From NCBI GenBank assembly GCA_048213135.1, contig PS015367.1, positions 33,231 through 73,036 of the forward strand: a stretch of DNA of 39,806 nucleotides. Direction: 5' to 3'. Both the position numbers and the translations under genes were made by a program. Of the stretch, positions 1 to 39,806 are shown piece after piece. The stretch is from Reclinomonas americana ATCC 50394. Lineage: Eukaryota. Within the stretch, counting starts at the first letter, position 1. Each line of letters starts with the position of its first letter. The notes beneath the pieces were generated by a model, which was not told where the DNA came from, made no database searches, and saw nothing but the letters and a program-made list of their open reading frames with translations.

Positions 1-559
1 CTCTGTCTCTCTCCTCTCCTCTCTCTCTCTCTCTGGTAGACTTATGTGTTTCTTCTGTATCTCCCTCTCCTTTTTCTCGCTGTCTCTCTCTCTATTCTTT
101 TGGCATGCCTTCTGTCGTCCTTTTTTTTTCCCCATGTTTTTCTCTCTGTCCGCCTCTCACTGTATCGTTCCCGTTCTCCCTGTGGCTCTATGTCTCTCGC
201 CATGTCTCTCTGCGACTTTTTATGTATCTTTCGGAGCGGAGGGGAAATATGAGCCAGAGGGTGGCTGTACGAAACACTGAGGCGTGACTCGTGGGAGAGA
301 GAGATAGAGAGAGACAGACAGCGAGAGTGAGAGAGTGAGGCAGACAGAAGCAGCGAGGCGGAGCGCGTCTGATACACATAGAATGACAGTGTGACGGTGA
401 TAGTTGGTCACATAGTGTTCAGTTTCTCTTTTTCCCCCCGCGCTGTGTCCAACAATCTCTTGTGTCTCTGTGTGACTTCTCTGTCATTTCTCAACTCGAC
501 TTTTGTCTGCGTCATCTTTCTTTTTTTATTTTTCTTCCTTTATCGTTCATCTTTGTCTG

Positions 560-880
560 CTCTCCCTCTTCTCCTTCTCCCCTTCCTCTTCCTTCCCGTT
601 CCTTCTCCTTCCTTCTCCCTCCCCTTCCTTCTTCTTCTTCCCTTCCTTCTCTTTCTTCCCTTCCTTCTCCTTCTTCCCTTCCTTCTCCTTCTTCCCTTCC
701 TTCTCCTTCTTCCCTTCCTTCTCCTTCTTACCTTCCTTCTCCCTCCCCTTCCTTCTCCTTCTCCCCTTCCTTCTCTTTCCTTCCTTCTCCTTCTCCTTCC
801 TTCTCCTTCCCCTTCCTTTTCCTCCTCCCCTCCTTCCTCCTTCACCCTCCCCCTTCCCCTCACCCCCCCCCCCCTTCCCA
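560..880. repeat. Intronic pyrimidine-rich simple repeat including an 18-nt unit (cccttccttctccttctt)n
   Basis: Directly visible tandem C/T repeats upstream of the acceptor at 902. Confidence 0.85.
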
Positions 881-902
881 CTCACCCTCCCCCCTGTGCC
901 AG

Positions 903-3719
903 GTTTTCCGCCTGCAGCACGGCAAGAGTGCCATGGTGGACCAGCAGTGGCTGCTGTGCAGCGAGGTGCAGGCGAACGAGGTCGAGGAGCGCGCCAATTC
1001 TGTTATGCGCAATCGCGAGACCAAGCAGCTCAAGTCACAGACGAAAGCGACGCCTAATTTCGCCTCTTGTGAGTTTTTTCGTGTTGCCCTGCCCGTCTGC
1101 CTTTATTGCCCTCGCCCCAAATCGCCGCTGTGCCCTCCCCTCATTTGCCCCGCACTGCCTTTGCCCTCTCACCCTCCCCGCGCCGCCCAGTCGCCGACGA
1201 GGTGTACGATGCCGGGCGGCAGGTCGCCCTCTGGCAAGCGTTCTGGAGCGGACTCGCCGACGGTGTCGACGGGAAAGTCAATGAGCCAGAGTCGCCGCTG
1301 GTGCGCGTGCAGCGCAACTTTTTCGTCAACATCTACCAGCAGATGCGCAGGTTGAGAGAGGAGGCGGAGGTGAGGAGGGGGAAAGGGGGAAGGGATGAGG
1401 GGGAAAGGAAGTAAGCACGATACGATTCTGCCGCCTCTGCACGTTGTCTCTTTCCTTCGGTGTTGTTGTCTCTCTTGATAGAGCGGCTTGTAGCGTACAT
1501 CTCGTCTGCATCAACGCTAATTGTCAATTTCCACAGTTCCTGTTGTCTCTTCCTTGTTGTTTGCTCTGCGCCTCGTCGGATTCTGAAGTGCGATCTTTTC
1601 TTGTGTGTTTGATTCGCGATGCTCCATCATCCAGTGGAACCCTTCTGTCATAACCCGAGCCGATTGTCTTTATGCAGAATATTGTTTTTCTGCAGTCCTC
1701 CCCGTTTTTCTCCAACTCCACTCGAATTCCTTTGCCCGCTGTGATTCTCATGCCGCATATTCACATCTGGTGCTCTCGTGTTTCCTGTACCCCGCTACGA
1801 ATCACTCGCATGCGGATCCATACTCTTTGTTCGTGTGTATTTTCTTTCGTGGTGTCACTCGCACGCGCATCCACACTCGTTGCAGGCCCCCCTCTGTTTT
1901 AGTCAACTTGTACGCATCCTCGTTTTGCCCGTTGTTCATGTATTTCCTCTTCCTGCTCTCTTCTGCTCGCCCTGCATTTTCCTTTCTTCGTCGTCTTTAT
2001 ATGCATGCACACTCACTTCCCTTGGTCTCACTTCCCATCCCCCCGTGACCTGCAGAGACGGAGCGAGCAAATCTCCAGCCTCGTTCGCGAAGTGCACCTG
2101 CTGCACATTGAGATGGACGACCTCGAAACGCACCTGGCGGAGGCCAGAGCCGCCGCCCCGCCACTCTCCGACAGCCTCGAATCTCCCATGCATGGCGTGG
2201 GCGATGACTCTGAGTGCGTTTTCCATCGCTTTCTTCTTGCTCCACCCTCCTCTCTCTCTCACCCCCGTCGTGGCAGGTTCGTCTCCATTGTCGATGCAGC
2301 ATCGCCCGCGCCCACGGCACGATCCAACACGCCGACGCTGGAACCCTTCCGCTGCTCGCCAACAGAGAGCCTGGTGGATGTCGCCGAGCCGCCACCACGG
2401 CGCATGATGCTGCAGTTGGCGGGCGAATTTGAGCAGGAGGAGGAAGGCTCGTTGACGCCATGGGCCGACGAGTCACTGCGCGTGACCACTGGCACCGACG
2501 ACCGCTCTGCGTCACCCACGCCGCCGCGTCCTCCAGCATCTCCATCGGCCTCCGATAACCCGCGCCCGCTCATTCCGCCGCCTGCTTCCACTGCATGGAA
2601 TGCCTCGCGTCTGGCCGTCGTCGCCCCCGCTCCTGTCGGTGCGTGTCCTTTGTCGGAAAAGACAAACATCGATTTCCATCTCATCCTTCTCGTGTCTCAG
2701 CACCCACTGTCGCCTCCCCGCCACCTTCCCCACCGCTGACCATCACTGCCGACTCATCGCTGCCGTCCACGCCATTCGCTGTGCATGCGCGACCGCTGTT
2801 GCTCGCCACCGTGTCGGTCGAGGTGCAGACCGACATTGTGTGGCCCAAGTGGGACGAGGGCCGACCGTCTACACCGCTCGCCGCCTCTCTGGCCTCCCCC
2901 AAGACCCGCCTCCCGACACCTCCACTGCCGTCGCTGCCATCTCCCGCAACCGCCGCCGCCGCCTCTCCTACTGCAGCCGCTCCTGCTGCCGCCGTCGTCA
3001 TCGACGATGACGAGGACATTGTGGTGTCGATTGTTCGGCCGCAGTCGGCGGGCCTGGCAGCTGCCGCCGGAGCGGCGACCGCGCACCTGCTTCCGCCACT
3101 GGTCGAGGAGGAGAGGCCGGTGTCGACGCGCGTTGCTGCGCTGCTGGCCTCGATGAGTCCCACCAGTGACTCGGAGGCGGAGCGGCCGCCGTTGGTGGTG
3201 AGCCAGAAGCGCGATGCGCATGCCAGTGAGCGGGAGGCGAGGTATCGGCCGCCGAGGTGTGATTATGGTGAGTCAGGGGAAGGGGGGTGAGAGGGAAAGG
3301 GAAGGGAGAAAGGGAAAGGGAGGCAAGGAGGAAAAGGGAGAGGGAGGAAGACAGAAAACGCGAGAGCACGAGAATGTTGCTGTTGGAAGAGAGAGAGGGA
3401 GAGGTGAGAATGTGAAGGGAGGAGAAGGAAAACTACGAGGAATGCGATTTAGCGAGATGTTTAATAAGTATACGCAGCATCGAAGGAAGAGACAAGAAAG
3501 AATGCGTTGATGTCAGTGCACGGGATATCACGGTGCGGTCTCTGAGAGAGAGAGAGAGAGAGAGCGAGAGGGAGGGAGAGAGGGAGAGAGAGAAGGCGTT
3601 GAACTGAAACTAGTGAGCGGAAGGCATGCAAAGGAGCAGGTGCTGTATTAGGCGAGGAAACGAGAGAGAGAGAGAGCATTTAGCTGTGAGTGCAAGGGAT
3701 GTCATGGTGCGGTTTCAGA

Positions 3720-3755
<36 letters not shown>

Positions 3756-5834
3756 AGGCGTTGTACTGAGACTAGTGAGCGGAAGGGGTGCAAAGGAACA
3801 GGTGCTATAGTAGGCGAGGGAACGAGAGAGAAAGAGAGAAGGCGTCCCCCTTTTCCTTTCCCTTCCCCTTCTCTCACCTCTTCCTCCTTCCCTTTGCAGC
3901 TCCACCCGGCGCTCGACGCTCACGCGACGCAGAGATCGCCGCACTCATCTCCACCATGCACACGCGCACCGAGTCGTTCCCACGCGAGGCCGCCTTGCTG
4001 CGGAAGCACCGACAGCCGTTGCCGTCGGTGGAGTCCGAGGAATGGAAACGACATCACTCGTCACGCGCTGGTGGTGGAGGGTCGTCGCCTTCGCCGGGCT
4101 CCTCGCCGTCGCCGCCGCCCCTGCGTGATGCTCCAGTGCTGGTCACGGTGGAGTCGCGATGGGCCGTGCAGTCGCGCGTGAATGAGAGAGGTGGGTGAAG
4201 GGGGAGGAGAAGAGAGGAGAAGGGAAGAGCAGAGCAGAGGAGAGGAGAGCAGAAGAGAGGAGAGAGAGAGAGAACTTACAGAAGAGATGAGACACTGAGT
4301 TGTGCAGGTACGTGGGAATGAGAGAGGTGATGGTGAAGGAGAAGATTAGCGTGAGGGAGTAGGCAGTCACCGCAAAGAATCCATACACTTGAGTTGTGCA
4401 GTCGCGCGGGAATGAGAGAGGAGAGGGTGAAGAGAAGGGCAGCGCGAGGCATGCACCACAGATAACTCTATACACTGAGTTGTGCAGTAGCGTGGGAACG
4501 AGAGTTGGTGATGGGAGGGCAGCGTGAGGGAGCGGACCGACGCCATAGAGAAATCCATACACTGAGTTGTGCAGTCGCGCGGGAATGAGAGAGGAGAGGG
4601 TAAAAGAAGGGCAGCGTGAGGCAGGCACCACAGATAACTCTATGCACTGAGTTGTGCAGTTGTGCGGGAATGAGATAGGCGAAGGGGAAGGGCAGCGTGA
4701 GGGAACAGGCAGTCACCGCAAGGGTATGAGAGAGGTGATGGTGAAAGGGAAGAGAAGCGTGAGGTAGCAGGCCAATGCCACAGAGAGTTCATACACTGAG
4801 TTGTGCAGTCGCGCGGGAACGAGAGTTGGTGAAGGGGAAGGGCAGCGTGAGGGAGCAGGAGACCACCACAGAGAATATCAAACACAGAGGCTAGCAGGGA
4901 AAGTTCTATACACTGAGCTGCCTGCGGGTTATCCCTCTGCTCTCTATGTGGTCGCGTTCTGCTCCTCTCTGTGGTCGCTGGGTTTTACGCTCCGCTCTGC
5001 TTGGCATGTTACTTTCATGCTTTAGAAAAACAAGCGTTGATATCGATTCTTCTCTTTCCCCTGTTCGTTTGTGCATGTATGCGAGTGTGTTCATGTCTGT
5101 GCCAGATCCTTTCTTCTTTCCAATCCTGTCTCTGCACTGTGCTTGTGCTTGTGTGTGAGTGTGTTCATGGCTGTGCCGGATCCTTTCTTTTTCTTTTCTC
5201 TTCCTGTCTCTGCACAGTGGTCTCATGTCGAGTGTGCCTATGTCTGTGCCAGATCCTTTCTTTTTTCCCTTCCTGGCTCTGCACTGTGGTCGCATGTATG
5301 TGAGCGTGTTCATGTCCGTTGTACGGCTCTTTGACACACCTCTCCCCTATCACAGACACCTCACCCCTCGGTGGCACCGTCACGCCACCACGACCCGTCA
5401 TCCGCTCGGCCATCACGCCTCCGCCACCCACGGTGCAGCGCAACGGTCGCCGTCGAGTGCACTACGCCGACCAAGATGGCACGCATGTGCCGTCGCCGAG
5501 TCCAATGCCTGCGACCACCACACCGGCAACGCCGGCGGCGGCAGAAGCGAGTGGAGTCGATGATGTGCGCCGTCTCAAGCGCAACCTGATGCAGTCGGAG
5601 GGCCGAGTGCGTGTATCTCGTCTGCGCGTTGCGTGGCTTGTCGAACTGTGCTGCTCACATGTGAGTTTCGTGCGACAGATGCAGGGTGTGCTGGCTGCCG
5701 AGCGGCAGTCCACCAAGGAGGAGATGACCGGGTTGGTGGCGCAGCAGTCGCTGATGACGGAAACGACGCCGGTGGGAAGTGTGTTGAGACTGAAGAGAAA
5801 ATCGGAGACGGCGACGACGCCGACAATGGTGTGA
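903..5834 (+). CDS. Hypothetical protein, 5'-partial, multi-exon; short coiled-coil-like segment followed by a long Pro/Ser/Ala-rich low-complexity region
   Basis: Phase-consistent GT-AG exons 903-1068, 1191-1369, 2056-2213, 2277-2638, 2701-3267, 3900-4190, 5356-5606 and 5679-5834 give one open frame (VFRLQHGKSAM...FADEVYDAGRQVALWQAFW...MRRLREEAERRSEQISSLVREV...TPTMV*). The start lies upstream of the window, the 3' end is uncertain, and I recognise no family. Confidence 0.7.
3515..3840. repeat. Two diverged copies of a ~175-bp unit, each containing a (GA)n tract, in an intron of gene 1
   Basis: gtgca.ggga..tca.ggtgcggt...(ga)n...agaaggcgttg.actga.actagtgagcggaagg...tgcaaagga.caggtgct.ta.taggcgagg.aacgagagag occurs at about 3516 and 3690. 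Confidence 0.85.
4290..4925. repeat. Intronic minisatellite, period about 85-95 bp, core cactgagttgtgcag
   Basis: Core at about 4293, 4387, 4473, 4558, 4645, 4794 and (degenerate) 4911. The sequences between cores resemble each other. Confidence 0.85.
5085..5320. repeat. Intronic minisatellite, about 75-bp unit, about 3 copies
   Basis: gtgttcatgtctgtgccagatcctttctt...tctctgcactgtg repeated at about 5087, 5160 and 5234. Confidence 0.8.
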
Positions 5835-6646
5835 GTGTTGCGAAGTGAGGGAGTCAGTGTACTTGAATAAGGTTTTGTGTTTGCAAGAAGTGGCTGGAGG
5901 GATTCAGGCCATGAAAAGAACTGATTCTTACCTTGCTGGCTGTGTCTTGCAAGGACTTGTCAGCCAACGTCAGAGTTGTTAGGCTCAGCAGGCACCTCAT
6001 CTCGTGACGGCAGGCACCTATTTTCCCTCAATTTGGGACATGCCGAGAACGAAAGAAAGGATGGCACCCTTTCTATCACATGAAAGGAAAGGCATTTGAT
6101 AAGCGCAGTCGTCAACAATCAGTGCAAGAAGCTCACCTCACAGTTTCAATGTCGTCTTGTTTCTCACCTTTCATTAACAGAAGAGCGCACCAGTTGCATG
6201 AATTCCTTTCCTTTCAGCACCGATGCTTGCCCCCCTCGTTGCTCTTCCTCTCGGCGTCTTCCATCCTCGACAATCTGCTGATTCAGAGCATCAAGAGCCC
6301 CAACCTTTCCTATTCTGACTCCATCAACAACATGCTGAGACAGAGTGACACACTTCCCTCATGCACTTCGTCTTGCTCCATCGTCATCAACCAATCAGCT
6401 CGCGAGGACTCTTCTCCTGCTCCCAATTCGACTTGTTACGTCTCACCTGCATCCAGAGAAGCCATCCTATATCCTGCTACCCTCCTTCCCTTTTCTCCAC
6501 ATCCCTTTCCCCACCATCCAGGTTTCAATTTTCCGGGTATATTTCACGATGAGGGTACGTTTTCTTCTTCCTTGAGAACAGGGGACAGGCGCGGCATTGC
6601 TCGCCCAATCAAATCTTCTCGCTTGCAAATCCGGTGAGCTCGTCCA

Positions 6647-8906
6647 TCAGTAGCAGCTGATGTCGGACGAGGTTGGAGAAGCGAGTCCAGCACTCAACAT
6701 AACATGGTGGTGGTGATGCATCCGGGAGACGGCCGATGAGTTTTGGCCCACCGGCATCGAGTCACCACACGATCGACGCATCGCCTTCTGCTCGCGCCTG
6801 CGCAGCGCATTCTGCAGCAGCGACTTCATCACGTCCGTCGTGCACTCCTCGCACAGCGGATGAGGCTTGACGGCACGCGGCACAATCACTGAAGGTGTAG
6901 TGGTGGTGGTGGTGGTGCAAGCCACTGGTGGTGGTGGTGAGCAGCTGGTGACCGCCGTCATCACTGACACAGCGCCAGTCGCAAAAGCAAACGACGACGG
7001 TAGCACAGTGGCAGCAGCGGCAGCAGCACAAGCAGCGGCAGCGGCACCTGAATCCACAGCAGGGCTGGTCACCGAAAAATCCATCGATGCACCGGCACTC
7101 CCAGTGGCCACAGCAGCAGCAGCTCGCTTGCGTTGGAGCCGCTCTTGGCGCTTCTGTAGGCCCTTGCACAGCATCACGGCAATCACATTTTCGTCGGCTC
7201 CACCAATGGCCGACTCGCAGAGTGGGTGCGCTGACTTGCTGCCAAACACAGACGACGTCGTCATGGTGGTCACGCGCACGTTCATCGTGGAGGATGGTCG
7301 CAAAATCGAGGCGGGTACCGGAGCCCGCTTCGAGGAGCTGAAGGGGGAGAGGAGGTCTGGAGGGGGAGGGAGGGATGGGTGAGAAGGGAGAAGGGGGGGC
7401 GGAGGCCAAGGGAGGGGAGGGGAAGGGGGCAGAGGGGAAGGGCTCAGAGGGAAAGGGAGGAGGGGGGAGAGGGGAAGAGAGAGAGAAAGCGGAAGAGAGA
7501 GAGAAGGGAAGAGAAAGGGGAAGAGAGAGAGAAAGGGAAGAGAGAAAGGGAGAGGGGAAGAGAAAGGGGAAAGAGAAAGAAAAAGGGGAAGAGAAAGAAA
7601 AAGGGAAAGGGAGAGGGGGAAGAGAAAGGGGGAAGAGAAAGAAAAAGGGGAGAGAAAAAGGGGGAAGAGAGAGAAAGGGGGAAGAGAGAGAAGAGACCGA
7701 GATATCAATGAATCTCGATATCCAACCCCGCCACCACTGATCGCTGACCAACCTGCATGTGCAGATGTCGTCGTCGTTGTCGTGGACGAGGTCATCGACA
7801 GGCTGACTCGACGCTCACCCAGGGTGGTTGGCGATAGTGAAAAACGCACTCGGCAACTGCGGTGATGGCCTGCGGAGGTGAAGAAGAGGGAGACGAAGGT
7901 GAGAAGATGGTGAAGGGGAGGGGGGAGGGAAAGGGGAAGGAAGGGGAGGGATAGGGGAGGGAAGGGAAGGAAAGGAGAAGAAGAAGGCGGAGAGCGAGAA
8001 AACACGGCTGACTCCAGAAGAGAGCAGAGAGCACAAGGCAGACTCTGGAGGAAGCACACGGCTGTCCCGAGAGAGCACAAGGCTGTCGAGAGAGAGCACA
8101 TGGCTGACTCTTGGAGATAGCACACGGCAGACTCTTGAGGGAGCACAAGGCTGACTCTGGCGAGAGCACAAGGCAGACTCTTGGAGGGAGCACATGGCAG
8201 ACTCTTGGAGGAAGCACAGGGCTGACTAGGAAGCACAAGGCTGTCGAGAGAGAGCACATGGCTGACTCTTGGAGATAGCACACGGCAGACTCTTGAGGGA
8301 GCACACGGCTGACTCTTGAGGGAGCACACGGCTGACTCCAGAAGAGAGCACAAGTGGCTGTCTCTGGAAGGAGCACAAGGCTGACTCTGGCGAGAGCACA
8401 AGGCAGACTCTTGGAGGGAGCACATGGCAGACTCTTGGAGGGAGCACAAGGCTGACTCTTGGAGAGAGAGCACACGGCTGACTCTCTTGAGGAAGCACAA
8501 GTGACCGACTCTGGGAGAGAGAGCACCAGGCTGACTCCTCGAGAGAGCACGAGTGGCCTGTCTCCAACAGAAAAGCACCAGTGACTGACTCCCAAAAAGT
8601 CCTCATCTGGCCTCTCCTCGAGTACGAGCATGTGACCGACCCCACCACACATACACACACGACAACACACACAAGACACACAAGAACACAAGAGAGCAGC
8701 AGCACAATCAACACACACACACACACTGACTAACTGCAGGCGAAACGCATGTTCCAAAACAAACCAGCCACTTGCTTGACATCATCAACTTGCATCATTC
8801 GCACACCCGCCGAAGAAGCACCTCCGCTCATCACAGATATGGAAGAAGAAGAGGCCACAAAGGCACTCAGGTGGAAGCCGCTCCCGTCATCAGTCACAGC
8901 AGACAT
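6647..8906 (-). CDS. Hypothetical protein with two copies of an HPLCE + basic helix motif
   Basis: Proposed exons 8906-8735, 8606-8590 (17 nt), 7869-7850 (20 nt), 7802-7753 and 7356-6647 give MSAVTDDG...NMRFACNEDFLGAITAVADLSMTSS...DLLSPFSSSKRAP...HPLCESA...HPLCEEC...DISCY*. The last exon looks clearly coding; the small exons are tentative. Confidence 0.55.
8000..8560. repeat. Intronic minisatellite, about 21-23-bp unit (gagcaca.ggc.gactcttggagg)
   Basis: More than 20 degenerate tandem copies visible inside the long intron of gene 2. Confidence 0.9.
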
Positions 8907-9247
8907 GTCGGTTGTTGTTGTTGGCGTTGAATGGAAAGAGAGTAACTGTGTGTGCGTGTGTGTGTCAGTGAGTATGTGTGTGCGTGAGAGAGCAGGTGAG
9001 AGAGTGGGAGAGAGAGCAAGTGAAGTTGTTTGGGACGAGAGTCGTCACTCGGACATGTGCACAGCACACACAATGCTCATGCTCTGTCTGTGTGCATGTG
9101 CGTGCGTGTGTGTGTGTGTGTGTGTGTCTGTCTCTCAGTGTGTGTGTGTTTTTGTGTGCAGCAGCTGACTATTTTTGGGCTCACCAGTGAGCTCAACTCC
9201 GCGCGCACTCTGCGGTGTCGTTCAAGAGTCGAACAAGAGAGGCAGAT

Positions 9248-9279
<32 letters not shown>

Positions 9280-9996
9280 GAAAGAGTGGGTTTGTGGAGA
9301 GAGACCTCGAGACGAGCTCTGCTCCTGGCTAGTGTGTGAAATTGGCGATTGTGTGTCCGGAAATGCGTGATTTTGAGACGCAGGCCTATTTTTGGTCTTC
9401 AATTGTTTCTATTGTGCAAGCGTGCGTGCTTCTCGTGTGAGTTGTGCACTGGCCTATGCGCGCGTGTGCATGCCACGCGTGGCTATACCTCGGCGTGTTC
9501 GATCGTGCGTGTGACCTTCATTTGGATGCAGGTCGACGTCGACCTCAATTTCGCGGTATTTCTGTTTACGGTATTCAATTATGACGGGAAACGCCCGGAA
9601 ACGCCCGGATGGGTAACCCTCGCAGGCGGCAATTGCCAGTTGGCACGCTAGCACGGCAGCGTCACCACCGCAGCAATCGCTACGAAATCCCTACGAGGTG
9701 TTACGTGCTTCGCACACTCCCCCCATTGCATGCCATTTATGGCACCCCTTTATATATGCTTTTCATAGCTTCTGCTCCTTGACCCTTTGCTCTTGACCCT
9801 CGGGTATGTGATCATTAACCCGTTACCCTTGACCCTTGCAATGGGAGACCTCAAATAAGGCATGTAAGGGGGGGAGTGTGCGAAGCCTGCGATAGAGGCT
9901 TGATGGGCTTTGCCTCCTGAAAGGGAAGATGGCTGCTGGAGGAGAGGAATATATGTATATAATTTTTGTTGTCCTCTTGGCGTGCCGAGGTCACTG

Positions 9997-16283
<6,287 letters not shown>

Positions 16284-16447
16284 GAGATCTTCTGTGCCTG
16301 GCAAATCAGCGCTCGAAGACGCACGCGCCACAATTGTTGAGATGCTGCTCGTATCTGGGCCAGCAGTCAGGGGTGGGAGGGTAGGGGGACGCAATAAATG
16401 TGTCCCGCAGGGCGTGGTGACTTCACCAACTTCTATTCCGTCACAGA
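16284..16447. promoter_or_regulatory. Putative compact bidirectional promoter between the ankyrin-kinase gene (-) and MED8 (+)
   Basis: Inferred only from the divergent start codons at 16283 (-) and 16448 (+). No core motif identified. Confidence 0.45.
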
Positions 16448-16508
16448 ATGACAGTGCGCGCGCTCGTTCTCTCCTCTCTCTCTCTCTCTCACTCTCACTC
16501 ACACACTC

Positions 16509-16549
<41 letters not shown>

Positions 16550-17140
16550 GTGTTTGACAGGAACCCGCTGGACCTGTGCTGCAAAAGGCAATCACTCTGC
16601 GTGATCGACTGCGTAACAAACTCGACTTGCGACAATGGTGTGTGACAGAGAGGCAAAGAGAGAGAGAGAGAGAGAGGAGGGAGGGAGAGGCAAAGAGAGA
16701 GAAGGGGGAGAGAGGAATGAGTGAGAGAGACAAGTGATGCATGCGAGGCAAAAGGTTGCACACACACACACACACACACTCTTTCTCTCTCTCTCTNNNN
16801 NNNNNNNNNNNNNNNNNNNNNNNNNNNNNNNNNNNNNNNNNNNNNNNNNNNNNNNNNNNNNNNNNNNNNNNNNNNNNNNNNNNNNNNNNNNNNNNNNNNN
16901 NNNNNNNNNNNNNNNNNNNNNNNNNNNNNNNNNNNNNNNNNNNNNNNNNNNNNNNNNNNNNNNNNNNNNNNNNNNNNNNNNNNNNNNNNNNNNNNNNNNN
17001 NNNNNNNNNNNNNNNNNNNNNNNNNNNNNNNNNNNNNNNNNNNNNNNNNNNNNNNNNNNNNNNNNNNNNNNNNNNNNNNNNNNNNNNNNNNNNNNNNNNN
17101 NNNNNNNNNNNNNNNNNNNNNNNNNNNNNNNNNNNNNNNN

Positions 17141-17197
<57 letters not shown>

Positions 17198-20100
17198 GTG
17201 TGTATGTGTGTGCGTGTTCTCACCATCTTATTTACTTGCTGCGACGTTGCGTTCTCTTCTTCTTCTTCTGCCTTCTTCTTCTTCCTCTGCATCCTTTCTC
17301 CCTCCTTGCGCTCACCCTTTCTCACCCTCTCTCTCTCCCTCCCTCCTCTCTCCTCTCTCTTTCTCCACAGGCCCGCATTCCTCGAGGTCTTTCGCGTTCT
17401 CCAATCCGAGCTGCAAGACCTGCAGGAGACCAACGTGGATCACCTGACGTTTCTCGCCGTGCACCCGATGAACTCGCATCCACCCGGGCACCCCAATGCG
17501 CAGCAGCCTGGGGGGCAGTTGGATAGAGGTGGGTGGAGAGGGGGAAGGAGGGAGAAGGGAGGGAGAAGGAGAAGGATGGTAGGGATAGTGTGTGGAAGGG
17601 AATAGGAGGGGAGGTAGAGAGATATACAGATAGATAGAGAGAGACAAAGAGACACAGAGTATCCTTCTCCCTCGCAAACTCTCTCTCTCTCTCTCTCCTC
17701 AGATTATTCTTCGTGCGCGCTGTCGTGTGATAGACGTGCTGTTGTGTGTGAGAGAGAAAGACAGTGAGTGTGTTAGAGAGAGAGAGACAAAGCAAGAGAA
17801 AGAGAGACTTGAAGAGAGACTGAGAGAGAGAGGGAGAGGGAGAGATATTGAGATGAAGAGCGAGAGAGAGTGAAATCACAAGTACAACTGAGCACGCTGA
17901 GAGTTAGAGAAGGACCCGAGAGGCAGAGAAAGTGTGAGGCAAGCAAACACAGTGGGGCAGACGGCGGAGGGAGAGTAAAGCAATGGGGAGGTGAAGTGTG
18001 CGCGGTTTGACTGAGTGAGCAAGAATCACGCGGGGTAAAACGAGAGGAAAAAGGGAGAACTGGACTGAGAAAACAGAGAAGAACACGTCTACGAGCCACG
18101 AAAGCTCAGAAACGGCCAGGCGACGAGTGCAGAGTGCCGGGAGAGAGAGAAGAGAGGGGAGAAGAGATGGAGAGGGAGAGAGGAGGAGGAGGAGGAGGAG
18201 GAGGAGAGAGAGAGAGAGTGAGATTGAGAATGAGGAATGGACAAGCAGAAGTGCAAGTGAGAGAGAGGGGTAGGTCGTTGAGCTTCGCCCAGACAATGAG
18301 ATGTGCAAGTGAGAATCCAGAAGGGAACGAAGAGGCAGCAATACTGAGTGCAAAGCAGTTGCAGTTGGGCGACGGTGATTTCCCATGCCTGTCTTCTCCG
18401 TCTCTGTTCTTGCCTTCTGCGCACTCTTCTGTTCACGGCTGTCGCTTCGTTCTTGCTCTATCGTCTCTCGCTCTCGCTTTCCCTTGCTCTCTCTGTTGCT
18501 CTCCCGGCCTCTCTTTCTCTCCCCTTCCCAATGTTTTCCACCTCTATTGCTCCTTATTCTTCTCCTCTTTTTTCTGTTTGTTCTGTGCTCTCGCTGCATG
18601 CTTCTCTCCCTGTCGCTCACCTGTCTCGCTCGGTTCTCGACCAACCTGTTTCTCTGTCTCCTTTCCCTCGGGCCTCTCTCTCTCTCTCTNNNNNNNNNNN
18701 NNNNNNNNNNNNNNNNNNNNNNNNNNNNNNNNNNNNNNNNNNNNNNNNNNNNNNNNNNNNNNNNNNNNNNNNNNNNNNNNNNNNNNNNNNNNNNNNNNNN
18801 NNNNNNNNNNNNNNNNNNNNNNNNNNNNNNNNNNNNNNNNNNNNNNNNNNNNNNNNNNNNNNNNNNNNNNNNNNNNNNNNNNNNNNNNNNNNNNNNNNNN
18901 NNNNNNNNNNNNNNNNNNNNNNNNNNNNNNNNNNNNNNNNNNNNNNNNNNNNNNNNNNNNNNNNNNNNNNNNNNNNNNNNNNNNNNNNNNNNNNNNNNNN
19001 NNNNNNNNNNNNNNNNNNNNNNNNNNNNNNNNNNNNNNNNNNNNNNNNNNNNNNNNNNNNNNNNNNNNNNNNNNNNNNNNNNNNNNNNNNNNNNNNNNNN
19101 NNNNNNNNNNNNNNNNNNNNNNNNNNNNNNNNNNNNNNNNNNNNNNNNNNNNNNNNNNNNNNNNNNNNNNNNNNNNNNNNNNNNNNNNNNNNNTCCCTCC
19201 TCTGCATCTCCTAGAGTGGTTCTGACACCCCACACTTGCTACTCCCTTCCCTTTTCCCTCACCCATTTTCTCCACCTTCCCGCAGTCCCCGAACTTCTCC
19301 TCTCCCGCCTCCTCCCCGAGATGGAGAAGGACATGGACGCCCTGCGCGACCGCGGCGCCACCCACCCCATGATGTCAGAGGTAAGCCTCCATGCCGGCGC
19401 AGAGTGGGCGTCATACTTTGCGGGTTGAGTTTACGGAGTTGGGGGTATAACTCAGTGGTAGAGTGTTCGCTTTGCATGCGAAAGGTCCGGCGTTCGAACC
19501 GCCGTACCTCCACATTCTTTTTTTATTTTTTATTTATTTTTTCTGAGTGTTCATTCAGCGCTTCTCTCTTGTTCCTCTCACTGTGGTAGGCCGAAAGTGG
19601 TGATTTGATTTTTCTGTGTCCGATTGTGGACCCAGTATTGTGATCAGTCCAATTTTCTGTGTCTTCCTCTGCCTTCACCGAGACGAGAGCCCACTTCCAT
19701 TCTCACTCTCCCCCGTGCGTTCATGCCGCACACTTTGCAGCGTCCGCCCTCCTCTCCACTTTCGTTCTCTTGCTTCCTTGGTGCATTCATTTTGTCGAGC
19801 TCTGACTCTTTCCTTCTCTCGCTCTCCTCGCGCATTCACTCTGGCCCTGATCCTCTCTCCATCTGCCCTCTCCCCTTCTCCACTTGCATTCATGTCTCGA
19901 GCTCTCTGCACATCTCCCCGCGTTTTCGACTCTCTTATCTCGCTCTCCGTCGGTGCGCTGTCTCTCCCCCTTGTCTCCTTCACAGCACTCTCTTGTTTCT
20001 TTCTCACGTCTCTCTCTCTCCCTTCCCCCTTTTCCCCCACCTCTCCCCTTCTCGCAGGACCGCCGCCACACCTTCTCCGAAAAATGCCGCCAACTCGAAA

Positions 20101-21223
20101 AAGACTTTGAGCGCCTGCGCACGGACTTTGTGCAGGCCGGCAAGAACGACCGCTTCATGTCGGCCGGCATGCCCGGCCTTGGCGTGCTCTCGCAGCACCC
20201 GTACGTGGCGAAGCGGCAGGTCGACCGCAACAAGGTCTCCGGCCTGCTGGAGACGGTGCTGATGGGCCGCGGCGGTCAGCCGTCGGTGGTGACGGTGCCG
20301 ACGCAGCCGCCGACCGTGGCCACGATTCCGCAACAGCAGCCAAGCACCCCAGCGGCGACGGCGCCACCGCAGCCGCGCATGCCGCAGCCGCCTCCTCAAC
20401 AGCTGCCACTGCCGCCGCAACCGCAGCCGCCGCCGCCGCCACAGATGCCTCCGCAGCCGCAGACAGCGGCGGCTTCACTGCCTCCCCCGCCCCCGCCCCC
20501 GCCACCACCACCGCCGCCTGGCCTGAATGTGCTGCCGCCGCCACCGCCACCTCCTCCGCCGCCACCAGCGTCCGTGATGGCGCAGCCGTCGCTGGCACAA
20601 ATGGTCGACCCCACGTTGCCGCTGCCGCCGCCGCCGCTGTCGAGCATGCCGCCGGAGCCGCCCATTGCCGAGCCTGTGTCGGTGCCGTCGCGCAAGCGTG
20701 GGGCCAAGGTTTGTTTGCTCAGTTGTTTATTTGTGTGGCTGGCGGTGTGGTGACTCACTCGTGCGATGCAGTCGCCGCCGCCTGGGCAGCCCGACACCAA
20801 GAAACCGAAGAATAGTACGTTTCTATCTCTCTCTCGCTCACGCACACACACTTCCCTTTGCCGTCATCTTCTGTCGTTGCGCCGCTTGCGCGTCTCCTAT
20901 CGGTTCGAAGTGCAGCGATCGCTCTTCTCGTCGTATCTGTCACCACTCTCCCGTCCCCTCTCCTTCCCTTCCCTTCTCTCTCTCTCTCTCTCTCATCTAT
21001 CTATCTTTCTCCGTATCTCTCTCATTCCACGCCCCCTAAATCGCTGCGTGTGTATTGGTCGCAGTGAAACGATCGCTCTTCTCCGTGTGTCTGTCTCCTC
21101 TGTCCTCCCCTTGCCTTTCTTTCTCTCTCACGCCCCTAACTCAAGCCTCTTAATTATACGTCGCTGTCGGGTATAGTTCGCGATAGCCTTCTATTCGTTT
21201 CCCTTTCCCCTTACCCGGCTCTC

Positions 21224-21255
<32 letters not shown>

Positions 21256-22252
21256 NNNNNNNNNNNNNNNNNNNNNNNNNNNNNNNNNNNNNNNNNNNNN
21301 NNNNNNNNNNNNNNNNNNNNNNNNNNNNNNNNNNNNNNNNNCCTTCCCCTGCATCATGCGTCGCTGCACCGCATGTTTCTCCTATCGCAGCGATCGCTCT
21401 TCTCCTTGTACCTGTCCCCGCTGTCTCCCTTCTCCTCCCCGCTCCCCTTCTCACTCCCTTTCCTGACTTTTCTTCATCACCAGCTGGTCGCGGCCGCGGT
21501 GCTACCAAGAAGACCAAGGCGGGTCGTGGAGGAGATGCGCTGCAGCCGCCGCCGCCGATGCCGCCGGCCATGGTGCCGGGCATGCCGCAAGTGGCGCCTC
21601 CAGTCATGCCGCCCGCTGGTGGGGGCATGCCGATGGTGCGTGGTGGGATGATTGTGTGAGGTTACAGTTCATGAGCATCATTTTTTCTCGCAGCAGCAGC
21701 AGGCTGGTCGAGGCAAGCGCATTCCACCGGCGGCTGCCGCGGTGCCGGCGCAGGATGCAGCGGCCTACAACTATATGGTGCACCAGAATCAGATGGTGAG
21801 CGTGCAGAGGGGAAAAAGGGAAAGGGTGGGGGAAGGAGAAGGGGAAAAGCAGAAGGAGATTCGGCGGTCTTTCTTCGGCCCACTGACTCTCCCTTCTCCC
21901 TCCGCAGAACGCCGGTTCCGCCGCCGCCGCCGCCACCGCTCCCGTTCCTCCCCCCGCCATGCCACCCGCCGGCTACGGCTACCCGCAACCAAACCCCTAC
22001 GGCAACACGTACGCCGTGGCGCCTGGCGCACCACCCGTCGGCGCCGCCCCTCCCGGCTACTATGGCATGCCCGCACAGGCTGTGCAGGGACGCGCCGTCA
22101 CCGCCGTCACCATGCCGCAGCACCCGCAGCCGCCGCCGCCACAACAGCAGCAGCCGCTTAATCAGCCACCACAGCAGCTGCCGCCGCCTCCGCCGCCACC
22201 GCCACCGCCTCCACCGGCAGCGGATTTCAATGTGGAGGATGTGTTCAGTTAA
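16448..22252 (+). CDS. MED8: Mediator of RNA polymerase II transcription subunit 8 with a long Pro/Gln-rich C-terminal extension
   Basis: Exons 16448-16453, 16561-16637, 17371-17528, 19286-19380, 20058-20708, 20772-20814, 21484-21635, 21694-21795 and 21908-22252 are phase-consistent. The protein has PVLQKAITLRDRL...WPAFLEVFRVLQSEL...FLAVHP...VPELLLSRLLPEME...LLETVLMGRG, matching the MED8 pattern as I recall it from plant MED8 (W..L..F, VVHP, LP.MLSSKLLPEME, L..V..G.G). N-gaps could hide exons. Confidence 0.8.
19441..19512 (+). tRNA. trnA-UGC: tRNA-Ala (anticodon UGC), located in a MED8 intron
   Basis: Full cloverleaf: acceptor stem GGGGGTA/TACCTCC with the Ala identity pair G3:U70 and discriminator A; D-stem ACTC/GAGT; anticodon arm TTCGC-TT TGC AT-GCGAA; T-arm CGGCG-TTCGAAC-CGCCG. 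No intron and no encoded CCA. Confidence 0.97.
19518..19542 (+). terminator. RNA polymerase III oligo(T) terminator of tRNA-Ala
   Basis: A T7 run starts 6 nt after the tRNA 3' end and is followed by further T runs. Confidence 0.8.
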
Positions 22253-22449
22253 AGGGTTGATGGTTGGTCAAGGGTCAAGGGAGGTGTGGGGGGAAATTGA
22301 GCGAGGGCGAAGGGTAGAAGGGTCGCGGTGGAAGGGCGAAGGGTCCAGGAGCAAGGGTCGACGGTGAAGAGTCGGCTGCCTGTTGGGAAGTCGCAGGGTT
22401 TGTTGGTGGTTGATTGGCTTCTCCCCGTCGCGAACCTGTCACCACTGAG

Positions 22450-23170
22450 TCGATTCACCACTCGTGCATTCGCCACCTCTCGCACACCACCAGCGCGAGC
22501 AGCAGCAACAAGCCACGTTGACGACAAACACGACAAATCGCTTTGTCGTTATTTTTAATGGAACAAGAATTCCAAATGCTTCGTTCCCTCGCGCGATTCA
22601 CCACTGGCGCACTTGCCGCTTCTCTTCGCAGCACCGCCACCAGCACAGGCAGCAACAGGCCAGGGTGCCAAGTTTGACCAAAACATGACAAATTGTCCTG
22701 CTGTCGTATTTCAGGCAACAAAAAATGCTTCGTTCCCTCGCGTGATTCACCACTCGCACATTCACCACCTCTCCTCGCATCACCACCAACACCACCAGCA
22801 ACAAGCTACAAGCCGCGAGAAAAGGAAACGATCCAAGAACGACACGACAAATCGTCCTGTCGTCCTTCATGCAACAAAGAATGCTTCGTTCCCTCGCGCG
22901 ACTCGCCACTCGCACATTCACCACCTCTCCTCGCACAACCACCACCACCAGTCACACAGGCAACAGCAAGCCACGCTGCCAAGTTACACCGACGAAACAC
23001 GACAGAACGTCCTGTTGTCGTCCTTCATGCACCAACCAAAGAATGCTGCGCCTTCTCGCGCGACCACTACACCGCCTCACCACGACTCGCACATTCGCCA
23101 CCTCTCGTCGCACACCACCACCACCACCACCTGCAGCAGCAACAATCGCCGTTGAAGACAAACAAGAAAA
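22450..23170 (+). repeat. About 150-160-bp tandem repeat (4 copies + 1 partial) of the RSM22 start / mitochondrial presequence segment
   Basis: aATGCT(T/G)CG.....TCGCG at 22576, 22725, 22881 and 23043, each followed by cactcgcacattc.ccacctctc-like sequence. A partial copy begins at about 22451. Confidence 0.88.
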
Positions 23171-26100
23171 CGTCGACGTCGACGACGTTCTCTCCCCCTC
23201 TTCTTCCTCTTCTTTGACTGCTTCTGCTGTTCGCGCTCTACGAAGCAACAGTGCAGTGTCGTATGGTTGCCCGGGGCTTCCTCCACGCTTTGTTGCTCGA
23301 CTGGAGCAGTTGGTGAAAGGTGAGAATGAGAGAGAGAGAATGAGAGAGAAAGAGTGTTAGCTCTCTCTGTCTCTCTGTTTGTTTGAGTGTCTATCAGTTG
23401 CTCTCTCTTCTCTTGCTTGTCTCTCTTTCTGTGTCTCTTTCTCTGTCATTCATTCTGCTTCTCATTGTGTTCTTCTCTCTATGTCTGTCTCTCTTTCTCT
23501 CTTACCTCACAGTCTTCCTCTCTGTCTCTGTCTCTCTCTTTCTTCCTGCTTCTATTTATGTGTCTTTTGGCCTCACCTTCCCCTTTTCTGTCTCTTTCTC
23601 TGCTGCTTTCAGTCTATCTGTCTCTGTCTCTCTCCTCCACTTTCTGTCTCTTACTCCTTCCCTCAGTCTTCTTCTTCTTTGAGTCTCACTGTCTTTGTCT
23701 CTCTTCCCCCTCCCTTTCTCTCTCTTCCCCCTTTTTCTCTCTCTCTCCTCCTCTTTCTTTCTCTTCCTCCTTCCATCAGNNNNNNNNNNNNNNNNNNNNT
23801 CTTCTTCTTCTTCTTCTTCTTCTTCTTGTTCTTCTTCTTCTCTCTCTTTCATCTCCCTCTATCAGTCTCCCTGCTTCCTTCCCTCTTCTGTCTCCTTCTT
23901 TCCTCTCCTCTCCTCCCTTCATTCTTCCTTTTCTTCTTCTTCTTCTTCTTCTCTCTTTCATCTCCCTCAATCAGTCTCCCCGCTTCCTGCCCTCTTCTGT
24001 CTCCTTCATTCACTCTTCCTTTCCTCTTCTGTCACCTCTCACATTTCCTTCCATCCCTCTCCCATGCTTCTCCTCCCTCTTCCCTCTCTCTCTCTCTCTT
24101 TCATCTCCCTCTATCAGTCTCCCTGCTTCCTTCCCTCTCACCCCTCACTCCCTCCCCTCGTCCCTTCCCTCTTTTATCGTCACCCTCTTCCTTCTCTTCC
24201 TTGTCTCTCTTTCCTTCCTTCTCAGTGATTCCGCGAAGTCGACTGCGACAAGATGCTGCGCACTTGAGCGAGGCGCTCCGGCTGCGAACAGTCTCCAAGG
24301 GAGTGAACAAGGAGACGGGCGAGTTGTTGACCAGTGTGGGGTGAGTAGATGAAGAGAGGGAGAGAAGGAGAAGAACTGAAAGAGAAGAGGAGGAAGAGAG
24401 GGTGGAGCGGAAGGAGGAAGAGAAGGACAAGGAGCAGAAGAAGGAGAAGAAGATGAAGGAGGAGGAGGAGGAGAAGAAGAAGAAGAAAACGAAGAAAGAT
24501 GAAGAAGAAGAACAAGAACAAAAAGAAGAAGATGAAGAGGAGGAGGAAGGAGGAGGAGAAGAAGAAGAAGAAGAAGAAGAAGGCGAGAAGGCTTGTCTTC
24601 TTCTTCTTCTCCTTCCTCCTGCTGCATCGCCCTCAGCCCCCTCTCCTCTCCCCCTTCCTCATTTCCTCCCTTCCCCTCATCCCGCGCAGCACCCAGGACC
24701 TTCAATCTCCCACCTCCTCTTCCTCCTCCTCCTCCTCCTCTTCCGCCGCACCATCCACGCAAGCCACCGCCGCCGCCAACAGCCGCGCACGTCGCCTGCG
24801 CTTTGACGAACGCGGTGCAACCGGCGTGCCACCCATTGTGTACGGGCAGCGCGAGGCCATGGCATACGCCGTGCATCGCATGCCGGGCGTGTACGCAGTG
24901 ATGGAGCGGGTGTTTCGCGAGGTCTGGTGTGGAGGGCGATGGACTGCGTGTGGTGCGTGGCACTGATTTTTGTTGGGGTGGCAGGTGGGCCATCGTCTCG
25001 GACCGTCGTTCGTGCCGCAATCGTATCTCGACATGGGCACTGGACCAGGCACGGCAATCTGGTTCGTCCTCTCCTCGTTCTCTTCTCCGTGCTATCCTCG
25101 TCTNNNNNNNNNNNNNNNNNNNNNNNNNNNNNNNNNNNNNNNNNNNNNNNNNNNNNNNNNNNNNNNNNNNNNNNNNNNNNNNNNNNNNNNNNNNNNNNNN
25201 NNNNNNNNNNNNNNNNNNNNNNNNNNNNNNNNNNNNNNNNNNNNNNNNNNNNNNNNNNNNNNNNNNNNNNNNNNNNNNNNNNNNNNNNNNNNNNNNNNNN
25301 NNNNNATACTTAGACCTCCTCAATTCTGGCCTTCTATGTGCGCTTACGTTCTCATTCTTTGTTACACTGCTTGCCTTCCAACTCGAAAGCTCAGTTTCTC
25401 ATCCCTCATTTCACGACATCCTCGCCATCCGCCTGCACCGCAAGTCGCCCTTTTCTTTTCCCTTTGCTGTTCCTCACTTTCCCTTTCCTTCTTACTTGCC
25501 GCAGCGCCGCTGTTGAACTCTGGCCGCAAGACAAGGCCCTTCGTGAGATCCTGGCCGTCGAGCCCTCCTCGGCCATGATGGACGTCGCCTCGACAATCCT
25601 CGCCGGTGCGACTCTCCTTGCTCTCGCCTCGCTCCCCTCTTCCATCTCTCACCCATCCTCCTTCGCAGACGTCCCCGGCATTGTGTGGCGCCGCTTCCTC
25701 AACGAGAGCCTCAGTCGCCAGTTTGATCTCGTCAGCTGCGCCTACGTTCTCAGCGAGCTCTACAGCGACAAGGTCCGCGCCTCCACCGTGCAGTCGTTGT
25801 GGGAGAAGACCGGCAACGCGTTGGTGTGTGAGAAGGAGAGGAGGGGAAAGGAGAGGAAGGGAGGGGAGATCGGGGGAGAGGAGAGGAGAAGAGCATGGAG
25901 AAGAGGAGAAGAGAAGAGAACAGGAGATGAGAGGAGAGGAGGGGAGAGGAGAAAGGAGAAGAGATAGGAAGAGAGGAGAAGAGAATGGAAGAAAAGAAAA
26001 AGAAGAGAAGAGAAGAGAGGAGAGAAGAGAACAAGAGAAGAAAAGTGAAGAGGAGAGAAAGGAGAGAAGAAGAGAAGAGAAGAGATGAAGAGGAGAAAGG

Positions 26101-27167
26101 AGAAGAGATGGGGAGAGAAGAGAACGGAAGAAGAGGAGAAGAAGAAAACGGAGGATAGGAGAGAAGCGAAGAGAGGAGAAGAGCATGGAGAAGAGGAGAA
26201 GAGGAGAGAAGAAAGTAGATCTGGCTGACTGTGCACGCGTCGCAGGTGATTGTCGAACCGGGCACGCCAGTGGGCTTCAAGCACATTAGAAATGCTCGCG
26301 ACACGCTGATTGCCAGCGGCGCGCAGATTATTGCCCCAGTTGCGTGGTGGGTGATGAGGAGAGGGAGAAAGAAAGAGGAACAATGTTCGCCCTTCTTCAG
26401 TTGCTTCTCATCTCTTCTGTTGAATGAGCGTTCTGAGCTTGTCTTCTTTTCTCTCTTCGCCCCTTCATTCCTACCAATCTTCGCATGCCTCAGTCGCCCC
26501 TCGTGACTCATTATCCGCTTCTCGCTTCCATTCATCGTCTCGCATGTTCTCAATTTGGCGCGTAACGTTGCTTCACACCGTCATTCCCTTCTCTTTCCTC
26601 CTCCTCCTCCCCCTCCTTCTCTCCTCCCTCTCCTCTCCTCCTTTCCCTCATCCTTTGCCCCCGCAGTGCCCCCACTCCTCCACCTGCCCGATGCCCGGCA
26701 ACTCCTGGTGCCACTTCCTGCAACGCGCACAACGCCCGGAGCTCCAGCGCATCTCCAAACAGCACGCCACACGCGGCTTTGAGGACGAGAAATTCTCCTA
26801 CATTGTCGCCGTTCGTTCGCCCACTTCTCCCGCTCCTACTGCCGCCGAGGAGGAGAAGGAGGAGGAACCCTCTCGAGTAGTGCGCGGTCCGCGACGTCGC
26901 GGCGGGCACACGCTGCTCGATTTGTGCACACCGCGCGGCACGCTGGTGACGAGTCACGTGGTCAGTCGTTCGCAGGGACTCGAATACCGCTTTGCGCGCA
27001 AGGCGAACTGGGGCGATCGATATCCGTTCGCCGTGCCCGACAAGGTGGTGGTCGAGGAGGAGGAGGTTGAGGGCGAAGGCGGCAGTGCTGTTGTTGTGGT
27101 GGATGAAGTAGAGGAGGACGAGGAGGAAAAGCCGATGCGCAGAAATCGACGACGAGGACGCGAATAA
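23043..27167 (+). CDS. RSM22: Mitochondrial small ribosomal subunit assembly factor Rsm22 / METTL17 (methyltransferase-like)
   Basis: Exons 23043-23319, 24226-24340, 24690-24921, 24985-25061, 25505-25605, 25669-25823, 26246-26338 and 26667-27167. Motifs: AMAYAVHRMPGVYAVMERVFRE, LDMGTGPGT, FDLVSCAYVLSEL, LVIVEPGTPVGF, IIAPCPHSSTCP, WCHF, EDEKFSY, RVVRGPRRRGGHTLLDLC, YRFARKANWGD. The N-terminus MLRLLARPLHRLTTTRTFATSRR is Arg-rich and acid-free, like a mitochondrial presequence. An in-frame upstream ATG exists at 22881. Confidence 0.93.
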
Positions 27168-27361
27168 AAAGGTAAAAGTTTTGGGTGCTTGTCCGAATGT
27201 TCGGACCTAACTTCACCTTCCTTTCCTGACGAGCGCCTCATTCACAGTTGTTGTGTGAGCGAGCGGTGGTGGTGTGCGAGGGGAAATTGTCTTTTTCTTG
27301 ATTGATGCTCGAGTCACCTGCTTCCTCGTCTTTGTCGGCGTCGCCCTCACGGTCGTTGAGA

Positions 27362-30300
27362 ATGAGTGCCGCCGCTCCGCCCGCTGTGTCTCTGCGGCGA
27401 CACACAGATGCGCTGTCGCTGCTGGCGGCCCTCGCCGGGGGAGATGACTCGGACGAGCAGACACATGTAGCGACGGCCGTGGCGGCGGTGGTGGAGGCGG
27501 GAGAGCTAGCAGCAGCTGTTGTACAAGACGATGATGATGATGATGATGATGACTGTTGTGATTCAGCAGAAGCAGCGGTGGTGCCAGACGGGGGACCGGG
27601 AGGAGGGCCGGTGCGTGACAGTTGACTTGCCATTGTTGCTTCTTTGTGCTCACTTGATTGGAGCAGGATCGCGTCAGTTCCGTGTTCTTTGTCGGCACTC
27701 AGGACCAATGGTGTGGTCAGTTCGATTTTGGTGCGCCGATTGCCGAGCAGCTGCAAGGTGAGATAAAGGGAAAGGGAGGGGAAGGAGATGGAGGGGGGAA
27801 GGGGGAGGGGAGTGAGGGAGTAGATGCGTTGTGCTTGCTGAGATCTTGCGGTGAGTTCTCCTGCCTGCCGATACGGAGGCATATCTTGCACGCATCGCTA
27901 TGTGTCGAACGCCGTGATTCCTGCTCTATAGCCGAAGGATTTTTGCTTCCTATTAGTCATGTGTCGCTCTGTGCAACGTTTCTAGTCCGTGTCTGAGTTC
28001 TCGGCGAAGCATACGTCCACTTTCTGTGTTACTCTCTAGACTCTCTCGTCGACTTCTCTGCATCGAATGGTGGTTTCTGCGTTTATCTGGAGCTGTATCG
28101 CTCTTTGCTTCTCTGAGTTGTGTGAACTTGGCTTCAATGCGCTCTACGGAATACGTTGACTTCTCCCCGCATTGATCTCCTCATATTGTTCTTGCCAGAA
28201 CCTTTGTAGTATGCCTCTCCCTTTCCTTTTGTCTCCTTCATTCCATATTTCACGCTGCGTTGCTCTTCGTTCTCTCTTTATTCTTGTTTTTCGCTCCGTT
28301 TCCTCGTGTCTCTTCATTCTCTTCTTGCTTCTCTCACTCTCTCTCCTTTTTGCACTCTCATTTTCTTGCCTGTCATCCTTTCTTTTGTTTCTCCCTCACT
28401 GCGATCTTCTGATCTCGTCACATCTCTCCCTTCCATCGCTCTCTCCTTCATTGTCTCTTCCGCTTTCTTTCTTTACTTGTCCTTGTTGCCCTTCCGTAGT
28501 GCTTTGCTGTCTTGCATTCGCTGTACATCCTTTCTTTCCTCTCTGGCCAAGCGTTTGTAAATGCCATCCTTCCTTTATTTTCTCCACTCGCTCCGTATTT
28601 CACGTCCTCTTTCTTCATGGCCACTCGATTTCTTGCTTTTCTCATTTTTTCCCATTGCCTTCTCCATCCGTTTATGCCTTCCCTATTTGCAGAACGAGAC
28701 CTGATTATTGACGGCGACGGCCCTCTGTCGCACCTGCTGGAAGACGTCCTCGCACTGCAGCTGGTTCGCTCATCTCCACTCTTCTACCTTCTCTCACCGC
28801 GACTCAGTGTCGTCCGCCCGCAGAGCGACCAAATGGCCACTGGCATAGCCACCGTGTTTCGACAGCTGATGACGGGCGGCGGCAGCGGAGAGTGGCTGCA
28901 GCCGGTGCACTTTCACAGCCGTCACGAATCGCTGCACATTGATCTCCCCATGTTGCACCAGGTGCGGGGAGGAAGAGGAAGGCTGAATAGATTTTGACTG
29001 TTTCCTCGCTTGCTCACTGGCAACTGCACAGAACGAGTCGGTGGTGCCGCACCTGCAGTCGCTTGAGTCGCTGACGTTTGTGGCCAAGCTGCGACGTGTG
29101 TGCGTCAATTGCGGGGATTCGGCCACTGCCGAGGAGGTGGAGAGATGTGTACGATTCTCGCCGTGGCATCAGAAGATGGAGGTATGAATGTGGGAGCGGT
29201 TAGGACAAGGGTGCAGATGGACAACTCGTTCAGTCTGCAAGATGGTTTTGCTTTGTGCTTGCTTGTTTGCGGTGCGCTTTCTTCTCTCCATGCAACTTGC
29301 ACTCTCAGTCTCTCTCGTTTTCTCATTCGTTTTCCGTGGTGTGCCTGATTCCGTCGCAGTTGTCTCTTCTCTTGCACGACTGTTCACTCCATGCAAGTTT
29401 CACTTTCAGTCTCTCTCGTTTCTCATTCGTTTTCCGTGGTGCGCCTGGTTCCTTCACATTGTCTCTTCTCTGCAACACCTGATCATTCTGTCAATGCAAC
29501 TCTGAGTCTCTCCATTTCTCATTCGTTTTCCGTGGTGCATCTGATTCCCGTCACAGTTGTCTCTTCTCTAGGACAACTGATCTCATTATACTAGAGTCTC
29601 TTCTTTTGCAATCGTGTTTCTCCATGAAAATGCAACTCTCACTCTCAGTCTCTCCTTTCTTATTTCTACTTTCGGTGCGTCTGGTTCCAGTCACAGTTGT
29701 CTCTTCTCTTCCACGGCTGTTCACTCCATGAAACTTGCACTCTCAGTCCGAATCCTCTTTCGTTTCCGTGGTTCGTCTGGTTACCGCCACAGTCAGCTCA
29801 ATGTCTCATCTCTTCAACGGCTGTTCACTCCATGCAACTGCACCTTCATTGTCAGGCTCTCTCCTTTTTCGCATTCGTTTTCCGTGGTGTGCTGGATTCT
29901 GACACAGTTGTCTCTTCTCTTCAACACGTGATTGTTCTGTCAAATACACCTTCAGTCTCTCCGTTTCTCATTTCGTTTTCAGAGGTCGTCTGGTTCCGCC
30001 ACAGTTGTCCCTTCCCTGATCGCTCTGTCAAATGCAACTTTGTGTCTCTCCGTTTCTCATTCGATTCAAGTGCGTCTCGTTCAGTCTCTTCCACAGTTGT
30101 TCTCTCAGTTACCGGCACCCTTCAGTGTCAGTCTCTCTCCTTTCCTCATTTCCTCCATTGTGTCTCTAACTTGCATTCGTGTATTTCTTTCTTGCCTGTT
30201 TGCTGTAAGCCTTTCACATCCTGAGTTGCTCTCTCTCCTTTGTTCTACACTTGATCTCTTGCTTGCCTGATTTCTGTGCATCTTTTCACATTCCCTTGCC

Positions 30301-31281
30301 CTTTCCCGCCAGACCGCCCTCCGCTCCATTGGCATCGCAGCAGACGACGAAATCCGCGCCGTCACCTCCGTCATGCTCGCCCTCTTTGCCCTCTGCCACG
30401 AGCCATACACCCTCCACGCGGCGGCATTTCTCGGCATCAAGGATGCGGTGCGTCTCTATCCGTGACACTTGCCTCTATCCTATCTCCTCATGCGCCACCG
30501 CAGGATGTCATCTCCAACTATCTCCTCCTGCCGACGGTCCTCGTGCATCCAACCGGCTCCATCACCCTCGACCAGCACGACAAGCGTGCGCATCTCATGA
30601 AAGGTCCGTGATGGTTGACGTCCTCTCTGTTCTGTGCCAATCTCACTTTGTGTTTCGTGACAGCTCTGTACTGCGACCTCGTGTCGTGGATCATCGACCG
30701 CATGTGCAGTCAGCCACACCGATCGTCACTCGATGCATGGCAACACATCTTTGTGATTCCAGCCGCTTATGTTGCGTCCTGCGCCTCTCCCCTCTCTTCC
30801 CCGCTCTCACCTCGCCCCCACAGACCACCGCCTCCATGGCCCCGCTGGACGCCTTTGCCGCCGTGACGCTGAACGAGTTTGTGATGCAACTCAAAATCAC
30901 CGAGCACTTGCTGGTGTCGCACGAACGACTGACCGCCGAGTGCGGCGACGAGCGCGCCTCACGATGGGATCCATCGTCGTACTTGGCCGCCCGGGCCCCG
31001 ATGTTGCCACTGCAGGAGCTGCTGAGTGAGCTCAGCGAGGAGGGCGTGCTGGAGATGGGAGCGAGGTCAGTGGGTGACAAGAGGAAGGGTGGGCTTTCTG
31101 TTTTTGATGAATTTCTCCCTCCAGCTCGCCACTCCTGCGCTCGTATGCGGTAGAGCTGGCCGACTCGGACGCGGTGGTCAGTGCTGATGCTGCGCACACT
31201 CTCCGATTTCTCTTTCAGCTGGGGGAGGTGAGGAGAAGGGGAAGGGAAAGGGGAAGAGAGGGGGAAGGGGAAGAGGGGGAC

Positions 31282-31327
<46 letters not shown>

Positions 31328-34300
31328 GAACACGACGAGAGAGTGTGTAGTAGACGACGTACGTACGCGGACGGACGGACGGACGGAGGGACGGGTAGGT
31401 AGGACGAACGAACGAACGACGTAGTAGTAGTNNNNNNNNNNNNNNNNNNNNACGAGGAGAGAGAGAGAGAGAGAGAGAGAGAGGGACAAACACGCAGGAA
31501 AGCGTGTGATAGCACGTAACTGGCAGGCGCAGAGGGGCGAGTGAGCGAAACACACGGATAGATGGCGAGTTGCATAACACACTCACGGAGTAGGTAGGCA
31601 AGTTGACAGACAGCGGGGGAGAGACAGAGGGGAAAAAGTGCAGTGTATGCAAGCAAGTTGGTCTGGTGGTCTATCAGAACGAAGCGCAAGAGGCGGAGAA
31701 CTATGCACAGCAGTTGGTAGGAGAAGATGCAAAGGCATGGCAGTCTTGATAGATCGGCCATAAAGCGGGGCTTGCTGATTGTGTCGCTGGTAGTTGAGCA
31801 CAGCTCAAGCAATGCACAAGTACAGATAGGCATATTGGTTTCTGTGATAGTAAGTGCCCAGCTTGTTTTCAGTGGTCACAATCTTACGAGGCGAAGGGTC
31901 TTCTTGGCGTGTGTCATAGTTTGTGGGTATCATGTGAGGCACCAGTCGCAGTGACACGTGGTGGCAGTCGGCGGAGATCGTCGTTGTTCGCGCATGATCA
32001 GAGACGCAGTGGATCTTGCATCGTGAGCACAGAATTCCTAGTCGGCAATGTCACTGGCTGCATGAACACAAACGGGCCGTGTTTACACATGTGGCAAGTG
32101 TTCTTGCTTGCAAGCCTTGGTAGATGGTCCCATGAATGGAAGAGTGAGTAGGAGTTTGGCCAATTATCAATTTTCATTCGCAGCCAGCTTGAGAACTATA
32201 AGAGAGCTGGTCTTTGTTCCACCTCTCCGCTTTCGATCCCCTTCCCCCGAATCCACCCTCCTTCTCCTCATCTCGTCGTTTTCTGCAGCGCCGCCTGGAC
32301 TTCCTGCTCACCCACCTGGTGCCACTGGAATCGCGTGCACTCGGACTGGAGCTGCAAGCGGTGCGCGCCGCCTCGCAGAACCGTCTGGTGGCCGACGCCG
32401 TGATCAAGGCCGTGCGACCGAGTCTCGGTCCGCGCACACACTCGCCCTCGGCTCTCGCCCGTTTGCGGCTCTTCATGAACGCCGCAGAGGCCGCCCATCG
32501 TCCGCTGTGTTTAACCGTGGTGCCGCGACCGACGTCGGCGCAGTTGCGTGACAGTGACTGTCGTGAATGCCAGCATCGCTTGTTTCTCACCCACGAATGC
32601 AGGCGTGATATGCAAGAGGATCAGAGCTCGTGGAGCGTGCGCATGTTTGAGACGGTGGTCGCCGGGTACCCCTCCGTGTGTCACCCGCTGGAGGAGTTTC
32701 CGATGCCACCCATTGGCGACAGCACGGTTTGTGTGACTTAATGGTTGATGACGATTGACGCAAACTCATCTCTCTATTTTCTCTTCCACAGGACTACTTT
32801 GTGCAGCAGGGTCTCGATCGCACATCCTTCGTCATTGGCGATGAATTGGTATTCTTCTCGCCCTCGGCGTGGCGTATGTTGCAGGTCTGGTGTAGGAAGT
32901 GTACCTTGGCACTCTTCTCCGTAATATTCACTCTTCGTGCACAGGTATCACAACGGTCGGCAGTGGATTACATGCAGCAGTACCTCCGTTGCGCCGCACT
33001 CCTTGACACGCTTCTCTCGGCAAGTGGCTCACCACTTCCCCTCCCTCCCTCCCGCAGATGTCGTGCGGCTGGACGATGTCGTTGACCTGGCGAGTCGATA
33101 CGAGACAAAATTGCGGGCGCACTTCGATGTTGATCGGCACGAACCGGCCGAGCTGGCCGCCATGCTGTCGCTCTCCAAGTGGCTGTCGTCGCGGGATGCG
33201 AACTCGGATCACGATGGAGATGATGGGGATGATGGGGATGGCGAGGGGGAAGAGGAGGTTGACGGTGAGGGAGTGAGGGTGGGAGGGAAAGGGGTGAGAG
33301 GGTGATGGGAGAAGGGTGAGAGGGGAAGGGGGTGAGAAGGGAAGGGTGAATAGGGGAAGGGTGAGAGTGGAAAGAGGTGAGAGGGAAAGGGGTGAGGGGG
33401 AAGTGGGTGAGAGGGGAAGGGTGAGAGGAAGGGGTGAGGGTGATGGGGGAAGGAGTGAGAGGGGGAGGGAGAGAATGGGAGGGGTGAGAGGGAAAGGGGT
33501 GAGAGGGAAAGGGGTGAGGGGGAAGGGGGTGAGAGGGAAGGGGTGAGAATGGGAAGGGGGTGGGAGGGAAGAAGGGATGGGGGGAAGGGGGTGAGAAGGG
33601 AAGGGGGTGGGAGGGAAAGGGTGGGAGGGGAAGGGGGTGAGGAAGGAGTGGGTGAGAGGGAAGGGGGTGAAAAGGGAATGGGGTGAGAGGAAGGGAGAGA
33701 AAGGCATGATGAAAGAGAGGAAGACAGAGAAAGAGAATAGAGAGAAGAGAGAATGGGATACAAGAAAAGAGGGCAAGAAGAGAACGGGAAGGAGCGAAAA
33801 GAAATGAGAGGAAAACACACACCAGAAAGTGAGGAAGGAGAGAAGGCACGAGAATGAATGAAAGAGAGAGAGAGAGAGAGAAGAGAAAGGGAAGGAGCGA
33901 AAGGGAAGAGAGAGAAAGGAGAGGAAAAACACGCGCCAGAAAGAGAGGAAGGATAGAAGCCGCGAGAAAGAATGAAAGAAGCAGTGTGTGTGTCTGTGTT
34001 AGAGAGGAAGATTACACGGAACGAATACTTTGGAATGTGGGAGCAATGGCGATGGAAAGAACAGCGGTAGTGATGAGAGAACCAACAGGCAGTGAGACCC
34101 ACCTGGAAATGTGGTGTTTCGGAGTGGACAGAAGGCACTGAGTGCGTCACATCCGTCAATATAGAGCGCAATGCATGTGGCAAAAAAAAGCAGGTGTTCT
34201 GAGATGCAAGGGATCACAGTTGTCACTCGCATGATACACGACTCTCCTGTCTCTTTCTCTCCACACCTCTCCAACCTCTCTACCCTCATCCTCACACTCA

Positions 34301-37300
34301 TGTTCTCTCACATCTCAGTTATTCTCTTCTCCAACTGCAGGCCGCGCACAACACATTCGCGTCCGCACTACCTTCCGCGACCTGGCCGACTTGGACGCGT
34401 ATCGCTTCATTGACTCGTTGCCGCGGAAGACGCACGGCGATGATGGTTTGCGATCAACTCGCCCACTTCCTGTTGCCTGTTCTCAATTCCTCCACCACAG
34501 ATGGCTCTGTGGACTTCGACTCGGATTCAGCACGTACACCAAAGCACCGTGCTGGTGATGAGAAAGGGCACACCCGGTCGCCGTCCGAGGTGAGTCACTA
34601 CGACATGAGACCAAAGAGCCTTCCAGTCCCTCATTATTTTGGTTGTGCAGGCACGTATTGGCGCACAAGAGCGACAGACGCTGGTCGACTATGGAGTCTC
34701 CATGGATTTCATGTGGCTGCTGCTGGAGGTGTTTGATCATCAGCTCACGCCAGAGTTGCTCAGCAAGGTGCGGCAGAGTGGCGATCGTTTCTGCAGAAGC
34801 AATTCTCACGCATTCCACCCCACAGCGCACGGTTGTCGCATACTGCCGTCACGCGTATGTGGTACTGCAGGAGGAGATCACGGAGGCAAAGACAGCGAAG
34901 GTTCGCGACTTTGCGGCGCAGGTGCTGGTGTGGCGAGTGTTGCAGGTGCGTTGTGTCGTGTGGTTCAAAGACTCCTGCCAGCATATTGATGGTTGGAGTG
35001 CAGGGCCTCGAGTTTCTCACGAGGTCGAGTGGTCGTCTGCCGCTGGTCAACACGCTGGAGCGGCTGCAGGCGATGCGCGAGTCGGGGGTGAGTGGGAAGG
35101 GGAGAGGGAGATAAAGGGTTCTGCTATCGCGATAGTCGCGATCTGTCCTCTCCCAGAGGCGAAGCCTTATCGTGCAAGATCAGTCTTCTACGCGTTCGCA
35201 AGTCTTTACTTTATCACACTAGCTGTTGCTCTCGCGTCTCGCCGCTGCCAGTCCTCACGCACTCGTTTATTTTCCTCCGCCTTTTCCCTTCTCCTCTCCA
35301 TCGCTCCCGATCCTCACTCTCTCGTGTGTTCTCTTCCGCCGTGACCTCTCGCCAGTCCTCACGCACTCGTTTATTTTCCTCCGCCTTTTCCCTTCTCCTC
35401 TCCATCGCTCCCGATCCTCACGCACTCGTTTATTCTCTCCCGCCGTGACCTCTCGCGTCAGTCCTCACGCGCTCGTTTATTTTCCTCTCCATCGCTCCCT
35501 TTCGGTGTGACCCATCCCTTTCCCCTTACCCCCAGGTCATGTCACAAGCCCTTCGCCTCCTCATGGAGCTCATGCACGGCATCACCCTCGGTCCGGAGGC
35601 CGACGAAGACTTTGCGTACGAGTTGCAGGCGTTGATTTTGGCCATCACAGATCGGTGGACGCAGGAGCCGTACTACACCGACAGCAATCGGTGAGTATCT
35701 CTTCAAACTGTGCTCCCTTGACGACAGCCGTGTTGTTCACTTGGTCCGCGCAGCAATTGGATGGTGGTCCACGGCCACGTGTGGACGCTGATGCAGCTAC
35801 TGGATGGATTATTGCGTGCCACGTCAGGGCAGTCGTATGCACAACGGAATGCGTTGGCGGCGACGCAGATTGTGACCAATGTGACGAAGCGGTGAGGCGA
35901 TTCATGGAATCAGAGAGAGACAGAAGGCAGGCTCACCGTCGATGGATTGCGCAGTGAGGACGAATTGCGCGTGCTGCAGACGCAGTTTGTGCGCGCCCGT
36001 GGACACAAAGTGGAGCCCATGTTCTGTCGCGATGTGCCTGCCGTCATTCACCAGTGCATTGCGGTGCGCTTCTCCGCGCGTTGTGTGATATTAACAAGGC
36101 ACTTACCACGGCGATGTTTGGCAGTCTGAGGATCGCCTGCTGTCGTTGGCCGGTCTCAAGCTGTTCCAGAACTTTGCATACATTTTCCACGCCCATTTCC
36201 GGCCGGCTGGCACGCTGCGAGTAGTGTTTCAGGTATTGTGGCTCTGGCGACAATTCCATTTTCTATATCTCTCTTGCAGGATTGATGTGTTGCCTCGTTT
36301 GAAGCGCGTGTTGATGTTAGACCATTTTCTCACACACTGGACGCTCCATAGACGCTGTGCCAGCGAGATGCGGAGTACGCGCATGATGCCGCAGTGGCCA
36401 TCCTGGCGGCCTCGTCGCTGCGAGTGCCAAAGAACGAGCTCATGCGCCATGTGCAGGAGGTATTCGCGTCGTCAAAGTCTCTCTCAGTCTCTCTCAAACT
36501 CTCTCAGTCCTCAGTCTCTCCCAGTCTCTGATTCTCTGTCTCTCTCATTCTCTGTCAGTTTCTCTGTCTCTCTCATTCTCTCTCTCTCAGTCTCTCTCTG
36601 TCTTTCTCTCTCTCTCACAGTCTGTCTCAGTCTCTCAGTCTCTGTCAGTTTCTAAGTCTCTCAGTCTCCAAGTCTCTCGGTCTCTTATAGTTCTCTCTCA
36701 AACTCTCTCGGTCCTCAGTCTCTCCCAGTCTCTGATTCTCTGTCTCTCTCAGTCTCTCAGTCTCTCTCAGTCTCTCATTCTCAGTCAGTTTCTCGCAGTC
36801 TCTCGTTCTATCATTCTCTGTCAGTTTCTCGCAGTCTCTCGTTCTCTCATTCTCTGTCAGTTTCTCTGATTCTCTGTCTCTCTCATTCTCTCATTCTCTG
36901 TCAGTTTCTCTGTCTCTCATTCTCTCATTCTCTGTCAGTTTCTCTGTCTCTCTCAGTCTCTCAACCTCTCTCAACCTCTCTCTCAAACTCTCTCTGTCTC
37001 TCTCAGTCTATCTCAGTCTATCTCAGTCTATCTCAGTCTCTCTCAGTCTCTCAGTCTCTAACTTCACTTGTCATGGTTGCCACAGAGCGGCGGCATTCAC
37101 CTCTTCTGTCGGTGCATGTTCCACCCGATGCCCGACATGGCGGAGAAGGCGGCCGTGTTTCTTATGGGATGCTGCAAGCCGAGCCTGTCAAATCAGCAGT
37201 GGTGAGTGGCCCCGCAACACAAGGGAGGTTATCTCGGTCTCTCAACCCTTGGTGTGCCTGTCGCAGCGACGTCAACCGACGCCTGCTCCATTCGCTGCTG

Positions 37301-37801
37301 GAGGGGTGTGACAAGCGTGTGCGCGGGGCGTGGGATGAGTTTGTGGGAGAGCCGACGTTTGATAATTTGCAGGAGTTGGTGGCCGCGGTGCAGCAGCAGT
37401 CCAGGTAAAGGGGGGAACGGGGGAGGGGAAGGGAGAAGGAGAAGGAGAGGGAGAGCGCGCGAAAGAGAGAGGCAAGAATGGCAGACAAAATCGTGGATTG
37501 AAGGCAGAGTGGAAGTTGAGAGAGTGTTCGGAAGGGAGCGAATCCAGCCCGTCTCCCTTTCTCACGTACTCTCCTTTTCTCTCTCTCTCTCTCTATCTAT
37601 CTTATTTCGAGGAAGACGTTCTCTTGCAGCTGATTGAATCACTGTTTGTTGAGGAAGAGACGCAGCGTTTATCGGTGTTTCAGAGCACTCATCTTGTGCC
37701 CTCCACTTCCCAGAACTATCACCTCCACCATCAAGAGCCAGCTGGACAAGCAGCTGCGGAGCGAGTTCTTCCTGGCGCTGGAGACCGACTGGTGGCAGTG
37801 A
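27362..37801 (+). CDS. Degenerate myosin-motor-domain protein (pseudo-myosin) with an IQ-like segment and an ARM/HEAT-like tail, about 27 exons
   Basis: Phase-consistent exons from 27362 (or 27305) to TGA at 37799-37801, e.g. 27667-27757, 28693-28763, 28824-28961, 29032-29097, 30313-30447, 30504-30603, 30664-30770, 30824-31065, 31125-31227, 32289-32726, 32792-32884 ... 37714-37801. Collinear myosin-head-like blocks: ALRSIGI...AAAFLGI; RAHLMKALYCDLVSWIIDRM; LDAFAAVTLNEFVMQ; ASQNRLV; LRLFMNAAEAAHRPLCLTVVP; ETVVAGYP; GLDRTSFVIGDELVFF. Confidence in the gene is higher than in the family call. Confidence 0.75.
29290..30150. repeat. Intronic minisatellite, about 100-120-bp unit, about 7 diverged copies
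   Basis: Recurrent ctcagtctctc..tttctcattcgttttccgtggtg...cacagttgtctcttctct...ctgttcactccatgcaa. Confidence 0.85.
33265..33700 (+). repeat. G-rich intronic satellite (gggaagggggtgaga-like units), potential G-quadruplex
   Basis: Dense GGG tracts in tandem directly after the donor at 33265. Confidence 0.85.
35238..35500. repeat. Intronic tandem repeat, about 105-bp unit, about 2.5 copies
   Basis: cagtcctcacgcactcgtttattttcctccgccttttcccttctcctctccatcgctcccgatcctcac at about 35249 and 35353, partial at about 35459. Confidence 0.85.
36476..37060. repeat. Intronic degenerate simple repeat (tctctcagtc / tctctcattc / tctgtcagtt)n
   Basis: Directly visible. Confidence 0.85.
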
Positions 37802-38356
37802 AGGGGGGAGTCAGTCAGTGTATTCCTGAGTTTGTACAATCCATGCGTGTATAAAGGAGACCTGTGGACCCGCAGCGACAAGCAGCATTCACTCTACAGG
37901 ATGCTCTGCGCGACGATATAGCGACAACAACTCAATCGCCAATAAACCAGCAATGGCTGTCTTCTTGAGGCAGCAGCAGGTTTCTTGTACAAGCAGGACA
38001 TAAAACTTCACTGATCCGTACACAACAATGCAGTGATCGCCAACAAAGATCGTGCATTCTTCTAGAGGTGTGCCAAGGTAATGGTCTTGTCGCAATGTTG
38101 TGAATGACGCTTTGTTGTTGTTGTGTTATCGGTGTTGAGAAAAATCCCTATTCATGAAGAAGACTTTGTCAGCAATGACCACCAGAAGGCGTCCATCGAT
38201 CGCGTCAAGAAGAACAGTGGGGCAAGTATTGGGAAACTGTCTCCACACCACAACCATGACAGTAGCTTGCACGTCGGCTGTGCACCACACTCCTTTCACG
38301 AATCTTTCTCTCTCTCTCTCTCGTTTTCTCTCCCCGTCCTTTCCCCTTGTTGCCCT

Positions 38357-38631
38357 CATACAGGTGGTCAGTTCGCTTATTCATTTCATCACACGTCCAC
38401 GAGACAATTGAACAAAAAGCACGGGGGACCAGCAAGCAAAATAGGTGAAAGAGTGCACGCAGTGTCAAGAGTCACCTCCTTTCTCTCGTTCCCTTCTCCC
38501 TATCCCTCTCCCGTCATACAGGTGGTCAGTTTGCTTATTCATTTCATCACACGTCCATGAGACAACTTAACAAAAAGCACAGGCAAGCAGGGGACCAGCA
38601 AGCAAAAAAAAGGTGAAAGAGTGCACGCAGT
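38357..38631. repeat. Direct repeat (about 110 bp x 2) just downstream of the elongase stop codon
   Basis: catacaggtggtcagtt.gcttattcatttcatcacacgtcca.gagacaa.t.aacaaaaagcac...ggggaccagcaagcaaaa.aggtgaaagagtgcacgcagt at about 38357 and 38515. Confidence 0.88.
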
Positions 38632-38649
38632 CAGAACACCACCCGTCGC

Positions 38650-39731
38650 TCAGCGCTTGGGGGTGCTCTTCGCCTCGGCCGGCTTGGCCTTGGCGCTGGA
38701 CGGCGACGTTGTGACATTGTTGGTGGCGGCGGCGACCGCAGGCGTCGTGGTTGCCTTGGCGGCGGCGGCGCGCTTGGCACGGTCGGCGCGCTGATTGGCG
38801 ATCAGCAACTTGATGAAGAGGAAGAGGAAGATGAAGCCGATCGTCTGGCCGAACCAGAACGACAGCGTCTCGCCACCGCACTTCTGCAAATATGGGGAGA
38901 GAGTGAGACGCCATCAACTATCACAGCACAATAAGGATATCGCGACACGCACCACGCCAGTGTGGCGGTAGGTGTAGACAAAGTAGGGCCACGTCGACGA
39001 CAGGTCGAACACAAACTGCACAATCTGCAGCTTGGTCACCAGGTTGCGCCAGTCGGTGGGGACCTTGGCGGCCATGCGGAGGTAGTACCAGTACATGACC
39101 ACGTGGATGAGGCTCTGGAGGAGGGGGAAAGGGGGGAAAGGAGGGAAAGGAGGTGAGTGAAGGGAAAGGAGAAGGAGAAGGGGGCAAAGGGAAGGAGAAG
39201 GGTGAGAATAGGTAGAGAGAAAGACGAGACATCTGCAGGACAGAGGAAGGAGGAGATATGAGAGTTTGAGAAAATAAAAAGAACGGAAGAAGAAAGTGAG
39301 ACTGGGTGCCAGAAAACAAATAAGAGAGCGAACACGAGAGGATCAGAGATTTTGTAACAGGAAAGAGAAGACATCATAGAAAGAAACGAACGAGACAAGG
39401 CGGCAAGAAGACAGGAGAGAGAGATAACAAGGAAAAGGGCGAGTAACGGAGAAGATAGTCTCAGGACTACTATGGTACGACGGTCCATATGCCTCAGCAG
39501 TCCGTCAACGCAACACTGCGCAACAAACAAGAATGAGCACCGGAACACGCCAATACCTCTCACGCAAGCATGCATGCGCAACTTTGCCACCACGGCCACC
39601 CACTGGATGCTGAACTTGGTCTCCATGAAGGTCCAGAACAGGTACATGACCACAATGTGGTGGAACAGGTGGAGGAAGCTGATCTCGCGCTGGCGCAGCA
39701 CAATGATCACCGTGTCCAGCAGCTCGTAGAA
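38650..39731 (-). CDS. ELO: Very-long-chain fatty acid elongase (ELO / GNS1-SUR4 family), 5'-partial
   Basis: Exons 39731-39583, 39515 (1 nt), 39114-38953 and 38883-38650 give FYELLDTVIIVLR, SFLHLFHH (HxxHH), NSLIHVVMYWYY (NxxxHxxMYxYY), TKLQIVQF (TxxQxxQ) and a C-terminal ...KSTPKR. Confidence 0.95.
39515..39515 (-). other. Putative single-nucleotide exon (T) of the elongase gene
   Basis: The minus strand reads ttcttgtttgttgcgcag|T|gttgcgttg, flanked by a 67-nt intron (39582-39516) and a 400-nt intron (39514-39115). It completes codon AA|T (Asn) and restores the frame. Confidence 0.78.
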
Positions 39732-39806
39732 CTGTGGTACGGAAGTGAGAAGGGTGTTGCGTGAGAAGATCAGGGAGGGAGGGAGGGAGGGAGAGAGAGA
39801 GAGAGA

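What the first reader, a model, noticed from the sequence alone, without database searches (positions are those of the whole stretch)
27362..37801. Pseudo-myosin: myosin head scaffold without P-loop, switch I or switch II, fused to an ARM-like tail
Seen: myosin-like blocks occur in the correct order. RAHLMKALYCDLVSWIIDRM matches RDALAKALY..LF.WIV.RIN; LDAFAAVTLNEFVMQ matches FEQFCINY.NEKLQQ; ETVVAGYP matches E..RI...GYP; FVIGDELVFF matches Y.IG.TKVFF. An IQ-like AVDYMQQYL follows. Where GESGAGKT is expected the sequence reads LIIDGDGPLSH, NxNSSRFG is absent, and DIxGFE is replaced by IFVIPAAY. The tail has ARM-like helices (SGGIHLFCRCMFHPMPDMAEKAAVFLMGCC). About 27 exons stay open and in phase, which argues against a pseudogene. 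Inference: a motor-dead scaffold protein, more degenerate than known inactive myosins such as class XVIII, with an unusual tail.
Basis: partly seen in the sequence, partly recalled or inferred. Interest (0 to 1): 0.75.

Follow-up and report, generated by a model that had tools for sequence, protein, structure and literature searches.

The report
Possible motor-dead myosin-like gene
A real, many-exon eukaryotic gene encodes a roughly 1,150-1,180-residue orphan protein with a faint, unproven resemblance to a myosin motor that has lost all its ATP-binding motifs; proteins of that kind are already known elsewhere.

Summary
An independent splice-aware model recovers a 27-29-exon + strand gene (ATG 27362, stop 37801) with strong coding signatures, so the gene is real.

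The myosin reading is only weakly supported:
- Pfam found no Myosin_head on 20 exon or ORF translations.
- A myosin-motor HMM I built from 120 true myosins scores the spliced protein at -0.8 to 2.4 bits. Pfam's cut-off for its own model is 33.3.
- That tiny score is still reached by only 0-6 per 1000-2000 composition-matched shuffles.
- hhalign aligns residues 207-302 to the upper-50K helices just before switch II, with P between 0.003 and 0.05 depending on settings.
- With that region masked, the remaining blocks on the same diagonal give z about 2.
- The N- and C-terminal parts alone give P about 0.2, and a block-order test gives rho about 0.

No P-loop, switch I or switch II is encoded in any frame of the window. 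No homologue was found in five database searches. The ARM-like tail has no profile support. The spliced protein could not be folded here.

Motor-dead myosin-like proteins already exist (Toxoplasma MyoL; fungal chitin-synthase myosin-like domains).

Verdict: about even odds between a myosin relic and a chance resemblance, of moderate interest.

The parts
27362..37801 (+). Whole gene: ATG to stop, 27-29 exons, 1145-1213 aa depending on three optional splice choices
   Evidence: DP gene model; codon-position GC 67/42/73% and best frame in 25 of 27 exons
27362..27577 (+). Exon 1, residues 1-72: Ala/Asp-rich low-complexity N-terminus with a poly-Asp run
   Evidence: coding score +23.3 in frame
27703..27757 (+). 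Exon 2, residues 73-90
28693..28763 (+).
   Evidence: P-loop placement not reproduced by my alignments
28824..28961 (+). Exon 4, residues 115-160; no switch I motif
29032..29181 (+). Exon 5, residues 161-210
30313..30447 (+). Exon 6 (TALRSIGIAADDEIRAVTSVMLALFALCHEPY...): start of the best-supported myosin-like stretch (residues 207-302)
   Evidence: read directly; hhalign 94-column alignment
30504..30603 (+). Exon 7 (ends ...DKRAHLMK): middle of the myosin-like stretch
30664..30770 (+). Exon 8 (LYCDLVSWIIDRM...IFVIPAAY): anchor helix, then a hydrophobic strand where switch II would be. The alternative donor at 30753 drops VIPAAY
   Evidence: best HMM block, 22.3 bits; same 14-residue spacing to the strand as in bryophyte myosin P0101; extension coding score +2.5
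30824..31065 (+). Exon 9, 81 aa (LDAFAAVTLNEFVMQ...HLLVSHERLTAE...): would be the post-switch-II and relay region
   Evidence: no homologue found; no myosin in PDB
31125..31227 (+). Exon 10
31432..31451 (.). 20-N assembly gap inside intron 10; could hide sequence
31721..31849 (+). Exon 11 (weak coding score, least certain internal exon)
   Evidence: +4.6
32289..32506 (+). Exon 12 (…AVIKAVRPS…ALARLRLFMNAAEAAHRP)
   Evidence: 0.35 bits per codon
32507..32602 (+). 96-nt in-frame, stop-free segment: probable intron (GTGTTT…CAG) with a non-coding-like codon score
   Evidence: -2.1 bits over 31 codons, against 0.35 per codon in the flanks
32603..32726 (+). Exon 13 (…SVRMFETVVAGYPSVCHPLEEF…): GYP and EEF blocks
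   Evidence: AGYP 11.5 bits, EEF 6.3 bits, same diagonal
32792..32884 (+). Exon 14 (…LDRTSFVIGDELVFFSPSAWRMLQ); the alternative donor at 32874 shortens it
   Evidence: 14.1 bits against the end-of-motor columns; GYP-to-G spacing is 34 in both
32945..33023 (+). Optional exon 15 with IQ-like AVDYMQQYLRC; doubtful because the next intron would be only 34 nt
   Evidence: (+4.6 in frame)
33058..33264 (+). Exon 16: helical, then an Asp/Gly/Glu-rich acidic linker
34341..34589 (+). Exons 17-18 (34341-34445, 34501-34589): charged, probably disordered linker
34651..37801 (+). Exons 19-29: tail of about 390 aa, Leu/Ala-rich. Exons: 34651-34767, 34826-34945, 35004-35087, 35536-35690, 35754-35891, 35955-35998, 36099-36220, 36352-36459, 37086-37201, 37267-37387, 37742-37801
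   Evidence: no Pfam family on tail ORFs or exons at E<=10 except DUF6238 at E=0.027

Best explanation
The gene encodes a lineage-specific protein whose first 630 or so residues are a heavily eroded relic of a myosin motor domain. It keeps parts of the helical upper-50K scaffold, the strand where switch II used to be, and the GYP and G-x-x-x-V-F-F end of the motor. It has lost the Walker A lysine, switch I and switch II, and probably also the N-terminal 100 or so residues of the motor. It therefore cannot bind or hydrolyse ATP as a myosin does. It would act, if at all like its ancestors, as a static scaffold or tether, as shown for Toxoplasma MyoL, with an acidic linker and a helical tail as the interaction part.

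Shown: the gene is real, open and spliced in phase, and the catalytic motifs are absent. Inferred: myosin ancestry (weak statistics only), the fold, and any scaffold function.
For: The gene is real:
- Gene-model score is 154.9, against 50.6 on the - strand and 8-15 in shuffles.
- Codon periodicity is clear, and the predicted frame is best in 25 of 27 exons.

Similarity to myosin:
- The best local match of the whole protein to a motor HMM built from 120 true myosins is the helix before switch II.
- The full-sequence HMMER score is reached by few shuffles. Motor HMM on m2: 0 of 1000 global and 1 of 1000 window shuffles. Motor HMM on m6: 5 and 5 per 1000. Bryophyte-only HMM: 0-6 and 1 per 2000.
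- hhalign aligns residues 207-302 to template 202-299 (94 columns, net indel 2) with P=0.0041-0.0044 in all six gene-model variants. On the head alone P=0.0027; the reversed sequence gives P=0.66, and 0 of 113 window shuffles exceed 20.8 against the real 33.5.
- hhalign P-values are roughly calibrated on 50 natural non-motor proteins. One of 50 reaches <=0.0041, and that one is a P-loop ORF from a locus selected by the P-loop pattern. Five of 50 reach <=0.05.
- With the anchor, or the whole 207-302 region, masked, a chain confined to the anchor's diagonal still gives z=1.3-2.6, with 1-20 of 200 shuffles reaching it. That chain contains AGYP, EEF, LDRTSFVIGDELVFF and the IQ-like block at near-constant diagonal.
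- The pairwise alignment to bryophyte myosin P0101 runs over 170 residues. It has identical 14-residue spacing from the helix to the IFVIP/ISILD strand, and HLL-VSHERLTAE aligns with HLFKLEQEEYTQE.

Motifs absent.
Against: - Pfam gives no Myosin_head hit on 20 ORF or exon translations at E<=10.
- The local HMM score is -0.8 to 2.4 bits, far below any family threshold.
- hhalign's own probability is only 8-9.5%.
- The hhalign result depends on settings. With -M 50, or with the 102 non-plant sequences only, it shrinks to 21-22 columns with P=0.03-0.05.
- N-terminal and C-terminal sub-queries against the matching motor parts give P=0.24 and 0.21-0.22.
- With residues 207-302 deleted, the HMMER score is reached by 61-69 of 1000 shuffles.
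- Unbanded chain alignments give z as low as 0.6.
- Best-match positions of the 12-20 most conserved myosin blocks are not collinear: Spearman rho is -0.05 to 0.16.
- Thirteen of 42 natural AT-rich viral ORFs reach the same HMMER score. This control is biased, because six of them were selected for a P-loop.
- Three exon translations hit no myosin in the PDB.
- No homologue exists from which to build a family profile.
Confidence: 0.45

Rival explanations
1. It is an unrelated, fast-evolving, lineage-specific and largely alpha-helical protein. The myosin-like blocks are chance matches of amphipathic helices and short hydrophobic strings, picked out by eye.
For: - No conventional significance anywhere: Pfam, local HMM -0.8 to 2.4 bits, hhalign probability 8-9.5%.
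- The signal outside residues 207-302 is marginal.
- The block-order test is null.
- Chain alignment z is 0.6-3.2 depending on penalties.
- The language-model 'recognition' values of two exons (1332 and 1577) are below what 91 in 100 proteins of known families reach.
- No homologues at all.
Against: - Composition-matched shuffles and the reversed sequence almost never reach the real scores.
- The 94-column hit has a net indel of only 2.
- A second, independent set of blocks falls on the same diagonal with the same spacings as in myosins.
Confidence: 0.42
2. [quoted passage not shown]
For: - The long introns 27758-28692 and 29182-30312 lie where those exons would be.
- There is an assembly gap at 31432-31451.
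- No RNA evidence was available.
Against: - None of 952 ORFs (>=20 aa, all six frames, whole window) scores above -0.1 bits against the motor HMM.
- Regex scans find no switch I or II, and the only Walker-A-like strings fall outside exons at chance frequency.
- The gap lies downstream of where those motifs belong.
- The conserved blocks that are present are themselves far diverged.
Confidence: 0.04
3. It is a decaying pseudogene of a former myosin, no longer translated.
For: Catalytic motifs are lost. No homologues were detected. One internal exon (31721-31849) and the two frame-test failures have weak coding scores.
Against: - About 3.5 kb of coding sequence is open across 27-29 exons with all junctions GT-AG and in phase.
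- Strong codon-position GC periodicity (67/42/73%) and CDS GC of 61% against 51% in introns would not persist in a long-dead gene as diverged as this.
Confidence: 0.06

Closest known systems
Toxoplasma gondii MyoL (TGME49_291020), a 'myosin-like' protein of the preconoidal rings
   Same: [quoted passage not shown] It is judged a non-functional motor and acts as a structural tether; its head is dispensable, while the neck and tail carry localisation and function (bioRxiv 10.64898/2026.01.06.697858: abstract, section 7 and passages read; PMC12819142: passages read).
   Different: MyoL is 2,484 aa, with a 500-aa N-terminal extension, four IQ motifs and an RCC1 beta-propeller tail, and it has orthologues across Apicomplexa. 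The window's protein is about 1,150-1,180 aa, with at most one doubtful IQ-like motif, a helical tail with no RCC1 and no detectable orthologues. No sequence comparison with MyoL could be run here. Three exon translations hit no PDB chain named as a myosin. I did not check whether the PDB copy holds the MyoL entry cited in that preprint.
Myosin motor-like domains of fungal chitin synthases lacking the motifs (e.g. Magnaporthe oryzae Chs5; 'class-17B' in Kollmar's classification)
   Same: [quoted passage not shown] Class-17B is called divergent in PMC5583752 (passage read).
   Different: Those domains are fused to a chitin synthase and are still recognised as myosin-like by ordinary sequence methods. 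Here there is no enzyme fusion, and the similarity is below ordinary detection.
Bryophyte myosins, two of them named myosin VIII by their sources (P0069, P0112; also P0101, P0077 and others)
   Same: They are the top 11 of 120 true myosins in a pairwise phmmer against the spliced protein, all aligned at the same helix. The bryophyte-only profile gives the best hhalign hit (P=0.0034, 93 columns).
   Different: E-values are 0.1-0.5 even for a database of 120. Those myosins have intact P-loop and switch motifs. The preference may reflect shared amino-acid composition rather than descent.
Class XVIII myosins
   Same: Recalled, not tested here: myosins with very low ATPase activity that are thought to act structurally.
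   Different: Recalled: class XVIII keeps recognisable nucleotide-binding motifs and scores as Myosin_head. This protein does not.

Membership tests
Myosin superfamily (Pfam PF00063 Myosin_head) | Profile match at or above the family's gathering score (33.3 bits) | tested here: not met
   Pfam gives no hit at E<=10 on 20 ORF or exon translations. The spliced protein could only be tested against my own motor HMMs built from 120 and 18 true myosins, and scored -0.8 to 2.4 bits. As a positive control, the giant-virus myosins score 348-380 bits in Pfam.
Myosin superfamily | P-loop / Walker A (GESGAGKT) | tested here: not met
   No G-x4-GK[ST] in any exon; the 3 matches in six frames of the window are intronic or intergenic. 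No ORF matches the P-loop columns of the HMM.
Myosin superfamily | Switch I (N-x-N-S-S-R-F-G) | tested here: not met
   0 matches to [NS]SSR[FY]; the single N-x-N-[SA]-S match is on the - strand.
Myosin superfamily | Switch II (D-I-x-G-F-E) | tested here: not met
   0 matches. The aligned position reads IFVIPAAY, with Pro in place of the Asp.
Myosin superfamily | Motor-domain fold (seven-stranded core, upper and lower 50K, SH1 helix, converter) | not testable with these tools
The one contiguous 146-aa ORF folded alone gave mean pLDDT 48.5, which is unusable.
Myosin superfamily | Collinear similarity along the motor beyond one block | tested here: inconclusive
   For: hhalign 94 columns at P=0.003-0.004; masked-band chains z=1.3-2.6. 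Against: sub-queries at P about 0.2; block order rho about 0; unbanded chain z=0.6-3.2.
Myosin superfamily | IQ light-chain-binding motif after the converter | tested here: inconclusive
   AVDYMQQYLRC scores 10 bits on the first IQ columns at the expected place. However, it lacks the Gly and the second basic residue, and its exon requires a 34-nt intron.
   No ARM or HEAT hit at E<=10 on the tail ORFs and exons scanned. Exon fragments are short, so this is weak evidence.

The most novel reading that the evidence does not exclude
This would be an orphan 'ghost myosin': a translated gene, under selection, whose motor domain has eroded beyond the reach of Pfam. It has lost the P-loop, switch I, switch II and the N-terminal subdomain, yet keeps the upper-50K helices, the switch-II strand and the converter-end blocks in register. 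It is fused to a new acidic linker and helical tail. That would make it a more extreme end-point of motor-to-scaffold conversion than MyoL or the fungal chitin-synthase myosin-like domains.
Probability: 0.4. Interest if true: 0.55.

Novelty: new variant of a known kind. Interest (0 to 1): 0.35.

Why it matters
If the myosin ancestry holds, this would be another independent case of a cytoskeletal motor turned into a static scaffold. It would also be so eroded that profile databases miss it. That matters for counting myosins in genomes and for understanding which parts of the motor fold survive once catalysis is lost. If the ancestry does not hold, this is an ordinary lineage-specific orphan gene, and the finding mainly shows how easily collinear 'motif blocks' can be read into a helical protein.

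Tried and rejected
- **RNA evidence.** No RNA holder was listed for window 27800-37780, so read laying was not possible.
- **Whole genome.** None is held.
- **Homologue searches, all blank.**
  - Word-indexed search of the 81-aa exon: 104 candidates, none at E<=0.01.
  - Word-indexed search of the 146-aa ORF: 2419 candidates, none at E<=1.
  - Full HMMER scan of 1.84 billion representatives with the 81-aa exon: 0 at E<=0.001. In hindsight the 146-aa ORF would have been the stronger query for that single job.
  - Two metagenome scans: 250 and 599 pattern matches, none confirmed.
  - ESM Atlas, twice: no usable hit.
  - Earlier findings of this scan, three look-ups: nothing.
- **PDB phmmer of three exons.** Only chance hits: MarR E=0.15, histamine H3 receptor E=1.9, TRIM30 E=0.67.
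- **AlphaFold2 of the 146-aa ORF alone.** pLDDT 48.5, so it was not sent to fold search.
- **First gene model.** It ran into the upstream Rsm22 gene and used micro-exons, and was replaced.
- **Natural-protein HMMER control from the viral loci.** It was compositionally biased and partly selected for P-loops, so it carries little weight.
- **Tail peptide as a MyTH4 core.** I considered by eye whether HLFCRC...FLMGCCKPS is a MyTH4 core. Pfam shows no MyTH4 on that exon, so I rejected it.
- **Not done: complex prediction with exons as chains.** That is not what the tool is for.
- **Supplements.** The supplementary tables of the MyoL papers (orthologue tables) were not seen and could bear on whether a related protein is known.


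Full report
**What is in the sequence.**
I read the key junctions directly.

I built a splice-aware dynamic-programming model using codon log-odds plus simple GT and AG scores. The first run ran into the upstream gene. Restricted to 27200-38100, it gives 27 GT-AG exons from ATG 27362 to the stop at 37801, encoding 1177 aa.

Left free to choose its own start, the model picks the same gene. It scores 154.9, against 50.6 for the best model on the opposite strand and 8.0-15.3 for ten window-shuffled copies.

I also tested the exons with a codon table trained only on other genes of the window:
- The predicted frame is the best of three in 25 of 27 exons.
- GC by codon position is 67/42/73%.
- CDS GC is 61%, against 51% in the introns.

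So the gene is real and open.

Three splice choices remain open:
- The in-frame 96-nt segment 32507-32602 has a non-coding-like codon score and a good acceptor, so it is probably an intron.
- Exon 8 may end at 30752 or at 30770.
- The IQ-like exon 32945-33023 has a modest coding score but needs a 34-nt intron. The other 27 introns are 53 nt or longer: 15 are 53-70 nt and 8 are 354-1131 nt.

A 20-N gap lies in intron 10. The upstream gene is an Rsm22 methyltransferase that ends at 27167.

**Are the catalytic motifs really missing?**
Yes. Regex scans of all six frames find no switch I or switch II in any exon. The only three Walker-A-like strings lie outside exons, at roughly chance frequency by my own estimate.

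I built a myosin-motor HMM and searched it with all filters off against all 952 stop-to-stop ORFs of at least 20 aa in the window. Nothing scores above -0.1 bits (with the full-length HMM only low-complexity tail matches appear). So the long introns hide no intact P-loop or switch exon.

**Is it a myosin head?**
Pfam finds no Myosin_head on 20 ORF or exon translations at E<=10. The spliced protein cannot be handed to the remote tools, so I brought true myosins into the session instead:
- A P-loop DNA pattern found giant-virus myosins in IMG/VR (Pfam 348-380 bits).
- One of them retrieved 120 diverse myosins.
- I aligned these and turned them into HMMs locally.

Against the motor-only HMM, the spliced protein scores -0.8 bits. 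This is far below any family threshold.

It is nevertheless unusual for a sequence of this composition:
- Model m2: 0 of 1000 global and 1 of 1000 window-30 shuffles reach it.
- Reader-like model m6: 5 and 5 per 1000.
- Full-length HMM: 1 and 2 per 1000.
- Bryophyte-only HMM, real score 2.4 bits: 0-6 and 1 per 2000.

hhalign extends the match to 94 columns, aligning residues 207-302 to template 202-299:
- P=0.0041-0.0044 in all six model variants, and P=0.0034 against the bryophyte subset.
- On the head alone P=0.0027. The reversed sequence gives P=0.66. None of 113 window shuffles exceeds 20.8, against the real 33.5.
- On 50 natural non-motor proteins the P-values look roughly honest. One reaches <=0.0041, and it is a P-loop ORF from a locus I had selected by the P-loop pattern. 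Five reach <=0.05.
- The result depends on settings. With another match-column rule, or with the 102 non-plant myosins only, the hit shrinks to 21-22 columns at P=0.03-0.05.
- hhalign's own probability is 8-9.5%.

**Is there signal beyond that one region?**
Results are mixed. In favour:
- Chain alignments confined to the anchor's diagonal, with the anchor or all of 207-302 masked, give z=1.3-2.6, with 1-20 of 200 shuffles reaching the real score.
The GYP-to-G spacing is 34 in both sequences.
- A pairwise alignment to a bryophyte myosin runs over 170 residues. The helix-to-strand spacing is an identical 14 residues (IFVIP against ISILD, with Pro replacing the switch II Asp). It also pairs HLL-VSHERLTAE with HLFKLEQEEYTQE.

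Against:
- N- and C-terminal sub-queries against the matching motor parts give P=0.24 and 0.21-0.22.
- Deleting 207-302 leaves a HMMER score reached by 61-69 of 1000 shuffles.
- Unbanded Gotoh and jump-chain alignments give z from 0.6 to 4.4, depending on penalties.
- The best-match positions of the 12-20 most conserved myosin blocks are not in order: rho is -0.05 to 0.16. That test is dominated by the very motifs that are missing.

**Relatives and structure.**
No homologue was found by any route. No myosin appears in PDB searches with three exons. AlphaFold2 on the one long contiguous ORF gave pLDDT 48.5. The tail has no ARM, HEAT or other Pfam match.

**Comparison with what is known.**
Motor-dead myosin-like proteins are not new.
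- Toxoplasma MyoL has a head-like domain with a highly divergent ATP site and actin interface. It acts as a tether of the preconoidal rings through its neck and RCC1 tail (bioRxiv 10.64898/2026.01.06.697858: abstract, section 7 and passages read; PMC12819142: passages read).
- PMC5583752 (passages read) notes very divergent and orphan myosins.

The window's protein differs in size, tail and the depth of its divergence. It could not be compared directly with these proteins.

**Verdict.**
The near-equal rival is a chance resemblance in an orphan helical protein. The decisive tests are cDNA, a fold of the spliced protein, and a profile built from orthologues. None of these could be run here.

Noticed in passing
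window 25314-27167 (+): The upstream neighbour is an Rsm22-type mitochondrial ribosomal methyltransferase gene (Pfam PF09243, 102.2 bits on the last ORF, 22.2 bits on an earlier one). Its stop at 27167 sets the 5' limit of the gene under study.
   Followed up: partly
window 12442-16300 (-): A tandem array of four to five similar, apparently intronless ankyrin-repeat genes of about 200 aa each. Two of them were scanned and give Ank_2 at about 76 bits.
   Followed up: partly
window 9997-10476 (-): An ORF with a protein-kinase C-lobe fragment (Pkinase 20.2 bits, below the cut-off). By recall its ...YIDP...DVYAFG..LLQLLTGR motif resembles IRAK, Pelle or receptor-like kinases.
   Followed up: no
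window 27578-37741, introns of the gene: Intron lengths are sharply bimodal in model m6. Fifteen of 28 are 53-70 nt, and eight are 354-1131 nt and full of CT, GA and CA microsatellites. The others are 34, 96, 100, 125 and 131 nt.
   Followed up: partly
window 31616-31639 (+): A Walker-A-like string, GERQRGKS, lies in a short intronic ORF just after the 20-N gap. Three such strings occur in six frames of the window, which is about chance level by my own estimate.
   Followed up: yes
window 16797-17140, 18690-19193, 21256-21341, 23780-23799, 25104-25305, 31432-31451: Six runs of N (1176 bases in all). The assembly is a gapped draft, so gene content near the gaps is uncertain.
   Followed up: no
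L004 7717-10377, L008 1256-3850, L014 1778-4471; also L007 and L009: IMG/VR contigs, several of them labelled giant-virus MAGs, carry full myosin genes. Pfam Myosin_head scores 348-380 bits for the three scanned; two more score 483-709 bits on my local HMM. The other nine loci matched the P-loop pattern through unrelated P-loop proteins.
   Followed up: partly

Follow-up and report, generated by a model that had tools for sequence, protein, structure and literature searches.

A probable one-nucleotide exon in the asparagine codon of an ELO-family gene of Reclinomonas americana

The one-nucleotide exon of APC11 in Arabidopsis thaliana is reported to have been proven by cDNA sequencing together with constructs in which its base was altered (A>T, A>G and A>TT) or deleted (Guo & Liu 2015, PMC4674806). 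In the fungi, the P450 gene CYP621A of Fusarium is described as having such an exon, with an identical AGGGT in 20-24 orthologues and with 18 SRA reads (Nelson & Syed 2026, PMC12940212), and a long-read annotation of Coprinopsis cinerea is reported to hold 13 one-nucleotide exons in 13 genes (PMC12230235). Such exons are already known, then, from plants and fungi, and the case treated here would be a further member of the class. A preliminary description of this DNA had presented one-nucleotide exons as very rare, with APC11 as the described case, and the two fungal reports indicate that this overstated their rarity.

The DNA in question, which we call the window, is a stretch of 39,806 nt from Reclinomonas americana ATCC 50394 (contig PS015367.1, positions 33,231 to 73,036), and the end of it carries the 3' part, alone, of a minus-strand gene of the ELO family, the 5' part of which lies outside the window. 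In both APC11, as it has been described, and this gene, a frame-preserving base flanked by AG and GT sits inside an annotated single intron and is missed by gene predictors. The APC11 base is located 333 nt into a gap of 422 nt, whereas in the window gene the short intron would precede the long one (67 nt, then 400 nt), the base would complete the codon of a catalytic residue, and the case is read from DNA sequence where that of APC11 was proven on cDNA. The reasoning published for CYP621A is the same as ours in that a one-base mismatch of phase, an invariant spacing between motifs (PKG to PERF in CYP621A, HxxHH to NxxxH in the window gene) and a single AG-N-GT in an over-long intron all point to one base; in CYP621A, as reported, it stands second in a Gly codon, and in the window gene it would stand third in an Asn codon, where T or C is equally good. 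Coprinopsis has an intron-rich genome with short introns, and the recurrence of one-nucleotide exons in it raises the prior for the present case; it differs in being a fungal genome whose one-nucleotide exons are reported to have transcript support.

Both strands of 38300-39806 were read and the joins checked by script, and all that the preliminary description had stated about the sequence itself was borne out on the minus strand, the strand of every ELO feature that follows. The 3' end of the preceding intron (39732-39806) is CT-rich and terminates in CCACAG. Exon A (39731-39583, 149 nt), the frame of which opens at 39731, encodes FYELLDT...FLHLFHH...QWVAVVA (FYELLDTVIIVLRQREISFLHLFHHIVVMYLFWTFMETKFSIQWVAVVA plus AA) and ends in phase 2 as GCA AA, that is, with two bases of an Asn codon. 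It is followed by the proposed intron 1 (39582-39516, 67 nt), which has a GTTGCG donor, a CGCAG acceptor and the 3' end TTCTTGTTTGTTGCGCAG, as well as a branch-like CTCAT at 39537-39533, with its A 18 nt from the 3' end, and then a T-rich tract. The proposed one-nucleotide exon is the T at 39515, which would complete the Asn codon as its third base (AA+T), and directly 3' of it there is a second GTTGCG (39514-39509). This would be the donor of the proposed intron 2 (39514-39115, 400 nt), which has a branch-like CTCAC at 39157-39153, at 39 from the 3' end, then a pure pyrimidine run of 38 nt, and the 3' end CTCCTCCAG at 39115; its CAG acceptor (39117-39115, within CTCCAG) is the first AG past that run. 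Exon B (39114-38953, 162 nt) is in phase 0, starts AGC CTC ATC CAC and encodes SLIHVVMYWYY...RHTGV. Intron 3 (38952-38884, 69 nt) reads GTGCGT...CTCAC...TTTGCAG, and the HMM alignment is unbroken across its join, HTGV/KCGG. The last coding exon (38883-38650) encodes KCGGETLSFWFGQ...STPKR and closes with the stop codon TGA at 38652-38650.

Just 3' of that stop codon is a tandem duplication (38353-38463 and 38511-38631) with a unit of ~158-168 nt, in which blocks of 80, 26 and 18 nt are 89%, 96% and 100% identical, respectively. Two alternative 3' ends of the gene are conceivable in this duplicated region, and it may provide both.

That the gene is an ELO elongase, as had been proposed, is confirmed by matches of both central exons to PF01151 that are well above the cut-off of 27 bits: residues 1-48 of the 49 of exon A match profile positions 98-146 (E=9.9e-14, 51.9 bits), and residues 1-49 of exon B match positions 149-200 (E=1.5e-10, 41.5 bits). 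The first match ends at 146 and that of exon B begins with 149, so that a single profile position remains unmatched after the final Ala of exon A. Of the N-terminal KxxExxDT region of the seven-helix ELO protein the window shows YELLDT alone, and the HxxHH histidine box is present in exon A as HLFHH, aligned to the HVFHH of human ELOVL7. Comparison with the ELOVL7 structure (PDB 6Y7F) aligns both the HxxHH and the HxxMYxYY segments with the window gene, at a low overall sequence similarity (E=6.9e-5 for one exon and 0.68 for the other); exon A aligns to ELOVL7 residues 125-160, HxxHH included, and the second-motif His of exon B to His181, from which it follows that the missing residue, the one that the T would supply, corresponds to Asn177. 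In ELOVL7, Asn177 and His181 are reported to sit together in the active site, and EloA of Dictyostelium, mutated at the equivalent residues, is reported to be inactive (bioRxiv 10.1101/2020.11.11.378570).

The constraint on this region is evident from a set of homologues gathered with exon A alone, a query free of any junction sequence. From 152 proteins examined (150 cluster representatives and two earlier matches), 111 carry both histidine motifs, and in 110 of these an Asn stands at -4 of the second His, which bears out the earlier statement that the NxxxH spacing is a property of ELO proteins and makes it near-universal; none of the 111 has an Asn at -3. The spacing from HxxHH to the second His is 28 in 104 of them, 29 in three, 30 in one and larger in three, and it is 27 in none. 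The nearest relatives have VANSLVH and IANSLVH at the junction, and inclusion of the T gives VVA-N-S-L-I-H. The closest homologues are environmental proteins with up to 61% identity. A search of the protein collection with either exon turned up no near-identical protein, as it gave two matches at 52-53% among five candidates and none that was significant among three further ones.

Metagenomes were scanned for an orthologous ELO locus, which yielded 12 distant loci, the best of them 58% identical over exon A and none orthologous; in six of the 12, NxxxH is encoded without an intron. One of the 12, a metagenomic ELO gene (L007, 3140-3270) that is 40% identical over exon A, has a phase-1 intron one base past the Asn codon (AAT T/GTGAGT...CAG/GC) and a second intron directly after H-V-F-M. 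Its first intron lies near the position found in the window gene and not at the same site, and introns thus cluster around the NxxxH motif in another lineage as well.

How exons A and B can be joined was considered at some length. Between two exons that differ in phase by one there is a single base preceded by AG and followed by GT, T39515, and the 468-nt gap contains no other AG-N-G[TC] site. If 39583 is joined directly to 39114, the frame changes to K-A-S-S-T-W... and runs into a later stop, while inclusion of the T gives AA-T-AGC and N-S-L-I-H-V-V-M-Y-W-Y-Y, with a spacing of 28 from HxxHH to the His (protein VVANSLIHVVMYWYY). The next-AG join, also in frame, gives N-L-I-H with a spacing of 27 and is the only other in-frame join that keeps the Asn. 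A NAGNAG tandem acceptor was considered and rejected, as the AGs of CAGAG are two bases apart and the choices would differ in frame. Single-intron joins were tried with GT or GC donors from 39625 to 39540 and either acceptor AG, and 15 of them are in frame. Twelve microexon models of up to 45 nt are open, and all except the one-nucleotide model shift or lose the Asn; microexons of 4 and 6 nt that start from the same T, for instance, would move the Asn to -5 (N-V-S-L-I-H or N-V-A-L-I-H). When the models were scored with an HMM of 80 homologues, the join with the T reached 183.5 bits and was the best of 16 in-frame models, the next-AG join 175.9 bits (a small margin of 7.6 bits) and the direct join 73.0 bits; the best-scoring rival, at 176.2 bits, uses a GC donor and lacks the Asn. 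Both the scan of the gap and the in-frame models thus uphold T39515 as the sole candidate that restores the Asn and the spacing together, the full NxxxHxxMYxYY with Asn at -4 and a spacing of 28 being obtained, among the joins tried, with this T alone.

Automatic intron calling by codon-usage scores was too noisy for a splice-site matrix, and the splice signals of the window were instead taken from a small set of reference introns anchored by homology by hand, which provided seven donors and eight acceptors. These are from two introns of an Rsm22-like gene (25824-26245 and 26339-26666, with the Pfam profile contiguous at 167/168 across the second), four introns of a minus-strand protein-kinase gene (11837-11773, 11662-11588, 11469-11386 and 11277-10444), and, in the ELO gene, intron 3 and the acceptor of the intron cut by the window end. 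Three of the donors are GTGAGT and two GTGTGT, with GTGCGT and GTTGCG once each, the last being the donor used at 26339 in the Rsm22-like gene; seven of the acceptors are CAG (three of them CGCAG) and the eighth is AAG, with no GAG among them. The short introns of the set measure 65, 69, 75 and 84 nt, in agreement with the earlier view that 67 nt is an ordinary short-intron length here, and most have CTNAY 16-20 nt from the 3' end. Both proposed introns are unremarkable for this genome in their splice signals and lengths, and GTTGCG is a minority yet real donor. The one AAG among the eight acceptors is the apparent acceptor of the kinase intron 11386-11469 (minus strand, GCGAAG/AAT). Long CT- or AG-rich low-complexity tracts occur in introns throughout the window, and the Rsm22-like exon has its best matches in bacterial and plant Rsm22/METTL17 proteins.

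To estimate how often chance would give the arrangement, the gap was simulated 5000 times with a first-order Markov model. By itself AG-Y-GT is common, as it occurred in 1697 of the 5000 simulated gaps, and its window-wide rate corresponds to 0.75 expected per 468 nt. YAG-Y-GT with one of six donor-like tetramers was found in 28 of 5000 and AG-Y-GTTGCG, with the exact hexamer, in seven of 5000, figures that leave out the branch motif, the pyrimidine tract and the typical length. Window-wide there are five donor-like YAG-Y-GT sites in ~77 kb (both strands), three of which are within GT microsatellites.

Our best reading, to which we would assign a probability of roughly 0.7, is that T39515 is a constitutive one-nucleotide exon of an ELO-family 3-ketoacyl-CoA synthase gene, and we infer that the spliceosome retains this base. 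The comparative and the signal evidence together make such an exon well supported as a prediction. A single intron of 470 nt (39582-39113) that ends at the second AG of CAGAG would do without it, with AA/C CTC and N-L-I-H at the join, a protein one residue shorter, and an AG-T-GT that is coincidental. Such an intron preserves the frame and the Asn, scores 175.9 bits against the ELO HMM and is what a naive coding-potential intron finder chooses, but not one of the 111 homologues has the Asn at -3 or the spacing of 27 that it entails, and the loss of a residue between Asn177 and His181 on one helix should rotate one against the other. Its acceptor would be a GAG, a type seen in none of the eight reference acceptors, located 2 nt past a strong CAG that is itself the first AG after the 38-nt pyrimidine run, and it leaves unexplained a well-formed 67-nt intron followed by a T and a donor (28 of 5000 simulated gaps); we consider it quite improbable.

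Nor would a missing base, through a one-base assembly error at an exon edge or because this elongase copy is a pseudogene with a recent frameshift, be without a basis, as the window comes from a draft scaffold and includes six N runs of 20-504 nt. Those runs adjoin microsatellites, however, while the exon junctions are in complex sequence, and the lost base would need to coincide exactly with a splice junction, with the composite site in the gap then present by chance. The visible exons are moreover all open, the family match extends over 151 residues at 183.5 bits, and no frameshift is seen in the ELO, Rsm22-like, kinase and four ankyrin reading frames, so that we regard this explanation as unlikely. 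On paper there are also other splice patterns, since twelve microexon models are open and 15 single-intron models are in frame, among them the use of a GC donor, of a microexon of 4 or 6 nt from the same T, or of a deeper donor such as GTGAGA at 39563; each of these loses the Asn or alters the spacing, all score below the model with the T (at most 176.2 against 183.5 bits), and we think it very improbable that any of them is correct. In weighing these explanations, a one-base exon would be a rare event with solid precedent, whereas the N-L-I-H join and the missing base would each need a rare event of their own plus a chance arrangement of intron, T and donor.

If T39515 is such an exon, it would be flanked by two GT-AG introns of 67 and 400 nt, both with GTTGCG, a CTCAY branch-like motif, a pyrimidine tract and CAG, and removal of both would bring together GCA AA, T and AGC and thereby rebuild the Asn codon of the catalytic N-x-x-x-H-x-x-M-Y-x-Y-Y, in what would be the helix that also bears the second catalytic His. 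With a single base between the AG of intron 1 and the GT of intron 2, the complexes that recognize them should exclude each other, and splicing would be sequential; intron 1 is short, and its transcription is complete ~400 nt ahead of the intron 2 acceptor, which makes its removal first the simplest order. We take that order to be the likeliest, the reverse being less probable. Removal of intron 1 first, by intron definition, would produce GCA AAT/GTTGCG, the intronic part of which equals the original donor, and the regenerated AAT/GTTGCG could then serve intron 2, in effect a recursive splice that leaves one base behind. At a ratchet point of recursive splicing, AG and GT are juxtaposed around an exon of zero length, nothing is retained, and the donor is regenerated at the end of the upstream exon. 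The window site is similar in that a 3' splice site is beside a 5' splice site and a donor would be regenerated after the first step, and different in that one base would be left in the mRNA; as a ratchet-point site proper it was rejected, since the AG and the GT are separated by the T, which must stay for the frame to be kept.

Intron 1 contains an identical 8-mer, GTTGCGCA, at its start (39582-39575) and at its end before the final G (39524-39517), and there are three copies of GTTGCG within 70 nt compared with 24 in the whole window, both strands. The exact placement of the GTTGCGCA repeats is suggestive of duplication, but repeats of 8 nt are themselves commonplace here, with seven families of 8-9 nt in a 1.5-kb stretch. 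No consistent duplication model was derivable from the 8-mer and GTTGCG repeats at intron 1, a search for a second copy of intron 1 across the window found none, and the three GTTGCG copies could be the product of a local duplication without a role in splicing. It is a doubtful proposition, in our estimation, that the splicing is recursive with intron 1 obligatorily first and that the short intron was born by local duplication of the 5' splice site that headed an older intron. Were it true, the locus would offer a dated and mechanistically readable birth of an intron and, within a catalytic codon, of a one-base exon, perhaps one among several in a lineage without reported cases.

The one-base exon, if real, would itself be of interest as an independent nuclear example, in a gene family and an organism other than those of the plant and fungal cases, and its base would complete the codon of a residue located, according to the ELOVL7 structure, in the active site. 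Such an exon would mean that intron-defined splicing works without any exon body, and the 468-nt piece would be a compact one for studying the order in which two abutting introns are removed. Automatic annotation of this region would either frameshift the elongase or drop a residue from its catalytic helix.

Elsewhere in the window, N runs are found at 16797-17140, 18690-19193, 21256-21341, 23780-23799, 25104-25305 and 31432-31451, and these (20-504 nt) are mostly flanked by CT or other simple repeats. A tRNA-Ala gene (anticodon TGC, 19441-19513, plus strand) is the sole Rfam or ARAGORN match in the window. On the minus strand, at least four paralogous ankyrin-repeat genes are arrayed in tandem (12442-15424, the array probably extending to ~16300), each of which matches Ank_2 with an E value of ~1e-20 to 1e-21.
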